This document shows, piece after piece, positions 1-64,000 of a stretch of 64,000 nt of DNA. How positions within the stretch are numbered: position 1 is the first letter of the stretch; each line of letters starts with the position of its first letter. The position numbers and the translations under genes were made by a program. Source of the stretch: Bdellovibrionota bacterium FG-1. GTDB lineage: Bacteria; Bdellovibrionota; UBA1018. The DNA is taken from assembly GCA_051382295.1 (NCBI GenBank), contig JBBCAW010000012.1, positions 64,001-128,000 on the forward strand. Direction: 5' to 3'. The notes beneath the pieces were generated by a model, which was not told the DNA's origin, made no database searches, and saw nothing but the letters and a program-made list of their open reading frames with translations.

Positions 1-1430
1 AAGGTGGGAGCACGTATTCGATCGCGTTTTCGGCAAGTGATGGCGGTACCGGCCTGGCGAGTCTCACCATCAAATACGCAAGCGATGGCTCGACTTTCAG
101 TACCACGGTAGCCACACCCGCCACCAGTGCAACGAGCTATAGCTGGACTGTACCGAGCGATAACGTTGCAACCGCAAAACTTGAAATCATCGCGGTCGAT
201 AACGTCGGCAACTCCACCACCACGCTGACCTCTGCGTTTATGATCGATAGCACCGCACCTACCGCCTCGATCACGACGCCTGGGTCACTCAAGGGTGGGA
301 GCACGTATTCTATCGCGTTTTCAGCAAGCGCCGGGGGTAGCGGCCTAGCGAGTCTCACGATCAAATACGCAAGCGATGGCTCGACTTTCAGCACGACCGT
401 AGCCACGCCTGCCACCAGTGCGACGAGCTATAGCTGGACCGTGCCAAGCGACAATGTCGCAACCGCAAAACTTGAAATCATCGCAGTCAACAATGTCGGC
501 GTTTCAACAACCACGGTGACGACAGCATTCACAATTGATAGCACCGTACCCACCGCCTCAATCACAACGCCCGGGTCACTCAAAGGCGGAAGCACTTATT
601 CGATCGCATTTTCGGCAAGTGACGGCGGTAGCGGCCTGTCGAGTCTCACGATTAAATACGCAAGCGACGGCTCAACTTTCAGTACCACGGTAGCCACGCC
701 CGCCACCAGTGCGACGAGCTATAGCTGGACGGTGCCGAGCGACAATGTCGCAACCGCAAAACTCGAAATCATCGCGGTCGATAACGTCGGAAATTCCACC
801 ACCACGGTGACCTCTGCGTTTGTCGTCGACTCCACCGGTCCCACCGCCTCGATCACCACCCCTGGTTCGCTCAAGGGTGGCAGCACCTATTTTATTGCGT
901 TTTCGGCGGGTGACGCTGGCAGCGGTTTGGCGAGTCTCACGATTAAGTACGCAAGTGATGGCTCGACTTTCAGCACGACCGTGGCCACACCTGCCATCAC
1001 CGACACCAGCTATAGCTGGACCGTGCCGAGCGACAATGTCGCAACCGCCAAACTTGAAATCATCGTGGTCGATAGCGTCGGAAACTCCACCACCTCAAGC
1101 GCCACTTCAGCCTTCATCATCGACAGCACCGCTCCTACCGTTTCAATCACAACCCCGACTGGCCCGCTCAAAGGCGGCAATACGGTGGGTTTAAGTTTTG
1201 CGGCCTCAGACGCCGGCGCGGGCATGACGTCAGGATCGCTCACGATTCAATACGCCTCAGACGGCACGACGTTTGTGGACGTCACCACGGTTGCGACGAG
1301 CGCTACGACGTACACCTGGACGATCCCGGGTGATGCGGTCGCGACGGCCAAGTTAAAACTCGTTGCGGTGGACGCCGTCGGAAACTCAAACTCGGCAACA
1401 ACTTCTGCTTTCATGATTGATAGCACGGCA
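1..1430 (+). repeat. Intragenic tandem repeats with ~291-bp period (about 5 units visible)
   Basis: KGG codons recur at about 1, 291, 582, 873 and 1169. The first four units are highly similar and the fifth is diverged. Confidence 0.9.
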
Positions 1431-4400
1431 CCCGTACTCACGGCTGGCCAGATGAGTATTAATGGGGGAGCCGCCAGTACGACCAGCAACTACGTGCAGG
1501 TTTCTCTTAGGGCGACTGACTCGTTGACGAATATCACCCAGTTTTGCCTCAAGACAAACAGCACGACTCAACCCACGAGCTCGGATGCCTGTTGGGTGTT
1601 GGTCAACGCACCTACTCCAGGGCTCACGGCAGCCTTAAGTCTCAATCTGACGAATTTTTCTTACCTGCTTGGATTTGTCACAGGGAATTACACCTTTTAT
1701 GCTTGGGTGCAAGATCAACTCGGCAACATCTCCTCTCTCACCAGTGCTGGCGCAGGCACGGCGGGCGTGGATAAAGCCACAATTACCTACAGTCCGGGGC
1801 AGCCTCCGTCGGTGATTAACGTCAGTGCGACGAGCACCGATGTGCCAGCCTCTCCTTTCGCCTCGACCGATCTCTATGTCACAGCGGGCAGCACGGTCTA
1901 TATTCGTTGGGATGTCGCCACCGCTGCCAATGGTCTGGGCGCCAATCCCGTCACTCTTGCTTACACGACCAACGACAGCACCTTCACGGAAATTGCCTCT
2001 AACGTCGCCAATGCCGCCAATGGCTGCACGGTCGATGGGTCGCATACGGGTTGCTATGTCTGGACGAATGGCTCACCGACGAGCAGTTATTATAAAGTTC
2101 GAGTGTCGGTCCTGGATTCAAGCGGGATGGCCACGGTCGCGACGTCCAACCCGCTGAATGTATTTCCGCCCCTCAATATTCTTGCCGGAAACACCGACCC
2201 CGGCACCAACGGCAGCGCAAGCGCGGCGATGTTTTTTAACGTAGAAACTATACAAAGCGCAGATCCTCAAAGTTTTGTGGTGACCCCCTCTGGGGTGGTT
2301 TACTTTCGCGACAAAAATCGAGGTATTCTGGTGGTTGATCCCAGTAACGGTATTCAGAAAATACTAGTAGCGATGGATTCGACCCAAGCCTCGAATAATG
2401 GAGATGGGGGCCCCGTGAGCAGTGCCACCGTCAAGCAGCCGAACAAGATCGCGCTTGATTATCAAAATAGGCTTCTGGTGTTTGATTATGATCGCATTCG
2501 TCTGATCGACCTGAATGCCTCACCGATCACCATCAATACCTTCATCGGGGGGGGCGGCTCCACGTTAGACGGCGTCGCGCCCACCAATGTTTTGATTACA
2601 TCGCCGGGTGTCATGGGCGCCATAAATACTACTGCGGCGATGCCTTTTTTCCCGCTGCCCAATGGCGACCTTTACTTTCAATCTGAAAATTATCACGCTC
2701 TGATTAGCGCTGGCGCCCGCGTGCGCGTCTATCACGCCCCGAGTACTCCGGCCAAGGCTCAGGATAATACAGTGACGAGTATCACGCCCTCGGGTACTGG
2801 TATTTACGGTAATCCGGCATTTGCCCTTGCGGGTTGCTTACTCGAGCATTTTGGATTCACCTTCGATCCGCTCACCTCGAACATTCTTTCCGTGCAAATG
2901 ATTTGCTATGACGCTAATAGTGATCCGAACGTGAGTTTAAATCCAAGCACTTTTGTTTCGACGGCACCGCATCCGCCTACGGTATTTACCTATGGTAGAG
3001 TCACTTATAAGACACTTTCGCGAACAGGCGACATTTGGATCACCAGTGATTTCTCTGGAAATATCGCAAAATATATCCCGAGCACCAATACCTGGACCAC
3101 TGTGGTCGGCACAGGCACTGTCGGGGTGTGCGAGGATGGTACCGCCGCACTGTCTTGTAATATTGATCCAAAAGATACGTTTGTGACGGCCACGGGCCAG
3201 GTTTACTTCATGGATCGTGGCCGACTAAGAACACTGGATAGTTCGAACCAGGTCGTCACGATCATTGGGCAGTTGAGGTCCTTTGGCGATGGGGGTAACC
3301 CGCTCTCGGCTAGATTCAACAGCATCTACTCGCTGGACAAAACCACCGCCGATGACATCATCGTTTATGATAGTGGCGAAAACCGACTGCGCCAATTGAC
3401 GATTGGCGGAACGATTCAAACCATCGCCGGAAATGGCAATCCTCAGACTCAAAACACAACCGCTGCCGCGACCACGCAAGGAATATATGCAGCTAGTACG
3501 GCTGCTGGTTTGATCAGGGTAAATCCGTCAACTGGCGACGTATTTTCCACAATCAACGGTTACATCATGAAGCTTGATCGCAGCACCAGTAAATGGGTTG
3601 CTCTTGTTGGCGGCGGGGCTACTTCATATTCTTTGGCGGACAGCCTCACCGGAACCAACATCAGCATGGGAAGTTATACCGGTGGTATTCTCGGATTTGA
3701 CGGCACAAATCTCTTGATGGTGCAAGGTCGCTATAGCGCCGGAGTGTTCGACTGTTTCCTTAAGAACTACACCATTACTAATGGCACGCAATCGCATGTT
3801 GCGGGATTTGTGGGGAGTTCATGCGGCGGGTTGAATGCCGATACCACTCCCGTCACGAGCAGTGGCACGCACGCCAATACCTCAGGAACTCTTAATATGA
3901 TTCCAGCGTACTGGGACGGCCCTAATAATAGGTGGCTTTCGGTGGACAGGGCGGTGGCGCAGACCACTGTGCGCGCTCTCAATATCGGCGGCAACCTCGG
4001 CCCCCTCACGACCACTACCTATGGCATTGGGGCGTTTACCTATCGCAAAGAGGGTTCGAACGAATACCTGTATTATTGCAAGAACTCCACCTCCGGTACT
4101 TTACAGAGAAAAAATATCACGGCAGGCACGGAAAGTTCGCTGGCGTGGCCCATCTCCTCGCTCTTCTGTAGTGGTTACAGCCTTCTCTATGATAGCACTC
4201 GCAACTCACTGATTTTTCCGTTCACGCAAAATGGCTTGGGCGGCGTGGCAGAGTACATCCTGCCTGGCCCGATCGCGATTTCAAATGGCACGCAAAATAC
4301 CGCGAGCGGAGTCAACACCGTGACCTTTAACGGCACGTGTGGCGCCAACGTCAGCACGATCTCCGTGACCGGCACCTCGACGGGCACCACCGCATGTACC

Positions 4401-4529
4401 AATGGGAGTTGGTCTTACGCGACACCTACGCAAACTGGCGCGAACGTCTATAATTATACTTTCACCGGTGTCGATGGCGCGGGCAACTTGGGTGATACCG
4501 TAGTTGCGGGGGCTTGGACTCACAATTAG
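3..4529 (+). CDS. Giant surface/adhesin-like protein, 3' part only (begins left of the window): tandem ~97-aa Ig-like repeats, then NHL/beta-propeller-like region and a terminal Ig-like domain
   Basis: The frame of ORF 240..4529 stays open back to nt 3 (GGSTYSIAFSAS...). Thr/Ser-rich repeats DST-P-ASIT...YSWTVP-DNVATAKL; GDGGP/GDGGNP and TIAGNG motifs typical of NHL propellers. Confidence 0.8.
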   Translation, partial: GGSTYSIAFSASDGGTGLASLTIKYASDGSTFSTTVATPATSATSYSWTVPSDNVATAKLEIIAVDNVGNSTTTLTSAFMIDSTAPTASITTPGSLKGGSTYSIAFSASAGGSGLASLTIKYASDGSTFSTTVATPATSATSYSWTVPSDNVATAKLEIIAVNNVGVSTTTVTTAFTIDSTVPTASITTPGSLKGGSTYSIAFSASDGGSGLSSLTIKYASDGSTFSTTVATPATSATSYSWTVPSDNVATAKLEIIAVDNVGNSTTTVTSAFVVDSTGPTASITTPGSLKGGSTYFIAFSAGDAGSGLASLTIKYASDGSTFSTTVATPAITDTSYSWTVPSDNVATAKLEIIVVDSVGNSTTSSATSAFIIDSTAPTVSITTPTGPLKGGNTVGLSFAASDAGAGMTSGSLTIQYASDGTTFVDVTTVATSATTYTWTIPGDAVATAKLKLVAVDAVGNSNSATTSAFMIDSTAPVLTAGQMSINGGAASTTSNYVQVSLRATDSLTNITQFCLKTNSTTQPTSSDACWVLVNAPTPGLTAALSLNLTNFSYLLGFVTGNYTFYAWVQDQLGNISSLTSAGAGTAGVDKATITYSPGQPPSVINVSATSTDVPASPFASTDLYVTAGSTVYIRWDVATAANGLGANPVTLAYTTNDSTFTEIASNVANAANGCTVDGSHTGCYVWTNGSPTSSYYKVRVSVLDSSGMATVATSNPLNVFPPLNILAGNTDPGTNGSASAAMFFNVETIQSADPQSFVVTPSGVVYFRDKNRGILVVDPSNGIQKILVAMDSTQASNNGDGGPVSSATVKQPNKIALDYQNRLLVFDYDRIRLIDLNASPITINTFIGGGGSTLDGVAPTNVLITSPGVMGAINTTAAMPFFPLPNGDLYFQSENYHALISAGARVRVYHAPSTPAKAQDNTVTSITPSGTGIYGNPAFALAGCLLEHFGFTFDPLTSNILSVQMICYDANSDPNVSLNPSTFVSTAPHPPTVFTYGRVTYKTLSRTGDIWITSDFSGNIAKYIPSTNTWTTVVGTGTVGVCEDGTAALSCNIDPKDTFVTATGQVYFMDRGRLRTLDSSNQVVTIIGQLRSFGDGGNPLSARFNSIYSLDKTTADDIIVYDSGENRLRQLTIGGTIQTIAGNGNPQTQNTTAAATTQGIYAASTAAGLIRVNPSTGDVFSTINGYIMKLDRSTSKWVALVGGGATSYSLADSLTGTNISMGSYTGGILGFDGTNLLMVQGRYSAGVFDCFLKNYTITNGTQSHVAGFVGSSCGGLNADTTPVTSSGTHANTSGTLNMIPAYWDGPNNRWLSVDRAVAQTTVRALNIGGNLGPLTTTTYGIGAFTYRKEGSNEYLYYCKNSTSGTLQRKNITAGTESSLAWPISSLFCSGYSLLYDSTRNSLIFPFTQNGLGGVAEYILPGPIAISNGTQNTASGVNTVTFNGTCGANVSTISVTGTSTGTTACTNGSWSYATPTQTGANVYNYTFTGVDGAGNLGDTVVAGAWTHN

Positions 4530-4583
4530 TGTCGCAGTTATGCTCGGGCGCTGCCGTTGTCGGATCTCCAGGGCGGCGTTATT

Positions 4584-5882
4584 TCACTTTTCAGAACTAC
4601 TCGCGGGCTGCTCGTCAAAAAGAGGAAGGGATGATGGGGCATTGCTAAGTGCTTTGATCCATGCAGCGAAGGACTTAGTTGGAAGGCGATAGCTGCCCTT
4701 AATGGTATCGTTGACCACAATAATATTCCGACCCTTTAGCGCCTGAATAGCATTGTTTACCGTGTGCTCCTTCAGTCCTGATGACTGAATGATGTGCGAC
4801 CGGGTAACCCACTGATCAGAGTTCTCGGCCATGACCCTAAGCACCTTTCGGTAATCATCTGATCCCACCTGATCGAAGAACATCTCTTGAAAAAACTTAC
4901 GACCGAGCTGTTTCAATGCACCGTTCTTTCCATACGCGCCTTCTTCAACATCAACGGTCGAGAGGCTTCCATCGAAATCTGCGTCGAATGCGCTGTATCC
5001 GAACTGTTGAATGAAATGCGGGTAGCCCTCGGACAAGGCACAAAGTTGCTTTCTGGCGTCCTGGTCGATAGTCGTTTGGTCTTTGTTTTTGCTGTTTGCA
5101 TCCCTGATGCAGGCGTCGACGACCGCGGCACTGTCTTCTTCGGACAGCGGCCCTAGCGTGAAAATCTGAAAGAGTCGCGGAGAAGATTCGTGAGATGCTT
5201 TGAGCTTCTCTAGAACAACGGGCAATCCCGCCATCGCAACCGCCAGGTTTTCGCAGTCAAGGCGCGTCATCTTCTCTGTGAGCAACTTGATAATTTCTCC
5301 GAGGCGTGCGGAGGGGTCCGGTTTGTCTGCCTCGTCAATCAAAAGAATAACACCATCGACTCGCGTTGCTGAAGATGCCTGAGAAGCGGCGCCCTTGAGG
5401 AAGTCTGCGACGGTCTCGCAAAATTTATCAAGAACGGGGAACGGTTCACTTTCCATCTGCGCGCCGGGTCCGTGATACCGGACGCCAAGGACTTCCCACT
5501 TGCTAAGAAATTCCCAGGCCTTTTTGGCCGCACTTTTTAGTTCGGAATTTTTGTCGACTTGTTCACGAAACTTCGTGGCCAGAGTAACGACCACGTCTAG
5601 TGCGGTCATGTTTGCCGTCAGCTCAACGGGAACGACAAGAAACGAGGCTCTGAATTTCGGATCTTGCACAAAGGGAAGGGCTCCTTTGGCGAGGTGTTCG
5701 ATATATAGCATCAGTGAGGACTTGCCGATTCCCCGCTCCCCTTCGATTACAAAATGCTGCGGATTTCCGTGCTTTGTTTGGAACAGAATTTTTTCGATGC
5801 CCAATAATTCCTGCGCTCGGCCTTTGAACATGCCTGGATGAATCAGGTTGTTGGGTCTGAACGGGTTGTATTTCAGTGACAT
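4584..5882 (-). CDS. P-loop AAA ATPase (AAA_16/archaeal ATPase-like) with probable C-terminal winged helix
   Basis: N-terminal NPF-P...F-GR motif, Walker A GERGIGKS, Walker B LLIDEAD, G-PHFIQ motif, helical C-terminus. Confidence 0.8.
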   Translation of the reverse strand: MSLKYNPFRPNNLIHPGMFKGRAQELLGIEKILFQTKHGNPQHFVIEGERGIGKSSLMLYIEHLAKGALPFVQDPKFRASFLVVPVELTANMTALDVVVTLATKFREQVDKNSELKSAAKKAWEFLSKWEVLGVRYHGPGAQMESEPFPVLDKFCETVADFLKGAASQASSATRVDGVILLIDEADKPDPSARLGEIIKLLTEKMTRLDCENLAVAMAGLPVVLEKLKASHESSPRLFQIFTLGPLSEEDSAAVVDACIRDANSKNKDQTTIDQDARKQLCALSEGYPHFIQQFGYSAFDADFDGSLSTVDVEEGAYGKNGALKQLGRKFFQEMFFDQVGSDDYRKVLRVMAENSDQWVTRSHIIQSSGLKEHTVNNAIQALKGRNIIVVNDTIKGSYRLPTKSFAAWIKALSNAPSSLPLFDEQPASSSEK

Positions 5883-6110
5883 GAGGCGCGCTCCATTTGC
5901 GATTACTGCGCGGAATTACCGACCGCGCTTGGGCAATATCGAGCACTAGGCGTCATTAGTCAATATTAGCCCTTATTAGTCACCACTAGGACCAAAGGCG
6001 CCGAAACCCCAGCCACTATTTGCCATTTTTTGAGCATTCAAAATAGGGAAAACAACGGAAAACACAAGTCATAACGTAGTGTTACATATTTAAGAAGATT
6101 CAGGGTTATG

Positions 6111-6162
6111 TCTTATTGTTGACTGAAGAAGTCGGGAAATCGGCAACGCATTGATGACCCCC
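6111..6162. repeat. ~52-bp diverged direct repeat, copy A (copy B at 9914-9965)
   Basis: tcttattgttgactg is identical in both copies and is followed by ~37 colinear bases differing mostly by A/G transitions. Confidence 0.6.
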
Positions 6163-6217
6163 CATTACGTCAATCAACCCTGCATGATCTGGCCGCCCAT
6201 CTTATGACCTTGGTCAT

Positions 6218-6235
6218 GTACACATACCGGTGTAC
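6218..6235. promoter_or_regulatory. Inverted repeat, probable TA autoregulatory operator
   Basis: gtacac-N6-gtgtac directly upstream of the HicB-like gene. Confidence 0.45.
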
Positions 6236-6274
6236 GCTTTAAAAGTGAAGAAACGGGACACAAGGAGAACCCCG

Positions 6275-6697
6275 ATGAAAGTTGAAGGCAAGGTGACTCC
6301 TCCTCGTGGAGCTAAGAACAAGTATTGGGGTGTTGAAATTCCACTTTTGGAGATCTACACCCAAGGTAAAACCAAAGCGGACGCCTATTTAATGGCGAAA
6401 GACGCAATTGAATCCTTGATAGATAAGAAGGGTTTTGAGGCGTTTTGTGTGCCGAGCAAGGGAAACCGCTTCATGATGACTGCTAACGATTCGGCCACTT
6501 TCGTGGCATTCATTCTTGGACGCCTTCGTGTGGCCCACAACTTAACCGCTCGGCAGATGTCTGAGCGGTTGCAGTCTTCCTCGCCCAACGCCTATGCTCG
6601 TTATGAACAGGGCCGGGCAATGCCAAAACTGGATAAGCTCGAAGAACTACTACATGCCATAGACCCAACCTTGGGCTTGGTCTTGGTCGCTGGCTGA
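6275..6697 (+). CDS. HicB-like antitoxin with C-terminal XRE-type HTH
   Basis: aaggag before the ATG at 6275. W-VEIP-L-IYTQG-T-ADAY-MAKDAIE is HicB N-domain-like; YARYEQGRAMP-LDKL is an XRE HTH. Confidence 0.75.
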   Translation: MKVEGKVTPPRGAKNKYWGVEIPLLEIYTQGKTKADAYLMAKDAIESLIDKKGFEAFCVPSKGNRFMMTANDSATFVAFILGRLRVAHNLTARQMSERLQSSSPNAYARYEQGRAMPKLDKLEELLHAIDPTLGLVLVAG

Positions 6698-6841
6698 GGT
6701 CGCAGGCGCGGCTTCGGCTGGGGCAAGCCTAAATTCGGCAGAATACGCCGTGAAGGCGAGTCTTCGACTCAAGCAGCGCAAGCAGTTTTCCGTTTTTAAC
6801 GCCGGCCCATCCCATCTCCGGGACCGTAAAAGCTTCACGGT

Positions 6842-7057
6842 TCAAGCCACATCGGAGATTTGTTTGCGAATATATTCCATGACTTCGAGAACCTGATCTT
6901 TGGTTACGGTCGGAAAATCTAAAAGAAACTCGTTAATCGTATCTCCAGCTTCTAGGAAATCGAAAAGAGCTTGAATAGGAACCCGAGTGTTTTCAAAAAC
7001 TGGCGTTCCACCCATAACTTCTGCGGATTTTTGAATGACCTTGAGTTTTGCTTCCAT
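6842..7057 (-). CDS. DUF433 family antitoxin-like protein
   Basis: V-GG-PVF--TRVP----FD-L-AG-TI-EFL-DFP motif; aaggac upstream. Confidence 0.85.
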   Translation of the reverse strand: MEAKLKVIQKSAEVMGGTPVFENTRVPIQALFDFLEAGDTINEFLLDFPTVTKDQVLEVMEYIRKQISDVA

Positions 7058-7154
7058 TTGTAGTCCTTCTTTTTAAGTAAGTTACGCATCGCACCAGACT
7101 GGTGGCGCCTCTTAAGGAAGATACCACAGCCAGGAGACCAGAACAAACCGGGGG

Positions 7155-7413
7155 CTGTGCGCGCGCTCAATATCGGCGGCAACCTCAGTACCCTCACGAT
7201 CACTACCTATCAGATTGGGGCGTTTACCTATCGCAAAGAGGGTTCGAACGAATACCTGTATTATTGCCAGAACTCCAATTCCGGTACTTTACAGAGAAAA
7301 AATATCACGGCAGGCACGGAAAGCTCGCTGGCGTGGCCCATCGCCTCGATCTTCTGCAGTGGTTACAGCCTTCTCTATGATAACACTCGCAACTCACTGA
7401 TTTTTCCGTTCAC
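7155..7413 (+). pseudogene. 259-bp isolated copy of adhesin segment 3967-4225
   Basis: Colinear with no indels; 16 mismatches by manual alignment; no native start or stop. Confidence 0.9.
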
Positions 7414-7470
7414 AGTGCGGCTGGTTCAAATATTTAGGGCATCAAGTATATCTCCCCGCTGTTCATGGCT

Positions 7471-7752
7471 CTAGGGCATCCCCCAGATCACGCCATCTTT
7501 ACTGGTGGTGCAAACACGGTAGCCACGAGCCAAGAGCTTTTTCATGGGAATGCCGGCCGCCTCAAAAAGATTTTTGATGAGATAGCGGCCCATGCCTTCG
7601 AAATCGCGCCCAAATTGAACGATCCGAGAGAAAGCTAGGTGATCCCAAAATCCGCGTCCGGTTTTGTTTCGGGCTAATGCGGCGCCCTTTTTGGCACCCG
7701 TGACGATGATCGCGATGCCGCCGGCAAGCTCGCGCAGAAATCCTCCTGGCAA
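7471..7752 (-). pseudogene. C-terminal fragment of an IS200-like/RAYT (Y1) transposase
   Basis: FLRELAG-IA--VTGAKKG...FWD---FSRIV-FGRDF----RYL-KN--EA resembles the C-terminal half of RAYT-like transposases. The N-terminal HUH part is absent. Confidence 0.55.
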
Positions 7753-8978
7753 TTGAGCAGATCCGCAGTGTTGGCTGGAAATAAGTCAAGGGGATCTAGG
7801 TCGTTTGTCGTGGCGGCGGAAGGTATGCTTTTCGAACAGTAATTCACGAGTTCGTTCTGATTCGGCGCCGGACAAGGCTGCAGCAGCATTTGCAGGCTCG
7901 CGCGATTCTTTTGAACCGAAAGTAAATCGGGATTGATTTTTGGATCGCTTAATTTGGTGCATACGTTGCGATTCGAGCTATTGGTCTGAGCGGCCTCGAT
8001 AAAGTATTCCGGGCAGGCGAGATTGCCGCGCAAGTTTGGATTATCATTCCATACATAGCTGTTTGGTGAGCAGACTTCGCAATTCGTCGTGTCGGTATAG
8101 TCAAGGTTTGCTCCCCATGAGTCGCTGTAGCCGGGGCGAAATGCGACAAACTCTAACGTGGCGTTGTACTTGACCTTAAGCAGGGCAGTCTTGCGCTCAA
8201 GTTCGGTTAGGTAGGTGTCTAATTTGCAAACTCTCTTTCCGATCGGACCGCTTGCAATGTAGTTTGGATGATTATTCACGTCTAACCGATAAGCGGCATA
8301 AAGGTCGTAAAGATAGAGCGTCGCCATGGTGTTCGCGTTGTAATCACCGAACCACCAGTCACAGCTGCCTTTACTAGTTGGGTCCGCGCATTTTCCCTCT
8401 CCGTCGTGCGATTTTCCATGGGCGTGAACGATCTCATGGACGTAAATTGCGGCACGCTCTGCGACGGTCTCGCCTCTCAATTTCTGCCCGGGAAGATTCG
8501 GATTTGGCATGTCGAATCCAAACAAGACGGACAATTTCACGGCGGGTATATAACCCGAAGTGCCGGTTTTTGCGACAAAAGTCATATCGCAGGTGGGCGT
8601 ATAGCCCTCAGTGGACTCTTCCTTTACGTAATCAAAGGCGGTGAGTACCTTGGGGTCCGTGTTTGTGTGCCAAACATGCGCATGTTGGAAGTCATACAAT
8701 AGATATGCGCCGTTCATGGCACGCGTGAGGAGATAGTTGTTGTCCCAAGGGTTGTCAGCTCCCCAGCCATGGTGCCAGTCGCCCTTTCCGAAATTGAAAC
8801 TGCTCCACAGGTTGGTTATCATGGCTTGGTTATAGGTCCATTTGGGCGTATACAATGACTCAAAGCTACCGGATTGGGCATTCAGGTCGATTTGACAGGT
8901 ATCCGCGCGACCTGTTTCAGCAGCGAGAACACCCATGCAAAACAGGATGCAGATGAAAGTGGGGAGCTGACGCAACAT
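7674..8978 (-). CDS. Secreted Cys-rich zinc metalloprotease-like protein (metzincin motif); C-terminus possibly truncated
   Basis: Signal peptide, HEIVHAHGKSH = HExxHxxGxxH, many Cys. The 3' end runs into the transposase fragment. Confidence 0.6.
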   Translation of the reverse strand: MLRQLPTFICILFCMGVLAAETGRADTCQIDLNAQSGSFESLYTPKWTYNQAMITNLWSSFNFGKGDWHHGWGADNPWDNNYLLTRAMNGAYLLYDFQHAHVWHTNTDPKVLTAFDYVKEESTEGYTPTCDMTFVAKTGTSGYIPAVKLSVLFGFDMPNPNLPGQKLRGETVAERAAIYVHEIVHAHGKSHDGEGKCADPTSKGSCDWWFGDYNANTMATLYLYDLYAAYRLDVNNHPNYIASGPIGKRVCKLDTYLTELERKTALLKVKYNATLEFVAFRPGYSDSWGANLDYTDTTNCEVCSPNSYVWNDNPNLRGNLACPEYFIEAAQTNSSNRNVCTKLSDPKINPDLLSVQKNRASLQMLLQPCPAPNQNELVNYCSKSIPSAATTNDLDPLDLFPANTADLLNCQEDFCASLPAASRSSSRVPKRAPH

Positions 8979-9846
8979 AGTGTGTCCCTTCTACTGATAC
9001 AGAAGATACAATTCGTTTTCCGGCAGATACTTGCTCATCACGGTTGCGGATGAGGCGATAGTTATATGCAATCGCACCTCTCCGGACGCCCGGATCCGGG
9101 TTGCTCACCGATTGAAGGACTATCTGTCTTGCAGCAATCATTGCCTCGGTGGGCTTGCTTGGTCCCGACCGGTTGGGGTTTCTCGTGGCAATCATGAAAA
9201 GATCATTTATAGCATTGGTTTTTTTGAGGGCGATTACGTCAACACGGCCGCAATTTTGGGTTTCGGACTCACTTTTGGAATCCGAAGGCGATGCGGCACT
9301 CACTGGCTCGTTGAGTACATTTGCAAGGTAGTTCACCGCCTTGATGTTCCCTACCTCGGCAAGAACGGAAGTAAGGGCGACATGGCGAATGTATTCACTA
9401 TTTATGGGGTTATTGAGCTCAGAGATTACTGTTTCGGTGGCTTTGTCGCTGTTCTCGCTGATGAGCAAATAAGTCCTGCTCTTTTCCAATTCAGTCAGAT
9501 CACCTGGCGTCGGATGTTTGAAGAGCCCCTCGTAAAGCGCGGCAAGTGCCTTGTCGCCGGGCTCATCATTTTTTTGAAATGACATGGTTGGCACCGAGGA
9601 ATTCTCTCCTGCCTCGCTGGCTGTCTTGGCAAGAAAAAAAGGCCTCTCGCTGTCAGGTGCCAGCTCAGCCGGAGTGAGCGAAATGACTTTTTCTCAGGAG
9701 ACGAAAAGCTCCGTTCGCTCAGAGGTGTTGCTCGGCGACAGGAATGATGAGAGTTTTTGATGAGTCGTTAATGCCAAATGGAGAGACGCCACAAGAAGGG
9801 TCGTTGCAACGATGCCGGTCAGGACGATTTTAGAAACTTTCCGCAT
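8917..9846 (-). pseudogene. Membrane-anchored/secreted helical (HEAT-like) protein interrupted by an in-frame TGA at 9694-9696
   Basis: The ATG at 9846 (MRKVSKIVLTGIVATTLLVASL) is in frame with ORF 8917..9594, with a single TGA between them. Confidence 0.6.
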
Positions 9847-9913
9847 GGGATTACCCATCCTTCCCCCTGTGTGTCAGCTCAGACCCTCGTGTTTTCTGCA
9901 GATCGGAGCCACA

Positions 9914-9965
9914 TCTTATTGTTGACTGGAAAAGTCAAGAAGTCAACGGCGCGTTGATGCTCCCC
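9914..9965. repeat. ~52-bp diverged direct repeat, copy B
   Basis: Matches 6111-6162. Confidence 0.6.
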
Positions 9966-9983
9966 TGATCAGTGGGAACCCGA

Positions 9984-11018
9984 TTAAAGACGGAGTCCCA
10001 GACTCAGGCCGAACCATTCGCCTGAAAGCGTAGCGTCTCCGCCTAACCGAATGATTTTTGTGGTCATGCTGCCAAAGAGATGGGGGGTCAATCCTACGTT
10101 CAGCGTAAGCGTTCCGCGAAACCCATTTAACGAAATAGGCACGGCACCGACAGCATCTGACGAGGATTTTATAAGAGGCGAATACGAGATTCCAGCCTTC
10201 GTCTCGACCCATTGCCCACCCAAGGTTGTCGTAAAAACTCCCCCCAGTTCGGGCCAAAATGCAGTGGTGCTGCGCACTTGATAGGCCACCACGGTTTGCG
10301 AAATGCTCACCGTCGCTTGTACAAATTTTTCGACCTCAACAAGGGCATACGGCGAAAACACCCCGTCAGCCGCATAAGTCACGTGCGCCCCCACGGCCCA
10401 GGTCATTGGAAAACTGACGTCATCGAGCGCCGCCACGCGAGCGAGCGCGAATTGCCCCCCGGGCCGCCAAGAGGAAGCTTCGTTAAATCTTTCGATTTCG
10501 AATGCAAAAGAGGGCAGAGTCCACAGCCCCCCTGTTTCGGTGACGGCATCGGCGACGGTCTCGCTTAAATGAGCGCGTTCGGCCCCCATCCTAAAACGGG
10601 TGTGAAAGTACGCCTGGGTATTGTCTATCGATACCTCTACTGTGGGCGTAGGCGTGGGTATCGGCAGAGGCGCCGGCGTTGGCAGAACCTCCGGGGGTGG
10701 TATGACAACTGGGCTCTCGAGTTTAGGAATAACCGGCAGCTCTAATTTCAGAGTGGTACCCGGGCGGAGGTGGCGCCAATTTTTTACTTTTGGATTGAGT
10801 TTCTGGTTGCGCGCGACCAGACCCTTTTCACCATAAAGTCGAATAGCAGGGTTATTGACTTTCTTCTCCAGCACTTCCGAAAGAGTATCCGTCTCCGTCA
10901 CTTCGTATGGCTCAACCTGATATTCAAAGGCCAATGCGGACGCAGCCACCGCACCCACCGCGACGAACACGACGATAGGCCAAAGAGCAATCCATTTTCG
11001 ACGAAACTGATTCTTCAC
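9984..11018 (-). CDS. Exported protein: LysM-like N-domain, Pro-rich linker, outer-membrane beta-barrel-like C-domain
   Basis: Signal peptide; YEV-ETDTLS...NP------LRPG--L LysM-like; PTPTPT linker; alternating beta-strand pattern at the C-terminus. Confidence 0.6.
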   Translation of the reverse strand: MKNQFRRKWIALWPIVVFVAVGAVAASALAFEYQVEPYEVTETDTLSEVLEKKVNNPAIRLYGEKGLVARNQKLNPKVKNWRHLRPGTTLKLELPVIPKLESPVVIPPPEVLPTPAPLPIPTPTPTVEVSIDNTQAYFHTRFRMGAERAHLSETVADAVTETGGLWTLPSFAFEIERFNEASSWRPGGQFALARVAALDDVSFPMTWAVGAHVTYAADGVFSPYALVEVEKFVQATVSISQTVVAYQVRSTTAFWPELGGVFTTTLGGQWVETKAGISYSPLIKSSSDAVGAVPISLNGFRGTLTLNVGLTPHLFGSMTTKIIRLGGDATLSGEWFGLSLGLRL

Positions 11019-11020
11019 TA

Positions 11021-11479
11021 TTAAGGTTCTTCCGACTCGCCATCTTTTTTGCCCCTTTCGGAAGGGGTGACTGGATGCTCCTCGACCGGAGGTGTCTCTG
11101 CGGATTCTGCCTCGACGGTATTGTGCTGAAGGCGGCGGATCGTTTCGTCCGCTTTTCTGAGTCGTTCGGATACCGAGGCCATGATGGTTTTGAGGTAGTC
11201 CGGCACGGTTTTATAGATCTTGTCGAGGGATTCAAACGTGATTTCTTGGACATCCGTGGGAGAGGTGGCGATCGCGGCGGCACTTCGAGGTTGGCGGTCA
11301 AAAAACGAAAGCTCGCCTACAACTTCATTCGTGTAGGCGCGGGCTAGCTCCACAAAGGCAGACCCTTTAGCCTTCCGAATGGCGATCGTGCCTTTTTTAA
11401 TCAGGTACATGCTGTGGGATGCATCTCCCTCATGAAACAGGTATTCGCCGGATTTCAAGGAGCGGATGGGAGATGACAT
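11021..11479 (-). CDS. Cyclic nucleotide-binding domain protein
   Basis: LFHEGD----MYLIKKG, GELSFFD-QPRSA-A; likely start MSSPIRS at 11479. Confidence 0.85.
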   Translation of the reverse strand: MSSPIRSLKSGEYLFHEGDASHSMYLIKKGTIAIRKAKGSAFVELARAYTNEVVGELSFFDRQPRSAAAIATSPTDVQEITFESLDKIYKTVPDYLKTIMASVSERLRKADETIRRLQHNTVEAESAETPPVEEHPVTPSERGKKDGESEEP

Positions 11480-11531
11480 ACCTTCTATGGTGCCAGGGGT
11501 TCGTCGGATTGGAAAGGTCAGAATGTTGACG

Positions 11532-12056
11532 TTAAATGTGCCTCCGATAGGCACGAAGCAATAGTCCCGCTCCCAGGACTTCCGAAATCAGCGAGATCGG
11601 ATTCAAGGAAGCCCGCGCGTGCTCTCCAATGTCGACAAAGGGGGCCGCTGAAAATCGCGCTTGATAAAAAGGGAAGGCGAGCGCAATGAGGGCTGAGCTT
11701 TCTTGGGGGCGTTCGGTGATGGGGCCAATGCACATGGCCAAGCCATCGGCGAGTACGTCCAAAGCAAGGTGAGAAGCCAGTCCCCATGAAATCGCCTTAA
11801 GGACCGTGGACTGACGAAAAATTCCGGCAGCGATGACCAGCAAAAGCACGATGCCGCTATGGCCAAACGTGCGCGTACAGCTGATCAAGCCTAAATCTGT
11901 TCCAGATAATCCTCGGGACCAAGAAAGGCCGTAATACAGGGGCTTGTCGATGAGATCAGGTAAAATGGCTCCAAAGATCACCCAGGATTGGCGAAGGTGA
12001 CGCGTGGCTGGAGTGACTAGCCATGACCCCACGCCCATGTGGCCGAGTGGGAGCAT
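11532..12056 (-). CDS. Membrane metal-dependent hydrolase (YdjM/DUF457-like)
   Basis: GH, LPDLID, RTFGHS and SHLALD motifs. Confidence 0.75.
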   Translation of the reverse strand: MLPLGHMGVGSWLVTPATRHLRQSWVIFGAILPDLIDKPLYYGLSWSRGLSGTDLGLISCTRTFGHSGIVLLLVIAAGIFRQSTVLKAISWGLASHLALDVLADGLAMCIGPITERPQESSALIALAFPFYQARFSAAPFVDIGEHARASLNPISLISEVLGAGLLLRAYRRHI

Positions 12057-12057
12057 G

Positions 12058-13110
12058 CTAGGAGCGCCCCGTACTCAAAACCACTTTACCAAAGGCTTGG
12101 CGTGTTTCAAGGTATTGGTGGGCCTCGGCAATTTGATCCAAATCATATACCGAATCGACGACCGCTTTCAGTTTTCCTCGCGAAACAAGCTCAATGATCT
12201 TCAATAAATCGGCTTTGCTTCCCATCGTGGAGCCAACAATCGAGATATTTTTGAAAAAGATTCCTTTGAGATCGACCTCAATCTGGGAACCCGAGGTAGC
12301 GCCACAAGTCACTAGGCGGCCTCCCCAGCTGAGCGATTTGATACTGTCTGTAAAGGTCTCTTTACCGACGTGATCGATGACAACGTCACAGCCTTTTTTC
12401 CCTAAGGCGCTGAGAATCGATTTGAGTTCCTGTCGAAAAGGCTTTTCTCGGTACAAAATCACGTGATCAGCGCCGAGGGCGCGAGCTTTTTGAGCCTTTT
12501 CGGCGTTACCCACAGTTGTGATCACGGTGGCGCCAACCAGCTTGGCCATTTGAATCGCGGCAACAGAGACGCCGCTTCCTCCCGCTTGAATCAGGCAAAC
12601 CTCACCGGGCTTGAGTCGGGCTTTTTCGAAAAGCATGGTCCATGCTGTGAGATAGGGGATCGGGAGTGCTGCTGCGTCGATTGCGCTTAGGCCCATTGGT
12701 CGAGCAATGACGTTTGCCGCTGGTACCACGATCATGTCAGCGCAACCGCCATCTCGAGTTTCGCCCAAAATCCCGTATTGTAGACAAAGCGGATCAAAGC
12801 CGCCAAGACAGGCTACACAATGGCCGCAGGAAATTCCGGGATTGAGAACCACTGGCGAACCTTCGATCAAAGGCTCGGTTTTGGCACCCGGTCCAAAAGC
12901 CGCAATGGTACCAGCGACATCACAACCTGGGGTCAAGGGAAGTGGAAAGCGATGTCCTTCAACGCCTTTTCTGACCCACAGATCCAAATGGTTGAGACCC
13001 ACGGCCTCCACATGGACGAGCACTTCCATGGGGCCGGGCACGGGCGTGGCAATGTCCCTGGATACAAGAGTGTCCAAACCACCGTGTTTTTCAATCCGCC
13101 AGGCACGCAT
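12058..13110 (-). CDS. Zinc-binding alcohol dehydrogenase/quinone oxidoreductase (MDR family)
   Basis: GLNHLD, CGHC-AC--G----C structural Zn site, AGGSGVS, GKVVL. Confidence 0.9.
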   Translation of the reverse strand: MRAWRIEKHGGLDTLVSRDIATPVPGPMEVLVHVEAVGLNHLDLWVRKGVEGHRFPLPLTPGCDVAGTIAAFGPGAKTEPLIEGSPVVLNPGISCGHCVACLGGFDPLCLQYGILGETRDGGCADMIVVPAANVIARPMGLSAIDAAALPIPYLTAWTMLFEKARLKPGEVCLIQAGGSGVSVAAIQMAKLVGATVITTVGNAEKAQKARALGADHVILYREKPFRQELKSILSALGKKGCDVVIDHVGKETFTDSIKSLSWGGRLVTCGATSGSQIEVDLKGIFFKNISIVGSTMGSKADLLKIIELVSRGKLKAVVDSVYDLDQIAEAHQYLETRQAFGKVVLSTGRS

Positions 13111-14035
13111 GCGCCACCGTTTTTGCGATGGCTTGAGCAGAAATGCCATGCTTGTCGTAGAGTTCAGCCGCTTCTCCGCTTTCGCCAAAGGTGTCTTGAA
13201 TTCCTAATTTCAGCAGCCGGGCTTGGGCCTTTCCCGTTGAAGCTAAGGCTTCAGCAATGCAACTGCCGAGTCCGCCAATGACGGAGTGATCTTCTATTGA
13301 GACCATCAGCTTTGCCTTACCGGCCAATTCAAGCGTGGTTCGATCATCAAAGGGTTTGAGTGAATGAGCATTCCACACAGCCATCCGAATGCCCTTGGCA
13401 GCCAGAATTTTTGCCGCACCCACGGCTTCAGCGACCGTGGCTCCCGAGGCAATCGCAATGACCTCGGGGTTGGGTGCTGAGAGGATTTCCATGAGTTTGC
13501 CGGGCCGAAAGGGCGCCCCCGAGGGATAAAGGTCTGGAAGGTTTTGGCGAGTCAGCCGAATATAGGCCGGTCCCTTCCATTCATTGACTAAGTAATCCAT
13601 TAAAAGCTGAGTTTCGCGGCCATCCATGGGCTGAAAAACACCCATCGTGGGAAGCGAGCGCATCAGCGAAAGGTCCTCGAGTCCCATTTGGCTGTGGCCA
13701 TCATCACCGATTCCGATGCCGGCGTGGGTGCCGACCAGGCGAACATTGGCCTGCGCATAAGCTACACTGAGCCGGATAGTATCGTAACGGCCCGTGAGAA
13801 ATGCGCCAAAACTGCAGAGGAAGGGGAGTTTTCCTGTAAAAGCGAGTCCGGCGGCGGTTCCGATCATATTGGCTTCGGTAATGCCCATTTCAAAAAATCG
13901 AGCCGGATATTTCTTGGCAAAAATTTCTGACTTAGTGGATTTGGCAAGATCGGCGTCTAGGACCACAATTTCGGGGTGATTTTCGCCGAGTTGAGCAAGG
14001 GCTTCACCGAAGGCTTGGCGTGTCGATTGAGACAT
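13091..14035 (-). CDS. Transketolase, C-terminal (pyrimidine-binding) subunit
   Basis: LDADLAKST, MGITEANM, GDDGHSQ, EDHSVIGGLG. Confidence 0.92.
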   Translation of the reverse strand: MSQSTRQAFGEALAQLGENHPEIVVLDADLAKSTKSEIFAKKYPARFFEMGITEANMIGTAAGLAFTGKLPFLCSFGAFLTGRYDTIRLSVAYAQANVRLVGTHAGIGIGDDGHSQMGLEDLSLMRSLPTMGVFQPMDGRETQLLMDYLVNEWKGPAYIRLTRQNLPDLYPSGAPFRPGKLMEILSAPNPEVIAIASGATVAEAVGAAKILAAKGIRMAVWNAHSLKPFDDRTTLELAGKAKLMVSIEDHSVIGGLGSCIAEALASTGKAQARLLKLGIQDTFGESGEAAELYDKHGISAQAIAKTVAHACLAD

Positions 14036-14041
14036 AAAAAA

Positions 14042-14893
14042 TTACTCCTGACCTTGAGAAAGGGTTTTCAAAATTTCAGCTTTGGCGCGAGCGGCTTCTT
14101 CAGCTTTAGGTGCTACCCCGTGCCATTCGATCTTGTTCTCCATAAAGGAGACGCCTTTGCCTTTGATTGTTTTTGCGAGAATAAAGACTGGTTTTTTGGA
14201 TCCACCGTCCCGAAGTTTACGGGCTTGCGCATAGGCTTGGGTAATTTCATCCATATTGTGGCCGTCGATTTTAATGACTTCCCAATTAAAGGTGCGCCAT
14301 TTGTCCGCAATGGGCTCAAGCGGCATGACTTTTTCAACGGGGCCGTCAATCTGTCCGCCGTTGTTATCCAAAATGACGACGAGGTTGGAAAGCTCAAATT
14401 TGGGGGCCGACAGGGCGCATTCCCAGATTTGGCCTTCTTGCATTTCACCGTCGCCGATCATGCAGAAGACCATCGATTTTTTGCCGTCCATTCGCAGTCC
14501 AAGTGCAAGGCCTTGGGCGACCGACATTCCTTGCCCCAGGGAACCCGTCGAGGCTTCTACAATAGGTAAGCGCACGCGGTCGGGGTGTCCCTGAAGGAGG
14601 GCCCCAGTTCTTCGGAGTTTGTGAAGTTCTTCGACGGGAAAGAACCCTTTTTTAGCGAGTGCGACATAAAGGGCGGGAGCAGCATGTCCTTTGGAGAGGA
14701 CAAAACGATCACGATCTGGCGCCAAAGCATTGGCGTTTTCTACGCCGCGCATTTCGTGAAACCAAAGTGCCGTAATCAAATCGATGGCGGAAAGGCTCCC
14801 ACCCGGGTGTCCCGATTTGGCTTCGGTAATCATATCAATGATCCAGGTGCGAAGTTCTGCGGCAATACCTATGAGCGGGGTTGGGTTGGCCAT
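14042..14893 (-). CDS. Transketolase, N-terminal (TPP-binding) subunit
   Basis: SGHPGGSLS, DRFVLSKGH, STGSLGQG, GDGEMQEG. Confidence 0.92.
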   Translation of the reverse strand: MANPTPLIGIAAELRTWIIDMITEAKSGHPGGSLSAIDLITALWFHEMRGVENANALAPDRDRFVLSKGHAAPALYVALAKKGFFPVEELHKLRRTGALLQGHPDRVRLPIVEASTGSLGQGMSVAQGLALGLRMDGKKSMVFCMIGDGEMQEGQIWECALSAPKFELSNLVVILDNNGGQIDGPVEKVMPLEPIADKWRTFNWEVIKIDGHNMDEITQAYAQARKLRDGGSKKPVFILAKTIKGKGVSFMENKIEWHGVAPKAEEAARAKAEILKTLSQGQE

Positions 14894-15001
14894 GAAAGTC
14901 TCCTTGGCGCACTCTACCAATGACTGCCCCAAGGTAAAAGCGATCTTTTGAGAGCTACGCATTGCATCTTTCCCGTAATTCTTGATACAATTTGTCTCAT
15001 T

Positions 15002-16378
15002 ATGTCGCGGAAATGGTGGGTCCTCGCGGCCGTGGCCTGTGGCACTTTCATGGCTACCTTGGACTCCAGCATCGTCAATATTGCCCTTCCCACTCTGACC
15101 AAAGAGTTAGGTCCCGATCTCCCCCGAGTGAAATGGGTGATCGTCATTTATCTCCTTTTGCTGACTTGTTTACTTCTTCCTTTTGGGCGCCTTTCGGACG
15201 AATTTGGCCGTAAAAAGGTGTTTCAGCTCGGTTTCTTAACTTTTGTGGCCGGTTCGGTTTGTGGGGGTTTCTCCCCAACGCTGGGATGGTTGGTTTTTTC
15301 CAGAATGATTCAGGCGGTGGGTGCCGCCATGCTGATGGCCAATGGTCCCGCTATTATTACAGCGACGTTCCCTTCGACTGAAAGAGGAGGCGCATTAGGA
15401 ACTCTTGCGATGGTCGTGAGCGTCGGTTTGCTATCAGGACCTGGTGCAGGGGGTTTTTTGATCTCCCATTTTGGTTGGCGCAGCATTTTTTTTGTGAACA
15501 TCCCGATTGGTTTGTTGGGCGCTTTTTTGGTTCAATATCACGTGTCTTACGATTCTAAAATTCGCATGCGCGCCCCTTTTGATTGGGCCGGGGCTGTTTT
15601 ACAGACACTCTTATTACTTTTCTTTATCATTATTTTCGCTCCTCCCAGTATTTCAATTTCGGGTGGGCTTCCCTTTACCGTTTCGCGCTTTTGGGTGGCG
15701 GTGGTGACGTTATTGATTGGTGTGGCTTTTATCAAAGTCGAGGCGAATGTCCAGGCACCTCTTTTTGACCTGTCTTTACTCAAAATCCGCACGTTTTGGA
15801 CCGCAAATTTAGCGGGGTTTTTGACGGTCGTGGCTTTTTCGTCGGTTTCGGTACTGATGCCGTTTTTTTTGGAAGGCGTGATGAAGTATCACACCCACCA
15901 GGCCGGTTTGTTTATGACCGCCATGCCTGTTGCGATTTTGATCATTGCGCCGATCGCCGGACGTCTTTCCGATCGTTTTGGGAGTCATGAACTGAGTTTT
16001 ATGGGAACCCTGATTGGTGCGGTGGGTCTGTTCGGGATGGCGGGGCTATTCGGGGCTGGATTGCATGGAGAAGTGGCCGGTTTTTGGATCGTGCTGGGTT
16101 TGCTCTCTATTGGCATCGCCACAGGGTTGTTTCAGTCTCCTAATAATAACGCCATCATGGGTGCGGTCCCCTATGAAAAGCTCAGTGTCGCGTCGGCGGT
16201 GTTAGCGACGGTGAGAAATTTGGGTTTAGTGACCGGCACGGGGTTGGCCACAACGTTGTTTACCTTGCGGTTCGAATTGACCAAGGACTTTGTGGATTCA
16301 TTGCATCTGACCTTTCGGGTAGCGGGGGTTCTGGCATTGGGGGCCATGGTAGCGGCTTTGAGTAAGCGGAGAGGTTGA
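15002..16378 (+). CDS. MFS transporter, DHA2/EmrB-QacA family
   Basis: LDSSIVNIALP, GRLSDEFGRKK, WRSIFFVNIPIG; about 14 TM helices. Confidence 0.9.
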   Translation: MSRKWWVLAAVACGTFMATLDSSIVNIALPTLTKELGPDLPRVKWVIVIYLLLLTCLLLPFGRLSDEFGRKKVFQLGFLTFVAGSVCGGFSPTLGWLVFSRMIQAVGAAMLMANGPAIITATFPSTERGGALGTLAMVVSVGLLSGPGAGGFLISHFGWRSIFFVNIPIGLLGAFLVQYHVSYDSKIRMRAPFDWAGAVLQTLLLLFFIIIFAPPSISISGGLPFTVSRFWVAVVTLLIGVAFIKVEANVQAPLFDLSLLKIRTFWTANLAGFLTVVAFSSVSVLMPFFLEGVMKYHTHQAGLFMTAMPVAILIIAPIAGRLSDRFGSHELSFMGTLIGAVGLFGMAGLFGAGLHGEVAGFWIVLGLLSIGIATGLFQSPNNNAIMGAVPYEKLSVASAVLATVRNLGLVTGTGLATTLFTLRFELTKDFVDSLHLTFRVAGVLALGAMVAALSKRRG

Positions 16379-16379
16379 G

Positions 16380-17357
16380 ATGGCGTGGAAAAAGAAGGAA
16401 AAACTCATCAGCCGTGAGGAGGCGGTGGCCGCGGCCAAAAAAGAATTTGCGCCGTATTGGGTCGGGTCTGAGCCGCTCGTGGCCGGAGTCGTGACGCCTG
16501 AGGGGGGGGTGAGTGTTCATCCGCTGGACCTGACTTTTGAAAAGAGTGCTTGGATCTTTATACTGGTCGATTTAACGACTTTTTCCGGCGAGTCCGCTTT
16601 AGATATCGCGCGGGACTGGCATCGGCGCTATTCAGGTTACAGCGTTAATTTTGTTTTGATCACTCGTTCGACTTACAAATTTTTAGATACCATTGCGACT
16701 TTTCAGCCGATGTTCAAAAAACATGGGTTGATTTTTCCGGCAGTATTGGATCACGAGGGGCTTTTGTATCGTGCTTTCAATGCTTCTCCCGCCATTCCCA
16801 AAGTTGTTCTTCATGCTAAAGGTAAAATTATTTTTGAAAAAGTTGGACCTCAATGGTTTGAAGGTGCTGAAAGTCTGCTTCAACATTATTTGCGGGAGTC
16901 GGATCCGGGCTTGCCGTTTAACCTGCCTTTTGAGGGAACCCATGAATTGCCGGCTGATCAACTTCGAGTGGAGCTGGGTCGCTCCACTCGCCCCAAAGGT
17001 TTGGCTTTTGGTGGAAAATGGACCCAAGAGCAGGACTGTATCGTCGCTCGCGATGGCACAGCCGTGATGCGGTTTAAGAGTCCCTCCGCTCGGATCTCGT
17101 TCGTAGCGGAGCGTCTTTCGACGGAAGACCGGCGTTCGCGAATTAAGATCGAGGCCAATCGGGATTCGGCTTTCGAGGCGATCTCCGGTGCGGATTTGAC
17201 GATGGCCGAAGATGGTTCGTCTGAGCTCAAGGTGGCTGGACCCATGATTTATCACGCGCTCGTGAACCTGCCGGAGCGTTTGCGGGAAATAACTCTTAAA
17301 TTTCCCGATGCCGAGCGGTTTCCTGTAGCGCTTTATGGGATCAGGTTAGGTTCTTAA
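16380..17357 (+). CDS. Hypothetical protein with degenerate thioredoxin-like fold (DipZ C-terminal-like)
   Basis: 325-aa ORF coupled to the MFS gene; peroxiredoxin-like layout without CxxC. Confidence 0.45.
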   Translation: MAWKKKEKLISREEAVAAAKKEFAPYWVGSEPLVAGVVTPEGGVSVHPLDLTFEKSAWIFILVDLTTFSGESALDIARDWHRRYSGYSVNFVLITRSTYKFLDTIATFQPMFKKHGLIFPAVLDHEGLLYRAFNASPAIPKVVLHAKGKIIFEKVGPQWFEGAESLLQHYLRESDPGLPFNLPFEGTHELPADQLRVELGRSTRPKGLAFGGKWTQEQDCIVARDGTAVMRFKSPSARISFVAERLSTEDRRSRIKIEANRDSAFEAISGADLTMAEDGSSELKVAGPMIYHALVNLPERLREITLKFPDAERFPVALYGIRLGS

Positions 17358-18285
17358 GAACTTTTGCTACGGAGTCTCGCGGTTTTTTTGGCAGTCCTGC
17401 TTCGTCGGCAAATTTGCAGAACTGGCCAATAGCATCCCGCACTTCATCGATGATTTGAGGTGAATGTTTTAATCCGACCTCTAGCGCGAGGGTTTTTAGA
17501 TGGTCTCGAGTAGGATTGCGTCCTTCGCCTGCAACCAGCATCATATGTTCCCCGCCCGGCCCTGTTGAGTAGGTCAAATCGTAGGCGGGACTAGGGTGCC
17601 AAATCCCTTTTTCATTCATGAGAAATGCAAAATTTCGAGCATGATCATCGCGGTTTCTGCTGAAAACATTGAAACAGGCACGTCGAAACATTTCTGAAAC
17701 GTCAGCTTCATTTCGAGTCAGCTTGCGAGTCACTAATAAAAGTTCGCGATAGCCAAGAGCAGGGTAGGTGTGCCCCTTGAGGGGATCCACCGAGGGCAAT
17801 CAAATGGTCGAGGTCCTGACCCTCCACCTGATCTAGAACCATTTGGATCTCTGAAGCGACCTCGTCGAGATCAACGACTGAGGGCTGGTCTTGTTCGAAT
17901 TCTGGCTCATAAGTGAGAGCGCCCATTCCGTGCGACCCAACGTAGGCTAGACGATCCAGGGGCCCCAAAGATCCCGACGGAGGCGCCCGGCCCTTGCGAT
18001 TCGTCGTTCCAGCAACAAACGCCCCCAGCCGTCTGGCAGGCTGTCTTCGAAAACCCCCATTAAGCCCTGAAAAATAGCTGGATCACCGACCTTCACCCCG
18101 GAAGCAAGAGGTAGATTGAACGGCGAAAGTTCGAGGCCACGGTTTATAAAATCGGCGTCGTATTCGAAGAGAATTTCTCGATTTTTTTGTGCGAGCCTTC
18201 CAACTTTTTGCTGAACTCCTTCTTGGAGTTCTAAAAAGACTGTAAGGAGTTGGATAGGTGCGCGGTTTTTTTTGAGTATCATCAT
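17341..18285 (-). pseudogene. hipA: HipA family toxin, frameshifted and internally deleted
   Basis: Three pieces in different frames: FEDSLPDGWG (N-domain), DRLAYVG--GMGALTYEP...GGSPQGA, and NRDDHARNF...W-PSPAYDLT. Central kinase core missing. Confidence 0.85.
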
Positions 18286-18614
18286 TCCACTCCGGTCCCT
18301 CCGGTTCTTATGGCCCGTTTCCGTGAGGTGACTTTGTTCTGTCCCAGTGCCTCATCCAGGGAGGTATATTTGGGCGTTTCAAAGAGGCGCTCGAATGTGC
18401 TTTCGGCCCCAAGTGCGGTGGCGATCCGCAAGGCATTTTCAACAGAGACGTGCCCCGTTTTTTCAAAGCGGTGAAGCGTTGCAACACCGATGCCGGAGCG
18501 GTCCGCATGCTCCTGTTGGGTCCAGTTTCGAGAGAGTCGTAGAGCCTGAGTGCGTTGACCAATCGCTAAAAGGATATTTGAATAGGATTCAAGGCCTGTC
18601 CTAGAATTGATCAT
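18282..18614 (-). CDS. XRE-family HTH regulator, HipB-like antitoxin
   Basis: RLSRNWTQQE-ADRSGIGVATLHRFE-TG HTH; overlaps the hipA start (ATGA). Confidence 0.8.
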   Translation of the reverse strand: MINSRTGLESYSNILLAIGQRTQALRLSRNWTQQEHADRSGIGVATLHRFEKTGHVSVENALRIATALGAESTFERLFETPKYTSLDEALGQNKVTSRKRAIRTGGTGVE

Positions 18615-18668
18615 TAATGATAGATTATAATCACTTTATGGCAATAGTTAATCAAAATTGATCGGTTA

Positions 18669-19673
18669 TTAGTTGTGGTTTTGGGTGATGTTTTGTCGAG
18701 AAATTTCTAAATTTCGTCTAAAATCGGCTGGTTTCACGCGGTTCAGTGCCGAGTGGGCGACGCGGGCTTTATAGGCGGCTGCGTCCTCCGCGAGGAGCGC
18801 ATCCCAATCCTGCAACAACCTTGGAGGTTCGTTACGAGATGATCCCCCGTCTTGTTCTAATTCCCGCCGAACTGGCTTTATGTTGAACGGACAGGCTTCT
18901 TGGCATAGGTCGCAGCCTGCGACCCACGGGCCAATCGCTTTTTGATCTTGCTCAGAAAGGCCAAGTTCGCCTCGCATTTCAAGAGTCCAATAGCTGATGC
19001 AACGTTCAGAGTTTAGCCAGTGAGGGTCTCGAAGTGCGCCTGTTGGGCAGCCCTGAATGCATCGAGTGCAGCTGCCGCAATAATCGGGCAAAGGTGTGGG
19101 GCCTCGTCCGGTTTTTTGGTTGATCAGCACGACGCCGATAAAAAAATAACTTCCTAGTTTAGGATGAATCAAAAGCGTATTTTTGCCAATCCAACCGAGT
19201 CCGGCCAGCGCAGCCCAACTTCGCTCGAGCACCGCACTAGTATCGACACAGATTTTCCAACGAAGTTCGGGGTAGTTTTGTTTGGTCTGCTCCATCATTC
19301 GTTCCAAGCGTTGCGCCAGCGAATCGTGATAGTCGAGGCCATCTGTTCCGGTTAAGCCGCGAAGGTATCTTGCGTACCTTGGACCCTCGCTGATTTCTGC
19401 TGCCCCGTACGGACGCCGAGGATAAGGCGCTAGTACGCAGAAAATGCTCTGAGTCTCTGGAAACATTAGGCGCGGATCAGCTCGCCGGTCACGGCCACGC
19501 TCGAGGTATTGCATGCGGCCTGGGTAGCCGCGTGCAAGCCACTCGTCGTAACGTGCAACATGGGGGGCAATGGCTTCGAGGCTGAGGTCACGATCTACCG
19601 CGCCCGCGCATGAAAAGCCCTCAGTCTGGGCGCTTGCGAGCAAAAGGGAGTAAAAATCAGCAGCAGCTTCCAT
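18669..19673 (-). CDS. queG: tRNA epoxyqueuosine(34) reductase
   Basis: VDT-AVLER--A--AGLGWIGKN, CGSCTRC-QGCPT, CISY-T-E, GCD-CQ-ACP-N. Confidence 0.92.
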   Translation of the reverse strand: MEAAADFYSLLLASAQTEGFSCAGAVDRDLSLEAIAPHVARYDEWLARGYPGRMQYLERGRDRRADPRLMFPETQSIFCVLAPYPRRPYGAAEISEGPRYARYLRGLTGTDGLDYHDSLAQRLERMMEQTKQNYPELRWKICVDTSAVLERSWAALAGLGWIGKNTLLIHPKLGSYFFIGVVLINQKTGRGPTPLPDYCGSCTRCIQGCPTGALRDPHWLNSERCISYWTLEMRGELGLSEQDQKAIGPWVAGCDLCQEACPFNIKPVRRELEQDGGSSRNEPPRLLQDWDALLAEDAAAYKARVAHSALNRVKPADFRRNLEISRQNITQNHN

Positions 19674-19691
19674 CGTGTAATCTAGGATGAT

Positions 19692-21089
19692 TTAGGGTGA
19701 TTTGAGAATACGACCGATGAGGTCATGTCCTTGGGCTTCAGTGAGAAGCACCTGCACAAAGTCCCCCGGTTTCAGAGTTTCTAAGGCATTGCTGTCCCCG
19801 AGATCATTGATCAACACATGACCATCGATTTCTTGCGCCTGTGTGGGCATCCGGCCTTGAATGAGGAGTTCGGTTTCGTCGCTCGGACCTTCGATCATCA
19901 CCTGCACAGTTTGGCCGACAAGTTTTTCGTTTCGAACCTGGGCCTGCTTCTGCAAAATGTCCGCAAGCTTTTTAGCGCGTTTTCGTTTAGTGGCCGGATG
20001 GACTTGGTCCGGCATATCATTGGCTTTGGTGCCTTCTTCTTTCGAGTAGCGAAACACGCCGACAAAATCGAGGTTGAGGTCCTCGAGATCGCGCGCCATC
20101 TCTTCGAACTGCTCCTCGGTTTCGCCCGGAAAGCCCACGATCATCGACGTACGAAACACCATTCCAGGAACTTTGGCTCTGAGCTTACTGATCAACTCAA
20201 AAAGCTTAGTTTTGGTAAGTCGTCGACCCATCGCCTTGAGAACGTCGTTATTGGTATGCTGAATGGGCATGTCGAGGTATTTGACGATTTTGGGCTCGCG
20301 TGCGACGATATCGATCAGTTCATCGCTAAAATCATCAGGATACACGTAGTGCAGTCGGATCCACTCGATGCCGTCGATTTTGCACAGAGCAGGCAGTAGG
20401 GTGAGCAGGCTGTCTTTGTAGCGGCCCTCGATTCCATAATGGGTGAGATCTTGCGCGACCAGGTTGAGTTCGCGGACTCCGCGTTTGGCCATGCCTTGCG
20501 CTTCTTCGACGAGCGACTCGACGGTGCGAGATCGAACATTGCCTCGGAGGGTCGGGATAATACAAAATGCGCAACGTCGGTTACAACCTTCTGAAAGTTT
20601 GAGAAAGCCCGTATAGCTCGGGCCGGTGTGCATGCGCGGATCTTTTTCAGAATGAATAAAGGCCGGTTGGTCGATGTAAGAGCGTTTGGGAAGGGGAGAC
20701 CCAAATTCTACCGATTTGGCGCGGGCATCTAAAAGCTCGGTGATGCGATGGTACTGGCCAGTGCCGATAAAAAGGTCGACTTCGGGCATCTCGAGTTCGA
20801 GTTGTTTGGAGTAACGTTGCGGCAAGCAGCCTGCGGCTACGAGAACTTTGCACCGCGCGCTTTGCTTGAGTTCGGCCATGTCGAGGATGGTCTCGATGGA
20901 TTCTTCTTTGGAAGCCTGGATGAATGAGCACGTGTTGACGATGATGACTTCGGCTTCTTGGGGATTGGTGGTGATCGAGTAACGATCCTTTTGAAGAAGT
21001 CCGAGCATGACCTGCGAATCAACGAGGTTTTTGGGACAACCCAAACTGATAAAATGAACTGGGGACTTCGATTTTGGGGTACTGCTCAT
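19692..21089 (-). CDS. rimO: Ribosomal protein S12 methylthiotransferase
   Basis: SLGCPKNLVDS, NTCSFI--SKEES, EGCNRRCAFCIIP, TRAM domain with A-EIDG. Confidence 0.95.
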   Translation of the reverse strand: MSSTPKSKSPVHFISLGCPKNLVDSQVMLGLLQKDRYSITTNPQEAEVIIVNTCSFIQASKEESIETILDMAELKQSARCKVLVAAGCLPQRYSKQLELEMPEVDLFIGTGQYHRITELLDARAKSVEFGSPLPKRSYIDQPAFIHSEKDPRMHTGPSYTGFLKLSEGCNRRCAFCIIPTLRGNVRSRTVESLVEEAQGMAKRGVRELNLVAQDLTHYGIEGRYKDSLLTLLPALCKIDGIEWIRLHYVYPDDFSDELIDIVAREPKIVKYLDMPIQHTNNDVLKAMGRRLTKTKLFELISKLRAKVPGMVFRTSMIVGFPGETEEQFEEMARDLEDLNLDFVGVFRYSKEEGTKANDMPDQVHPATKRKRAKKLADILQKQAQVRNEKLVGQTVQVMIEGPSDETELLIQGRMPTQAQEIDGHVLINDLGDSNALETLKPGDFVQVLLTEAQGHDLIGRILKSP

Positions 21090-21096
21090 ACTTCGA

Positions 21097-21594
21097 TTAA
21101 TCCCTGAAATTTCCGAATTGCATCGGGACTTTGAGTTTGTCCTGGATTCCGCGAAGGTGGGCGATTGCGGCTTGGAGGTCATCTCGGTTTTTGCCGGTGA
21201 CCCGGACTTGCTCATCTTGAATTTGGGCCTGGACCTTTAGCTTAGATTCTTTGATCGCGGCGATGATTTCTTTGCCCTTTTCTTTGGAAACGCCGGCTTG
21301 GACGAGGACCACTTGGCGCACGCTGCTGCCGAATGCTGGCTCAAGGTCTTTGTATTCCAAGGACAAGAGCGAGATGCCTCGTTTGATGAGCTTGTTTTGA
21401 AGGATGTCGTTCACGGCCTCGAGTTTGCCTTCTTCGCTGCACCAAAGGGTGATGGTTTTTTCTTTTTGGTCGAGCTTGATTTCGGATTTAACGCCTTTGA
21501 AATCAAAACGTTGGCCGACTTCTTTGGTGGCCTGGTTGATCGCGTTATCCATTTCTTGCCAGTTCATTTCAGCAGAGACATCAAAAGAAGGCAT
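21097..21594 (-). CDS. yajQ: YajQ family nucleotide/c-di-GMP-binding protein
   Basis: MPSFDV, RFDFKG, KVQAQIQ--QVRVTGK-RDDLQ, QF-NFRD. Confidence 0.95.
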
Positions 21595-21771
21595 AAAAGG
21601 TCGATTCTCCTCGTTAAAATGGAATTTCCACGGAAATCGGTAATCTAATACAGAAATGGTCGGATAAAGGCAACTGGAAAAAACCGTCGCTGTTTTTAGT
21701 CGGAAAATTGAACCAAATCGAGCAGAACTCTCGTCCTGAGATCTCCGGTTAAACGCTGTACCCGGATCACC

Positions 21772-21912
21772 TCAGAGCTGTCCTAAGCAGTCGGCAATTG
21801 TTTTGACTAGAAAAACCAAGAGCTTGGCGAGGACAAAAAGACGCCAAATTCTAAATTTAAGTTTTTCGAGTCGGATCCGATGAGCATAATAGATGGTTCT
21901 ATTACTTTTCAT
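21772..21912 (-). CDS. 46-aa basic/hydrophobic peptide, candidate type I toxin (MKSNRTIYYAHRIRLEKLKFRIWRLFVLAKLLVFLVKTIADCLGQL)
   Basis: AAGGAGG 6 nt before the ATG; same length in all three repeats; several synonymous substitutions between copies. Confidence 0.8.
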   Translation of the reverse strand: MKSNRTIYYAHRIRLEKLKFRIWRLFVLAKLLVFLVKTIADCLGQL

Positions 21913-21915
21913 AGG

Positions 21916-21950
21916 ATGCCTCCTTTCTTTTTAGTGAAGAAGGGAGGTAT
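21916..21950. promoter_or_regulatory. Hairpin containing the peptide SD (anti-SD CCUCC / SD GGAGG)
   Basis: atgcctcctttctt-N7-aagaagggaggtat; the stem is invariant in three copies and only the loop varies. Confidence 0.7.
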
Positions 21951-22120
21951 TTCCGTCTACTCTGCGCGGTTTGGCAGGAACTTCAAAAGCAAAATTAATG
22001 CCGATGCCTGCTGGAACTTACAAAGGTTTTATCCCGTGGTCCGTCCGGATTTCGGTGAGGGTATTCGAAATTGGGACCAATAGGGTGTGCACAAGTCGTG
22101 GATGATGTTATATAACGTCG

Positions 22121-22648
22121 ATGAATATTGATCTGCGCCCCATCCATGTCAAAGATTGGAAATTGCTTTTGAAGTGGCGCAATGATCCTCAAGTGACGCG
22201 TGACCTTGCTTTTCAAGCGATGTCTGAGGAAAGGGTCAGGCAGTTCATTCAGGAGAAGGTTGACTCGACGACAGATCGGACTTTTGTGATTGAATGTGAC
22301 GGGCAGGTGATCGGATATACTTTGATTGAGTCAGACGTTCTGAATAAAAAATGCGAAGTCGGCATCATTATTGGTGAGAAAGGATATTGGGGAAAGGGGA
22401 TCGGAAAGCAAGTTTGTCGAAAGATCACCGACATTGCCATTTCGGAGATGGGTTTACACCGGGTTTTGGCCGTGGCTTCTGAAAGAAATCTCGGATCAAT
22501 TCGTTGTTTTTTGTCTCAAGGATATCGCGAAGAGGGGCGTCTGCGGCACGCCAACTATCGCGACGGTAAGTTTTATGATCTTGTGCTGTTGTCTATGTTG
22601 TCCCACGAGTGGAATCATATACCAAACCGAGCAGAATTCTCTTCCTGA
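22121..22648 (+). CDS. GNAT acetyltransferase, RimJ/RimL family
   Basis: IDLRP----D---L-KWRND, IG---YWGKGIG, N-GS-R-F---G--EEGRLR. The last 28 nt lie inside repeat copy 2. Confidence 0.9.
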   Translation: MNIDLRPIHVKDWKLLLKWRNDPQVTRDLAFQAMSEERVRQFIQEKVDSTTDRTFVIECDGQVIGYTLIESDVLNKKCEVGIIIGEKGYWGKGIGKQVCRKITDIAISEMGLHRVLAVASERNLGSIRCFLSQGYREEGRLRHANYRDGKFYDLVLLSMLSHEWNHIPNRAEFSS

Positions 22649-22971
22649 GATCTCCGGTTAAATGCTGTACCCAGATCAACTCAGATTTGTCCTAAGTAGT
22701 CGGCTGCAGTTTTGACTAGAAAAACCAGAATCTTGACGAGGACATAAAGACGCCAAGATTTAAATTTGAGTTTTTCAAGTCGGATCCGATGAGCATAATA
22801 GTTGTTTCTATTACTTTTCATAGGATGCCTCCTTTCTTTTTGACGAAGAAGGGAGGTATTTCCGTCTACTCTGCGCGGTTTGGCAGGGACCTCAAAAGCA
22901 AATTTGATGCCGACGCAACCTCGAAATTACGAGGCTTCAGGGCTGTTACCCGTCCGGATTTCGGTGAGGGT
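22621..22971. repeat. Long direct repeat copy 2 (351 bp, right end replaced)
   Basis: Colinear with copies 1 and 3 up to ggtgagggt, then unrelated sequence. Confidence 0.95.
22681..22821 (-). CDS. 46-aa candidate type I toxin, copy 2 (MKSNRNNYYAHRIRLEKLKFKSWRLYVLVKILVFLVKTAADYLGQI)
   Basis: Same SD, start and stop positions as copy 1. Confidence 0.8.
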   Translation of the reverse strand: MKSNRNNYYAHRIRLEKLKFKSWRLYVLVKILVFLVKTAADYLGQI

Positions 22972-23055
22972 GACTAGAATCCGGACCCGGAAAGTTCAAA
23001 AGCCCCTCCTCCCTTCCCAGCCCAAAAGCAGCGACCAGGAAGGAGGGGCGCAGTT

Positions 23056-24333
23056 TTAGTTTTTGTAAATCGGCAAAATTCCAAAGGGAGCAGCAGGGGC
23101 TTTTGAATAAAATAACCGACGTCCCCAAGGTGCTTTTTGTTTGCTGACGATTTTACCGTCACAGCTGACTTCGGTGCGAAATCCACCCTGATCAAATATC
23201 CCACCCAATGGCCAATCTTCCGGAGTATCGGTACATGAGGTGGCTGAGCATTCAATAGGCCAAAAGGGTCCCCCGGCCTCTTTCTGTCCTGGGGCGAATT
23301 GAGTGAAACAAACCAATCCGAAAGTTCGGCACTCAGGATTCGAGAATTCGACGTGAAGATGGTCAACGACTCCAATCGCTTTCACGGTTTTGGTGAGGAG
23401 GGCGTTTCCAAAAAAATCACGACAAACAGCGACGCATTGATTGTTCATATCCTTTTCGGTATTCGGGACTCCCGAAGGATAGGCATCACTTTCTTTTTCC
23501 TCCCAATATCTAATAAAATCTAAGCCAATGGTTTTACAGGCGCCGCCGGTTGAGACTGGCTGATAAATGACGGGTAATGGCTGATTGCCGGATTTTTCCA
23601 CAGAAACCTGCCAGCTGAAATGGGGCGCAATGGGTTGAAGTTTGTTTCAGTCAGAGGTGGGGGCGAATAAAAAGCCGACCATCTTTCGGGCTTCTTCGGA
23701 GTCATGAGCTTCGTAGTAAAGACGAGCTAGGCCATAAAGCACTTCGTGAACAAAAAAGGCGGCTTGATCGGTAGGTGTGAATTTATCAAATACGGTTTTA
23801 GAGATCCGGAGTGTGCCATCCGATTCGTAAAATCCTGCGTATTGGAGCTCGCACCCTTCTGGGATCACAGCGGGAAAGTGCGAGCCTAAATCAGAAACCC
23901 CGGGCATCGTGACACCAGCAGGTAGGAAATTGACCTGGGTCTTGAATTTTATGAGGAGATCCACAAAGTCCTGTCCGATGTATGGATTCCACTGGGCTAA
24001 TCGTGCTTGGATTTGATTGATTTGCGCATCAGCGCTGTCTTGAGATTGCGGAATCGTCAGGCCAAAACGAATTTCGGCTTCATAGAGGTCGAGAAGGTGA
24101 GCGGAAACGACCTTGCGATCAGTTCCTAGGCAGACCACCGACGCTCCGCCTCCGCTCGAGCCCGGCCCTGTTGAAGTGCTCGTTCTGCCTCCGCCGATTT
24201 TTTCGGTTACTACTGAGGTACCCAGAGCGGGTGGGCGATCGGATGGGGAGGGCGTGGTCCCTTGTTTACTGCAGGCGCAAAACACCAAAAGGAATCCGAC
24301 GGTTGAAAGAAATTTTAGGGCAGAGGATTTCAT
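23056..24333 (-). pseudogene. Lipoprotein (GGG-x-VVC...LLDLYE type) split by an in-frame TGA at 23647-23649
   Basis: Signal peptide ending in FCAC. ORFs 23647..24333 and 23056..23601 share a frame and are separated by only one TGA. Confidence 0.6.
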
Positions 24334-24476
24334 ACATTTTTCCGTTTCCGCTGCGATTTAACAAGAGGAGCATCATTTAGCAGCGTTTCGCCACGTAAAA
24401 AATGGCTGATTTTTAGGAGCTAAACTAGATAATAATTATGTTTTTATTACCTTAATTGTTATAAATTATTACTCAT

Positions 24477-25286
24477 ATGGGTGAGCAAAGTGTTTTTTCT
24501 TTTTCAGACTATAAGCAGTTTCTTTGTCATTATGTGGATGTTCACAAAAAAGAGCGGGGCAGTATCCGGCGGATGGCTGAAGCGGCGGGTTGTCAGCGAT
24601 CCTACATGTCCCAAGTTTTAGGCACTCATGTGCATTTAACACGGGAGCAGGCGTGGGGTCTGTGTTCTTTGTTTGGTTTTAAGGATCTTGAGTCGCAATA
24701 TTTTATGGTGTTGATCGATCTCGCGCGCGCGGGAAGCAAAAAATATCGGGAAAATTTGGAGTCGCAGCGAAAAATGTTAAAACAAAGGTCCGAGGATCTT
24801 TCGGAACGCACCACGCGTAAGCGGATCGAGTCTGAGGATTTTGCGATGGAGTATTATTCGGCGTGGTATTGGAGCGCGATCCATATTTTAGTTTCTATTC
24901 CGGGCTTTCAGACTGTGAAGTCAATTGCGGCAAAGTTGTTTCTTGATGAAAAAACAGTCGAAAACAGCCTTAAACGATTGGCTGTGATGAAATTGGTCAC
25001 TCAAGAAAAAGATCGATGGTGTTTCAGGCAAGAAAGTATTCATGTGCCAAAGGATTCGCCTTATGTGGTCTTTCATCATCGGAATTGGCGAGATCGGTCG
25101 GTTTTATCTTCACAGGCCTCGGATCACGAGGGGATTCATTACACGATGGTTCAATCCGTGAGTCGAGACGTGTTGCCTCGAGTTCGTCAGCTTTTTCTGG
25201 ATGCTATAGAGCAAGCCAATCGTATTGCTGGCCCTTCTGCTCCTCAAGAGTTGGTCGCGATTAACTGTGACATTTTTTCAGTATGA
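24477..25286 (+). CDS. TIGR02147/DUF4423-like HTH protein
   Basis: DY--FL, SY-SQVL-----LT-EQA, YYS-WY-SAIH, H-NWR pattern typical of this Bdellovibrio-expanded family. Confidence 0.75.
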   Translation: MGEQSVFSFSDYKQFLCHYVDVHKKERGSIRRMAEAAGCQRSYMSQVLGTHVHLTREQAWGLCSLFGFKDLESQYFMVLIDLARAGSKKYRENLESQRKMLKQRSEDLSERTTRKRIESEDFAMEYYSAWYWSAIHILVSIPGFQTVKSIAAKLFLDEKTVENSLKRLAVMKLVTQEKDRWCFRQESIHVPKDSPYVVFHHRNWRDRSVLSSQASDHEGIHYTMVQSVSRDVLPRVRQLFLDAIEQANRIAGPSAPQELVAINCDIFSV

Positions 25287-25313
25287 ATAAGAAACCCAGC
25301 ATAGGGTTTTAAA

Positions 25314-25700
25314 ACCAAACCGAGCAGAATTCTCATCCTGAGATCTCCGGTTAAATGCTGTACCCGGATCACCTCAGATTTGTCCTAAATAGTCGGCTAT
25401 TGTTTTGACCAGAAAAACCAAGATCTTGGCGAGGACAAAAAGACGCCAAGATTTAAATTTCAGTTTTTCAAGTCGCGTCCGATGAGCATAATAGGTTGCT
25501 CTATTATTTTTCATAGGATGCCTCCTTTCTTTTTGACGAAGAAGGGAGGTATTTCCGTCTACTCTGCGCGGTTTGGCAGGGACCTCAAAAGCAAATCTAG
25601 TGCCGATGCTACCTCGAAATTACGAGGCTTCAGGGCCGTTACCCGTCCGGATTTCGGTGAGGGTATTCGAAATTGGGACCAATAGGGTGTGCACAAGTCG
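25314..25700. repeat. Long direct repeat copy 3 (387 bp)
   Basis: Colinear with copies 1 and 2. Confidence 0.95.
25374..25514 (-). CDS. 46-aa candidate type I toxin, copy 3 (MKNNRATYYAHRTRLEKLKFKSWRLFVLAKILVFLVKTIADYLGQI)
   Basis: Same SD, start and stop positions as copies 1 and 2. Confidence 0.8.
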   Translation of the reverse strand: MKNNRATYYAHRTRLEKLKFKSWRLFVLAKILVFLVKTIADYLGQI

Positions 25701-25704
25701 CAGG

Positions 25705-26070
25705 TCAGTCAAAGCGGCAAAATACATCCAGATCTTTGCCCCCTCGGGTATAACTCAATTGCTGGTATCGCTTCCTCTCAGTAACAAGCGTCGTAGATAC
25801 TGCTTTTGTTATCGTATCCGTGATTCCCATAGTCATTACTTTTGAGCCGTCTGACATGGCGGCATAGACAAAGACGCCGTTAATTTCCTTTTCGACGGAA
25901 TTTTTATTTTCCTTGGAAATGGCCCCTTCAATCTGTTGTTCGGGAGTATCGGTACCTCGAATCATGCACTTAACTTTCTTTGGAGGCGGGCTTGTCTTCT
26001 GCGCCGTAGCGTAGGATGCGCCGAAAAGAATTTCGGAAATACAGAATAAACCGATAGAAAGTAGCTTCAT
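25705..26070 (-). CDS. Small exported hypothetical protein
   Basis: Likely start MKLLSIGLF with a signal peptide; Cys near both ends of the mature domain. Confidence 0.55.
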   Translation of the reverse strand: MKLLSIGLFCISEILFGASYATAQKTSPPPKKVKCMIRGTDTPEQQIEGAISKENKNSVEKEINGVFVYAAMSDGSKVMTMGITDTITKAVSTTLVTERKRYQQLSYTRGGKDLDVFCRFD

Positions 26071-26264
26071 AAATCCAATGATACAGGCAAGCCTGATAAC
26101 TTTGTCAACCCACCGCTCATAGTGCACCAAGTCGCACAGCCTTGTTCGTTGCTTGCCCCACGTAAAAATTCCTGCTCTTGCCTTTTTGAGTTCCCTTGCT
26201 AGAGTCGGGTGCTTCACAACTCGATCATCCACGGCTACGACGACTCTGGGAGAATTTAGAGACG

Positions 26265-29200
26265 ATGCGCATTAAAAGACTCGAAATTCAAGGCTTTAAG
26301 TCCTTTAAAGACAAGACTTTGATCCATTTTGATCATGGCATTACAGGGATCGTGGGGCCGAACGGCTGCGGTAAATCCAACGTCGTTGACGCCTTCTTTT
26401 GGGTCATGGGCGAGCAGTCTTATAAGCATATGCGCGGCAGCTCGAGCGACGATTTGATCTTTAACGGTAGCTCCAAATATAACCCGCTCGGTATGGCCGA
26501 AGCGACGCTCGTGCTTGAAACGGACGCAGCGGATACCGAAAGCGCACCCGCAGGCGCCAGCGCTGCCGATATTCCGGTTCATCTGCGTTCAAAAGAGATC
26601 TCTGTGACTCGCCGCCTCTATCGCGGGGGCGAGGGCGAATATTTTATTAACGGTGTCCCGGCGCGTCTTAAAGACATCCACGACCTGTTCATGGATACCG
26701 GCGTGGGCGCCAAAGGTTATTCCGTCATCGAACAAGGCCAAATCGGCAAGATTGTGCAAGCCAAGCCTGAGGAACGCCGTCTTTTGATTGAGGAAGCGGC
26801 CGGAATCGCCAAGTACAAAGCACGCAAAAAAGAATCTCTGCGCAAAATGGAAGCCACCCAGGGCAATCTTTCGCGCCTCACGGATGTCATCCAAGAAATC
26901 GAGCGCAGTTTAGGTTCTTTGGATCGGCAGGCTCAAAAGGCCCGCCAGTACAAAAAGTATAAAGAGGAGTTGCTCGATAAGGAAATGACCTGGGGTCGTC
27001 GTAAAAACACGGTTTTACGGCAAAAACTCGAGATGCTCGCCAAACAAAAAGAGCAGCTGGAGCAAGAGTTAGTGGGTCTTCGAGCTGAACTTCAAACTGC
27101 TGAAAACACCATCGAAACCGATCGGGTGGATCAAGTCACTGATACCAAGGCCGCTGAAGAACTCCAAGCCCAGATCAATCACTGTTCGAGTGAACTGGCG
27201 CACGAGCGCAGTGCTTTGGAGCTTTCTCGGCAACGGCAAAGTGATCTGCATCAACAACTCAGCGCACTCGATCACGAAAAGTCCGAGCTTAAAAACTCCA
27301 TCGAAGAGGAGCGTCTCAAGCTCGAAAACCGAGAAATCGAAGCCTCCGAATCAAACGACCTCTACCAAGAGGCTTCTGTTCAAGCTCAATCGGCCGACCA
27401 AAAAGCTCGTCAGGCACGTAATGAGGCTGACGGACTTCGGCGTGACCTCGAAAATCGCAAGCGCGAGCTCATGAAGGGAATTTCGCAGGCTTCGGACCTC
27501 ACTTCACGTGCCGCTTCCTTGGCTTCTCGTATTGAATCAGCCCAGGCTCAGGCCGAACGTCTGAAAGCTCAAGTCAGTGAGCAACACGAAAAATTAGCCG
27601 TCACTCGCGAAGAAACTCAGCGGGCTTCTGAAAACGCCGAGTCGGTCAAAATGAAGCGAGAAGAGCTGCAAGTCGAAAAAAGGGCCCAAGCGGATCGTGT
27701 TCAAGGATCTGATCAAAACACGAGAAAACTCGATCGCGAACGTGACGACAGTCATCGCAAACTGACTCAGCTTAAGTCTAAATTGCAATCGCTCGAAGAG
27801 CTTGCTGCCGCCTATGAAGGACTGGGTGATGGCCCTAAGGCCGCCCTCGAATGGGCACGCGATAATGGCCAGGCCGATCAGCTCTTGGCGCTGACCGACG
27901 CTTTGGATGTCACCGGAGAGTTCGAAACCGCACTCGGTGGCCTTCTCGAAAAACGGCTCGAAAATCTCATTGCCCGCGATACCAACGCTGCGCTGGGCGC
28001 GATTCAACATGTCGCTCATGCTAAGCAAGGCCGAATTGCCATTCAAGTGGCTTCGGGGCTTGAGGGGCGTCAAGCTGGCGCTTGGGATGCTGTTCGGGAT
28101 GCCCTCACTCAATCTGGATTTGAGGTTCTGGGTCAGCTCACTGATCAGGTGACGATTAACGCCAAACTCGATTCAAAGGTTCAGGCCATCGCCAGTGGTT
28201 TGATTGCTCACGTGGCTGTGGTCCGATCATTCGAACCCATGGCGCGGTTTATTTCGGGGTCTGCGGGTGGAACTGCAATGGAGCAGTTGGCCGGTTGGTC
28301 CGTTGTCAGCCAAGAGGGTGATGCCCTGGATTATGACGGCACTCTTCGCGGCGGTAGCACCGAGTCCGATGGGGCCGCAACCGTTCTCAAACGCAAGCGA
28401 GCCATCACGGATTTGCAGGCCCAGGTGGAACAAGCGGAATTAGCGCATCAGTCCGTTGAAAACGCAGCCATGACCGCTAAAGTCGAACTGGAAGAAGCGC
28501 GAACTCGGCTTCAAACCGTTCAGACCGAACTTCAACAGGCTGAAATTCAAGGCGCTGCCTTTGAACGAGATGTTCATCAAATGAGTCGGGCCTTGCGCGA
28601 GGCGGAGAATCACGCAGAGCGGTTACAAAGCGATCTTTTGCAGATGGAAGAACAGGGGCAATCGGCCCGTATCGAACGCGAAAATATTGAAGATGAACTA
28701 GCCGCGATCGTTTCTTCGCGCTCGGATTTGGAGGCCCAGATTTCGGCCGGAGATGACGAAATGGCGCTTCGGGACACCGAAGTCCGCGCGCAAGAGGTCG
28801 AAGCGCAAGCGCTTAAAATGAACGAGGTCACGCTTCGGGAGCGAGCCCAAAGTTTGAAGCGCGAGCTTGAAACGGGGCGCACGCTCATTGCGGATCGCGC
28901 ACGACGCTTGGCGGAAATTGACCGCACCCTGGACCGCGCTACCCGCGAACGAGAGCAGCATACCGGTGGTGAGGGCGGGATTGAAGAAAAGATCGAAGAG
29001 CTGACGATTCAATTATCAACGGCACGTGAGCAGCTTTCTGAGGTGAAGGATCGGCTTGAAAAGTCCGGTGCCGAGCTCAATCGCACTTTGGAGCGCATCA
29101 AGCAGTTCCATAAAACCGGTGACCACAAAACGTCTGAAAGTAATCAGGTCGGCCTCGAAATCGAACGTATTTCTGGGGATTTACAACATCTTGTGCAAAA

Positions 29201-29960
29201 TCTGGAAGAAAAATACGGTCCAGGTTGTCTTGAGCTTCCGGTGACCTCTCCGATTCAGGAAGAAATGACCGATCCTGTCGTCACGCACGAAATGACGGCG
29301 GAGGAGGAACAAGTTTTGGGCGAGGAAGTCGAACGTCTTCGCGAACGCATTCGGCGTCTGGGCGAAGTGAACGTGGGAGCCATCGAAGAATTCGAAAATA
29401 CGAAAAAGCGCTTTGATCATCTTGAAAGTGAAAAGCTCGATTTGGAGCGTTCTCTGGAAAATCTTCAGGATGCCATTGAGCATATCAACAAGACTTCCGA
29501 AGAGCGTTTTGTGCGAGCCTTTGAGGCCATCAAAGATCGGTTTGAGCGTCTCTTCCCTATCGTTTTTGGGGGAGGCAAGGCCGAACTTACGTTGGTTTAT
29601 CCGGAAGGCTCCAAAGATGTGTTAGAGGCCGGTGTCGACATTTTGGCCCAACCGCCGGGCAAAAAGGTCGTCAATATGACGTTGCTCTCCGGGGGTGAAA
29701 AGGCCCTCACCGCAGTCGCCTTTATTTTCGCGATCTTCATGGTCAAACCTTCTCCGTTTTGTTTATTGGATGAGGTTGACGCCCCGTTGGATGATGCGAA
29801 TATTGGAAAGTTTAATGCACTTTTGCGCGAGATGTCGGCGAAGAGCCAGTTCATTGTGATCACGCATAATAAAAAAACCATGGAGCTCAATGACACTCTG
29901 TACGGGGTAACGATGGAAGAGCCTGGTGTTTCCAAAATGATTTCGATTGAACTTCAATGA
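26265..29960 (+). CDS. smc: Chromosome segregation protein SMC
   Basis: GFKSF, GPNGCGKSN, coiled coils plus hinge, LSGGE, LLDEVDAPLD, ITHNK. Confidence 0.97.
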   Translation: MRIKRLEIQGFKSFKDKTLIHFDHGITGIVGPNGCGKSNVVDAFFWVMGEQSYKHMRGSSSDDLIFNGSSKYNPLGMAEATLVLETDAADTESAPAGASAADIPVHLRSKEISVTRRLYRGGEGEYFINGVPARLKDIHDLFMDTGVGAKGYSVIEQGQIGKIVQAKPEERRLLIEEAAGIAKYKARKKESLRKMEATQGNLSRLTDVIQEIERSLGSLDRQAQKARQYKKYKEELLDKEMTWGRRKNTVLRQKLEMLAKQKEQLEQELVGLRAELQTAENTIETDRVDQVTDTKAAEELQAQINHCSSELAHERSALELSRQRQSDLHQQLSALDHEKSELKNSIEEERLKLENREIEASESNDLYQEASVQAQSADQKARQARNEADGLRRDLENRKRELMKGISQASDLTSRAASLASRIESAQAQAERLKAQVSEQHEKLAVTREETQRASENAESVKMKREELQVEKRAQADRVQGSDQNTRKLDRERDDSHRKLTQLKSKLQSLEELAAAYEGLGDGPKAALEWARDNGQADQLLALTDALDVTGEFETALGGLLEKRLENLIARDTNAALGAIQHVAHAKQGRIAIQVASGLEGRQAGAWDAVRDALTQSGFEVLGQLTDQVTINAKLDSKVQAIASGLIAHVAVVRSFEPMARFISGSAGGTAMEQLAGWSVVSQEGDALDYDGTLRGGSTESDGAATVLKRKRAITDLQAQVEQAELAHQSVENAAMTAKVELEEARTRLQTVQTELQQAEIQGAAFERDVHQMSRALREAENHAERLQSDLLQMEEQGQSARIERENIEDELAAIVSSRSDLEAQISAGDDEMALRDTEVRAQEVEAQALKMNEVTLRERAQSLKRELETGRTLIADRARRLAEIDRTLDRATREREQHTGGEGGIEEKIEELTIQLSTAREQLSEVKDRLEKSGAELNRTLERIKQFHKTGDHKTSESNQVGLEIERISGDLQHLVQNLEEKYGPGCLELPVTSPIQEEMTDPVVTHEMTAEEEQVLGEEVERLRERIRRLGEVNVGAIEEFENTKKRFDHLESEKLDLERSLENLQDAIEHINKTSEERFVRAFEAIKDRFERLFPIVFGGGKAELTLVYPEGSKDVLEAGVDILAQPPGKKVVNMTLLSGGEKALTAVAFIFAIFMVKPSPFCLLDEVDAPLDDANIGKFNALLREMSAKSQFIVITHNKKTMELNDTLYGVTMEEPGVSKMISIELQ

Positions 29961-30619
29961 AAAAAATTCAGCTGTATTCATTAGGTCTGCTATTGGCTTT
30001 GAGTGGGATGGCTCAAGGGCAAGTCGTAAAAGCTCAACCCAAGCACTTGCCTGCCTTGCTCGAAGAAGTGGAGGCTAAGTATACCAAGGCCGCCACGCTA
30101 CAGGCTGATTTTACGCAGGTCATCGAGGTAGCCGCTCTTAAGTCTAAAAAGACCACCACGGGTGTGATCATGGTTAAAAGGCCGGACAAGCTGAGATGGG
30201 AAACGCTGCACCCCGAAATGAATCTCCTCGTGAGTGATGGCCACAAATTTTGGTTTTATACGCCACCGTTTGATGAAGGCGAACACGGGCAGGTCATTGA
30301 GAAAAAGACCGATGAGATTAACTCCAAGCTGGCGAAAGCCTTACTTTCGGGGCGATTTTCGGTAGCTAGGGATATGAAGATTCGCCAAAAAAATTCTTCG
30401 CGGTTTATTCTTACTCCCCGGCGCGGCACCGCAGGGACCGTCGAGCATGCTGAAATTGAAGTCAGCCCTGGAAAAAAACTCATTCAAAAGGTGATTTTGG
30501 TTCATGAAGGTGGAAATCGCGCGGAAATTTCGCTCTCAAAAATCGAGCTTGGCAAATCGATTGGAGATGAAGCCTTTGTTTTTGTGGCCCCCCCTCATAC
30601 TGACAAGGTGACGCAATAA
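29957..30619 (+). CDS. lolA: Outer membrane lipoprotein carrier protein
   Basis: Signal peptide, ADF-Q, KRP-K-RWE, VSDG---WFY-P, F-F--P. Confidence 0.85.
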   Translation: MKKIQLYSLGLLLALSGMAQGQVVKAQPKHLPALLEEVEAKYTKAATLQADFTQVIEVAALKSKKTTTGVIMVKRPDKLRWETLHPEMNLLVSDGHKFWFYTPPFDEGEHGQVIEKKTDEINSKLAKALLSGRFSVARDMKIRQKNSSRFILTPRRGTAGTVEHAEIEVSPGKKLIQKVILVHEGGNRAEISLSKIELGKSIGDEAFVFVAPPHTDKVTQ

Positions 30620-30656
30620 AAAAAAGCCCCCGAGTGTCGATCAAACCCTCGGGGGC
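30618..30656 (-). terminator. Intrinsic terminator (U-tract on minus strand; hairpin also follows lolA)
   Basis: gcccccgag-N13-ctcgggggc stem followed by a U8 tract on the minus strand. Confidence 0.85.
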
Positions 30657-31015
30657 GATACTACGCCGGTCGTGATAAAACCACCGGCTCTATTTGGGAC
30701 GACACGTTAAAGTGCCGTTATATTTTGCCCGGTCGGAGATTTCGGGGCACTTTATGAACCCCTGCGGGCACGCCTCACGGCGACCTGACATCTCGTAATA
30801 AACCCGGGACAGAGTAGATTTTAATTTTTTTACTGCTTTTTTCCGACGCAGTCTTAAGTGGCCACTTAAGATTCGGCGGCTCATGAGCTCCGCAGACGCC
30901 TGAGGGCGGTTTGGCTCACGCTTTCACTGGCGTGGTGGACCGATATCATGAAACTCAATCAAAGAGATGTAAACGTACGACTTTCTTAGCATTCCTAGTT
31001 GCCCTCCGTTTCATA
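30618..31015 (-). ncRNA. Putative ~400-nt structured ncRNA, family not recognised
   Basis: Upstream sigma70-like promoter, at least six stems including a GNRA-capped hairpin, a strong terminator and no convincing long ORF. Confidence 0.5.
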
Positions 31016-31021
31016 ATTAAT

Positions 31022-31050
31022 AGACTATATTGGTATGGTATTAATTGCAA
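31022..31050 (-). promoter_or_regulatory. Sigma70-like promoter
   Basis: TTGCAA-N17-TAGTCT on the minus strand, in AT-rich context. Confidence 0.55.
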
Positions 31051-31137
31051 TAGACAAAGTTTATGCAATTTAACTTTTTTTAAAGTCGACTAACAACAGA
31101 GAGTTAAAAGGGTAAGTGTCGAATATTTAAGCTTTCT

Positions 31138-33921
31138 TCACCGTTTCTTGGCTTTTTTTTCGACCTTTTTAGGGGCGGGTTTTGCCTTTTTTTGTGCGGC
31201 TCGTGGGTTCCGAAGCGCTGCCTGGGCGGCTGCCAAAAGGGCGATGGGCACTCGATAGGGCGAACAACTCACGTAATCCAGTCCGGCGCGGTGGCAAAAC
31301 TCCACAGATTGGGGATCGCCACCGTGTTCACCACAAATTCCTACCTTCAGATCAGGACGGGTTGCCCGACCCTCTTTGATGGAAAACGCCATCAGTCGGC
31401 CTACGCCTATTTGGTCGAGCGAGGCAAAAGGGTCGCGATCATAAATTTTTGCGTCGATATAATCCTTTAAAAAGATGCCCGAATCATCCCGCGATAAACC
31501 GTACGTGGTTTGTGTGAGGTCATTGGTGCCGAAGCTGAAAAAGTCGGCGTATTTTGCGATTTCAGCGGAGGTCAGGGCCGCTCGCGGGAGTTCAATCATT
31601 GTGCCGATTTTATAATCGACGTTTCCTTTGAGACCACTGGCCTTGTAGTATTTGACGATCGTGTCCGCTTCGTCGCGACAGTAGTCTCCGACAAACTTCA
31701 GTTCACGCCAATCGCCAATCAGAGGGATCATGATCTCAGGCACGATCTTAAACCCCTCTTCCTTCATGAGCTCACAGGCCGCATCCATGATGGCATGGAT
31801 CTGGGTGCGATAGATTTCGGGATAACTGACGCCCAGCCGGCAGCCACGATGACCGAGCATGGGATTGAACTCATGCAAGCTTTCAGCTTTTCGTTTAATT
31901 CGATCAAAGGATACTCCGATTTTAGCTGCGAGTTCCTGAAGGTCAGAATCTTTTTGTGGAATGAACTCATGAAGGGGCGGATCCAAAAGTCGAATCGTTA
32001 CGGGAAGTCCCTTCATTTCACGGAAAATTTCCTTAAAATCCGCTTTTTGCATCGGAAGGATCTTGTCGAGCGCTTTGCGCCGTCCGGCTTCGTTATCAGC
32101 CAGAATCATCTCCCGAACCGCATCGATTCGCTGAGTATCAAAGAACATATGTTCTGTGCGACAGAGGCCAATTCCTTCAGCGCCAAACTCACGGGCAACT
32201 TTAGCGTCATTCGGAGTGTCTGCGTTGGTGCGGACGCCGATCTGACGAAATTGGTTGACCCACGTCATAAGTTCCTGAAAATCTTTGTTGACGGTGGGGA
32301 CAATCGTATCGACTTGGCCCTTGATCACTTCGCCCGTGGAGCCGTCCAAGGTAATAAAGTCACCTTCTTTTAAGGTGAGTTTACCGACCTGAAGTTCTTT
32401 GCGGTCGTAGCTGATCTTGAGGGTTGAACAGCCCGAAACACAGCATTTGCCCATTCCTCGCGCAACTACAGCCGCGTGCGAAGTCATGCCGCCTCGAGCG
32501 GTCAAGATCCCTTCCGCCGCGGACATCCCGTGAATGTCTTCAGGGGATGTCTCAAGCCGCACCAAAATGACTTTTTTTCCGCGGTTTTGGAACCATTCTT
32601 CGGCGGTATCGGGATCAAAAACAATTTGGCCCGTAGCCGCGCCAGGCGAAGCCGGAAGGCCCTTGGCAATGACATCCTTGTAAGCGTTGGGATCGAGTGT
32701 GGGGTGAAGTAACTGATCGAGCTGTTCTGGTTGAACGCGCATGGTTGCTTCTTGTTTGGTGATGAGCCTTTCGCGAACCATGTCCGCTGCGATCTTAAGC
32801 GAAGCCGCCGCCGTACGCTTGGCATTTCGAGTTTGGAGCATGTAGAGTTTGCCGCGTTCGATCGTAAACTCGATGTCTTGCATGTCGCGATAGTGTTTCT
32901 CGAGTTTTTGATAGACCTTGACGAGTTGACCATAGGCCTTGGGCATGACGTGCTCAAGCGTGGGGAGCTTGTCGGCGTTCGCCTGCCGTGATTCTTCGTT
33001 GATCGGTTGCGGAGTGCGAATACCAGCCACGACGTCTTCGCCTTGGGCATTGATCAAAAATTCCCCAAAGAATTTTTTGTCGCCGGTCGATGGATCGCGA
33101 GTGAACGCGACTCCGGTGGCGCAATCATCCCCCATATTGCCGAAAACCATGGATTGGATATTGACGGCCGTGCCCCAGTTCTCCGGGATTTCGTTCAGTT
33201 TGCGATAGGTGATGGCGCGCGGGCTCATCCACGAACCAAATACCGCGCCCACGGCACCCCAGAGCTGCTCTAACGGATCTTCTGGAAACTTCTTACCGGC
33301 GAGTCGCACGAAATGCTTAAATCGGGCGACCAGCTCCTTGAGATCTTCAGCGCTCAGTTCCGTATCGAGTTCCACATTACGCTCATGTTTGAGCTCTTCG
33401 AGCGCGGATTCGAATTGGTTAGAATGGATATCGAGCACCACATCGGAGTACATGGTGATAAAGCGACGATAGCTGTCGTAGGCAAAGCGGGGGTCTTTGG
33501 ATTCGACAATCAGGCCTTCAATGGTTTCGTCGTTGAGACCCAGATTGAGGATCGTGTCCATCATGCCAGGCATTGAAGCACGCGCTCCGGAACGCACCGA
33601 AACCAGGAGCGGATTTGTTTTCGATCCAAATTTACGCCCCATGATCTTTTCAACTTTGACCAAGGCGGTCCGAACTTGTGCGTCGAGGGCCTTAGGGTAA
33701 GTCCTATTATTGGCGTAAAAATGAGAGCAGATGTCGGTCGTTAAGGTAAACCCCGGAGGAACCGGCAGCTTTAACTGAGTCATGGCATGCAAATTCGCGC
33801 CTTTGCCACCCAAGAGATTTTTCATTCCTTCGTGACCGTCGGCCTTGCCGGCGCCAAAGGAATAAACTAAGCGAGTGGGCAATGCTTTCGCCGATTTTTT
33901 GGCTGGTTTACGCATTGCCAT
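31138..33921 (-). CDS. ppdK: Pyruvate, phosphate dikinase
   Basis: [51 protein letters not shown]. Start set at MAMRK to limit overlap with glyQS. Confidence 0.97.
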
Positions 33922-35266
33922 TGGGCCAGTTTTCGATTTTGTCTTCGAGGTAGGAGCTGAGGCTTTCAGCACTGACCCTTTCTTGGGCCATGCTGTCGCG
34001 GTGGCGGACCGTGACCGTGTGGTTGGAGAGTGTGTCATAATCGATCGTGACTCCAAAGGGTGTACCGATTTCGTCTTGCCGGCGATACCTCTTGCCGATC
34101 GATCCTGCGTCATCGGTGGTGACGCGGAATCGTTTTTTGAGTTGCGTGAGAATTTTATCCGAATACTCCATGAGTTCGGGCTTTTTCATGAGGGGATATA
34201 TTGCGGCTTTGTAAGGCGCGAGTTTGGGATGAAACTGCAGCCAAGCGCGTTCTCCATCAAAACGATAGGCATCAACCAGTGAAACCAAAACAAAACGATC
34301 GCAGCCTACCGAAGTTTCAACAATAAAAGGCAGGAAGCGTTCTTTGGATTGTTCGTCGAAATATTCCAGCTTTTTGCCGCTAAATTTTTGATGTTGGGTC
34401 AAGTCGAAGTCCGAACGGTTATGAATCCCCTCAAGTTCTTGCCACCCAAATGGAAATTCATACTCAATATCGAAGGCCGCCTTGGCATAATGGGCGAGCT
34501 CCCCCGGGCCATGTTCGTGAAAGCGCAGCTTGTTTTTACGAATGCCCAAGTCGAAATGCCATTGAATGCGGGCTTGTTTCCATTTTTCAAACCACTCCAT
34601 GTCGGTGCTGGGTTTGACAAAAAACTGCATCTCCATCTGCTCGAATTCCCGGGTGCGGAAAATAAAGTTTCCAGGCGTAATTTCGTTACGGAAGGCTTTG
34701 CCAATCTGGGCGATGCCAAAGGGAAGTTTTTGCCGCGCAGACTGCTGGACATTCAAAAAATTAACGTAAATACCTTGCGCGGTTTCTGGACGAAGAAAAA
34801 CCACTGAGGCCGCATCTTCCAGCGGACCCATGAAGGTTTTAAACATCAAATTGAAATTGCGGGGTTCTGTCAGTTCGCAATCCGACGTTTCCCCGGGATG
34901 TTTACTGGGTTTTTGGCCACAAGCGGCCATATCCAGTTTGTCAGCGCGAAAGCGGCCTTTACATTTTTTGCAATCGACCATCGGATCTGAAAAGCCAGCA
35001 ATGTGACCCGAGGCTTCCCACACTTTGGGGTGCATGAGAATCGCGGCATCCAGGCCTTCGATGTCTTCACGATCGGTCATCCACCGCCACCAAGCCTCTT
35101 TGACATTGCGCTTCAGTTCGATGCCCAGCGGGCCGTAATCCCAGCAGGCATTGATACCGCCGTATATTTCACTCGAAGGAAATACGAATCCGCGTCGTTT
35201 ACAAAGGGAGACGAGTTCGGCCATGTCTTTGAGGTCTTGAGCCGGTGGGGTGATAGTTTCACTCAT
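33908..35266 (-). CDS. glyQS: Glycine--tRNA ligase (alpha2 type)
   Basis: [57 protein letters not shown]. Confidence 0.96.
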
Positions 35267-35312
35267 GATCTCTTCGGGATAGCAGAGCCCCAACGGACAG
35301 GCAATGATCAAG

Positions 35313-35762
35313 TTAGGTGGCCACTCCGAGGTAGCAAACTCCAGGGTTGAGCCGAAAAGGAACCCAAATAACGCGCCCAGGAATAGGAAAGCCCTTGGGT
35401 AAAAGGGGCGATGCGTCCCGCTGAATTTCGACCGGATTTCCGAGGCGTGGTTTGATTCCCCGATAAAAAAACTCTTGGCCTGCGCGGCGAATGAGTGAAT
35501 CCCAAAGCTGTTGAGGGGCGATGCCCAATTTCTGACGGCAATCTGTGTCTACGCCCAAAAGTGCAAACCCCAGAGATTCGCTTTGTCCTGTTGCAAAGGA
35601 GATCGAACAAAGCAGAGCGTCGGGGAGGCCAGAAGCTGGAAATGCCAGCTCTCGTTGGCGGATGGGCATGCCGAGTTCGGGTTTTGGCTCGGGGTGACGT
35701 TGGATGAGCTCATCGATCAGAGCGGAGTGAAGGGATTCAAGAAGCGCGGTCCATGGACTCAT
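35313..35762 (-). CDS. Hypothetical protein
   Basis: 149-aa ORF with gagga upstream, in operon context. Confidence 0.55.
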
Positions 35763-35778
35763 TTTGAATCCTCACAGG

Positions 35779-37518
35779 TCAGTGTTGGTGAAGTTGATGA
35801 AAATGGGCATATTCGCCGCCTCGATCGAGGAGTTCCTGGTGAGTTCCTCTTTCCACGATTTCGCCGTCTTTGAGGACTAATATTGCATCTGCATGTCGAA
35901 TGGTCGATAGCCTGTGGGCAATGATGATCGAGGTTCGGTTGACCATCAGCTCGTCCAATGCTTCCTGAACCGCTCGTTCGCTTTTGGTGTCTAGGCTGGA
36001 TGTGGCCTCGTCGAGAATGAGGATCGGCGCTTCGCGTAAAAAGGCGCGCGCAATTGAGATTCGTTGACGCTCACCACCCGAGAGTTTTTGGCCACGATCC
36101 CCAATAATACTTTGGAACCCCTCTGGAAGGGTTTCAATAAAGTCGAGGGCATGAGCCCGGCGGGCCGCCTCTCGAATTTCTGTTTTGGTCGCCCCAAGAC
36201 GTCCGCAGCGAATATTTTCTTCGATGGTGTCGTTGAACAAAAAAACATCTTGGCTGACCACCGCGACCTGCTTGCGGAGGCTTTCGAGAGTGTATTCGCG
36301 AATATTGTGACCATCAATGAGGATTTGGCCTCCGGTGACATCAAAAATTCGTGGCAATAAGCTGACGAGTGAGCTTTTTCCAGCGCCGCTCTGTCCCGCA
36401 ATTGCGATGGCGTGTCCGCGTTTGACGGTAAAATTAACCTTCTTCAGAATCTCGCGGGCCGGTGCATCAGGATAAGCAAAGCTGACATTTTCAAATTGGA
36501 GATCTTGCTCAAATGTTCGTAAAACTCGGGGTTGAACAGTTTCTTTTAGGTGGGGTTCCCAGTCAAACAATTCAAAGATACGTTGGCATGCGCCTGCGGC
36601 TTGGCTGAGCTTGATGTTCACTTCGTTCATATTGCGAAGCGGAGTGGTCATCAGTGCGAAAGTTCCAAAAAAAGCCAAAAGATCGCCCGGACTCATCCAC
36701 CCCTTGATAATCTGGCGACCGCCAAAATAGACCATAATGGCCATTAAAAAGGCGAACAGTAACTCCACCAGGGGGTGGGCGACCTCTTCAAGAGCGGCAA
36801 TTTTGAGGTAAATTTTCGTGAAATTTTCGCTTTTTTCCCGAAATTTTTTGCGCGAATATTTTTCGAGTTTAAAGGCTTTGAGGGTGCGAATGCCGACAAA
36901 ACTTTCTTGGAGAGTGGAATAGAGCCGCGCGTTTTCGGCGGTGAGTTTTCCGATATAACGCTTGAGGTTTCGGCCGGTGACCGCAAAAACCCAGGCGAGA
37001 GGTGGAAACACTAATAAAGTGACTAAAGTTAAACGCCAATTGAGTTTGAGTGAATAGGCAAAGAGAACGATAAACGTAATCGGCTCTCGGACGATAATAT
37101 TGATGCAGGAAAGACCGCCATCAATGAATTGAGGATCGACCCCCACCCGGGAGATGAGGGTGCCGGTGCTTTGCTGAGTGAAATAGTCAGCAGAAAGTCC
37201 CAAGACGTGTTCAAAAAGTTCGTTTTTGAGTTTTTGATTCACGCGTCCAATGACTATGCGCAGTAAATAATAATGAAAAAACCGAACCACAAAATTGGCG
37301 AGGTAAAGTCCAATGATGAGCCAGGGCAAATAGGCGAGGATTGAGGTGTCCCGGCGCACCAGGAGATCGTCACCCACAATCTTGAGGAGATAGGCCGGCG
37401 TGGCGCGAAGGGCTGAAAGCGGGATCGCGAGTAAGGTGCTTGCTAAAATCAGCGGCCAATAGGGCTCGAGATACGGCCTAAGACGGAGAAGGGATTTCAT
37501 GGTTCGTCTATCAGTCAC
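35779..37518 (-). CDS. ABC exporter, MsbA-like (TMD + NBD)
   Basis: Six-TM domain, GQSGAGKS, LSGGERQR, ILDEATS, IAHRLST. Confidence 0.9.
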   Translation of the reverse strand: MTDRRTMKSLLRLRPYLEPYWPLILASTLLAIPLSALRATPAYLLKIVGDDLLVRRDTSILAYLPWLIIGLYLANFVVRFFHYYLLRIVIGRVNQKLKNELFEHVLGLSADYFTQQSTGTLISRVGVDPQFIDGGLSCINIIVREPITFIVLFAYSLKLNWRLTLVTLLVFPPLAWVFAVTGRNLKRYIGKLTAENARLYSTLQESFVGIRTLKAFKLEKYSRKKFREKSENFTKIYLKIAALEEVAHPLVELLFAFLMAIMVYFGGRQIIKGWMSPGDLLAFFGTFALMTTPLRNMNEVNIKLSQAAGACQRIFELFDWEPHLKETVQPRVLRTFEQDLQFENVSFAYPDAPAREILKKVNFTVKRGHAIAIAGQSGAGKSSLVSLLPRIFDVTGGQILIDGHNIREYTLESLRKQVAVVSQDVFLFNDTIEENIRCGRLGATKTEIREAARRAHALDFIETLPEGFQSIIGDRGQKLSGGERQRISIARAFLREAPILILDEATSSLDTKSERAVQEALDELMVNRTSIIIAHRLSTIRHADAILVLKDGEIVERGTHQELLDRGGEYAHFHQLHQH

Positions 37519-37579
37519 ATATTTTGGTCAAATTCGCCAGCGTCTAGACACACGGCTTCTTCAGACATATGGTCTTAAA

Positions 37580-39145
37580 ATGGCAAAAGTCTTGGTCATC
37601 GGTGGCGCAGGTTATGTCGGAGGGACGGTGTGCGCCTGGCTTTTAGATCAGGGGCACTCTGTTTGGGTCTTAGATGACTATTCGACAGGCCATCGCGAAT
37701 GGACGGCTCGTCTGCCCGGAGTCCAGGCGTTTATTGATGCGCGGGTAGGGGATCGTCAGGTCGTGCAGGCCCTGCTTGAGCGCGAGCGTTTTGATTGTGT
37801 GATGCATTTTGCGGGCAAAGCGATTGTCGCGGAAAGTGTCGTAAGTCCTCGAGTTTATTATGAAAATAATGTAAATCAAACCAAAGAGTTGATGGAGGCG
37901 ATGCTTTCGGCGGGAGTTCGTCGTCTCATTTTTTCGTCCTCATGTGCGGTTTTTGGTGATCCCGGTCCTACGGTTGAACGGATGGGCGAGGGGCTGCCCA
38001 AAAATCCAATGAACCCTTACGGAGCCACCAAGCTTGAAGTCGAGCGCATGCTCGAGGAGTATGCACGCGACCGAGGGTTACAGGCGATTGCGCTGAGGTA
38101 TTTCAATGCGGCAGGCGCTGATTTCAAGGGTCGCGTCGGTGAATGGCATGACCCTGAAACGCACTTGATTCCGCTGATGCTTAAGGCAGCGCTTGCGGAA
38201 AAAGAGATCGAAGTTTTTGGAACCGATTATCCCACTCCGGACGGAACTGCGATTCGTGATTACGTCCATGTTTGGGATCTTGCGGAGGCACATGGTGCAG
38301 CGATGAAGCGGCTGCTTTCGTTAGGTGAGGCGGGGTGCTTTGAGGTTTATCATCTGGGCAGCGAGCGAGGCTATTCGGTTTTGGAGATGGTTCGCGCTTG
38401 TGAGCAGGCGATTGGCAAAAAAATACGATTTAAGGCATGCTCGAGACGCTCGGGTGATCCCGCTCGCCTGGTGGCCGATGCCTCGCGTGCGCGGGAGGTT
38501 TTGGGCTTTAGACCGATGGACGGCGCACTTGAAAGAATATTTTCGTCGGCTTGGAACTGGGAAGGGCTTCGGGCGCAGGTTTCACGTAAGTCTTTTCGAG
38601 CGGTGTTTTTGGATCGGGATGGAACGATCAACATGGATCCCGGCTATATTTCGGACCCTTCGCAAATGAAGTTGATTCCGGGGGTCGGTAAGGCCATGGC
38701 CCAGCTGATGAAGGCTGGTTTTAAGCTGGTGGTGGTTTCGAATCAGTCGGGCATTGCCCGAGGCGTGATCAAACCGGAAATTTTGCCAAAAATTCATGCT
38801 CGCATGGAGGAGTTGCTTGCTCCTGCGGGCGCACGAATCGATCATTATGAACTCTGCCTGCATCGGCCTGAGGATGATTGCGAATGTCGCAAGCCCAAAC
38901 CTAAACTCATTCAAGACGGGGCGCGGGCGCTGGGAATTGATTTAGCTCAATCTTACATGGTCGGCGATAAATTATCGGATATCTTGAGTGGGATTCAAGC
39001 GGGCTGCAAGGCGAGTCTATTGGTGCGCACCGGCCATGGCATGGATACGGAAAAACAGCTGACTCCCGGGCAAGTCGCTTTTATCGGAAATTCTCTGCGT
39101 GAGGTAGTACGCTGGATTTTAGGTCAAGAAACCGGAGGCCTTTGA
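37580..39145 (+). CDS. galE: Fusion: UDP-glucose 4-epimerase (GalE) + D,D-heptose 1,7-bisphosphate phosphatase (GmhB-like HAD)
   Basis: GGAGYVG, YGATK, LRYFNAAG, DGTAIRDYVHV; then FLDRDGT, VSNQSG, C-H---D-CECRKP, MVGD, all in one frame. Confidence 0.9.
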   Translation: MAKVLVIGGAGYVGGTVCAWLLDQGHSVWVLDDYSTGHREWTARLPGVQAFIDARVGDRQVVQALLERERFDCVMHFAGKAIVAESVVSPRVYYENNVNQTKELMEAMLSAGVRRLIFSSSCAVFGDPGPTVERMGEGLPKNPMNPYGATKLEVERMLEEYARDRGLQAIALRYFNAAGADFKGRVGEWHDPETHLIPLMLKAALAEKEIEVFGTDYPTPDGTAIRDYVHVWDLAEAHGAAMKRLLSLGEAGCFEVYHLGSERGYSVLEMVRACEQAIGKKIRFKACSRRSGDPARLVADASRAREVLGFRPMDGALERIFSSAWNWEGLRAQVSRKSFRAVFLDRDGTINMDPGYISDPSQMKLIPGVGKAMAQLMKAGFKLVVVSNQSGIARGVIKPEILPKIHARMEELLAPAGARIDHYELCLHRPEDDCECRKPKPKLIQDGARALGIDLAQSYMVGDKLSDILSGIQAGCKASLLVRTGHGMDTEKQLTPGQVAFIGNSLREVVRWILGQETGGL

Positions 39146-39932
39146 GAGGTTGCTGATCAAAGCCTGGGACATGATAAATAAACAGGGCTTCTAAAAATTT
39201 AAAAAGGTCCTGGTGCTCCGCCCTCGATGCGGTGGCTTGCGCCGAGATTTGTCGGATTGGTAATCTCAGGCTTAAGAAAAAATCCTGAATCGCGGCGGGC
39301 GTGATTCTCAAAAGTGAGTGTTCAAAGGCGCCTCGGTTTTCAATGGTGTGGGTATGATTTTCTCGGCAATGTTCGCAAACCCAACCGGCGTCGGCTACCC
39401 GACAACTGAGTGAAAGCCGAAGGTCGAGGGTCTCGATCGAAGTTTCGCAACCCAGGCAAGCGTGCAGGCGGGGTTGGCTTCCGTTCCATTGCAGGACCTT
39501 GGCGAGGTAGGCGTTCAGGATCGAAAGCGGAAGACCTCCTTTGGCAATGGAGACCTCTTCGAGCGTCGCGAGCGCGTTGGCGTGAAGCCTGAAAAGTTCC
39601 TCGCAGGGCTCCTGTTGGGGTGCCACGCGAAGCATGAGTTCGTTCAGCACGCTCGCCATGGAAAGGCGCTCAAAGTCTTTGCGCAAGCCTTCGTAAGACT
39701 TCTTGATGTGCGCTTCGCTTAAGAAAACGAGTTCGTGGCCCGGTTTTTCAGTGAAAAGCCACTCGCTTGCCGCGAAGGGCTCGAGCGCTCCACCGAAACG
39801 GCGCGAAGCAACCGAGTTTTTTGCCATAGCCGTGATTTTGCCATGCGCCTCGGTGAGCGCGACCACAATGCGGTGGCGTTCTTCAAAGGGGGTGACACGG
39901 AGAATGATGGCGATATCGCGTTTTTGGATCAC
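39081..39932 (-). CDS. recO: DNA repair protein RecO
   Basis: AIILR------E---IV--LT---GK----AK----SRRF---LEPF; CxxC zinc finger; start approximate (GTG). Confidence 0.85.
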   Translation of the reverse strand: MIQKRDIAIILRVTPFEERHRIVVALTEAHGKITAMAKNSVASRRFGGALEPFAASEWLFTEKPGHELVFLSEAHIKKSYEGLRKDFERLSMASVLNELMLRVAPQQEPCEELFRLHANALATLEEVSIAKGGLPLSILNAYLAKVLQWNGSQPRLHACLGCETSIETLDLRLSLSCRVADAGWVCEHCRENHTHTIENRGAFEHSLLRITPAAIQDFFLSLRLPIRQISAQATASRAEHQDLFKFLEALFIYHVPGFDQQPLKGLRFLDLKSSVLPHAENFR

Positions 39933-40036
39933 GGTCGATACGACGTGTATCGTATGGGGGCGAGGGGGGGCAAGGAGCAAAACAGGAAGACCCCCGGATG
40001 AAGCCCCTTTCTGCGAGGCTTCATCCAGAGGCTTTG

Positions 40037-40468
40037 TTACGCTGCTCGTTTCACCGAGGCTGCCCCGATTTGATTGAGTAGGATCGTGGCGGCATAATAG
40101 CAACTGAGCGACTCAATCTTGCCATTTTTTAGCCGAATGATATCACAGCTCGGGACGTTGATTTTTTTGCCGGAGGCGGGAAGAAGCCCTTGTGGGCTTT
40201 GCATTGGGCCGGTTTGAGTGCCGACTAATGAAAGTTCAGCACAGAGAACATCACCGCTTCCAATGACGTTTGAGACCTGAAACTTCATATCAGGCAATGC
40301 CTTGAGCCAGCCCTCGGCCATCTTGCGAATCTCGGCTTTTCCCCGATAGACGTGGTCTGTCGAAACGTCTTTGAATTGTCCGTCATCTGAAAAAAATGAC
40401 GTAAACTTTTCAAAATTATGGCTGTTCATTGCATCATAAAAGGACCGGACGAGTTGTTCTTGATTCAT
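40037..40468 (-). CDS. SnoaL-like/ester cyclase (NTF2 fold)
   Basis: FYDA-N-H, ALPD, GT-TGP------LP-SGK, GKI; aggaga upstream. Confidence 0.85.
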   Translation of the reverse strand: MNQEQLVRSFYDAMNSHNFEKFTSFFSDDGQFKDVSTDHVYRGKAEIRKMAEGWLKALPDMKFQVSNVIGSGDVLCAELSLVGTQTGPMQSPQGLLPASGKKINVPSCDIIRLKNGKIESLSCYYAATILLNQIGAASVKRAA

Positions 40469-40636
40469 GAGAGTTTCTCCTGGAAAAGGGGTTCTAGTTT
40501 TGGTTTGGGTTTATGCAAAAAAAGGTCCAAGTCAAACATCTCGCCCCAATTATCTTTAACTAGGTGTATTCAAAAGACTTCTAACTAACTGAATATTTAA
40601 AGTACTATTTTAAATATTCATGATAATTTAAAGTTG

Positions 40637-41776
40637 ATGTTTAACCGCGCGCTTCACTTACCCCTTCACCCCTCTGACTCTTTTTTTCTCTGGGGTCCGC
40701 GGCAAGCTGGAAAATCAACGCTTCTCAAATCGACCTATCCGGGAGTGCGCAAGATCGATCTACTCCAAGCCGATGAATACCGACGGTATCTCGAACGGCC
40801 AGAGCTTCTTCGACAAGAAATGCCTCAGGGCACTCGTCTTATGTTGATTGACGAAATTCAAAAAGTCCCTGCCCTACTCGATGAGGTCCACTGGCTCATC
40901 GAAAATCGTAATATTCAATTCGGACTTTGTGGCTCGAGCGCGCGAAAAGTTCGCAAAGGTCATGCTAATTTATTAGGTGGACGGGCGGTGCGGTTTGAAC
41001 TATTTGGCCTGGTGTCCTCAGAACTAGGTGACGCTTTTGATCTGGATAGGATATTGAATCATGGATATTTACCCAGACATTATTCCAGCGCAAGCCCTCT
41101 TCGCCTGCTTAATTCCTACGTGGCAGACTACCTCAAAGAAGAGATTGCCGCCGAAGGTTTGGTGCGTAATCTACCCTCTTTTTCGGGATTTTTGAATATT
41201 GCAGCACTTTCGGACACGGAGGTCGTCAATTTCTCGACCATCGCCCGGGACGTGGGCGTATCGAGTCCGACGGTCAAAGGCTATTTTGATATTCTCGTTG
41301 ATACTTTGTTGGGGCGATGGCTTCCAGCCTATCGCAAACGACCTAAGAGACGAATGATCCTTTCACCCAAGTTTTATTTTTCTGACGTCGGCGTGGTTAA
41401 TTTTCTAGCTAAACGGAATCGCTTAGAACCAGGAACCGAACTTTATGGAAAGGCGTTTGAAAATTGGGTCTTTCATGAGTTGACTGCCTATCACTCGTAT
41501 CGTGAAACCTTCGCGGACCTGTCCTTTTGGCGTGCAACCAGTGGCGTGGAGGTCGACTTTATCGTCAACAACATGGAGATCGCCATTGAAGTCAAATCGA
41601 GTTCGAGGTTGACCTCGGACCATCTCAAAGGCCTTCGCGAACTCAAAACCGATCACCCGTCGGTAAGACGTCGAGTGGTCATCTGCCTTGAGTCCAAACC
41701 AAGAATCACAGAAGATGGAATTGAAATACTGCCGGCGAAGCATTTTGCAGAACGCCTCTGGAGCAACGCGCTTTGA
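40637..41776 (+). CDS. AAA_14 ATPase with DUF4143 (PD-(D/E)xK-like) C-terminal domain
   Basis: GPRQAGKST, IDEIQK-P, GSSAR, KFYF-D-G, G--FE, EVDFI---AIEVK. Confidence 0.88.
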   Translation: MFNRALHLPLHPSDSFFLWGPRQAGKSTLLKSTYPGVRKIDLLQADEYRRYLERPELLRQEMPQGTRLMLIDEIQKVPALLDEVHWLIENRNIQFGLCGSSARKVRKGHANLLGGRAVRFELFGLVSSELGDAFDLDRILNHGYLPRHYSSASPLRLLNSYVADYLKEEIAAEGLVRNLPSFSGFLNIAALSDTEVVNFSTIARDVGVSSPTVKGYFDILVDTLLGRWLPAYRKRPKRRMILSPKFYFSDVGVVNFLAKRNRLEPGTELYGKAFENWVFHELTAYHSYRETFADLSFWRATSGVEVDFIVNNMEIAIEVKSSSRLTSDHLKGLRELKTDHPSVRRRVVICLESKPRITEDGIEILPAKHFAERLWSNAL

Positions 41777-41869
41777 AAAGACAGAAGCCCACAGAAGCCC
41801 GATAAAACCGACATTTTTATGGCGCGACCCCCGAGTTTTCTCATTCCATAGACCTTATGATTCTCTTTT

Positions 41870-41896
41870 TAAAGACGGATGTTTGTGGACCGATAA
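41870..41896 (+). promoter_or_regulatory. Sigma28 (FliA)-like promoter
   Basis: TAAA-N15-ACCGATAA just upstream of ORF 41906. Confidence 0.45.
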
Positions 41897-41905
41897 GTAT
41901 TTTAG

Positions 41906-42994
41906 GTGCGTACGAACTTCACGTTGTTCCTCATATTCTTGGTTTCCTCCTCTGGCTCTGGCCCCTTTGCTTTGGCGGACGGCACTTGTCCGCTTTCCGT
42001 AAACTCCAGTCCGTCGGCAATTGAAAAATCTAGCAAAATTGCTTGTGCGCTTCAGTCTGCGACGATTGGTAAAATGAGTGAATTTTGTGAAGTTCAAACA
42101 TTTCGAGGGGTCGGTAATCTTAGATTTGGATGGAGTCCAGAAGAGGCTGACGCTGTCATAAAGACCAATAGCCTCGGTACTATTCTTGAAAAATACATGG
42201 GCGTCGATTACGAACCATGGCAGGTTTCTGTATTTCCAAAGGAAGATTTGGCTAAAACCGCTCTGGCTTTGGGCTATTCAAAACCAGGTTTTCATTGTTT
42301 TGATTCGCCTCAGAAGGTGGCAGAATTCTTAAATAAGCCACAACAGTCTTTACCGAAAGAGAAGGCCGATCGAATTCGTGCAAAGATCGACGCCCTATTA
42401 AAATCACCTACCGAAGATGCTACTTTGAGTCGAGTCAATGAATCCGCCGGAAAATTGTTTGCGTGTGGTACGTTGAGTCTGTCCTCCGCGCTCAAATGCT
42501 CCGATGGAATTGACCAAATTCGAGAGACGATGACGCAACGACTGGATAGAGTGGATCAAACAGGTCGATTATTTGGCTTTAGCCTTCTTCCGACGATCCA
42601 AACAGTACTCACCGATCCAAGATACATGGAAGGAGTCCGTCTGGCAGCTTTGAAAATTGGAAGTCGGATGAATGTCGGACCCGGTAAGTCGACAGGCGAT
42701 CTTTTTAAAGATATTTACACATCATTCATTGCGGCTGGTCTGTCGACCAAAGACGCCCATGAATTCACCTGGAATGTGATGGGGGTGATTTCGTCTGGCG
42801 GTGCGTCCACCTTTATTCGACTGCATCATCTGGATTCAGAGTGTGCTCCACCCAACCCTGTGGTCGAAGGCCTTTCTCTGATTAGCCTGGCCGTGCCTCT
42901 TTTGGATATTCAAGCCGCATCGAGTGGTCACTTTTATCCGATAAATTGGAATGCGGTTGGGTCTCGTCTTATCTCTCATGATGGCGTTTTGTAG
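41906..42994 (+). CDS. Exported hypothetical protein
   Basis: 362-aa ORF with a signal peptide and several Cys. Confidence 0.55.
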   Translation: MRTNFTLFLIFLVSSSGSGPFALADGTCPLSVNSSPSAIEKSSKIACALQSATIGKMSEFCEVQTFRGVGNLRFGWSPEEADAVIKTNSLGTILEKYMGVDYEPWQVSVFPKEDLAKTALALGYSKPGFHCFDSPQKVAEFLNKPQQSLPKEKADRIRAKIDALLKSPTEDATLSRVNESAGKLFACGTLSLSSALKCSDGIDQIRETMTQRLDRVDQTGRLFGFSLLPTIQTVLTDPRYMEGVRLAALKIGSRMNVGPGKSTGDLFKDIYTSFIAAGLSTKDAHEFTWNVMGVISSGGASTFIRLHHLDSECAPPNPVVEGLSLISLAVPLLDIQAASSGHFYPINWNAVGSRLISHDGVL

Positions 42995-43973
42995 CTCGGC
43001 GCGAGCGGATATGAACCATTGGGGGGTGAAGGAATTTATCGATCAGGCGGTTTTAGATTATTCTCATCGATTGCATTGGAACCCGGGGCCGGACGACCTC
43101 TCTATGCCCTCGACAGACGAATATAGACAGCATCTCGATGCTCGACTGCAGGCTTTGAAGGACCAAGGCGTATTGCTCTCTGATGGATCGCTCAATGAGC
43201 AGCGATTGGAATCATTCGTCGAGGATTCGGCAAAAAAGTTACAAAAAATAAGTGAGGAGGTTTTGGCGGAGGTCAAAAAGCAGCCTCCCGCACAAGGCCG
43301 CCAGTCGGTTTATCGCCAAAACGGAAGAGGGCAAGCGACGGATCGATGGATGGAAGGGATGCAAGAATCGTTGCGCCAATCCGGCGAAATAGGCATTGAT
43401 TTAGCGTTGGCTTTTCATGCAAAACCAAAAGCGGCACCTCGATTTTGGGAGCAGCCTAAAAGGATGTATCGAGGAATGCTAGCGGGTGCGGGGTTGGCAG
43501 CGGTCCTTCAGGTCCTTTTGGTGGATCACCTAAAGCTTCAACATGCCGCAATTATTTTCGTCTCAAGTCTCGTGGCCGCCATTCCGGGCTACTTTGCTCA
43601 AACTGAGTGGGATTCATGGCGCCAAGATCTATACGATAAAAAATGGAGCGCTCAAGAGAGAAAAAACCGTCAGCTTGCGGCAATTGAAAAGATGAGAGTG
43701 CAATTACAACGAGATGCACTCGAAATGAAGGGATTGAAAAGGGTCTCCGAGGACCTGTTGGAAATCGTGAAAACGACTGCTGAAACGCTCGATCCGCACA
43801 GTTCTGGTCCAAAAAAACAAGTTTCAAAAGTTCGAATTGTGGTCGAACCCACTCCAATGGAACGTATTTCCTCCGATGCCATGGCCGAGATTGAAGCGAT
43901 GGCGGTCGAGGAGCAGGCGGGGCCCTGTTTAAAAAGAGTACATTGGTTTTTAAGGGGTTCGTCGCGTCCGTGA
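42951..43973 (+). CDS. Hypothetical protein (signal peptide, 2 TM, coiled coil)
   Basis: 340-aa ORF. Confidence 0.55.
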   Translation: MRLGLVLSLMMAFCSSARADMNHWGVKEFIDQAVLDYSHRLHWNPGPDDLSMPSTDEYRQHLDARLQALKDQGVLLSDGSLNEQRLESFVEDSAKKLQKISEEVLAEVKKQPPAQGRQSVYRQNGRGQATDRWMEGMQESLRQSGEIGIDLALAFHAKPKAAPRFWEQPKRMYRGMLAGAGLAAVLQVLLVDHLKLQHAAIIFVSSLVAAIPGYFAQTEWDSWRQDLYDKKWSAQERKNRQLAAIEKMRVQLQRDALEMKGLKRVSEDLLEIVKTTAETLDPHSSGPKKQVSKVRIVVEPTPMERISSDAMAEIEAMAVEEQAGPCLKRVHWFLRGSSRP

Positions 43974-43985
43974 AAACTGGTTATT

Positions 43986-44322
43986 TCACCTACCCCACTC
44001 TCCGTCATAAAGTCGCTCCAAAAAAACCTCATAGGGGAGCGCGACAATTGATCGGTCCTCAAGCAGATAGCGAATTTCCCGACCGGTATAGATGACGAAG
44101 TACTTTTTGAGCAAATGCTCTTCCTTTAACCTGATCAAGCCTTTGAGATCCTGAATGGAAATCGTGGCCTTTCCTTTGACATCAAAAGCGTAAGTTCCGC
44201 CTAAAATAAAATCCACCTCGTCCTTTTGCTGACTGCGCCAGTAACAAAGATCATGGATGCCGTTCAGATCACAATAAGTCCGAATTTCATGATGACGATA
44301 AGTTTCAAACGCCTTACCTCTG
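43986..44322 (-). pseudogene. C-terminal DUF4143 fragment of a second AAA_14 paralog
   Basis: GKAFE----HE---Y, YWR-----EVDFI, D-KG----DLKGL--LK align with the end of 40637..41776; no ATPase domain. Confidence 0.75.
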
Positions 44323-44364
44323 TCGTCAAATTTCACGTAAAAATGACGACAACGGCGGTTCGCT

Positions 44365-45855
44365 CTAAATTTCGTAAAGTTCCTCAAATTTTGATTTAAG
44401 GTACGTCGAAAAATATTGGGCATTCAAGGTCTCGCCGGTCGCACGTTGACAGAGTTCGCTCGCATGCCAGGTCATACCATGGCGGTGAATTTTATCGCGC
44501 AGCCATTCCCGTAAGGGACGAAGGTCTCCCTCTCTGATCTTTTGATCGAGGTCGGGCATTTCTCGTTTTGCAGCCGCAAAAAATTGGGCGGCGTAGAGGT
44601 TGCCCAGAGCATAGGTTGGAAAATAGCCAAAGGATCCCATCGACCAGTGGATATCTTGCAACACGCCTTCGCTGTCATTTTTCGGCCGAATGCCGAGGTA
44701 TTCTTCCATCTTGCGATTCCAAAGTTCAGGGAGATCGTTGACCGAAGCCTTACCGGAAAACAAGGCGTGCTCAAGCTCAAAGCGCAAAAGAATATGCAGA
44801 TTATAGGTGACTTCGTCGGCCTCGACGCGAATGAGTGAGGGTCGGACAATGTTGATCGAACGGAAAAAGGTCTCGAGCGGAACTTGATTGAGCGTTTCAG
44901 GAAAGTTGGCCTGGAGCTTTGGATAAAAATGATTCCAAAATGGCCTGGAGCGCCCGATCATATTTTCCCAGAGGCGCGATTGCGATTCGTGGATGCCCAT
45001 TGAAACCGGCTCCGCAAGAGGCGTGCAAGCATGTTGGGTTTCAAGCGCTTGTTCGTAAAGTCCATGACCAGCCTCATGCATGATGCCAAACAAAGCGCTG
45101 GCAAAGTTTTTCTCATTGTAACGGGTGGTGATTCGAACGTCATTTGGCCCAAAGGAGGTGCAAAAAGGATGGGCCGAAAGGTCGAGCCTCCCAGCATCAA
45201 AATCGAATCCCATGGCATTAGCCACCTCGATTCCGAAATCCCGCTGCTTTTCTACTGGATAGTGGCCTGAGAGCGGCGAAGGTTTTTTGGAAGACGCCGC
45301 AATTTTGGCAACCAGGGGTACGAGTTCTTTGCGTAAGGCTTCAAATATCGGCTGGATGTCCGCGGCACGAGCGCTGGGTTCAAATTCATCCATCAGGACA
45401 TCGTAGGGATCGTTGCCGCCGATTAAGACCGCCATCTTTTTGCGCATGTTGACGAGTTTTTCGAGCCAGGGTGCAAAAGTCCCAAAGTCATTATTGGTGC
45501 GAGCGCTAGCCCAGGCCTCATGGGCAAGTGATTGTGTTTTTGCAAAATCCTGTATTAACTCTTTCGGAATCTTTCTCTCGCGATTGAAAATACGGCGAAT
45601 TTCACGGATATTGACCTGCTCGACCTGAGAGAGGCCGGGGGCTTTTTCAAGCCGAATGAGCAGGTCGCCGATTTGGGGTGAAACCAATTTTTCATGTGCC
45701 AGACCAGAAATTACCGCGAGTTGGTCGGCACGTATTTCTGCCCCTTTGGCAGGCATGTAGGTTTCTTGGTCCCAACTCAACACGGCCCCAGCGGCGCCCA
45801 GCGCCTTGAACTCTTTTACGAGGCTAATGAATTGGAGGTAATCGGGATGGGGCAT
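44365..45855 (-). CDS. Carboxypeptidase, M32 family
   Basis: WDQETYMP, HPF, RITTR, HEAGH, HESQSR, IRVEADE, GYFPTY. Confidence 0.95.
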   Translation of the reverse strand: MPHPDYLQFISLVKEFKALGAAGAVLSWDQETYMPAKGAEIRADQLAVISGLAHEKLVSPQIGDLLIRLEKAPGLSQVEQVNIREIRRIFNRERKIPKELIQDFAKTQSLAHEAWASARTNNDFGTFAPWLEKLVNMRKKMAVLIGGNDPYDVLMDEFEPSARAADIQPIFEALRKELVPLVAKIAASSKKPSPLSGHYPVEKQRDFGIEVANAMGFDFDAGRLDLSAHPFCTSFGPNDVRITTRYNEKNFASALFGIMHEAGHGLYEQALETQHACTPLAEPVSMGIHESQSRLWENMIGRSRPFWNHFYPKLQANFPETLNQVPLETFFRSINIVRPSLIRVEADEVTYNLHILLRFELEHALFSGKASVNDLPELWNRKMEEYLGIRPKNDSEGVLQDIHWSMGSFGYFPTYALGNLYAAQFFAAAKREMPDLDQKIREGDLRPLREWLRDKIHRHGMTWHASELCQRATGETLNAQYFSTYLKSKFEELYEI

Positions 45856-45869
45856 AAAGGGAGTTCCTT

Positions 45870-46733
45870 CTATTTTAGAACGTACCCCAACGATGGCATT
45901 GAAATTGAGGGATTCCAAGGCGAATCCCCAGTCAACCATTCGGTAGGATCTTTGCCGAGTTCTAGGACCCGTTCCCACTCCAGATTGAGAAATGACTGTT
46001 CATCGCGTAGGCCATAGGTTTCAAAATGATTCGCACTCATATAGCAGGGACTCGCGGGCACATAGGCACTGGCTCGACAAATGCTGACGGTGAGTTGGTT
46101 GGGGTCAAAATCGAAGTGAGCGAGCCATTCGTCGATTTTCAGAGGTTTTTTAGGGTCGGTCCCGGGGTCAAAAACGTATGGAACTCCCTTGATTCGAACG
46201 ATGGGGGCCACATGATACCACCAGTGAACTGGGCCCTGCGGAGCATTGGGGGTGGAAAAAGTGAGATTTCCATAAATGAAAATTTTGGCGGGTTCAACAT
46301 AACCCCAGTTCTTCATTGCTTGCGCCCCGAATGCCGCGCGGGCAAAGCACCCATCATCGGGGAACAGCCAGGTTAAACGACGGAGGGTGTTAAAATGATT
46401 TGGGTCCTCAATCATGCGCGAATCGCGGACTCGTGCGAAGGCCTGATACATATTTGAAAGAGAAGGCAAGGTCGGAACCCTAGAAAAGTCGACTTGAGGA
46501 AGCGGTACGGCTGCAGTTTGAGCATTTATCCAATAGGCGGGAGAACCTCCTGCTTGGTGTAACCGAACTGAATAGCGTTGAAGGGCCTGATCAAGGGTTT
46601 CGTGAGGATATCGAAAAGCCGAATGAACAGAGGCATTGTCTATGTGTTGTGCGATCGCAGAAGTGCTCAATGCTGTCGTAAGAAGGATGACTAAGAATTG
46701 GAAGGAAGGTCGGGAACCTGGGTTGAGTTTCAT
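45870..46733 (-). CDS. Secreted protein-glutaminase family protein
   Basis: Signal peptide; DDGCFARA, WWYHVAP and VFDP match the Cys-His-Asp triad motifs. Confidence 0.8.
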   Translation of the reverse strand: MKLNPGSRPSFQFLVILLTTALSTSAIAQHIDNASVHSAFRYPHETLDQALQRYSVRLHQAGGSPAYWINAQTAAVPLPQVDFSRVPTLPSLSNMYQAFARVRDSRMIEDPNHFNTLRRLTWLFPDDGCFARAAFGAQAMKNWGYVEPAKIFIYGNLTFSTPNAPQGPVHWWYHVAPIVRIKGVPYVFDPGTDPKKPLKIDEWLAHFDFDPNQLTVSICRASAYVPASPCYMSANHFETYGLRDEQSFLNLEWERVLELGKDPTEWLTGDSPWNPSISMPSLGYVLK

Positions 46734-46949
46734 AAAAAGTCCTCAGCGCAGATGATGCAACGGGTGTGCCGTTCCATGTCTTTTCTTTATTTAATAGTTT
46801 CAATGAGTTACGTGTTGTTACGTGAGAGGCCTCAAGGGTGTTTTGATGAACTTTAATACACATGGCTAGAATATTTGTATTGAGGTTTGTTTTTCATTCC
46901 TGTATAACGCACTGCGTTAGATTAACCGATCGTTTTCTTGAGGCATGAC

Positions 46950-48149
46950 ATGATGACTATTAACCGGACTTGGATCACTCTTTCTTTGGTTGGAGCAACC
47001 CTCGCTTCATTTTCACAGCTGACCTGGGCGGATCATCGTGGCGGCGGCGGACCGATTCGAGTGCCTGCACCTAGTCCGATTTCGCGCCCTCTCCCTGTTT
47101 CGCGCCCTCATCCCACTTCTCCAGCTCCAAGCGGCGGCGGATTTCATCCACCGATGGGGCCGACCGCCCCAGGGTATACGCCGCATTCAACGTATACGCC
47201 TCCCGCGTTCACTCCTCCTCCCGTAATTGTGCATCACAACCCACCCGTCCAGCCTCCCCCGGTCGTAGTAGAACGTGTGCCTCGGCCAAATGGGGGTGTG
47301 GTTGTTCGTCGTGGACATTCCAGTTATGGATATGGCCAACACGGCGAGCGAACCGTTTATGTGGGCGGCCAACGACATTTCTCAGAGGAGCGGGTTGTTG
47401 CGGCAGATCGCGCTCATATGAGGCGCACCTATTTTGAAGGTGGCCGCGAAGTCGAGGTCATTTACCCAGGCCGGCAAATGGGCAATGAATGGATTTTTGC
47501 CTCCCCTCATCGTCATCGATTTACGCCTCTTTATTACGGTTGGCTTTTCCGTTCATGGGATCAGCCTATTTGCGGATACCATTGGGGCTGGGAAAATGAA
47601 GCTTGGGCCGATCATTACGGACGCTACTATTTCAGGCCTCATACCGAGTGTTATATGCGTCCGTCGATGTGGCTGACAGACTGGATGTTTGCCGAAGTTT
47701 TACGCGAAGAATATCTCGAGCGTCAAATGGATGTTGTTGATCGTTCCGAAAGGGTGCTTGTGACGCGAGATATTCGCGATCAGATTACGCGTCAAATCGA
47801 CGTTTCCATGATTGCGCATCAGAATGATCAGCCTATTTATTTTACCGACGCCCAGGGCGATCCCAGACATTTGTTTATCGTCGATGGCGTGCCTGAGGTC
47901 TTTTACCCTTCTTCTTACGATAATTGCACCGTTTCTGGCGGTGATATTGTTCGTCTCGTGGCGCCAGTGTTCTTTGGTCAGACCGCACAAGTTGAAGTCG
48001 TGGCTGCACAATACGGAAGTTGCCGGCCTGGTACGATACTCACGATGTTGGTGAGAGATCTGCAGGAAAGCGAAAATGAGTTCAACCGTCGTGTTGAGCT
48101 GGGTATGCTTCAAATGCGTGAAAACGTGATGTTGAATTCAAGGTATTGA
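46950..48149 (+). CDS. Exported Pro/His/Arg-rich hypothetical protein
   Basis: Signal peptide, low-complexity Pro-rich N-half, Trp/Tyr-rich middle. Confidence 0.6.
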   Translation: MMTINRTWITLSLVGATLASFSQLTWADHRGGGGPIRVPAPSPISRPLPVSRPHPTSPAPSGGGFHPPMGPTAPGYTPHSTYTPPAFTPPPVIVHHNPPVQPPPVVVERVPRPNGGVVVRRGHSSYGYGQHGERTVYVGGQRHFSEERVVAADRAHMRRTYFEGGREVEVIYPGRQMGNEWIFASPHRHRFTPLYYGWLFRSWDQPICGYHWGWENEAWADHYGRYYFRPHTECYMRPSMWLTDWMFAEVLREEYLERQMDVVDRSERVLVTRDIRDQITRQIDVSMIAHQNDQPIYFTDAQGDPRHLFIVDGVPEVFYPSSYDNCTVSGGDIVRLVAPVFFGQTAQVEVVAAQYGSCRPGTILTMLVRDLQESENEFNRRVELGMLQMRENVMLNSRY

Positions 48150-48172
48150 ACTTATTTAATAAGGAGTTAAAA

Positions 48173-48931
48173 ATGTTTTCTAAGAAATTGATGTCCAGTT
48201 TGTTGTTGGGTTCTATGAGTGCGGCTTGTGTGGCCTTGACCTCGGGTTGTCAGGTTACGGTTGATGGTTCCAGTAGTGGTATTATCGATACAGGACAATA
48301 TGTCAGCTTGGAAGCCAATGTCTTTGATTATAACGGCATGCCGCTTGATTATCCTTTTGATTACTATTTAGATCTTTTTATGAAAAACGGCGATCATCTC
48401 GTGTTCCACATGGATCGCCAACAGACGGACGTCAATGGGGTGTGGCGCGATGATGAGAAGAATCTTCAGGTGTTTGTCGATAACGGCGGCGTCAAGTGTT
48501 ATGATTCTTGTGTGAGCTACGATGCTTATGGATGCACGGTCTATGCAACGGATTGTTACGATAGTAGTTATTCGGCTCAGCTCGACACGAACGCAATTTA
48601 CAATACTTCCGCTACGATTGGGATTGATACCGGCTACGATTACGTGGCCTTCCAGAGTTCCTTTGTGTTGAGTAGTTATCACGACGGATCAAACCGTTTT
48701 GTTCAAAAAGATGAGTTTGATACGAACGTGCTCGTTCTGCCTAGCTACATCGCGCCTTCACCTGGCGGCAAACCAAGCAAGATGGCCAAAATCCAAGGAT
48801 CCCTCCCTGGAACGGCTAAACTTCGCGGCGCGAAGCCGGTGGTGATCACGGATTTGAGCAAGCTCACTCCTAGCCAAAAGGAAAGACTCAACCAGAATCG
48901 CAAGCACTTGCACTTGCCAGTTCTTAACTAA
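48173..48931 (+). CDS. Hypothetical lipoprotein
   Basis: aaggag SD; lipobox LTSGC; Asp/Tyr/Cys-rich. Confidence 0.65.
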   Translation: MFSKKLMSSLLLGSMSAACVALTSGCQVTVDGSSSGIIDTGQYVSLEANVFDYNGMPLDYPFDYYLDLFMKNGDHLVFHMDRQQTDVNGVWRDDEKNLQVFVDNGGVKCYDSCVSYDAYGCTVYATDCYDSSYSAQLDTNAIYNTSATIGIDTGYDYVAFQSSFVLSSYHDGSNRFVQKDEFDTNVLVLPSYIAPSPGGKPSKMAKIQGSLPGTAKLRGAKPVVITDLSKLTPSQKERLNQNRKHLHLPVLN

Positions 48932-49907
48932 GTTTTAGGGCCGTGACCGGCGGTATCATGCTGACCCGATTGCGGCCCTGAGCTTTGGAAAGATAAACAC
49001 CTTCATCAGCGGCTTTAAGAATTTCCTCAGCGGTTTTGCCGTGGTCTGGAAAACTTGAGTAACCGATACTGACCGAAATACACCCAAGCGGTTGATGCTC
49101 ACCATGGGCAAATTTGGTTTGGGAGATGGTTGTCCTGATTCGTTCGGCTAAGACTTGCGCTCCTTGAAAGTCAATGCCCGGGCAGATCACTGCAAATTCT
49201 TCTCCCCCGTATCGGGCGACCTGATCGGTGGTTCGACAGCATCCCTTAAGAAGGGCCGCGAATTCTCTCAGAAGTTGGTCGCCGGCAGGATGGCCATTGC
49301 GGTCATTGTATTTTTTGAAATGATCCACATCGCAAAAAATAATCGCATAAGGCGTTCTATACCGATTGGAACGCGTATGCTCTTTGCCTAATTCGGTTTT
49401 GAAATATCTGAAATTATAAAGCTGAGTCATGTCATCCACGGTGCTCAAAATTTCCAGTTTACCGTTAGCGACTTGCACTTCCTCGAGGAGTGCGCGCATT
49501 TTAGCTTCGGCTTCCCGTCTAAAGGTGATGTCACGGGCAATGATCTGAAGCACGCGGTTTCCACCCCCCAGGTCAAGGGGACAAGCATGAACTTCGATAT
49601 TCAGGACTTTGCCCGATTTGAGTTTCCAGCGTGTCTCGAATTGCCGCGGATAGTATCGACGCATGGTGATCCGTAGCGCCTTGTTGAACTCGTCTTGGCA
49701 ATCGTTCTCAGCCCATTCCGTAACGACGTGCCCGACGATTTCATTTTCCGGAATTCCCAGAACGTGCTCACAGGCCGCGTTGGCTTCAATGATTTCGTAG
49801 GATTCCGGATTGAGTAGAAAAGTGGCGTCTAAAAGACGCTCAAACAGGTCCGAATAGGCCGCGAGTTCAGAGGGCTTTTTTATATTATCATGAGGCGACT
49901 GAGTCAT
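48924..49907 (-). CDS. PAS-GGDEF diguanylate cyclase
   Basis: PAS (AN-A---LG...RDIT), D-DHFK-YND--GH-AGD, RTTD I-site, RYGGEEF. Confidence 0.93.
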   Translation of the reverse strand: MTQSPHDNIKKPSELAAYSDLFERLLDATFLLNPESYEIIEANAACEHVLGIPENEIVGHVVTEWAENDCQDEFNKALRITMRRYYPRQFETRWKLKSGKVLNIEVHACPLDLGGGNRVLQIIARDITFRREAEAKMRALLEEVQVANGKLEILSTVDDMTQLYNFRYFKTELGKEHTRSNRYRTPYAIIFCDVDHFKKYNDRNGHPAGDQLLREFAALLKGCCRTTDQVARYGGEEFAVICPGIDFQGAQVLAERIRTTISQTKFAHGEHQPLGCISVSIGYSSFPDHGKTAEEILKAADEGVYLSKAQGRNRVSMIPPVTALKLS

Positions 49908-49926
49908 TCTTTACCTTCTATACCTT

Positions 49927-50367
49927 TCATTTCGTAATCACTTGGCAACTCCCTCGGATACAATAGGGAGCCGCGGGACTTACCCCACAACGTTCAGCGG
50001 TAAACGAGATCTTATTGCGTTCCTCGGAAATAACATTGAAGCGCTTTACGAGTTCAAGTAGAAATTCCTCGTCGGACCCTGTGGTAGAATAAATTAAAAA
50101 GCTATTGTAGCCTTCGCAAAGTTTTGGCCCGAGGCCAATGACGCGGCACTCGCTCGAGTCTTCACACTCCAGGGAGCTTGTATTGCTTTTAATTTTCTCC
50201 GCAAGCATTTTGAGCTGATCATCCAAAATGTGAATTTGTTCGAGATGTTTGTCCCAATCTCCGTTTTTGATGGGGGAGGGAAGGCACGAAAAATATCCAC
50301 CTAACCACGGAAGCATGAATAAGATCAAAACGATTGTTAAAGCAAAGAACCAGTGTTTTTTGGTCAT
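49927..50367 (-). CDS. Hypothetical Cys-rich membrane-anchored protein
   Basis: N-terminal TM; C----EC-----G-K-C-G...C--G-C; coupled to the oppC stop. Confidence 0.6.
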   Translation of the reverse strand: MTKKHWFFALTIVLILFMLPWLGGYFSCLPSPIKNGDWDKHLEQIHILDDQLKMLAEKIKSNTSSLECEDSSECRVIGLGPKLCEGYNSFLIYSTTGSDEEFLLELVKRFNVISEERNKISFTAERCGVSPAAPYCIRGSCQVITK

Positions 50368-51215
50368 GAATGCCATTTCCTCAATGATACAGGATCCAGC
50401 CAATCTCGGACGCCATCACCCAGATAATTGAACGCGAGCATCGTTAAAAAAAGTACTGTACCCGGAAAAATAATCAAGTGTGGAAAACTTTGCATGGCCC
50501 TAAAGCCTTCGTTGGCCAAGGTACCCCAGCTCGAAAAAGGCGGCTGAAGGCCGAGCCCAATAAATGAAAGGAAGCTTTCGGTCATGATGTTGGTTGGAAT
50601 TTGAATCGTCAGGGAAACAGTGATCGGTCCCCAAAGATTAGGCAAGATGTGTCGAAAAATGATTTCGGGCGTATGGGCCCCCACAGCGCGTGCCGATTCG
50701 ACATAGGCAAGATTACGGGCCTGCAAGACTTGGCCTCGAACCAATCGGGCGTGTGTGCCCCAAGCGGTGAGGCTGATCGCAATTAAGATCCCGGTAAACC
50801 CTCGGCCAAAAAGAAGGGTGAGTAAAATGGCGAGAAGCAATGACGGGAAAGTGTAAAATAGGTTAACGATGCCCATCAAAATGCGATCGGTCCATCCGCC
50901 CAAATATCCGGCTAGAGCTCCCGTGAGGGTCCCGATTAAAAGAGCGAAAATGGCTGTGCAAACGCCTACGGCCAGCGACATTCGTGCGCCATAGACGATC
51001 CGGCTGTAAAGATCGCGGCCAAGCGAATCAGTCCCCATGGGGTGTTCCCATGAAGGATTCTCAAGGCGTTGAGAGATGTTTTGTTCCTCGTAAGAAAAAT
51101 GAGTCACCAGGGGAGCAAGTGCTGCCATGACGCTGACTCCCGAAATAAAAACCAGGCTGATCACGGCTATTTTATGTCGAAGGGCGTGGACCCAAAATCG
51201 TTTTAAAAAGGTCAT
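50364..51215 (-). CDS. oppC: Oligopeptide ABC permease OppC/DppC
   Basis: HPMGTD-LGRD, EAA loop YVESARAVGA, LSFIGLG--PP--SWG. Confidence 0.9.
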   Translation of the reverse strand: MTFLKRFWVHALRHKIAVISLVFISGVSVMAALAPLVTHFSYEEQNISQRLENPSWEHPMGTDSLGRDLYSRIVYGARMSLAVGVCTAIFALLIGTLTGALAGYLGGWTDRILMGIVNLFYTFPSLLLAILLTLLFGRGFTGILIAISLTAWGTHARLVRGQVLQARNLAYVESARAVGAHTPEIIFRHILPNLWGPITVSLTIQIPTNIMTESFLSFIGLGLQPPFSSWGTLANEGFRAMQSFPHLIIFPGTVLFLTMLAFNYLGDGVRDWLDPVSLRKWHS

Positions 51216-52132
51216 TCGTTTGCTCGCATTCGAGGATCGATCCAGCCGTAAGCGAGGTCCACCAGGAGGTTAGACGATAGCAATACTATGCCATAGACCA
51301 GCGTAACCCCCATGACTAATGGATAGTCTCGATTGACGACGGCTTGGACAAAATGTTTTCCGAGGCCTGGAATTTGAAAAACGATTTCCACTAAAAAAGA
51401 TCCCGTGACGAGATTGGCCGCCACAGGGCCTAAGACCGTGATGACTGGAATGAGCGAATTTTTAAGGGCATGTTTAAAGATCACCTGTGTCTGCGAGAGC
51501 CCTTTGCTATAGGCGGTGCGAATATAGTCCGCCTGCAACGCTTCGAGCATCGAAGCCCGGGTGAGTCGGGCTATCATCGATAAGGGGCGACAGCCCAAGG
51601 CGATTGTCGGAAGCACCCAGGAGCTCGGTCCCTCCCAAAGCGCGGGAGGAAGCCAATGAAGCCAGAGTGAAAACACCAAAATCAAAAGGCTTGCGACCAA
51701 ATAGCTCGGCAGACTGACTCCCGCTACAGCCACGAAGACCGCCGAAGCGTCGATCCAGCTCCCTCTCTTGGCGGCGGCAATGGCTCCTAGCGGAATACCT
51801 AAGACAGCTGCGAACACGAGCGAAATAATTCCTAGAAAAACCGAGGTGGGAAGAGCCTCGCTAATGATGTCCGCCACAGGTCGCCCAACGTATTGGAAGG
51901 ATTCGCGCAAATCGCCGCGTAAAACGTCCTTCAGCCAGTGTCCATATTGAACAGCTAGCGGCTGATCAAGCTCGTATTTGTGTTGGATGTTGGCTTGAAT
52001 TTCTGGTGGCCAGACTCGCTCCGAATCAAAGGGCCCTCCTGGGGCCAAACGCAGCAAAAAGAAGGTCAGCGTGCAAAGTAAAAACAGCGTGGGGATTGCT
52101 CCTAATATCCGGCGAGCCGCGTAGATCAACAT
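51212..52132 (-). CDS. oppB: Oligopeptide ABC permease OppB/DppB
   Basis: LAPGGPF, DYIRTA-SKGL, HALKN, NRDYP, DPR. Confidence 0.9.
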   Translation of the reverse strand: MLIYAARRILGAIPTLFLLCTLTFFLLRLAPGGPFDSERVWPPEIQANIQHKYELDQPLAVQYGHWLKDVLRGDLRESFQYVGRPVADIISEALPTSVFLGIISLVFAAVLGIPLGAIAAAKRGSWIDASAVFVAVAGVSLPSYLVASLLILVFSLWLHWLPPALWEGPSSWVLPTIALGCRPLSMIARLTRASMLEALQADYIRTAYSKGLSQTQVIFKHALKNSLIPVITVLGPVAANLVTGSFLVEIVFQIPGLGKHFVQAVVNRDYPLVMGVTLVYGIVLLSSNLLVDLAYGWIDPRMRANE

Positions 52133-53001
52133 TGAGGATATTGTACCCATCCTGTTGAAATTGGAAATCCAGTAGGCATTTTTGCGCATCGATGGTTGTC
52201 CGCCAAAAGAGCGGTATAGGCACAAAGAAAAGCGTCAAATGCCGGTAAACTTTGGGATAATTTTCTGATGTCGCGTTCGTAAATAAAAATGTCGTGCCGT
52301 TTTGAGAGCGTCTCTAAGATTTGTTCTCGAGCGTGGCTTCCTTCCTCGAGCCGCCGATAGCTTTCAATCACCCGGCGCGATAATTCAAGTTCAAGGGCTA
52401 GAAGGGCGAGAGTCAGTTTGGGCCACACTTCATATAACGGAAAGGGGCCCAAATGGTGCCGAAGAAAATGCATCCGAGCGGTCAACGGGGCTTTGGTTCC
52501 TCCCAAGGTTTCATCGATCTCAAATCGATGAGAGAGGGGAAGTTTAGGCAAAACATGATAACGGATCCAAAGTTCGACGGGCCGTTGCGTGTAAGGCGTA
52601 AACTCCAGTACTCGGACGCGATCTCCCTCTTTTCGGAAGGTCTTGGCGGCTTTGCGGGCCGTTTCCCGCATCCACTTGACACTGGGGACCGTACAATGGG
52701 CGGGCTGTGGGCAATTTTTTCGAGTACAGGAAATACAAGGAGGAAGAGCTAAGGGAGCATTGATCCCAACACGTACAGTTTTGGGCTCCTGGGCGCCTGC
52801 TAGTTCGTTCATGAGTTCGACAAGCGCCTCATCGCCCGCGGTGATCATATTTTGATGCGCACCATGGGTGGTGAGGCGATCGTAAATATCGAGGAGAAAC
52901 ACCTTGTTTTCTTTGGGAAAATATTCAAGTGCGGCAAGCGCGGTCTTTTGGTTTTTTGCCCCGGCGAGTTCAATTCCGAGATAGTGGCGTGTTTCACCCA
53001 C
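52126..53001 (-). CDS. DUF429-like (RNase H-like fold) protein
   Basis: YLGIELAG----KT--A, GINAPL, EVWP, DAFLCA. Confidence 0.65.
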   Translation of the reverse strand: MGETRHYLGIELAGAKNQKTALAALEYFPKENKVFLLDIYDRLTTHGAHQNMITAGDEALVELMNELAGAQEPKTVRVGINAPLALPPCISCTRKNCPQPAHCTVPSVKWMRETARKAAKTFRKEGDRVRVLEFTPYTQRPVELWIRYHVLPKLPLSHRFEIDETLGGTKAPLTARMHFLRHHLGPFPLYEVWPKLTLALLALELELSRRVIESYRRLEEGSHAREQILETLSKRHDIFIYERDIRKLSQSLPAFDAFLCAYTALLADNHRCAKMPTGFPISTGWVQYPQC

Positions 53002-54127
53002 GGCTGATCAGAACCTCAAGGCCGCGTGGCACGGCGTGAAAGGGAAGAAGCTTGATTCCCTGTTGCGCGAACGCTTCTTGAGTTTGGGTTTTGATGGCTT
53101 CCGCGCGTTCTCCCAGAACGTCATCTAGATAAACAAAAAAGCAGCCGCCGCCGCCTGCTCCGCAAACTTTTCCGGAAATGGGAGAGATTTTCTGTGCAGC
53201 TTCAAAGGCTCGTTCCATTTCTAAAGTGGTAATTCCCGGTGCAAGCGTCTTACGGACCGCCCATTCTTCCGCGATCGCCACCCCCGCATCGTGCCAATTT
53301 CGAGTCATCAGCGCGGTTTCGAGGTGTTGGGTGGCTTTCACAATTTGGCCAAATTTAGTACGTACGCCGCCTTGCCCACGGTCATCAATAAAACTCTTAA
53401 AGAGCATCCAGTTGTTAATTCCTGAATTACGCGATTGGCCGGAGTAAAACAGCAAGATATGTTTTTCGAGATCCGCCAAAATTCCTTCGGGTAACCAAAC
53501 TCGTTCGTGTTGGCCTGCGCGCCATCTGAGGGATTGGAGACCTCCGAACATCGCGCCATAATAGTCTTGAATGCCGGCCGGAACCTGGATCACCGTGGTT
53601 TCGATATCCCGCACGATTTCGATGAGTTTTTCACCATCGCGCAAAATATCCAGGGTTTCTCGTTGGGTTCCTTCTCGGGCCCAACCTGCCAGCGCGCCCG
53701 CCATGGCGATGCTTAAAGTGGATGAGCCACCTAGGCCGGCCCCCGCAGGACTGCGGGCGCGTGAGCTGAGGGTCAGGTCAAAACCTAGGTTCTTGCGACC
53801 CGCCTGTTCTAATCGTTCACGGGCAAAATAGCGCAGAAGCTTGAGGTGAAGTTCAAGCGGAGCGGGCGCGGTGGCGGTGTCAAGCTCAGCCCAACCCATT
53901 TTGAGCGAGTGGCCTTGATCATCTGAGCGAAGGTGTACCGTACCCTTGTTCGGATCGGTTGTGGGGGTAATTTCCAGGGTTGTCTCGGCATAAAGATCGA
54001 TCCCCAGGTTGAGAGTAACGGGCTGCTCAAGAAAGAGATAGAGCGGCCATAAATCAACGGTCCCCCCGGCTAAGTCAATTCGGGTCGGCGCTTGAGCGTC
54101 AATTCTGAGTGGACGCTCAATGCTCAT
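52994..54127 (-). CDS. GHMP kinase (heptose-7-phosphate kinase HddA-like)
   Basis: APTRIDLAGG--D, P-GAGLGGSS, G-QD-Y, GKVCGAGGGG. Confidence 0.88.
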   Translation of the reverse strand: MSIERPLRIDAQAPTRIDLAGGTVDLWPLYLFLEQPVTLNLGIDLYAETTLEITPTTDPNKGTVHLRSDDQGHSLKMGWAELDTATAPAPLELHLKLLRYFARERLEQAGRKNLGFDLTLSSRARSPAGAGLGGSSTLSIAMAGALAGWAREGTQRETLDILRDGEKLIEIVRDIETTVIQVPAGIQDYYGAMFGGLQSLRWRAGQHERVWLPEGILADLEKHILLFYSGQSRNSGINNWMLFKSFIDDRGQGGVRTKFGQIVKATQHLETALMTRNWHDAGVAIAEEWAVRKTLAPGITTLEMERAFEAAQKISPISGKVCGAGGGGCFFVYLDDVLGERAEAIKTQTQEAFAQQGIKLLPFHAVPRGLEVLISRG

Positions 54128-54668
54128 GCTCGATATATCCGATATAGGGCAGCCCGCGAAACTTGCCTGCGTAATCTAGTCCGTAGCCTACGACAAACTC
54201 GTTGCCAATTTTAAAGCCCATATAGTCGACATCGACCTGCGTTTTGAGGGCGTCGGGCTTGAACAGCAGTGAGCAGGCCTTGATGGAAGCTGGTTTACGG
54301 GCTTTAAAGAGATCTAAAATATAGCTTAATGTCAGACCTGAATCGACAATATCTTCGAAAATGATCACATGTTTGCCTTCAAGCGGCTCGTTGATGTCGA
54401 GGGTGATTTTGACTTCGCCGGAGGATACCGTTTTGCCGCCATAGCTTGAACAAGCAAGAAATTCGCAGGTCAAGGGTACATCGATGTGACGGATGATGTC
54501 GGCAAAAAAGATAAAGCTTCCTTTGAGAATACAGACTGCGACGACTTGTTTGCCCCGGTAGTCCTGATTGAGTTCTTGGGCAAGCTCGGCGATTCGCGCC
54601 TGAAGTTTGACTTCAGGAATGAGCATTTTTGGTTTTTGATTGAGCATTGGATCATCAGACATAGGCAT
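54117..54668 (-). CDS. hpt: Hypoxanthine phosphoribosyltransferase
   Basis: ILKGSFIF, EDIVDSGLT, FVVGYGLDY---R-LPYI. Confidence 0.95.
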   Translation of the reverse strand: MPMSDDPMLNQKPKMLIPEVKLQARIAELAQELNQDYRGKQVVAVCILKGSFIFFADIIRHIDVPLTCEFLACSSYGGKTVSSGEVKITLDINEPLEGKHVIIFEDIVDSGLTLSYILDLFKARKPASIKACSLLFKPDALKTQVDVDYMGFKIGNEFVVGYGLDYAGKFRGLPYIGYIEHEH

Positions 54669-55479
54669 TATTCATGATCTCCCCGAAGCCACCGCCCCCT
54701 GGGACGATGTAGTGTTTTTCATTTAAGCCTTTTTCACGGTTCCAATGAGTACCCGGAACCGTGTCGAGGATTTCTGAAGAGGACAAGCCGCGGTCTAGCC
54801 GGAGGGCGTAGACAATGAGGTCTGGGTGGGTGGCCTGCACATGTTTTAAGTACTCCGGTGTAACGATACAGTGGAGCGCAACATATTGTAGGGCTTGCCC
54901 AGGGCGGGCTTTATAAATTCGAACCGCTTCGGCCAGGGTGCCGCCGGTAGCGCCCATGGGGTCCGGAAAAAGCACAATCGCACGATCGACGTCGCCCCCA
55001 ATTTTATGTCCAGAAACGTGAGAGCCGGTGACTTGATCTTGGTCATCGGTGGTGCGACCGATGCTGATGTGGTCTTGTCTGACAGTTTTTGGATTCATGA
55101 AATAATTCAGAGCAGTGTAGCAGATATGTGAAGGTAAGGTGCCAGCGCGAGCCAAGTTGACCGTGACCACGGGAGTGTCTGGATCGATAATAGGCCCTTG
55201 AAAGACGCCTTCAGCGTGGTGCTGGGCCATCCGAGTTCGGATGGCTGCCCGCCGAGTCGGGAATTCGTGGTTGACCACCGTTTCTAGGAGCGATGAATAA
55301 AGCGTCGTCACTAGCTCGTTGATGACGGGTTGGTAGGTGTCTTCAGCGCAAAGGCGGGCGAGATGGGAGAGTAGAAAAGGGTCAGAAAGTAGGTGAACAC
55401 GGGGTCCATACCGATGGTCCATCTCTGAAAGCCGGTAGTTGACGTGATGAAACTGCGAGTCGGCGTGCACCGTTTTCAT
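54655..55479 (-). CDS. upp: Uracil phosphoribosyltransferase
   Basis: LARAG, DPMGATGGT, LNE-HYIVPG-G-FG. Confidence 0.85.
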   Translation of the reverse strand: MKTVHADSQFHHVNYRLSEMDHRYGPRVHLLSDPFLLSHLARLCAEDTYQPVINELVTTLYSSLLETVVNHEFPTRRAAIRTRMAQHHAEGVFQGPIIDPDTPVVTVNLARAGTLPSHICYTALNYFMNPKTVRQDHISIGRTTDDQDQVTGSHVSGHKIGGDVDRAIVLFPDPMGATGGTLAEAVRIYKARPGQALQYVALHCIVTPEYLKHVQATHPDLIVYALRLDRGLSSSEILDTVPGTHWNREKGLNEKHYIVPGGGGFGEIMNNAYV

Positions 55480-56132
55480 CCTACGTTTCCTTTTTTAGCG
55501 GGTTTGAGGTCGGCATTGGCCATCGGCAGACCGAGTTCAGGCTGATCCAGCCCTTCTTCGGATTCATGGGGCTCATGACAGAAGCGACAACGGGCTTCAT
55601 ACATGTCCTTGGCTCCGACCACAACACGAGCGTTGGACAGGCCCTTGGGCGCAGCGATGCGTTGGGTTCGTGAAGCAGGGCCGCCACAAACGACGCAAAC
55701 CGCCTGAAGCTTGGTCACCTGTTCGGCGATTGCTAGGATCTTAGGCATGGGACCAAAGGGTTGGCCTCGAAAATCCATGTCCAATCCGGCGAGAATGACT
55801 CGCATTCCCCGATAGGCCAGCTTTTGGGCCACTTCGATGACAGAGTCATCAAAAAACTGGGCCTCGTCAATCCCGACCACGCGGGTATTATCTTCGACGA
55901 ACTTAAGAATATCTCGCGCCTTTTCGACAGGTCTTGAAAGAATTCGATTCGCGTCATGACTTTGCACATGTTCGACACTATATCGATCATCGATAATAGG
56001 TTTAAAAATCTGAACTTTTTGCCGGCCGATTTGCGCACGCTTGACCCGGCGAAGCAGTTCTTCCGTCTTGCCGCTGTACATGCTTCCACAAACGACTTCT
56101 ATAAATCCATGTAAAGTCCGATGGTACACCAC
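55476..56132 (-). CDS. tdk: Thymidine kinase
   Basis: CGSMYSGKTEEL, IDEAQFF, GLDMDFR--PF, C--C...Y-ARCR-CH. Confidence 0.95.
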   Translation of the reverse strand: MVYHRTLHGFIEVVCGSMYSGKTEELLRRVKRAQIGRQKVQIFKPIIDDRYSVEHVQSHDANRILSRPVEKARDILKFVEDNTRVVGIDEAQFFDDSVIEVAQKLAYRGMRVILAGLDMDFRGQPFGPMPKILAIAEQVTKLQAVCVVCGGPASRTQRIAAPKGLSNARVVVGAKDMYEARCRFCHEPHESEEGLDQPELGLPMANADLKPAKKGNVG

Positions 56133-56227
56133 TTACTCCCCGTTGCGCGCTCACGCGCGATCCACACCAATGGCTTTTCTGGGGCATATCATTTGGGGCG
56201 AAAAAATACTAACTCCAGTTGGGGTCT

Positions 56228-56758
56228 TTATTTCTTTGAAAAGAGGAGAAATTCCCCTTCTCTGATTAAATGACTCAAGAATCCATCATCCATCCCTCGG
56301 CAGCCTTTGACTGTTTCGGTATTTGCTCCCGTGCGTAGGGTCACCGTAAATGGGGATCGGCACATCTCAGGGCGAGGATCTTCGAGGGAGGCTGTGTGTT
56401 CGGCTGGATTTCGGTGTGGACTCTGAATAAACTGAGTGGCTTTGGTGAAAAAGTCCTCGTAACGCTTTCCGTCAATTGAGGTTTCTTTCAGGATTTGTCG
56501 ATCCAAATAAGTTTGCGCCATGCAGGATTCGTTCTTTGCTTTTGCCACAAAACGCCGGTGGCTGTGCCCGAGGACATAGTGGATCTCGACACTACTATCT
56601 GAAAGTGCTGGTTGTTGAAGGGCGACTCTTTGTTGTTCATGAGTTCCTTGTTTTGGCACCGAGGAGCAGGCTGTCCCCCAGTAGGGCAGGGTACCGAGTT
56701 CAAATACCATGAGGATGTGACAGACTTGGGAGATGAGGGTACGAGGCTGTGTGCTCAT
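56228..56758 (-). CDS. Hypothetical (lipo)protein
   Basis: 176-aa ORF coupled to the upstream gene; TAC lipobox-like. Confidence 0.5.
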   Translation of the reverse strand: MSTQPRTLISQVCHILMVFELGTLPYWGTACSSVPKQGTHEQQRVALQQPALSDSSVEIHYVLGHSHRRFVAKAKNESCMAQTYLDRQILKETSIDGKRYEDFFTKATQFIQSPHRNPAEHTASLEDPRPEMCRSPFTVTLRTGANTETVKGCRGMDDGFLSHLIREGEFLLFSKK

Positions 56759-57879
56759 AGATGCCTTCCAGGATTAAAATTAAAATCACAATAGGGGAAT
56801 TCTCGGGCGGGTGCCCGGACTGAAAGCGAAGTTGGGCCACACTGAAGGACGTCACGAACCTCTGGATTTTGTCCAAAAATTCGCTCGATTCGAATTTCGG
56901 GAGAGGGGTGGTGTTGAAGGTCGAACTCGTCATCTTCGTCCTGCTCGCAAAGATCTCGCACAGCATTGGTGGCGGCATTGAGAATTTGCCCCCCATGAAA
57001 CTCAGTTGCAAACGATTTCAGGGCTTCCCCAACAACTTGGACTGCCATCCAGTCGGCAAAGGTTTCCGAAAGTTGGTCGTTCTCGGCGCATTCACGACGA
57101 TTGGGAGGGGTAGTAATCAAGCCAGTACGGATAAAACAGGTCGAAATTCGGTCATAAGCGGGTATCTTGATCTGCGCGCTGCGGAGCTCACACGGGTCGA
57201 TGGAGTGGGCGAACTCATGGGCAAGAGTGAAAATGATATTGAATCGGCTCTTGGCATTGAGGACGTATGCACCACCGACACGCATGCGTAATTTTCCATC
57301 GCGCGTCCGTTCATAATAAACATCATTTTTAGTAAACAAATCAGGCTCATCTGAATAGACAGAGACGGGAGGCGGGAGTTGAAGTTCCGTTTTTCGGAGA
57401 CGTGTCTTGAGCTTCATTTTTTGAGAATTCGTAAAGACGTTGTAAGGTTGGCGGTCAATAAAACGTTCAATGGTGCCACGTACCCACTGATAGGTGTTTT
57501 CGATTCGCGCACGGCGCTTGGGCGTAAAAATGGTGCGTACCAATTCTTCGTCCACTTGGTCGCTGGCCCAGTCAGGGTGCAGGTGGATGATCTCTTCATA
57601 GGTTCGGAGCGCCTGTAATTCGCCATCCGCATCAGGGTGAACGGCCCCCGTAGGGTCGCGCGTTTCACCGCGTTTTCCGCAAATATTGCGGTAAAGTTGA
57701 CTGCAAAAGGCGTGGGATCCGGTGAGCGGTTTGGTAGCGGGCGAAGGCGGGGCGAGGACGGGATCAGTTTCGTGGATTGGGTTGGGCGTGCGAAACGAAG
57801 GGACAAAATAAGAGAGGGGGGCTGCCAATAAGATGAGCCCGAGGAGCAGCTTCAGTTTTTTTGAAATCGTTTTATCCAT
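56755..57879 (-). CDS. Membrane-anchored zinc metallopeptidase, M13 C-domain-like (gluzincin)
   Basis: HEFAHSID, E-FAD, H-P---R motifs. Confidence 0.65.
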   Translation of the reverse strand: MDKTISKKLKLLLGLILLAAPLSYFVPSFRTPNPIHETDPVLAPPSPATKPLTGSHAFCSQLYRNICGKRGETRDPTGAVHPDADGELQALRTYEEIIHLHPDWASDQVDEELVRTIFTPKRRARIENTYQWVRGTIERFIDRQPYNVFTNSQKMKLKTRLRKTELQLPPPVSVYSDEPDLFTKNDVYYERTRDGKLRMRVGGAYVLNAKSRFNIIFTLAHEFAHSIDPCELRSAQIKIPAYDRISTCFIRTGLITTPPNRRECAENDQLSETFADWMAVQVVGEALKSFATEFHGGQILNAATNAVRDLCEQDEDDEFDLQHHPSPEIRIERIFGQNPEVRDVLQCGPTSLSVRAPAREFPYCDFNFNPGRHL

Positions 57880-57982
57880 CCCCGTCCTATGCCTTATTAT
57901 CGTCAAAATACGGCGAGGGTGGAAGAGATTTATTTAATTCATTGTATGTAGTAAATGATGTCAAATAAATGACATTTTTATG

Positions 57983-58777
57983 TCAAAATACGGACGCAAA
58001 CATTTTGAGCAGGGCCAAGCCAAACACCAAGAAAATCAGGCCGATCAAAAAGAGCACTAAAAACTGAGGAAACAAGGCGATCAACATGGCCCGTCCCGAG
58101 CTCACTCGGTAGACTTCCTTGGCGCCGATCACGGTCACGGCAAGAATATAAAATCCCGAAATGACTCCGCCCAAGAGTGGAAGAGCGGCTAAAATTGAAG
58201 GAGTAAGGCCATAACAAATCACGCGAACGGCCGATTCAAAGGTGATTTCACGAGGGGCCTGATTTTTGCCCGGGGTGACGAGGATTCGTGCGCCCAAGTA
58301 GATCCAAAATGAAATAAAGAGAATTCTGGCTAAGGTGAGGAATGGATCCGCGATCACCGAGCCAGCGCCCCAGACCCAGTGCTGGATCCGCTCGCTCATT
58401 TCAAAAAGCTGCGCGGTTCGCCCCGGATGGTCGACTTCCGCGACATCGCCAGCCATCTGAATGATTTGATTGACGTACGATCCGATAGCGCCGCCGAGAA
58501 GTGAATTCCAAATGAAGGTAACCGACGCTCCAATCCAATGGACTACCAGCGCGAAAGCCAAAGGCCCGGCGAGCCCCCCTCGAACGGGCATCTGCCGAAA
58601 AAACTCCGTCGGACGAGTGAGGATTTGCCAAAGGCGCCCCCAGAATGCGCCAATAAGGGCTGGTCCCGATGGCGTTGCCCCGAACTCGCCGTCGAATCTC
58701 TCGCCGCAGTTTGGGCAAAAGGAAGGCTTGAGCGAGGGGTCTGAGAACTGTAGGCCACAATTAGGACACGACGTCAT
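57983..58777 (-). CDS. Zinc-ribbon + Yip1 domain membrane protein
   Basis: CPNCG twice, P--FF, about 5 TM helices. Confidence 0.8.
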   Translation of the reverse strand: MTSCPNCGLQFSDPSLKPSFCPNCGERFDGEFGATPSGPALIGAFWGRLWQILTRPTEFFRQMPVRGGLAGPLAFALVVHWIGASVTFIWNSLLGGAIGSYVNQIIQMAGDVAEVDHPGRTAQLFEMSERIQHWVWGAGSVIADPFLTLARILFISFWIYLGARILVTPGKNQAPREITFESAVRVICYGLTPSILAALPLLGGVISGFYILAVTVIGAKEVYRVSSGRAMLIALFPQFLVLFLIGLIFLVFGLALLKMFASVF

Positions 58778-58805
58778 GATAGATTCTCCTCGGGCAGGGC
58801 CGAGG

Positions 58806-60461
58806 TTACTTCTTTTTGATGGGTTCTGGAACCGGAATTAATGGTTTACCTGGTTCAGGCGGAGCGCCAGCGGCCCCGGATAGGGGATTTGGAGCTTGGG
58901 GCAGAGAAGGCATGCCCGTAGGGAGTCCAGCTGGCGTCTCTTTTTTGATAAAGTAATCGCGGGTTCGCGGAAGCTCGTTTTCGATGACCGGATCAATGAT
59001 GAAGACTTCTTTCTTTTGAGAACTGAGGTCTCTTGCGTAGAGCTTGCCTCCATTTTTCCAGAAAACGAGTTGTCGCTTGCTGCCGCCTTTTTCGTCCGCA
59101 AATTTGATCGTTGTACCATCGGCCTCGCCGGGTGGAATCGAGGTGGTGAAGTCCTGAATGCGATTTCCAGAGATGCGATCCAAAAAGTTTTGAACTTTGT
59201 CGTTATTGGGTTCAGTCTTCTCGCCCTCGATTGACCATTTGCCATCCTGATTTTTGAGGACTAAAGGAGTATTTCCGAGCGCTTTGCTCGTAAATTCGAC
59301 TCGCTTCGCCCCAAATCGCTCCATTGACGTCAGGAGTTTAGCGAGCCGGAAGCTCTTGAATTCCTTGTCCAAGCGTTCAATCGAATTTGCGTCTAACTCG
59401 TATACCGGGTCGAGGGTGGAGACTGTGGCATAAAGCTTTGTGGTGGGTAATGGCTTTGCATTGGCCGCCTTTTTAGCCGAAGTTTCGCTTTTTTGAAAAA
59501 GAGTCAAGGTGACCGGAGCGGGCGCTTCTTTAGCGGTTCCCTTCTCGGGCCGAAGGGTCAGGCTCAAGGCCTTTTTTGCACCTTTGAGGGCCAATTGTGC
59601 CTTGGGGTCAGTCTGGGTGTCTGCGACGAAACTCTTGGCTGTCAAATAGGTTGCGGCGGTGAGGACATTATCAATACCTTCAATATCACCAGGGAATTCC
59701 TCGGTTTTGCCAATCAGATTGAGAGTCCATTGTCCGTTTTTGCGAACACCATGAATTTTTGTCTTAGAACCTAACAGCGTGAACTCATCAATTTCGTGGG
59801 CTGAAACGGTCATGAGTTTTTTGTCGCGCCAATAGTTCAGGTCGTGATCAAAGTTGCTCTTGAAGTAATTGGGTACTAGATACACCTTGGTCTCGTCGAC
59901 CTTGCCGGTAGGTTTCTGACCCGCTCCCACGGTTTCGGCTACGGCAAAAATAGTTTCTCCGATCGGGTGATTGAGACCGAGATACAAAACGGTTGCCCCG
60001 TTCGGGGTGGCTACTTCAATTTTTTTGATCGAGGTCTGCGCCCGCGAGGGAGCATCCAGGCCGTATTCCTTCAGTAGCGCTGAACGTTTCTCGGGTGTTT
60101 CTTCTTTGAGTTCGATGACTTCACTGGAGGTGAGATTATTCAGTGCCGAAATCAAAGCATTGGCATTGGCTTCGTCCGCTTTGAGCTTCAGTGGCTGGGT
60201 GAGTTCCCATTTGGAGTGATCCCCAGGTTTGCATAGCGCCGCGTTTTGCTCCGAGCATCGGACTTCGTAGGTGTGACCTATTCCATCCTGAAGGGCAACA
60301 GAATTAACTCTAAGGTCTTTGAGGTTAAAGAGTTTTTTATTCTGCTCTTCGCGAGATTCCTTCTCGGGCCTGTGCTTGTATTCAAGCCAATAAGTAGCGG
60401 AGCCCAGGGTGAACAGGGCACCGGCTAGAATAGCTTGTTTGGTCCAATTGACTTGTGCCAT
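58806..60461 (-). CDS. DUF4340 domain protein
   Basis: N-terminal TM; W----P----AD, YGL, WRDK-L; typical GldAFG operon partner. Confidence 0.8.
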   Translation of the reverse strand: MAQVNWTKQAILAGALFTLGSATYWLEYKHRPEKESREEQNKKLFNLKDLRVNSVALQDGIGHTYEVRCSEQNAALCKPGDHSKWELTQPLKLKADEANANALISALNNLTSSEVIELKEETPEKRSALLKEYGLDAPSRAQTSIKKIEVATPNGATVLYLGLNHPIGETIFAVAETVGAGQKPTGKVDETKVYLVPNYFKSNFDHDLNYWRDKKLMTVSAHEIDEFTLLGSKTKIHGVRKNGQWTLNLIGKTEEFPGDIEGIDNVLTAATYLTAKSFVADTQTDPKAQLALKGAKKALSLTLRPEKGTAKEAPAPVTLTLFQKSETSAKKAANAKPLPTTKLYATVSTLDPVYELDANSIERLDKEFKSFRLAKLLTSMERFGAKRVEFTSKALGNTPLVLKNQDGKWSIEGEKTEPNNDKVQNFLDRISGNRIQDFTTSIPPGEADGTTIKFADEKGGSKRQLVFWKNGGKLYARDLSSQKKEVFIIDPVIENELPRTRDYFIKKETPAGLPTGMPSLPQAPNPLSGAAGAPPEPGKPLIPVPEPIKKK

Positions 60462-60488
60462 TTGTCACCGCCTTTTTTTACTAAAATC

Positions 60489-62048
60489 CTAGAGTCTGCG
60501 TCGTAAAATCCAAATCACAATACCAGCTATGGAAATCAGGAGTGGAAGCACAACGACCGTCACTAAAAAGATCACGGTTCCTTGCTTTTGCGAAAGCTCC
60601 ACTTTGCCTGGTCCGTCTTCTTTTGCTCGAATCGAGATCAAGCTTTCGTCTTCCATAATCCAAGAGATCGTATTGAGAAAGAGATCGAGGTTGCCGCCGA
60701 AGCGCTGGTAGTTATTGCTTGCGAAAAGTGAGGTTCCAAAAACCACTAAACGGGTGTTTTTGGTGGCTTTTGAGTCCTTGAGTTTGCCATCAATCGCCAT
60801 GGCGACCGATAAGGGGCCGTTGCGATCCTTGCCCTCTGTGAAGCGTACCTGGCCGCTAGCGAGTTCTTTCATATCCGCGACTGCCCAACTCTTGGGAGTG
60901 GTCTGGGCAAGCCAAACGGGATTGACGCCTGCTGCGGTATTTCCTGCAGCCTCAATAGGACGGCTAAAAGGAAAGTAGCAATTGGTCTGAAAGTCTTTGG
61001 TAATTGCCTGATCTTTGTTAAACGACGCCAGAATGGGGACTGATGCATCGACTCCCAGCATTTTCGAAAGAGGATCGACGATCATCGAGCTGGTGGCCTT
61101 GATATTCCAGGTGTTCAGGAGTGCGGCGAGCTCGGGAGCGTACTCGCCCCCCTTTATGTTGATGTCGAGTGCCAAAAACAGGTGGCCCCCGTTTGCAAGG
61201 AACTCACGAAGAATCTTAATTTCAGGGTCAAAGAAGGATTTTTGCGGCCCTACGATAGCAACGGCATCACAGGTATCCGGAATTTTGCCTTCTTGAACAA
61301 TATTGAGATCTTTGATTTCGTATGCTTGATTGAGCAATGCTTTTTTGGCGGTGTCGTAGCCATCCGTCTCAGTGCTCGAAAAGTTTTTTTCGCCGTGACC
61401 TGTCACCGTACACAAAGTCGGGGTCTTTTCTTTGGTCAACTTAATGAGCGCGTTAGTGACCTTTTCTTCGGTCGGTTCTTCAAGCTTATTTTCGCGTGCG
61501 CCTACGACGAGCTGCAGAGTGCCGTATTTTTTGATTCCAACCTGTTTGGCTCGGGTGGGTTCACGATCTGGATCGACATATTCGACCTCAAATTTGCCCG
61601 GATTGATTTGCTTGTAATTGTCCAAAAGGGGTCTGAACTGTTCGCGTCCCTGCATTTTAGCAAAGAGAACCGCTTTGACCGGGGTTTTAAGGCCTTTAAC
61701 AAGTTTAAAGGTTTGATCCGAAAGCGTGTGCGTTTTGTTCTTGGTGAGGTCGAGCTTTTGCGGATAGCGATAGCCAATAAAGTTGACGACGCCAACGATC
61801 GCGATCACCAACAGTATCGTTATCAATGAATTGAGACCGTAGGCCGCTGTGCGTCCCCTGAGGGCGGCTGCGTTTTGCTGAACGAGTACGCCTAAGACTG
61901 CGATCAAGGGAAGACCAATGATGATGGTGAGCCAGAGTACCTCAGGGTAGACTGCTCGCGCAAAAAGCATCGCTAGGATAAGAAATCCAGCTGCGCCCCA
62001 AAGAAGAAAAGTAAACCTACCGGAGTTTTTTTGTTCAGGTGTTGCCAT
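60489..62048 (-). CDS. GldG-family ABC transporter auxiliary component
   Basis: DLT-NK--TLS-QT, VDP--EP, GHGE, N-DLFLN---W, C-terminal TM. Confidence 0.88.
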   Translation of the reverse strand: MATPEQKNSGRFTFLLWGAAGFLILAMLFARAVYPEVLWLTIIIGLPLIAVLGVLVQQNAAALRGRTAAYGLNSLITILLVIAIVGVVNFIGYRYPQKLDLTKNKTHTLSDQTFKLVKGLKTPVKAVLFAKMQGREQFRPLLDNYKQINPGKFEVEYVDPDREPTRAKQVGIKKYGTLQLVVGARENKLEEPTEEKVTNALIKLTKEKTPTLCTVTGHGEKNFSSTETDGYDTAKKALLNQAYEIKDLNIVQEGKIPDTCDAVAIVGPQKSFFDPEIKILREFLANGGHLFLALDINIKGGEYAPELAALLNTWNIKATSSMIVDPLSKMLGVDASVPILASFNKDQAITKDFQTNCYFPFSRPIEAAGNTAAGVNPVWLAQTTPKSWAVADMKELASGQVRFTEGKDRNGPLSVAMAIDGKLKDSKATKNTRLVVFGTSLFASNNYQRFGGNLDLFLNTISWIMEDESLISIRAKEDGPGKVELSQKQGTVIFLVTVVVLPLLISIAGIVIWILRRRL

Positions 62049-62057
62049 AAAAGTTGA

Positions 62058-62822
62058 TTACCTCCAGCGAAAAGAATCCAGCGCTCGGTGGGTTAAGAAA
62101 AGACCGATGCCGATAAACGAACAATAAAATAATACGTCCGTTGTATTTATCAGCCCTTGGCTGAAGTTGTTGTAATGATTAATGAGGGACATATAGAGTA
62201 AAATATCGCTCCATACCGGACCGGCTGCTTGGGTGGCCCAGCTAATCAGCCAAAAAAACAAGCCTGCCGCAAAGGTCAATGCCCCTGCGACGATTTGATT
62301 TTCGGTGAGTGCCGAGAAAAGGACACCTAAAGAAAGGTAGCAAGAGGCTAAAAGAAGTGTGCCGATATAGCTCGTGACAATAGGTCCTAAATCGGGGTTT
62401 CCAGTCATAAAGAGCACGACCGGATAGACCAAGGTGAAGGCCAGCATGATCGCTACGAGCAAGAAAGAAGATAAAAATTTGCCCAAGATGATTTCGGTCA
62501 ACGTCACAGGTGACGTCATCAAAAGTTCAATGGTGTGCTGCTTTCGTTCTTCAGCAAAAAGCCGCATCGTGATGAATGGCACCAAAAATAGAAAAATCAC
62601 GTTCATATTGCCGTAAAGCGGGCGAATAATACCATCGGTGATACTGGTTCCTTTTCCCATGTTAAATTGCTGATATTGCAGATTTTGCAAATTAAAGTGG
62701 GAAAGGTTGAAAAAGAACATCCAGCCCATGATGACCATGAAGCCGGCGATGACAATATAAGCGATCGGTGAAGTAAAGTAGGCGCGAAAATCTCTTCGCG
62801 CGATCGTCCAGATGTTTCTCAT
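62058..62822 (-). CDS. GldF-like ABC-2 permease
   Basis: YF-SPIAY, TMRLFAEERK--TIELL-TSP, GKF, TENQI. Confidence 0.9.
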   Translation of the reverse strand: MRNIWTIARRDFRAYFTSPIAYIVIAGFMVIMGWMFFFNLSHFNLQNLQYQQFNMGKGTSITDGIIRPLYGNMNVIFLFLVPFITMRLFAEERKQHTIELLMTSPVTLTEIILGKFLSSFLLVAIMLAFTLVYPVVLFMTGNPDLGPIVTSYIGTLLLASCYLSLGVLFSALTENQIVAGALTFAAGLFFWLISWATQAAGPVWSDILLYMSLINHYNNFSQGLINTTDVLFYCSFIGIGLFLTHRALDSFRWR

Positions 62823-62850
62823 GGCACGCTCCTATCCATTGGCTGAGGGG

Positions 62851-63786
62851 TTAGTGGGTTTCGTGATTTTCGACAGTGGTCAGTTGTAAGAAGATCTCTT
62901 CGAGGCTCACGCGTTCGGTGCTGAATTCCAGAACTCCCATTCCCTGTGTTACTGCTGTTTCGACGATTTTGTCGCGAATTTCGCTCTGATTGGGGGCGAT
63001 TTCCACCACGAGCTTGTTGTTTTGTGAAGTCACGTTGCTTACGCCGCTCATTTTTCGAATTGCCTCGAGGCCGGCGGGTAGGGGGTTTTTCACCTCAAGT
63101 GAGTAAATCAGCCCTTTTTTCAGGCGCAAGGTGAGTTTCTCGATCGTGTCTTCAGCAACAATTAAGCCCTTATTGATAACGATGATTCGCTGACAAGTGG
63201 CGGTGACCTCAGGAAGAATATGGGAACTCAAAATGATGGTGTGTTCCCCACCCAAACTCTTAATTAATTCGCGGATCTCAATGATCTGCTTGGGGTCAAG
63301 GCCGACGGTGGCTTCATCCAGAATCAGTACGGGTGGATTATGAACCAAGGCTTGAGCGAGACCGACACGTTGACGATAGCCCTTTGAGAGATTACCAATG
63401 AGGCGGCCTCGAACGTCCCCGAGTGCGGTCTTTTGAATGGCGTTATCAGCGGCCGAGCGAAGTTTGGATCTTTCGACTCCATGGAGGCTTGCGGCAAATT
63501 CGAGATAATCGCGCACGGTCATTTCCAGGTAGACTGGGGGAGTTTCAGGAAGAAAACCGACTTGCCGTTTGACGGCGATCGGATCTTCAAAAACATCATG
63601 GCCGGCGATGGTGGCTTTGCCGCTCGTTGCCGGCATAAACCCCGTCAGAATTTTCATCGTGGTGGATTTTCCGGCGCCATTGGGACCGAGAAAACCGACG
63701 ATTTCACCTTTTTTGACTTCAAAGCTCAAATCGTTGACTGCGGTACGAGCGCCGTACATTTTGGTGAGATGCGAAACATGGATCAT
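62851..63786 (-). CDS. GldA-like ABC ATP-binding protein
   Basis: GPNGAGKSTT, LSKGYRQRVG, LDE-TVGLDP-Q, SSHIL. Confidence 0.92.
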   Translation of the reverse strand: MIHVSHLTKMYGARTAVNDLSFEVKKGEIVGFLGPNGAGKSTTMKILTGFMPATSGKATIAGHDVFEDPIAVKRQVGFLPETPPVYLEMTVRDYLEFAASLHGVERSKLRSAADNAIQKTALGDVRGRLIGNLSKGYRQRVGLAQALVHNPPVLILDEATVGLDPKQIIEIRELIKSLGGEHTIILSSHILPEVTATCQRIIVINKGLIVAEDTIEKLTLRLKKGLIYSLEVKNPLPAGLEAIRKMSGVSNVTSQNNKLVVEIAPNQSEIRDKIVETAVTQGMGVLEFSTERVSLEEIFLQLTTVENHETH

Positions 63787-64000
63787 CTTGGATAGACCTC
63801 ACGGTTGTTTACGTCTTTGAGTTTTCGATCATGATAAATTCTAGGGTCTACGTCAACCAAAAGTTATCAAGATGTTCCATGAAATCGGTGGTTTCGGGGG
63901 GTGGGAGATTAAAATTTTTTAATTACAGCTCGACCGGGAATAGAAAATCGCCCATCTTGTTTGGAGTGTCGCCGAGATTACTCCACGGAAATTTACCGTT

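What the first reader, a model, noticed from the sequence alone, without database searches (positions are those of the whole stretch)
21712..25700. Three-copy long direct repeat encoding a hidden 46-aa peptide: candidate new multicopy type I toxin-antitoxin family
Seen: copies at 21712-22098, 22621-22971 and 25314-25700 each carry a 141-nt minus-strand ORF (21772-21912, 22681-22821, 25374-25514) below the ORF-track cutoff. The peptides are MKSNRTIYYAHRIRLEKLKFRIWRLFVLAKLLVFLVKTIADCLGQL, MKSNRNNYYAHRIRLEKLKFKSWRLYVLVKILVFLVKTAADYLGQI and MKNNRATYYAHRTRLEKLKFKSWRLFVLAKILVFLVKTIADYLGQI. AAGGAGG lies 6 nt before each ATG. Several differences are synonymous or conservative (Leu CTT/CTC/CTG, TTG/CTG, Thr ACA/ACT, Gln CAG/CAA, L/I, F/Y). 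About 150-190 nt of leader and 60 nt of trailer are conserved as strongly as the ORF. Known: a small cationic/hydrophobic peptide with long conserved UTRs in clustered chromosomal repeats is the layout of Ldr/Rdl, Ibs/Sib and AapA/IsoA. Inference: a type I TA family; I do not recognise the peptide or know of such a system in Bdellovibrionota.
Basis: partly seen in the sequence, partly recalled or inferred. Interest (0 to 1): 0.92.

Follow-up and report, generated by a model that had tools for sequence, protein, structure and literature searches.

The report
Sigma-54-driven multicopy toxin-like peptide genes
The three repeats are copies of a real, previously unnamed small-gene family that looks and folds like the messenger RNAs of known bacterial "suicide peptide" (type I toxin) genes but is switched on by an unusual, tightly controlled promoter type, and its presumed RNA antidote has not yet been found.

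Summary
In detail: three 88-89% identical repeats, each with the stated 46-aa minus-strand ORF and AAGGAGG 6 nt before the ATG. They belong to a family of 26 copies in this genome. The family was found in 22 of 401 sampled genomes of the phylum, all in one order (public hits are named Oligoflexia or Bdellovibrionota). It matches no Pfam, NCBIfam, PADLOC or Rfam family.

The ORF is coding: all 26 copies start at ATG behind a Shine-Dalgarno (SD) sequence, median dN/dS is 0.53, and codon position 3 varies most. The peptide is one long helix with a +7 N-terminal half and a membrane-type C-terminal half.

The "leader" is mostly not leader. About 90 nt before the ATG lies a sigma-54 promoter (GGCAY-N5-TTGC, 24 of 26 copies), preceded by a dyad element. 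The predicted ~269-nt mRNA closes on itself through a covarying 13-bp 5'-3' helix and hides its SD in a hairpin (50 of 52 units, against 73 of 264 control genes). This is the hok and AapA1 design.

No antitoxin RNA is shown. There is a promoter-like antisense site, and the SD hairpin is more stable on the antisense strand in 45 of 52 units. No RNA-seq run was listed.

Verdict: a new toxin-type family with sigma-54 control. Type I toxin-antitoxin status is plausible but unproven.

The parts
22043..22077 (-). Copy A: upstream dyad element (GTCCCAATTTCG ... CCGAAATCCGGAC), candidate enhancer-binding-protein site
   Evidence: this block aligns in most of the 26 copies of this genome and has no external nhmmer hit below E 0.04
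21989..22002 (-). Copy A: sigma-54-type -24/-12 promoter GGCATTAATTTTGC
21709..21977 (-). Copy A: predicted ~269-nt mRNA (start inferred 12 nt after the -12 GC; end after the 3' arm of the end helix)
   Evidence: MFE -86.6 kcal/mol; boundaries are inferred, not measured
21962..21974 (-). Copy A: 5' arm of the 5'-3' end helix (CCAAACCGCGCAG)
21937..21947 (-). Copy A: anti-SD (CCTCCCTTCTT)
21919..21929 (-). Copy A: SD region (AAGAAAGGAGG)
21772..21912 (-). Copy A: 46-aa peptide ORF
21755..21763 (-). Copy A: near-invariant 3'UTR loop motif GGGTACAGC
21713..21725 (-). Copy A: 3' arm of the end helix (CTGCTCGATTTGG)
21863..21890 (+). Copy A: antisense sigma-70-like site TTTTCG-16-CATAAT; coordinates placed by register with copies B and C
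   Evidence: 8 of 12 matches; weak
22952..22986 (-). Copy B: upstream dyad element
22898..22911 (-). Copy B: sigma-54-type promoter GGCATCAAATTTGC
22618..22886 (-). Copy B: predicted ~269-nt mRNA
   Evidence: MFE -88.1
22871..22883 (-). Copy B: 5' arm of the end helix
22846..22856 (-). Copy B: anti-SD
22828..22838 (-). Copy B: SD region
22681..22821 (-). Copy B: 46-aa peptide ORF
22664..22672 (-). Copy B: GGGTACAGC loop motif
22622..22634 (-). Copy B: 3' arm of the end helix
22772..22799 (+). Copy B: antisense sigma-70-like site TTTTCA-16-CATAAT inside the 5' end of the ORF
   Evidence: the total number of promoter-like sites in the scanned region is not above the shuffles
25645..25679 (-). 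Copy C: upstream dyad element
25591..25604 (-). Copy C: sigma-54-type promoter GGCACTAGATTTGC
25311..25579 (-). Copy C: predicted ~269-nt mRNA
   Evidence: MFE -92.7, z -5.69, 0 of 200 shuffles fold as well
25564..25576 (-). Copy C: 5' arm of the end helix
   Evidence: the tool finds arms 25315-25328 / 25563-25576, 14 nt, 93% complementary
25539..25549 (-). Copy C: anti-SD
25521..25531 (-). Copy C: SD region
25374..25514 (-). Copy C: 46-aa peptide ORF
25357..25365 (-). Copy C: GGGTACAGC loop motif
25315..25327 (-). Copy C: 3' arm of the end helix, followed by TTTT
25465..25492 (+). Copy C: antisense sigma-70-like site TTTTCA-16-CATAAT

Best explanation
Each repeat is a self-contained expression unit for a 43-53-aa tail-anchored cationic peptide, built like a type I toxin gene of the hok/AapA1 kind. 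Shown by computation: the ORF is a conserved coding gene. A sigma-54-type -24/-12 promoter sits at a fixed distance upstream of the first structured element. The predicted ~269-nt transcript pairs its extreme 5' end with its 3' end through a covarying 13-bp helix. Its SD is locked in an anti-SD hairpin, and a further hairpin covers the start codon. Inferred: transcription is silent until an enhancer-binding protein (EBP), bound at the upstream dyad, activates sigma-54 polymerase. The full-length mRNA is then stable but translationally inert. Removing or opening the 3' arm, as in hok and AapA1, would let the 5' region refold and expose the SD. The peptide would insert into the inner membrane and depolarise or permeabilise it. 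A cis-antisense RNA that starts opposite codons ~5-8 and carries the complement of the SD hairpin may act as antitoxin, but this step is the weakest.
For: Coding gene:
- 26 of 26 copies in this genome start with ATG, with an SD-like purine-rich run in the 25 nt before it. 25 of them encode 43-53 aa; the C9 copy, which carries a deletion, reads 58 aa.
- 12 of the 13 copies found by DNA similarity alone keep the ORF.
- Median dN/dS is 0.53, and it is below 1 in 98% of 188 pairs. Codon-position entropy is 1.06 / 0.84 / 1.27.
- 68 public homologues are all ~40-83 aa, and every one that carries a name is called 'hypothetical protein'.

Peptide:
- AlphaFold2 gives one helix over residues 3-45, pLDDT 83.6.
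- The best 19-residue Kyte-Doolittle window reaches 1.6 or more in 61 of 66 members. The N-terminal part has a net charge of +6 to +7.

Promoter:
- GGCAY-N5-TTGC lies 85-92 nt before the ATG in 24 of 26 copies. The genome has 137 matches, against about 17 expected by chance.
- A relaxed motif lies 22-36 nt before the end helix in 26 of 26 units of this genome and 21 of 26 units from other genera. It keeps this distance to the helix even where a loop insertion moves the ATG away.
- One rpoN gene and about 25 strong enhancer-binding-protein (Sigma54_activat) matches are present.
- The consensus TGGca-N4-5-ttGCaa comes from passages of PMC2831329.

mRNA structure:
- The end helix is 87.7% paired over 50 units, and 9 of 13 pairs changed on both sides. 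Covariation is 0.259, against 0.183 in shuffles (0 of 500 reach it) and at most 0.146 when the partners are slid.
- The end helix forms in 46 of 50 single-sequence MFE folds, and the SD is paired to an upstream partner in 49 of 50.
- In local folds the SD is at least 80% paired upstream in 50 of 52 units, against 73 of 264 control genes with strong SDs.
- Copy C folds with z = -5.69.
- AapA1 full-length mRNA has the same 5'UTR-3' end interaction with a masked SD, and 3' processing activates it (PMC5416894, passages).

Possible antisense partner:
- The SD hairpin is more stable on the antisense strand in 45 of 52 units, whereas the ORF interior (41 of 52) and the 3'UTR (46 of 52) favour the sense strand.
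- Non-Watson-Crick oppositions in that hairpin are C.A 117 against G.U 25.
- TTTTCN-16-NATAAT gave 32 antisense hits at one conserved alignment position among the 50 units, in about 27 units by my count of the listing.

Population pattern:
- Tandem arrays, decayed copies and a patchy distribution: 10 of 41 relatives, and 22 of 401 genomes of the phylum.
Against: - No antitoxin is demonstrated. The antisense promoter-like site coincides with the conserved Tyr-Tyr and Glu-Lys codons. The sense strand gives 19 hits in the same alignment bin, so the scan does not discriminate.
- The synonymous bias at those codons can be explained by intra-mRNA helices.
- No intrinsic terminator follows the antisense hairpin (sequence inspection).
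- No trans-encoded complement exists in the genome beyond one 23-nt match at E 0.004.
- The C.A excess could equally reflect selection for a deliberately weakened sense hairpin.
- Sigma-54 promoters are not known for type I toxins: searches of the paper library for 'type I toxin-antitoxin' + 'sigma-54' and 'type I toxin' + 'RpoN' listed no paper whose title or abstract reports this (listings only). Such tight promoters may make an antitoxin unnecessary.
- Toxicity, the transcript ends and translation are all untested.
- dN/dS of about 0.5 is only moderate constraint, though the RNA helices depress dS.
Confidence: 0.5

Rival explanations
1. It is a sigma-54/enhancer-controlled stress regulon of small membrane peptides with no RNA antitoxin. 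Expression is held off only by the activator-dependent promoter and by mRNA self-closure. The peptide may be toxic at high dose or may serve a membrane-stress or dormancy role, so the locus works like a toxin gene but is not a toxin-antitoxin pair.
For: All promoter and mRNA-structure evidence applies equally. No convincing antisense promoter plus terminator and no trans complement were found. The family accounts for 24 of the 137 sigma-54-like sites in the genome, which suggests co-regulation by one signal. The upstream dyad element aligns in most of this genome's 26 units and was found nowhere else at E below 0.04.
Against: The SD hairpin is the only region where the antisense strand folds better (45 of 52 units), and C.A oppositions outnumber G.U by 117 to 25. 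This reading leaves both unexplained unless a weakened sense hairpin is selected. 26 dispersed and tandem copies with decaying members look more like a selfish or addictive family than like a housekeeping stress protein.
Confidence: 0.3
2. The functional product is mainly the structured ~270-nt RNA, a sigma-54-dependent regulatory or dual-function RNA, and the peptide is secondary.
For: Non-coding blocks are as conserved as the ORF or more so: the end helix, the GGGTRCAGC loop and the intra-ORF helices. Rare codons (CTA in 27 of 50, AGA in 23 of 26) are fixed where the RNA pairs. Folding z-score is -5.69.
Against: A strong SD-like run, an ATG and an intact frame are kept in nearly all units, with in-frame length changes (43-53 aa). 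Position 3 is the most variable codon position, and dN/dS is below 1 in 98% of pairs. No Rfam family matches. Structured toxin mRNAs show the same dual constraint.
Confidence: 0.08
3. It is a miniature inverted-repeat mobile element (MITE) whose terminal inverted repeats are the two 13-14-nt arms, with an incidental ORF inside.
For: The arms lie ~250 nt apart and are 93% complementary. The element is multicopy and dispersed, and many copies sit at contig ends.
Against: Conservation does not stop at the 5' arm. The promoter (all genera) and the dyad element (this genome) lie outside it. One-sided changes in the arms favour G.U (33) over C.A (19), which points to pairing in RNA. The ORF is under purifying selection. 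No transposase-like partner recurs among the neighbours, and nothing matches in plasmids or phages. No terminal inverted repeat lies at the ends of the ~390-nt repeat.
Confidence: 0.04
4. It is a precursor peptide of a bacteriocin or a ribosomally made, modified peptide.
For: Small, multicopy, some copies in tandem, with a more conserved N-terminal half.
Against: No modification, transport or immunity genes recur next to the units. There is no Cys/Ser/Thr-rich core and no leader cleavage motif. The peptide is predicted as a single membrane-type helix.
Confidence: 0.03

Closest known systems
hok/sok (Hok/Gef type I toxin-antitoxin, enterobacteria)
   Same: A ~50-aa membrane peptide and multiple chromosomal copies. 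The mRNA's 3' end folds back on its 5' end and keeps the SD closed until 3' processing (my own knowledge; Thisted et al. 1994 is cited in PMC5416894, passages).
   Different: No sequence relation: no Pfam family reaches its cut-off in 66 of 66 members. The hydrophobic helix is C-terminal. There is no mok-like leader ORF. The promoter is of the sigma-54 type. No Sok-like RNA is shown; the sok model scores 17.5 bits against a gathering score of 59, on the sense strand.
aapA1/IsoA1 (Helicobacter pylori)
   Same: [quoted passage not shown] The antisense RNA overlaps the translation start. The family is multicopy (PMC5416894 abstract and passages).
   Different: The AapA1 peptide has 30 aa. IsoA1 has a defined promoter and is abundant. 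Here the antisense RNA is only a hypothesis, and SD masking is by a local anti-SD hairpin in addition to the end helix.
ldr/rdl long direct repeats (E. coli)
   Same: Long direct repeats, some in tandem, each carrying the promoter, a long leader, a small toxic-peptide ORF and a trailer (my own knowledge; Kawano et al. is in the reference list of PMC5416894).
   Different: Unrelated sequence, no sigma-54 promoter, and a known Rdl antisense RNA.
tisB/istR-1 and dinQ/agrB (stress-promoter type I systems)
   Same: The toxin gene sits behind a dedicated stress-responsive promoter, and the primary transcript is translationally inert (my own knowledge). The Atlas's nearest named cluster is TisB at 0.77, which is only a lead.
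   Different: Those use LexA-repressed sigma-70 promoters and divergent trans-acting antitoxins (layout as described in T1TAdb, PMC8594479, passages). No divergent or trans complement was found here.

Membership tests
Type I toxin-antitoxin system | Small (under 60 aa) hydrophobic or membrane peptide ORF | tested here: met
   25 of the 26 copies in this genome encode 43-53 aa. Single helix, pLDDT 83.6. A 19-residue Kyte-Doolittle window of at least 1.6 in 61 of 66 members.
Type I toxin-antitoxin system | The peptide is toxic when expressed | not testable with these tools
   Needs inducible expression with a start-codon control.
Type I toxin-antitoxin system | An antisense (cis or trans) RNA antitoxin that pairs with the toxin mRNA | tested here: inconclusive
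   32 antisense promoter-like hits at one conserved position among 50 units, but 19 sense-strand hits in the same bin. Antisense-favoured SD hairpin in 45 of 52 units. C.A 117 against G.U 25. No antisense terminator. No trans complement. No RNA run listed.
Type I toxin-antitoxin system | Toxin mRNA folded so that translation is blocked (SD sequestration, 5'-3' interaction) | tested here: met
Known toxin peptide families (Hok, Ldr, TisB, Fst, Ibs, ShoB and others, as Pfam/NCBIfam models) | Sequence match above the curated cut-off | tested here: not met
   0 of 66 members reach any Pfam cut-off. 0 of 3 match in NCBIfam. 0 of 24 match in PADLOC.
Known antitoxin or regulatory RNA families (Rfam 15) | Covariance-model match at the gathering score | tested here: not met
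   0 matches in the whole window. Only sub-threshold hits: CopA 25.2 against 60, sok 17.5 against 59.
Sigma-54-dependent promoter | GG at -24 and GC at -12 with fixed spacing (TGGca-N4-5-ttGCaa) | tested here: met
   24 of 26 exact GGCAY-N5-TTGC. Relaxed motif in 47 of 52 units at a fixed distance from the end helix. Consensus from PMC2831329.
Sigma-54-dependent promoter | rpoN and enhancer-binding proteins are encoded | tested here: met
   One Sigma54_DBD match at 219 bits. About 25 strong Sigma54_activat matches.
Sigma-54-dependent promoter | Upstream activator site bound by a specific enhancer-binding protein; rpoN-dependent transcript start | tested here: inconclusive
   A dyad element ~60-110 nt upstream aligns in most of the 26 units of this genome. 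It was not recognisably conserved in other genera. No activator gene is adjacent. The start site is not measurable here.
MITE / IS end | Terminal inverted repeats at the element's ends, with conservation ending there | tested here: not met
   The only long-range inverted repeat is internal, at the mRNA ends. The promoter and the dyad element lie outside it. No plasmid or phage match.

The most novel reading that the evidence does not exclude
This is a sigma-54 'toxin regulon'. About two dozen unlinked genes for one membrane-active peptide family make up roughly a sixth of all sigma-54-type promoters in the genome. All carry the same activator-binding dyad, so a single enhancer-binding protein could fire them together as an all-or-none dormancy, lysis or abortive-infection switch. 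Self-closing mRNAs would act as a delay timer, and either there is no antitoxin at all or there is a cis-antisense RNA of a new family. This would be the first sigma-54-controlled type I toxin-like system and the first such family in Bdellovibrionota.
Probability: 0.25. Interest if true: 0.85.

Novelty: new variant of a known kind. Interest (0 to 1): 0.74.

Why it matters
Type I toxin systems are catalogued almost only in Proteobacteria and Firmicutes model species. T1TAdb lists 24 families from 218 species, and its main text never mentions Bdellovibrio or Oligoflexia.

This family would add a phylum. It also shows that the hok/AapA1 solution, closing the mRNA end to end and hiding the SD, arose again on an unrelated peptide, here with clear covariation across genera.

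The sigma-54 promoter is the new element. Sigma-54 promoters are silent without an activator, so the family offers a testable case of a toxin-like gene family under enhancer control. It also raises the question of whether such tight transcription control can replace an antitoxin.

On the practical side, these genes are missing from, or called 'hypothetical' in, current annotations. As repeats they also break assemblies.

Tried and rejected
- **RNA evidence:** no RNA holder was listed for window 21000-26500.
- **Rfam at gathering score:** no match in the window.
- **Rfam at E up to 1:** CopA-like on the antisense strand at 25483-25558 (25.2 bits against 60), sok on the sense strand (17.5 against 59) and tmRNA (11.8 against 47). 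I treat all three as chance.
- **Protein Atlas:** best hits scored 0.84 and are unnamed. TisB scored 0.77, which is only a lead.
- **The tool's RNAalifold on the MAFFT alignment A4:** it returned only 13 pairs.
- **My hand-set SD-helix columns:** 67.8% paired, because the SD register shifts between subfamilies. I replaced this with per-sequence folds and helix searches.
- **Trans-encoded antisense RNA:** blastn-short with all 26 mRNAs against the genome found only a partial extra copy (C96) and one 23-nt match at E 0.004.
- **Terminator for an antisense RNA:** none follows the antisense SD hairpin. The only '+' strand terminator-like site, at 25484-25501, is the start-codon hairpin read backwards, and it is found in one copy only.
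- **The upstream dyad element elsewhere in the genome:** no nhmmer hit below E 0.047.
- **The plus-strand 62-67-aa ORFs over the 5'UTR (21880-22083, 22789-22977, 25482-25685):** no Pfam hit for the one I scanned, 21880-22083. An antisense ORF of at least 50 aa is present in only 6 of 52 units. Rejected as incidental.
- **Plasmid and phage collections:** no DNA match.
- **PADLOC and PHROGs:** nothing at or below E 0.04.
- **Conserved protein partner:** neighbours are diverse housekeeping genes.
- **Technical failures:** The search for related loci with the 24-sequence alignment failed because no stretch was conserved enough; a narrower alignment gave 3 named loci. One script timed out and was split into two.

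Full report
**1. Observation**

The three direct repeats are real. They lie at 21711-22010, 22620-22919 and 25313-25612 and are 88-89% identical over 300 nt. AAGGAGG lies 6 nt before the ATG. Conservation runs from ~165-185 nt upstream of the ATG to ~60 nt past the stop.

The window is contig C12:64001-128000 of a 4.44-Mb, 158-contig assembly.

**2. A large family, and a coding gene**

- blastn with copy A finds 13 copies in the genome, down to 66% identity.
- An HMM iterated over all 79,309 six-frame ORFs of 30-120 codons finds 26 copies.
- All 26 start with ATG, with an SD-like purine-rich run in the 25 nt before it. 25 of them encode 43-53 aa. The C9 copy has an internal deletion and reads 58 aa.
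- Copies fall into several subfamilies, 34-85% identical to copy C.
- They include tandem arrays on C5, C22 and C62 with ~430-450-nt spacing, a decayed tandem copy on C9 and a partial copy on C96.
- Over 50 units from six genomes, median dN/dS is 0.53 for the 188 pairs with 0.02 < pS < 0.5, and it is below 1 in 98% of them. These pairs are not independent. Mean column entropy is 1.06 / 0.84 / 1.27 for codon positions 1 / 2 / 3.
- Antisense ORFs over the 5'UTR are not conserved: one of at least 50 aa is present in only 6 of 52 units.

I conclude that the minus-strand ORF is a real gene.

**3. Distribution and names**

- Among 41 genomes (G000 plus 40 relatives), 10 have the family. Copy numbers are G000 26, G002 18, G018 7, G032 4 and G036 3.
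- In an even sample of the phylum, 22 of 401 genomes match at E ≤ 1e-5, counting G000. All 21 others lie in families f1, f2, f6, f9 and f10, which one search places in the same order as G000.
- None was found in the 309 genomes of families f13 onward. In that run at most 17 candidates per genome were scored.
- Named public records with the peptide are MAGs labelled Oligoflexia bacterium, Silvanigrellaceae bacterium, Bdellovibrionota bacterium FG-2, and one labelled uncultured Rickettsiales.
- The 5.8-billion-protein index gives 68 hits. Every hit that carries a name is called 'hypothetical protein', and none has a Pfam domain.
- The 1.84-billion representative library gives 58 clusters.
- No Pfam, NCBIfam, PADLOC or PHROGs family matches.
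- Neighbours of the units are diverse housekeeping genes. In the window these are QueG, a RimO/MiaB-type radical-SAM enzyme, DUF520, a GNAT acetyltransferase, DUF4423 and SMC.
- Nothing similar is found in the plasmid or phage collections.

**4. The peptide**

AlphaFold2 with a 66-sequence alignment predicts a single helix over residues 3-45, with mean pLDDT 83.6.

The C-terminal half (in copy C, LFVLAKILVFLVKTIADYL) reaches a 19-residue Kyte-Doolittle mean of at least 1.6 in 61 of 66 members. The N-terminal half carries a net charge of +6 to +7.

The most conserved motif is R-(I/L)-(R/K)-L-E-K-L-K-x-K-x-W.

By inference, this is a tail-anchored, cationic single-pass peptide of the general kind of type I toxins.

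**5. The 'leader' is a sigma-54 promoter plus a short, structured 5'UTR**

Aligning all copies shows an invariant block, YGGCAY-N5-TTGCW.

- The exact pattern GGCAY-N5-TTGC lies 85-92 nt before the ATG in 24 of 26 copies. The other two differ by one base.
- The genome has 137 matches against ~17 expected by chance, so the family supplies 24 of them.
- In the window there are 5 matches against 1.66 expected. Three are at the repeats.
- A relaxed form lies 22-36 nt before the first structured element in 26 of 26 units of this genome and in 21 of 26 units from other genera.
- Where an insertion in the SD-hairpin loop pushes the ATG to 116-120 nt, the motif keeps its distance to that element. This is what a promoter that fixes the transcript's 5' end should do.
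- The pattern matches the published sigma-54 consensus: GG at -24 and GC at -12, TGGca-N4-5-ttGCaa (PMC2831329, passages).
- The genome encodes one rpoN and about 25 strong enhancer-binding-protein (Sigma54_activat) matches.
- A block aligned in most of this genome's 26 units lies ~60-110 nt further upstream. In the window copies it is a dyad, GTCCnnATTTCG-N12-CGAAATCCGGAC, followed by an A-rich tract. It has no significant match elsewhere in the genome.
- I read this block as a candidate activator site. That is an inference, and no activator gene is adjacent.

**6. The mRNA closes on itself**

Taking the start 12 nt after the -12 GC gives ~269-nt transcripts: 21977→21709, 22886→22618 and 25579→25311.

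- *End helix.* The 5' end (CCAAACCGCGCAG) pairs with the 3' end (CTGCTCGGTTTGG). Across 50 units, 87.7% of cells in this 13-bp helix are paired and 9 of 13 pairs changed on both sides. An example is A-U 23 / G-C 14 / G-U 6 at one position.
- *Controls for the end helix.* The covariation score for the two specified helices together is 0.259. It is 0.183 in shuffles (0 of 500 reach the observed value) and at most 0.146 when the partners are slid.
- *Single-sequence folds.* The helix forms in 46 of 50 MFE folds. The repeat finder sees it in copy C.
- *After the 3' arm.* At least 3 T occur in the next 6 nt in 37 of 50 units.
- *SD hairpin.* The SD pairs with an upstream anti-SD, CCTCCCTTCTT with AAGAAAGGAGG. 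Compensatory variants include CTCCAAT/ATTGGAG, CCCCCG/CGGGGG and CCCCTCTT/AAGAGAGG.
- *Control for the SD hairpin.* In local folds the SD is at least 80% paired to an upstream partner in 50 of 52 units, against 73 of 264 genes of the same genome that have strong SDs.
- *Further helices.* In the window-copy folds a hairpin lies just downstream of the start codon and in some folds includes it. There are also two nested helices inside the ORF and 3'UTR hairpins around the near-invariant GGGTRCAGC. The ORF helices explain odd synonymous choices: CTA in 27 of 50, AGA in 23 of 26, CGG in 43 of 50 and TAT in 64 of 71 at the Tyr-Tyr site.
- *Overall stability.* Copy C folds at -92.7 kcal/mol, z = -5.69.

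This is the architecture described for AapA1. [quoted passage not shown] The authors liken this to hok (PMC5416894, abstract and passages).

**7. Is there an antitoxin?**

This is the open point.

*For an antitoxin:*
- A TTTTCN-16-NATAAT site on the antisense strand, opposite the Tyr-Tyr and Glu-Lys codons, gave 32 hits at one alignment position among the 50 units. By my count of the listing these fall in about 27 units.
- Strand-asymmetry mapping shows that the SD hairpin is the only region that folds better as antisense RNA: 45 of 52 units, mean -20.9 against -15.2 kcal/mol.
- The ORF interior (41 of 52) and the 3'UTR (46 of 52) fold better as sense.
- In the SD hairpin, non-Watson-Crick oppositions are C.A 117 against G.U 25. 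A C.A opposition on the sense strand reads as a G.U pair on the antisense strand.
- In the end helix the ratio is the other way round, G.U 33 against C.A 19.

*Against an antitoxin:*
- The promoter-like site overlaps constrained codons and an mRNA hairpin, and the sense strand scores 19 hits in the same bin.
- No terminator follows the antisense hairpin.
- No trans-encoded complement exists.
- No Rfam antitoxin model matches.
- No RNA-seq run was listed.
- The C.A excess could also mean that the sense hairpin is kept deliberately openable.

**8. Reading**

| Claim | My odds |
|---|---|
| Real, structured, sigma-54-type small-gene family | about 0.9 |
| Works like a type I toxin gene (toxic membrane peptide, translation gated by mRNA refolding) | about 0.5-0.55 |
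| Has a cis-antisense antitoxin | about 0.35-0.4 |

The main rival, at about 0.3, is an activator-controlled toxic or stress peptide regulon with no antitoxin.

A MITE reading fails because conservation extends beyond the 5' arm and the arms behave as RNA pairs. An RNA-only reading fails on the preserved frame, start codon and SD.

**9. Novelty**

- T1TAdb lists 24 families from 218 species, and its main text has no occurrence of Bdellovibrio or Oligoflexia (PMC8594479, term search).
- A search for 'type I toxin' + 'Bdellovibrio' gave 3 papers, none of them about such a system judging by title and abstract.
- Searches pairing type I toxins with sigma-54 or RpoN gave 5 and 15 papers. None reports a sigma-54-driven toxin judging by title and abstract; I read the listings only.
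- The scan's own index holds no look-alike.
I did not check either point.

I rate this a new variant of a known kind: a new toxin-type family whose mRNA design converges on hok/AapA1, with a new mode of transcriptional control.

Noticed in passing
window 24477-25286 (+); also G000 C130:12305-12769 and C89:25446-25940: DUF4423 (PF14394) is a family with 34 matches in this genome. Three of the 26 peptide units lie tail-to-tail within a few hundred nt of a DUF4423 gene. By my rough estimate about 0.2 such pairings would be expected by chance.
   Followed up: partly
window 18481-18494 (-) and 46757-46770 (-): Two further exact matches to GGCAY-N5-TTGC lie outside the repeats. Genome-wide there are 113 such sites outside the family, against ~17 total matches expected by chance, which suggests a large sigma-54 regulon.
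   Followed up: no
G000 C56:23029, C3:126982, C9:1686, C141:25662; G002 C45, C176, C224, C100; G018 C207; G029 C13, C26: Many copies lie within ~2 kb, several within a few hundred nt, of a contig end. The family probably breaks assemblies, and copy numbers are probably underestimates.
   Followed up: no
G000 C9:1419-1862 (L008) and C96:4985-5099: Decaying copies: the C9 unit has lost ~57 nt of ORF and 3'UTR and sits just downstream of the 3' remnant of another unit. C96 holds a 115-nt fragment of the C10-type unit.
   Followed up: partly
L007:1804-2277 (-), L008:1-732 (+), L047:927-1508 (+): Some units sit beside genes typical of toxin-antitoxin-rich islands: a PIN_3 domain protein, and nucleotidyltransferases of the NTP_transf_2/Polbeta and DUF6036 kinds.
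   Followed up: no
window 25483-25558 (+): A sub-threshold match to the CopA-like antisense RNA model (25.2 bits, gathering score 60, E 0.24) lies on the strand antisense to the start and SD region of copy C. It is probably chance, but it sits where an antisense RNA would be expected.
   Followed up: no
ORF codons in all units (e.g. window 25374-25514): Strong synonymous-site bias towards rare codons: CTA in 27 of 50 (5% of Leu codons in long ORFs of this genome) and AGA in 23 of 26 (7% of Arg codons). These fall where the mRNA forms intra-ORF helices, a clear case of RNA structure constraining codon choice.
   Followed up: partly

Follow-up and report, generated by a model that had tools for sequence, protein, structure and literature searches.

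A repeated Bdellovibrionota cassette with sigma-54- and FliA-type promoter motifs: a candidate type I toxin-antitoxin family

Three copies of one cassette and its wider family

The window, by which we mean the whole 64,000-nucleotide stretch of Bdellovibrionota bacterium FG-1 analysed here, contains three copies of a unit of about 380 bp, starting at 21711, 22620 and 25313 (offsets 0, +909 and +3602). Each copy holds a 46-codon ORF on the minus strand with a strong SD.

21711 to 22090, minus strand: cassette copy 1, the whole conserved unit (dyads, sigma-54-type promoter, leader, ORF, trailer)
21772 to 21912, minus strand: ORF of copy 1, 46 aa, net charge +8, with a basic amphipathic N-terminal half and a hydrophobic C-terminal half; candidate type I toxin
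22620 to 22986, minus strand: cassette copy 2
22681 to 22821, minus strand: ORF of copy 2
22898 to 22911: sigma-54-type site of copy 2
22766 to 22773 and 22785 to 22792: antisense -35 and -10 motifs of copy 2
22952 to 22986: dyads of copy 2
25313 to 25692, minus strand: cassette copy 3
25374 to 25514, minus strand: ORF of copy 3
25591 to 25604: sigma-54-type site of copy 3
25459 to 25466 and 25478 to 25485: antisense -35 and -10 motifs of copy 3
25645 to 25679: dyads of copy 3

In the stretch between yajQ and smc (21700-26260), lower-GC accessory genes are enclosed by the three cassettes. They encode a GNAT acetyltransferase (22121-22648), a hypothetical protein of 228 aa, a DUF4423 protein (24477-25286) and a hypothetical protein of 175 aa. 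DUF4423 has about 20 paralogs in the same genome, several of them near cassettes (contigs C62, C89 and C130). Elsewhere the window holds a 291-bp tandem repeat in four copies (1-1173), a 259-nt repeat in two copies of 94% identity (3967-4225 and 7155-7413) and, on the minus strand at 17341-18614, a group of short ORFs which, judged by eye, resemble a fragmented HipA-type gene beside a small HTH gene.

In the FG-1 genome an iterated profile search returned 27 matches, comprising 25 full-length ORFs, three of them in the window, and two fragments; a third cassette fragment was found besides these. The cassette occurred in 16 of 301 genomes sampled across the phylum, one of them probably a false match inside a long ORF, and in 24 of 127 sampled across the class, with all carriers from both samples falling in the same order. 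A profile search of 1.84 billion proteins yielded 58 similar short proteins; the records of family members are titled Bdellovibrionota (Oligoflexia, Bdellovibrionia, Bacteriovoracaceae), with one titled Lysobacteraceae. Our working set comprises 89 copies from 22 genomes of this one Bdellovibrionota order; it omits nine matches whose stored DNA lacks a start codon, together with one spurious ORF, and of the 28 loci from family-member records 15 were re-scanned for it. Comparison of the peptides with Pfam, NCBIfam, PHROGs and the PDB gave nothing significant, and Rfam gave no match over the window at its gathering threshold, only chance-level matches to sok (17.5 bits against a cut-off of 59) and ZFAT.

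The peptide is typically about 45 aa long. In the 69 copies that pass an intactness pattern, which also dropped nine intact ones, its length is 38-51 aa and the median charge is +7, and 87% contain a 19-residue window with hydropathy of at least 1.6. A dN/dS of 0.42 over 69 close pairs, and of 0.36 in the hydrophobic half, shows the ORF to be under purifying selection. The structure model is a single helix (pLDDT 83.6); the best ESM Atlas score was 0.84, with low recognition, and the nearest Pfam-labelled ESM cluster, TisB, scored 0.77, a weak match below the tool's lead level. A cationic and hydrophobic single helix is the shape of membrane-acting type I toxins, and on this shape alone, with no sequence match to a known toxin, we infer that the peptide may be toxic. 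Two other reading frames were set aside: a 62-67-aa plus-strand ORF (21880-22083), which has an ATG and at least 40 codons in just 14 of 89 copies, and a 26-aa minus-strand frame with no SD-like sequence before it.

Truncation has truly occurred in 11 of the 89 copies, which have lost the hydrophobic half. Broken copies (C9:1686 and C96 in FG-1, and ten elsewhere) keep the half with the leader and antisense promoter and lack the hydrophobic C-terminal half. This would be expected of decaying toxin genes, a reading open to detection bias. In FG-1 we also observed tandem cassette arrays with a period of about 430-450 bp on contigs C5, C22 and C62, and six diverged copies in which the start of the helix is less hydrophobic and rich in Gln and Lys.

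The genes beside the cassettes vary and include PIN, HipA-like and nucleotidyltransferase genes together with housekeeping genes. A leader-peptide or attenuator role was rejected because neighbours and orientations vary and because no cassette lies closer than 1.5 kb to yajQ in any of 13 relatives.

RNA structure on the two strands

The structural elements of copy 1 are these:

21961 to 21974, minus strand: 5' arm of the end-to-end helix, with which the predicted mRNA opens (~16 nt); self-folding is also possible
21713 to 21726, minus strand: 3' arm of the end-to-end helix, where sequence conservation stops (predicted mRNA 3' end)
21736 to 21775, minus strand: trailer hairpin with a near-invariant loop motif (21755-21763)
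21915 to 21951, no strand assigned: SD-sequestering hairpin (SD ~21919-21927, anti-SD 21939-21948, variable loop), uninterrupted over 16 bp on the antisense strand
21875 to 21917, minus strand: hairpin pairing the AUG and first codons with codons 8-13, from predicted folds and the paired/unpaired codon test
21947 to 21960, minus strand: short stem with an ANGGAN loop resembling a CsrA site; the stem is 3 bp in the window copies

An initial annotation of this DNA had drawn three helices around the ORF (SD hairpin, end-to-end helix and trailer hairpin) and made them depend on covariation in a larger alignment. All three are present in every window copy, and the larger alignment bears out the end-to-end helix, which has 12 Watson-Crick pairs, one wobble and one mismatch in copy 1 and 13 Watson-Crick pairs and one mismatch in copies 2 and 3. 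Across the 25 FG-1 copies, 96.6% of alignment cells pair and 8 of 13 pairs change on both sides, a degree of covariation reached by none of 500 shuffles; slid registers pair at no more than 46%, and RNAalifold found the same pairs unprompted. A 12-bp helix test was passed by 64 of 87 copies and by 3 of 261 shuffles, with the three window copies falling just below its threshold because of their constant mismatch. Nor does any of 200 shuffles fold as well as the 281-nt unit, whichever strand is taken (z -4.5 on plus and -4.2 on minus), although z-scores here overstate the case, the copies being related. The cassette is real, covarying and lineage-restricted.

Wobble pairs show on which strand this helix lies. 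Among 52 distinct end-to-end helices, reading on the ORF strand gives 40 G·U pairs and 4 A·C mismatches, and the balance favours the ORF strand in 17 of 19 genomes and the opposite one in none. The trailer points the same way: 56 of 61 copies have their lower MFE on the ORF strand (-18.1 on minus and -13.8 kcal/mol on plus in copy 1), the inner helix has 16 G·U and 4 A·C on that strand among 17 distinct helices, and the one variable stem pair in the window, in copy 2, is a G·U on minus. An ungapped trailer test was passed by just 26 of 77 copies, and RNAalifold on a MAFFT alignment recovered three pairs, because variable insertions break the register; the trailer structure therefore rests on the per-copy tests. 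With both of these helices assigned to the ORF strand, the long lock is a feature of the mRNA.

The same evidence bears on a DNA-level explanation, in which the cassette would be a mobile repeat (a MITE with terminal inverted repeats, or an attC-like site) and the end-to-end helix its repeat ends. In keeping with this, copies are both dispersed and in tandem, those in the window bracket accessory genes, and one orthologous site is filled in the relative G219 and empty in G033, with about 430 bp inserted just after a terminator. We regard it as extremely improbable, however, because the arms covary and tolerate G·U on one strand, and because the promoter and dyad, although placed beyond the arms, move with them. 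Moreover, no transposase or integrase occurs among the 44 neighbours scanned, no target duplication is evident at the G219/G033 site, and a search of plasmids and viral contigs found no cassette.

The SD hairpin behaves differently. The initial annotation had claimed that wobble in this RNA favours the antisense strand, and that claim is half wrong because only the SD hairpin leans antisense. In the window this hairpin forms 16 bp on the plus strand, four of them G·U, and is more stable there (-22.7 kcal/mol) than on minus (-12.2); one end-to-end pair of copy 1 leans likewise. The trailer and, family-wide, the end-to-end helix go against the claim, and the family-wide count in the SD core, 18 G·U and 25 A·C on the ORF strand, is not significant (p = 0.36). 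The core itself is well kept, with 78 of 88 copies passing an ungapped 10-bp test. Leader folding gives the antisense strand the lower MFE in 54 of 61 copies and the better z-score in 41 of 61; by genome, the z-scores split 9 to 10 between the strands. A permissive helix scan of the SD region (161 A·C and 51 G·U) was discarded in favour of the anchored test, since shuffled controls scored equally and it extended helices out of register.

On the minus strand these hairpins would close the ribosome-binding region: opening it is predicted to cost a median of 16.4 kcal/mol in 67 copies and 8.0 in 80 ordinary genes, supporting the earlier proposal that the toxin mRNA is translationally locked. Removing the 3' arm leaves the SD closed in equilibrium folding (median 16.5 against 16.4 kcal/mol), and a truncation scan agrees; such folding does not exclude kinetic or protein-aided opening of the SD.

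A second GGA lies in the loop of the short stem before the anti-SD, in register in 70 of 88 copies and 25-35 nt from the GGA of the SD. It is kept in 32 of 38 copies that have no alternative UCC partner, and its wobble is on the mRNA strand (11 against 3). Taken together, the ANGGAN loop and the SD GGA resemble a two-site CsrA target, and FG-1 encodes csrA, fliW and flgM, which lie together on contig C7. The genome also has six flagellin genes, and the leaders of several contain hairpins with a GGA in the loop, as is typical for CsrA targets.

Across 78 copies the trailer loop motif hardly varies, and it may be a site for an RNA-binding regulator; it matched none of the ribozyme and riboswitch identities considered for it. 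On the minus strand of contig C62, a FliA-type flagellin gene (start at 105242) has the same motif at the head of a 9-bp hairpin in its 5' UTR, some 113 nt before the start. The motif so shared, together with the conserved GGA loop, could be taken to mean that the RNAs matter most and the peptide is secondary: the sigma-54 transcript would serve as a decoy for CsrA, or the FliA transcript would act in trans as an sRNA. We consider this very unlikely: each RNA has one or two GGA loops, and the ORF has a strong SD and the dN/dS given above.

Promoter motifs and the antisense strand

Upstream of the leader and inside the ORF of copy 1 lie the following elements, which, like the AUG hairpin and the GGA loop, had no place in the initial annotation:

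21989 to 22002, minus strand: sigma-54-type -24/-12 promoter (GG-N10-GC), predicted start ~21977
22043 to 22077, no strand assigned: two dyad sites (22043-22057 and 22063-22077) whose centres lie ~73 and 93 nt before the predicted start; candidate enhancer
21857 to 21883, plus strand: FliA (sigma-28)-type promoter inside the ORF, TTAAG-N15-CCGAT (-35 at 21857-21864, -10 at 21876-21883), predicted start ~21891
21891 to 21982, plus strand: predicted antisense RNA of ~90 nt with two stem-loops, covering the AUG, the SD and the whole leader

Sigma-54 polymerase requires an activator, and its start can be placed by the -24/-12 rule. In 55 of 63 copies GG-N10-GC precedes the 5' arm by 12-16 nt (2.8% in a shuffled null), so the start would fall within about 4 nt of the arm. 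In the window the predicted start (~21977) is three bases before the 5' arm and conservation stops just past the 3' arm, which would give an RNA of ~267 nt; no TATAAT-type housekeeping promoter precedes the 5' arm. The genome encodes rpoN and 25 strong sigma-54 activator domains.

A 15-bp dyad (at most four mismatches) lies upstream in 22 of 25 FG-1 copies, where 0.6 would be expected, mostly in pairs spaced by about 20 bp. Of 48 copies from other genomes, 16 have it upstream (1.2 expected), leaving 32 that do not, and 9 have it downstream (about 1 expected). Some genomes have a dyad-like site downstream of the 3' arm and not upstream of the promoter. Nor is the dyad exclusive to the family, to which 17 of the 58 intergenic sites in FG-1 belong, with 41 outside it; other sigma-54-like sites have a weak dyad in 6 of 77 cases. 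We consider the dyad a candidate enhancer for a sigma-54 activator, and at the motif level the elements of a sigma-54 promoter (GG-N10-GC, enhancer and a genome-encoded activator) are all present.

Inside the ORF, 83 of 88 copies reach a FliA consensus score of at least 9 of 11 on the antisense strand, compared with 3 of 88 on the sense strand and 25.9% of synonymous recodings. Where the -35 bases are predicted to be unpaired in the mRNA, third positions remain biased at Leu (48 of 68, 15.5 expected) and Lys (37 of 39, 21.5 expected), while unpaired control codons show no bias (5 of 11 against 4.4, 8 of 13 against 6.4 and 1 of 14 against 3.8). In this codon test at least five copies are anchored on the wrong Arg, and the copies are not independent. 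Three copies alter the protein (KLK to RTL or KTL), and their box reads TAAAG. Conservation of the -10 is confounded because that half forms the base of the AUG hairpin, the third position of its Arg being predicted paired in 83 of 88 copies. Of seven flagellin-domain genes examined, three flagellin genes are preceded by the same box, and FG-1 encodes fliA. In Bdellovibrio bacteriovorus, 92 of 140 mapped attack-phase start sites have TTAAG-N16-CCGATA (PMC3627812). The cassette's box agrees at the motif level with this TTAAG/TAAAG-N15/16-CCGATA pattern, subject to the overlap of its -10 with the mRNA helix. An SD hairpin and two promoter-like motifs at fixed positions are shown for the family by comparing its copies.

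The antisense start could also be read differently. A TATAAT-like hexamer lies 2 nt beyond the -10 box (21885-21890), and the same kind of module might draw its antisense RNA from this sigma-70-type -10 box (NATAAT, in Tyr-Tyr codons), leaving the FliA look-alike a by-product. NATAAT is conserved on the antisense strand, copy 2 has one weak sigma-70 match, and PMC5416894 places the isoA1 promoter at a TATAAT inside the aapA1 ORF. The hexamer has neither a TTGACA-like -35 at 16-18 nt nor a TG extension, however, and its Tyr-Tyr third positions are unbiased when unpaired, so that the mRNA hairpin explains them and the bias of the unpaired TTAAG is left over. We judge a sigma-70-type origin unlikely.

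In silico, an RNA starting at ~21891 forms the long SD hairpin and a 3' hairpin in nearly all of ten copies folded, with z-scores of -4.3, -2.6 and -3.0 in the window copies; no U-tract terminator was seen for it or for the mRNA. Because the antisense signal is confined to the leader, any antisense RNA would be too. The initial annotation had envisaged a structured plus-strand RNA over the SD and the ORF, and the part of this that holds is a predicted structure over the SD. A Sib-like span of the ORF is not supported, in view of the strand asymmetry and of the candidate promoter's position inside the ORF, and the RNA would be IsoA-like, ~90 nt over the leader. The SD-hairpin-loop region has 22 variants among 26 FG-1 copies, and this variation could give copy specificity.

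The cassette might instead make no antidote RNA at all: a sigma-54-induced mRNA, gated by structure and by CsrA, would encode a small non-lethal membrane peptide (a regulator or a secreted antimicrobial), and the codon bias would reflect a rod-like fold. Most biased synonymous sites are indeed predicted to be paired in the mRNA, the GGA loop is conserved with its wobble on that strand, and the SD wobble is not significant family-wide. Set against this are the bias of the -35 bases where unpaired, a promoter score above that of recoded ORFs and the lower MFE of the antisense leader. Patchy expansion to 25 copies and decay of the hydrophobic half also suit a selfish toxin-antitoxin module better, and we find the absence of an antidote rather unlikely.

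Likeness to type I systems and a possible mechanism

The closest parallel is aapA/IsoA of Helicobacter and Campylobacter. As described in PMC5416894, PMC6733600 and PMC8594479, it shares with the cassette a multicopy chromosomal mRNA of ~250 nt, a 5'-3' long-distance helix, SD-sequestering hairpins and decayed copies; its antisense promoter in the ORF and two-hairpin antisense RNA over the 5' UTR have predicted counterparts in the cassette. As in aapA, the cassette's 5'-3' helix encloses the ORF on the mRNA strand. The cassette peptide is longer (~45 aa against 30) and has no family match, the PDB, Pfam, NCBIfam and Rfam having been searched. The promoters differ as well: those of the cassette are of sigma-54 type with a dyad and of FliA type, whereas aapA and IsoA have TATAAT-type promoters and are both constitutive (PMC5416894); T1TAdb scans for TANNNT boxes (PMC8594479). 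The cassette additionally has the GGA loop and the conserved trailer loop motif, and its SD is not freed in silico, whereas 3' trimming frees that of aapA. We therefore propose that the cassette works like aapA/IsoA and do not file it as a member, given its longer unmatched peptide, its other promoters and the lack of in silico unlocking by trimming.

In hok/Sok, the mRNA of a membrane peptide is locked by 5'-3' fold-back and overlapped by an antisense RNA, and the cassette shares the lock and, as predicted, the overlap. Sok lies 5' of the ORF without overlapping it (PMC8594479), whereas the cassette's candidate antisense promoter is inside the ORF. The cassette has no conserved mok-like frame with an SD, and no homology to Sok or Hok was found. 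The toxins of tisB/IstR-1 and dinQ/AgrB are transcribed conditionally, under LexA control. Conditional toxin transcription is likewise predicted for the cassette, with sigma-54 in the place of LexA, and the peptides have in common one amphipathic helix with a central basic residue; the antitoxins of these two systems have no overlap with the mRNA (PMC8594479). Like ibs/Sib, the cassette forms tandem and dispersed repeats with a predicted overlapping antisense RNA. Sib spans the entire ORF (PMC8594479), whereas the 3' half of the cassette ORF and the trailer favour the sense strand and the candidate antisense promoter lies within the ORF. Searches of the open literature, subscription papers being outside the scope, yielded no description of this cassette family or of a type I pair driven by sigma-54 and FliA, and no type I family in Bdellovibrionota.

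Two general features of type I modules are thus present, a small hydrophobic peptide ORF with an SD under selection and, in silico, a primary mRNA with a sequestered SD; the patchy multicopy spread and the decayed copies were also counted for this reading. Transcription of a complementary antisense RNA is a prediction favoured by the promoter-like motif and the antisense fold. In its core form, that the cassette represents a new type I toxin-antitoxin family, we consider the reading likely. For the fuller statement, in which the toxin mRNA comes from the sigma-54 promoter and the antisense RNA from the FliA-type promoter in the ORF, we hold a slight lean in favour.

We propose that an enhancer-binding activator at the upstream dyad would cause sigma-54 polymerase to fire at ~21977, producing an RNA of ~267 nt that begins with the 5' arm. 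The SD and AUG hairpins would lock this mRNA during synthesis and the end-to-end helix would lock it afterwards, with CsrA possibly bridging the GGA loop and the SD GGA 25-35 nt away. Unlocking to a translatable mRNA might occur, by analogy with aapA, through 3' trimming. The ~90-nt two-hairpin antisense RNA from ~21891 on the plus strand would pair with the leader, and its variable loop would make it the antidote of its own copy. Where the antisense RNA falls behind, the peptide would enter the inner membrane as one helix and growth would stop.

A broader and more doubtful idea is that the family is wired into the flagellar and life-cycle cascade of Bdellovibrionota. Sigma-54 would activate as many as 25 loci and so fill the cell with locked toxin mRNAs, the FliA tier, gated by FlgM, would supply the antidote, and CsrA-FliW would be a third input. 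The whole would form a developmental checkpoint that arrests or kills cells whose motile programme is unfinished or whose FliA is off. The genes fliA, rpoN and csrA are present in all 16 carrier genomes tested, a comparison that offers no negative contrast, and FliA is the attack-phase regulator in Bdellovibrio. If both promoter assignments are right, toxin release would be tied to a signal and to a phase of the life cycle, in contrast to the type I systems of the papers cited here, which are driven by housekeeping promoters. The 25 diverged copies in one genome are also a natural test set for copy-specific antisense RNAs, and the family would bear on the purpose of chromosomal type I systems.

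Follow-up and report, generated by a model that had tools for sequence, protein, structure and literature searches.

The genetic context of a candidate structured RNA was examined in Bdellovibrionota bacterium FG-1, within a 64,000 nt stretch of its genome (assembly GCA_051382295.1; contig JBBCAW010000012.1, positions 64,001 to 128,000), here called the window. The candidate unit, on the minus strand, was found between lolA (coordinates 29957–30619, convergent) and ppdK (31138–34113, minus strand), and smc stands before lolA. The order of its parts is promoter, GGAGG, 22-codon ORF, P1, P2, A-rich linker, variable 3' domain and terminator, at the following positions of the window:

31022–31050, minus strand: sigma-70-like promoter, TTGCAA (-35, 31045–31050), 17 nt, TAGTCT (-10, 31022–31027)
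31003–31007, minus strand: Shine-Dalgarno (SD) sequence GGAGG, conserved in the family
30924–30992, minus strand: 22-codon ORF with the end HDIGPPRQ-stop, conserved as protein
30930–30941, minus strand: Gly-Pro-Pro-Arg codons, predicted pause site; the Gly codon begins 21 nt before P1
30882–30920, minus strand: hairpin P1/P1b, 30914–30920 with 30882–30888 and 30907–30909 with 30890–30892
30893–30902, minus strand: loop L1, self-complementary; hexamer at 30895–30900, with one G-U per half in the window copy
30843–30879, minus strand: hairpin P2, inner arms 30865–30871 and 30852–30858
30859–30864, minus strand: loop L2, palindromic core GGCC at 30860–30863
30818–30842, minus strand: A-rich single-stranded linker; similar tract in relatives
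30665–30811, minus strand: variable 3' domain, three-sequence consensus fold
30618–30656, minus strand: intrinsic terminator, hairpin 30626–30656 and U8 30618–30625; overlaps the lolA stop codon

Transcription is predicted to start near 31015. A first-pass annotation had described the region as a stand-alone structured transcript of ~400 nt with its own promoter and terminator, distinct from a riboswitch leader, and such a unit, as a predicted transcript, is supported. The flanking genes lolA and ppdK were borne out, and every motif that it listed was found where it had been placed, including the promoter boxes, a 20-bp palindrome (30852–30871), a GNRA hairpin (30771–30782), gccggt/accggc (30665–30688), the terminator with its U8 and two tiny ORFs. 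It had also seen no hallmark of tmRNA or RNase P; neither of these nor 6S RNA was detected in the window using Rfam and ARAGORN, though each matches over the cut-off elsewhere in the genome, and ARAGORN found no tRNA in the window. No Rfam family reached the gathering score in the window (best local match E 0.059) or in 12 of 12 further loci. Folded singly, 30618–31016 is of modest stability (z -1.92), and a simple consensus scan reported neither the promoter nor the terminator of the unit. Support for the unit comes from conservation and not from single-sequence folding or a consensus scan. A 64-aa ORF (30690–30884) that by chance continues the frame in the window was set aside, as it shows no conservation and belongs to no family.

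When 61 genomes were searched at the DNA level, 30871–30957 was matched by three short stretches, one of which was a second site in the same genome, on contig C41 (nhmmer E 2e-12). A covariance model (R1) built from the four initial sequences matched 101 places in 75 of the 116 genomes of the order (about two-thirds), with 1–4 copies per genome, and 46 of 67 genomes among the best assemblies of the order. Ninety-two of the 101 places were aligned and the other nine were held out for later use; the aligned copies, drawn from 69 related genomes, are not independent. A model of the hairpins alone (R3), with the coding part left out, gave matches in 77 of the 127 genomes of the class, at nearly the same places as the coding-inclusive model; none of the 11 genomes lying outside the order was among those matched.

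When the model was rebuilt from the 92 copies, 125 sampled genomes outside the order gave one weak match, which was rejected as it lacks such an ORF. Peptide-profile matches were obtained in seven genomes outside the order; two of the matches lie within long ORFs, and the six loci inspected, from five genomes, were rejected. A pattern search of named records gave 80 listed matches and 31 further ones. Among the 80 listed, 46 score at least 53 bits and are nearly all metagenome assemblies, with titles naming Oligoflexia, Bacteriovoracaceae, Bdellovibrionales, Bdellovibrionota and similar (40), 'Proteobacteria bacterium' (5) or 'Nitrosovibrio' (1). The remaining 34 score 31 bits or less, and the three inspected were without such an ORF. 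One viral match failed the covariance model. No homologue outside the order was confirmed in these searches.

The second site in this genome (C41:42210–42573, minus strand; loci L007 and L110) is a diverged copy of the whole unit, with a 23-aa ORF from 42520 and ~60% identity outside the loops. Its L1 hexamer, unusual in containing G-U, is the one seen in the window, and its L2 also has GGCC; as the window and C41 copies share both loops, the two RNAs could pair with each other. Tandem copies were observed 446 nt apart in genome G087 (L046:1055–1179 and 1501–1625) and ~4 kb apart in G110 (L042 and L053). The copy at L095 (G077:C98) is of the f10 type in sequence and context in a genome placed in family f1, a possible binning error.

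In the 92 copies, 98.9% and 98.1% of the cells of P1/P1b are paired, with double-sided changes in 8 of 10 pairs, and 93.5% and 91.5% of those of P2, with double-sided changes in 9 of 9. For both hairpins together, 95.8% of cells are paired and 17 of 19 pairs double-changed, a level reached by 0 of 500 shuffles and compared with 30–45% in slid controls. The alignment had been fitted to this structure, a bias in its favour. The covariation of P1 was seen again on 30 distinct further rows, some identical or near-identical to training loci. The first-pass annotation had drawn a different stem here, cacgc/gcgtg, which is present in the window but has all five pairs in only 23 of 92 copies, and its 3' arm belongs to P1. 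Insertions of ~30–70 nt are found within P1b, 5' of the L1 palindrome, in L073, L104 and L066, and the palindrome keeps its position relative to the 3' strand.

The main feature, absent from the first-pass annotation, is that the loops of both hairpins are palindromes and covary as palindromes. Two bases separate the L1 hexamer from the P1b 3' strand that follows it. The hexamer reads as a perfect palindrome in 65 of the 92 copies, with nine types (column shuffles 13.6, maximum 25), and is self-complementary by Watson-Crick or G-U pairing in 79 (shuffles 29.3). At offsets of 1–4 nt, at most four perfect palindromes were found. The imperfect hexamers are G-U-compatible on the strand of the unit in 14 copies and A-C in 3, which fits pairing as RNA. 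The L2 core is palindromic in 92 of 92 copies (GGCC in 75, GATC in 11, CGCG in 6; shuffles 63.8, maximum 73). The central adjacent bases of the loops change jointly (CG, TA, AT, GC). Since neighbouring bases of a chain are unable to pair with each other, this implies two copies of the RNA. The complement of L2 lies within L1 in only 1 of 92 copies, and the complement of L1 elsewhere in the unit in only 8 of 92.

A metagenome search in which the pattern fixed GPP and GGCC and left L1 free gave 25 matches, some of them duplicates, with L1 perfect in 19, G-U-compatible in 2, mismatched in 2 and unparsed in 2. Thirteen of the 92 L1 loops are not self-complementary hexamers; most of these exceptions (8 or 9 of 13) are odd-length palindromes, in two clades, that could fold as triloops. 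Exceptional L1 loops were also found in 5 of 15 held-out loci, and L2 is ambiguous in one copy beyond the alignment. The predicted energy of the L1 self-duplex is -14.7 kcal/mol, and that of two window cores joined as an extended duplex via the P2 palindrome is -73.3 versus 2 x -26.3 kcal/mol. Among paralogues with 55–75% identity, the L1 loops match in 15 of 16 pairs, compared with 34–48% between genomes, and among the most distant paralogues in 1 of 8; the total of 28 within-genome pairs are not independent.

An element of the form TTG..(16–18)..TA...T is present at promoter distance in 39 of 88 copies under a strict rule, with a mean of 3.9 in shuffles (maximum 7) and 2 of 258 control windows. 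Motifs that recur across the -35 box, namely GACACA(A)TT (in many cases preceded by a TGTC half), TGTCTAAA and GCGTCA, suggest a regulator, and three pattern scans of this genome revealed no clear regulon for them. The 31 nt upstream in the window (31051–31075 region; L002:1501–1531) are identical at 28 of 31 positions to a site in G016.

It is most improbable that the palindromes act as DNA, as protein sites or hairpins, or that the unit is only the 3' UTR of ppdK. A simple consensus scan found no terminator between ppdK and the promoter of the unit, and ppdK was upstream on the same strand in 7 of the 38 upstream ORFs of relatives scanned, two points in favour of this reading. However, 42 of 87 upstream ORFs are divergent, and the unit has its own conserved promoter and SD. 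Nine L1 and three L2 palindromes misfit one DNA-binding protein, and the G-U pairs are frequent on one strand of the unit, which also argues against a role as DNA.

The unit had previously been taken as non-coding, a description that is not supported, as the 22-codon ORF is kept as protein. An intact ORF with a start codon, 17–36 residues and GPP near its end was found in 87 of 92 copies, with the family consensus E-x-x-E-T-G-P-P-[R/K]. GGAGG precedes it in 75 of these 87, and GGAG or GAGG in 84. The second tiny ORF, of 19 aa, was not conserved (8 of 90 copies have an ATG so placed). Counting from P1, a Gly codon is at -21 in 88 of 92 copies, Pro at -18 and at -15 in 90 each, and Arg or Lys at -12 in 86. 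All four Gly codons are used (28, 24, 23 and 13 copies), indicating that the constraint is on the protein level. The stop codon shifts between -3 (64 copies), -6 (6), -9 (20) and later positions (2), and in 26 copies the spacing of GPP to P1 is kept where 3–6 spacer nt are non-coding and variable. The register to P1 counts for more than the position of the stop.

All 15 loci that had not been used for training were recovered by the hairpin-only model; GPP is at -21 in 12 of them, and in the other three the motif has decayed and the stop remains at -9. Over both sets, GPP is missing while the hairpins persist in 4 of the 92 aligned copies and 3 of these 15 loci, in most cases with the stop at -9. 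Both palindromic hairpins and a stop at -9 were observed with GPP gone (RFR, EDP, DPQ, RHR, EDQ) at L108, L109, L097, L283, L284 and L287.

The residue before GPP is Thr in 49 of the 92 copies, otherwise mainly Ala (10), Val (8), Ile (6, the residue in the window), His (6), Ser (4) or Arg (3). The Pro pair is encoded as CCY-CCR in 69 of 87 copies, compared with 524 of 2457 (21%) in the long ORFs of this genome. CCY-C is described as a slippery sequon avoided in E. coli in the accessible part of PMC8129111. No shifted or read-through product is conserved here, with 2–92 open codons in frame, 2–72 and 1–79 in the shifted frames and no shared peptide. Covariation was absent for pairing of the Pro codons with the SD. 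None of 64 peptides scanned matched Pfam or NCBIfam. With regard to type I toxins, the 87 peptides are by inspection charged and without a hydrophobic run, and a simple scan of the plus strand of the window region found no promoter-like site for an antisense antitoxin RNA.

Upstream of smc in two genomes, ORF-only units were found (L252 in G040 and L250 in G047), consisting of promoter, GGAGG, ORF and terminator, in which the model recognises no hairpin core. The ORF is of 34 aa ending ETGPPLH or of 17 aa ending GQPP. These two are among 10 model-negative genomes inspected at smc, and as they occupy the syntenic slot, the ORF and the hairpins can separate. SD-led short ORFs with ETGPP and without the hairpin core were also observed directly behind another gene at L297 (G064:C232) and L298 (G065:C108).

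The persistence of the ORF without hairpins in the two genomes with ORF-only units could mean that a released peptide acts in trans via its ETGPP[R/K] end, with the self-pairing hairpins limiting or stabilising its mRNA, for instance if dimers that form in a concentration-dependent way become a nuclease substrate. The strong SD (84 of 87), the conservation of residues before GPP (Glu at -36 in 50 of 92, Thr at -24 in 49 of 92) and the predicted pairing of two window cores through the P2 palindrome are consistent with this. However, the fixed register of GPP to P1 over non-coding spacers would be left unexplained, the peptide varies from 17 to 36 aa with a mean column identity of 28%, and the hairpins remain where GPP is lost. 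A trans-acting peptide is therefore considered rather unlikely.

The genes downstream were examined for a possible target. By a heuristic assignment, the downstream ORF is co-oriented at 63 of 88 loci and convergent at 25, including both copies in this genome. It encodes SMC on the same strand in at least 31 of 87 scanned, a lower bound as the ORF picker erred at some loci. Among the Pfam hits of the 87 downstream ORFs, ~29 of which had no hit, there was no sec or yidC gene, and no mobile-element genes were found among the neighbours scanned. The ancestral order may have been ppdK, RNA, smc, with smc-lolA facing the RNA in the window. In relatives, a promoter-like element lies between the terminator and smc, and it is kept before smc in the window (~26178–26205); as smc has its own promoter-like element, the RNA is not needed as an smc leader. 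This element (TTGCCT-N-TAGAGT) is overlapped by the annotated TTG start of smc (26196), and the actual start is probably the ATG near 26265. A TIGR02147-family protein is encoded near smc (24477–25286), and a dimeric (eukaryote-type) glycine-tRNA ligase upstream of ppdK (33908–35311, minus strand).

The frequency of co-oriented SMC genes and the location of both ORF-only units before smc would suit a leader-peptide attenuator, in which a stall at GPP would decide whether transcription passes the terminator into the following gene, ancestrally smc. However, a co-oriented gene behind a switchable terminator is lacking at the window copy, as at the other convergent loci, and the remaining downstream genes are diverse. 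The promoter-like element of smc is present in relatives and also here, where the RNA is not upstream. In addition, L2 shows no covariation with the terminator arms, and the palindromic loops would be unexplained. Attenuation is thus very unlikely.

The 3' part of the unit is less uniform. An A-rich tract was found in 62 of 92 copies (loose pattern, without a control) and a GNRA hairpin of at least 4 pairs in 56 of 92 (also without a control). The 3' domain varies widely and is nearly missing in some copies. Its fold in the window, the consensus of the three sequences with the closest 3' domains, has a stem 30804–30811/30726–30732 around the GNRA hairpin, followed by hairpins at 30700–30717 and 30665–30688. 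The long-range stem and the 30700–30717 hairpin replace aaagtgcc/ggcacttt of the first-pass annotation, which can be found in the sequence but is not the conserved pairing. A terminator-like hairpin was identified in 82 of 92 copies by our own heuristic, 202–511 nt from the ATG (median 311). The base of its stem is very often GGCCC/GGGCC in the family. A third kissing loop in the terminator was considered and found unconvincing: 40 of 74 copies have a palindromic 4-mer at the tip of the hairpin, versus 63 of 205 other terminators (shuffles 29.8, maximum 41).

Two soil metatranscriptome runs from one study contain contigs covering 30710–30896 and 30744–30897, which differ from the window at 4 of 187 and 5 of 154 positions. 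These contigs were assembled at depth 2 and show presence only, not strand, ends or level. Both stop in the middle of L1 (30896–30897), which may be an assembly effect or a strain difference. The flanking genes have no close contigs in these libraries, which proves nothing either way.

Coverage of the structured part by both contigs, conservation of the RNA core far better than that of the peptide, recurrence of the A-rich linker and GNRA hairpin, and retention of the core at the 7 loci with a decayed GPP are what would be expected if the RNA multimer were itself the product, as a scaffold or protein sponge similar to OLE or ROOL, and the ORF merely a ribosome landing pad, there to shield the 5' end or to set the timing of folding. 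However, GPP, R/K and CCY-CCR are kept in the large majority of copies, beyond the needs of a landing pad, and a scaffold with so variable a 3' domain, almost absent in some copies, would be unexpected. This explanation is quite unlikely.

The architecture of the unit, as established by comparison of its copies, is real and conserved. Its function can be proposed tentatively, at a little under even confidence, as a translation-gated self-assembly in which the ribosome would pause at Gly-Pro-Pro and the loops would join RNA copies into dimers or chains. A hairpin that starts 13–16 nt past the P site is approximately at the mRNA entrance of the ribosome. The unit would be transcribed and translated, and the ribosome would dwell at GPP-R/K; with Pro2 or Arg/Lys in the P site, P1 would begin 16 or 13 nt downstream, at the mRNA entrance. 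A ribosome paused there would leave P1 and L1 folded, and one running to a stop at -3 would melt the 5' strand of P1. Kissing of L1 with L1' and of L2 with L2' would link the copies, so that the pause would gate assembly and the assembly would carry paused ribosomes. As the two self-complementary loops are distinct, each RNA would have two valencies, enough for closed dimers or chains.

EF-P is encoded in this genome. XPPX motifs stall without EF-P and GPP in ileS gave a weaker stall than PPP, according to the available text of PMC13602936, and in the portion available of 10.1101/2023.09.02.556018 RGPP motifs caused ribosome arrest in vitro and most RAPP-like motifs in ordinary proteins gave no stall. 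Counting against the proposed mechanism are the loss of GPP with hairpins kept, the ORF-only units, the non-hexamer L1 loops, the predominance of Thr before GPP, and the presence of the hibernation factor HPF. It is unlikely that the RNA acts as a ribosome tether, where each ribosome would be held at the proline pause and copies linked via the two loops into dimers, rings or filaments. If this were so, ribosomes would be clustered or parked by RNA rather than protein, and the switch would be EF-P or prolyl-tRNA supply. A link to the ribosome lattice of B. bacteriovorus was rejected, as the ribosomes are randomly oriented according to the accessible part of 10.1101/2022.06.13.496000 and no homologue has been confirmed outside the order. 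A substitute for the hibernation factor was also rejected, as HPF is already encoded in 104 of the 116 genomes of the order and twice in this one.

The unit brings loops predicted to self-pair and a predicted pause motif together in one small gene with constant spacing, and it occurs at no fewer than 101 sites in an order whose members, relatives of Bdellovibrio, are mostly uncultured. To our knowledge, few natural oligomers consist of RNA alone, and for most of them the purpose is obscure; nearly all known arrest peptides regulate either an adjacent gene or the location of their own mRNA. In dual-function small RNAs such as SgrS/SgrT, SR1 and RNAIII, an ORF is combined with an RNA role of pairing with other mRNAs. 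The unit is similarly a small stand-alone RNA with an ORF and a likely RNA-level role, and here the covariation points to self-pairing. Six-base loop palindromes join two copies of one RNA in retroviral dimer-initiation hairpins and in designed kissing-loop RNAs. Unlike these, the unit is a chromosomal bacterial gene with two different loops and with no mobile-element genes among the neighbours scanned.

The closest parallels for the loops are OLE, ROOL, GOLLD and ARRPOF, which in the accessible parts of PMC12286853 and PMC12990946 are also stand-alone structured RNAs with symmetric loops covarying at adjacent bases. A GGCC-to-GAUC switch in OLE L9.3 is reported in the available text of PMC12286853 to support an intermolecular bridge seen by cryo-EM; L2 makes the same switch, with oligomers seen there and only duplex energies computed here. 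However, no Rfam match to these families was obtained, the core is ~80 nt compared with 255–833 nt in what those sources describe, and the unit has a predicted translated ORF in fixed register with the core.

The ORF resembles SecM, ApdA/ApdP, the RQH family with RGPP, and YwcI, as these are presented in the accessible part of 10.1101/2023.09.02.556018, in its C-terminal G-P-P, short length and variable N-terminus. It differs from the RAPP-like (RQH) peptides described there in having mostly Thr and not Arg, Gln or His before GPP, which departs from the (R/Q/H)-(A/G)-P-P motif, and in being followed by a terminator without sec or yidC downstream, the stalling here being a prediction. The loops therefore resemble those of self-assembling RNAs and the ORF an arrest peptide, and the unit belongs to neither group, nor to merRNA.

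No earlier description of such a unit was found in a literature search that left subscription journals and the supplementary motif tables of large RNA-discovery papers outside its scope, and the accessible parts of PMC12990946, PMC12856214 and 10.64898/2026.07.01.735769 do not mention one. The architecture is apparently undescribed, and supplementary tables could hold an unnamed version. Novelty is claimed for the architecture and not for a function. Dimerisation, pausing and their coupling can be tested directly without culturing the host, since in vitro synthesis of the 80-nt core is feasible and nature supplies mutually exclusive variants of its loops.

The merRNA of Bdellovibrio bacteriovorus, named as a possible relative in the first-pass annotation, is likewise stand-alone, ~400 nt in length and, it appears, from the same phylum. 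However, it is defined by a c-di-GMP riboswitch in the available portion of PMC3627812, and this description sets the unit apart, as the window contains no c-di-GMP-I match; no homologue of the unit was confirmed in the 125 sampled genomes outside the order. A further mark of merRNA is its massive expression in the attack phase; for the unit, the RNA evidence consists of the two soil contigs. The only c-di-GMP-I match of this genome is on contig C60 (C60:1727–1821). There, a c-di-GMP-I-GGC aptamer is flanked by a terminator and by a promoter-like element resembling in type that of the window unit, over ~350 nt (L019:1334–1720; G000:C60:1560–1946). Judged by these features, the C60 unit may be the better merRNA-like candidate in this genome, or an ordinary riboswitch of the next gene.
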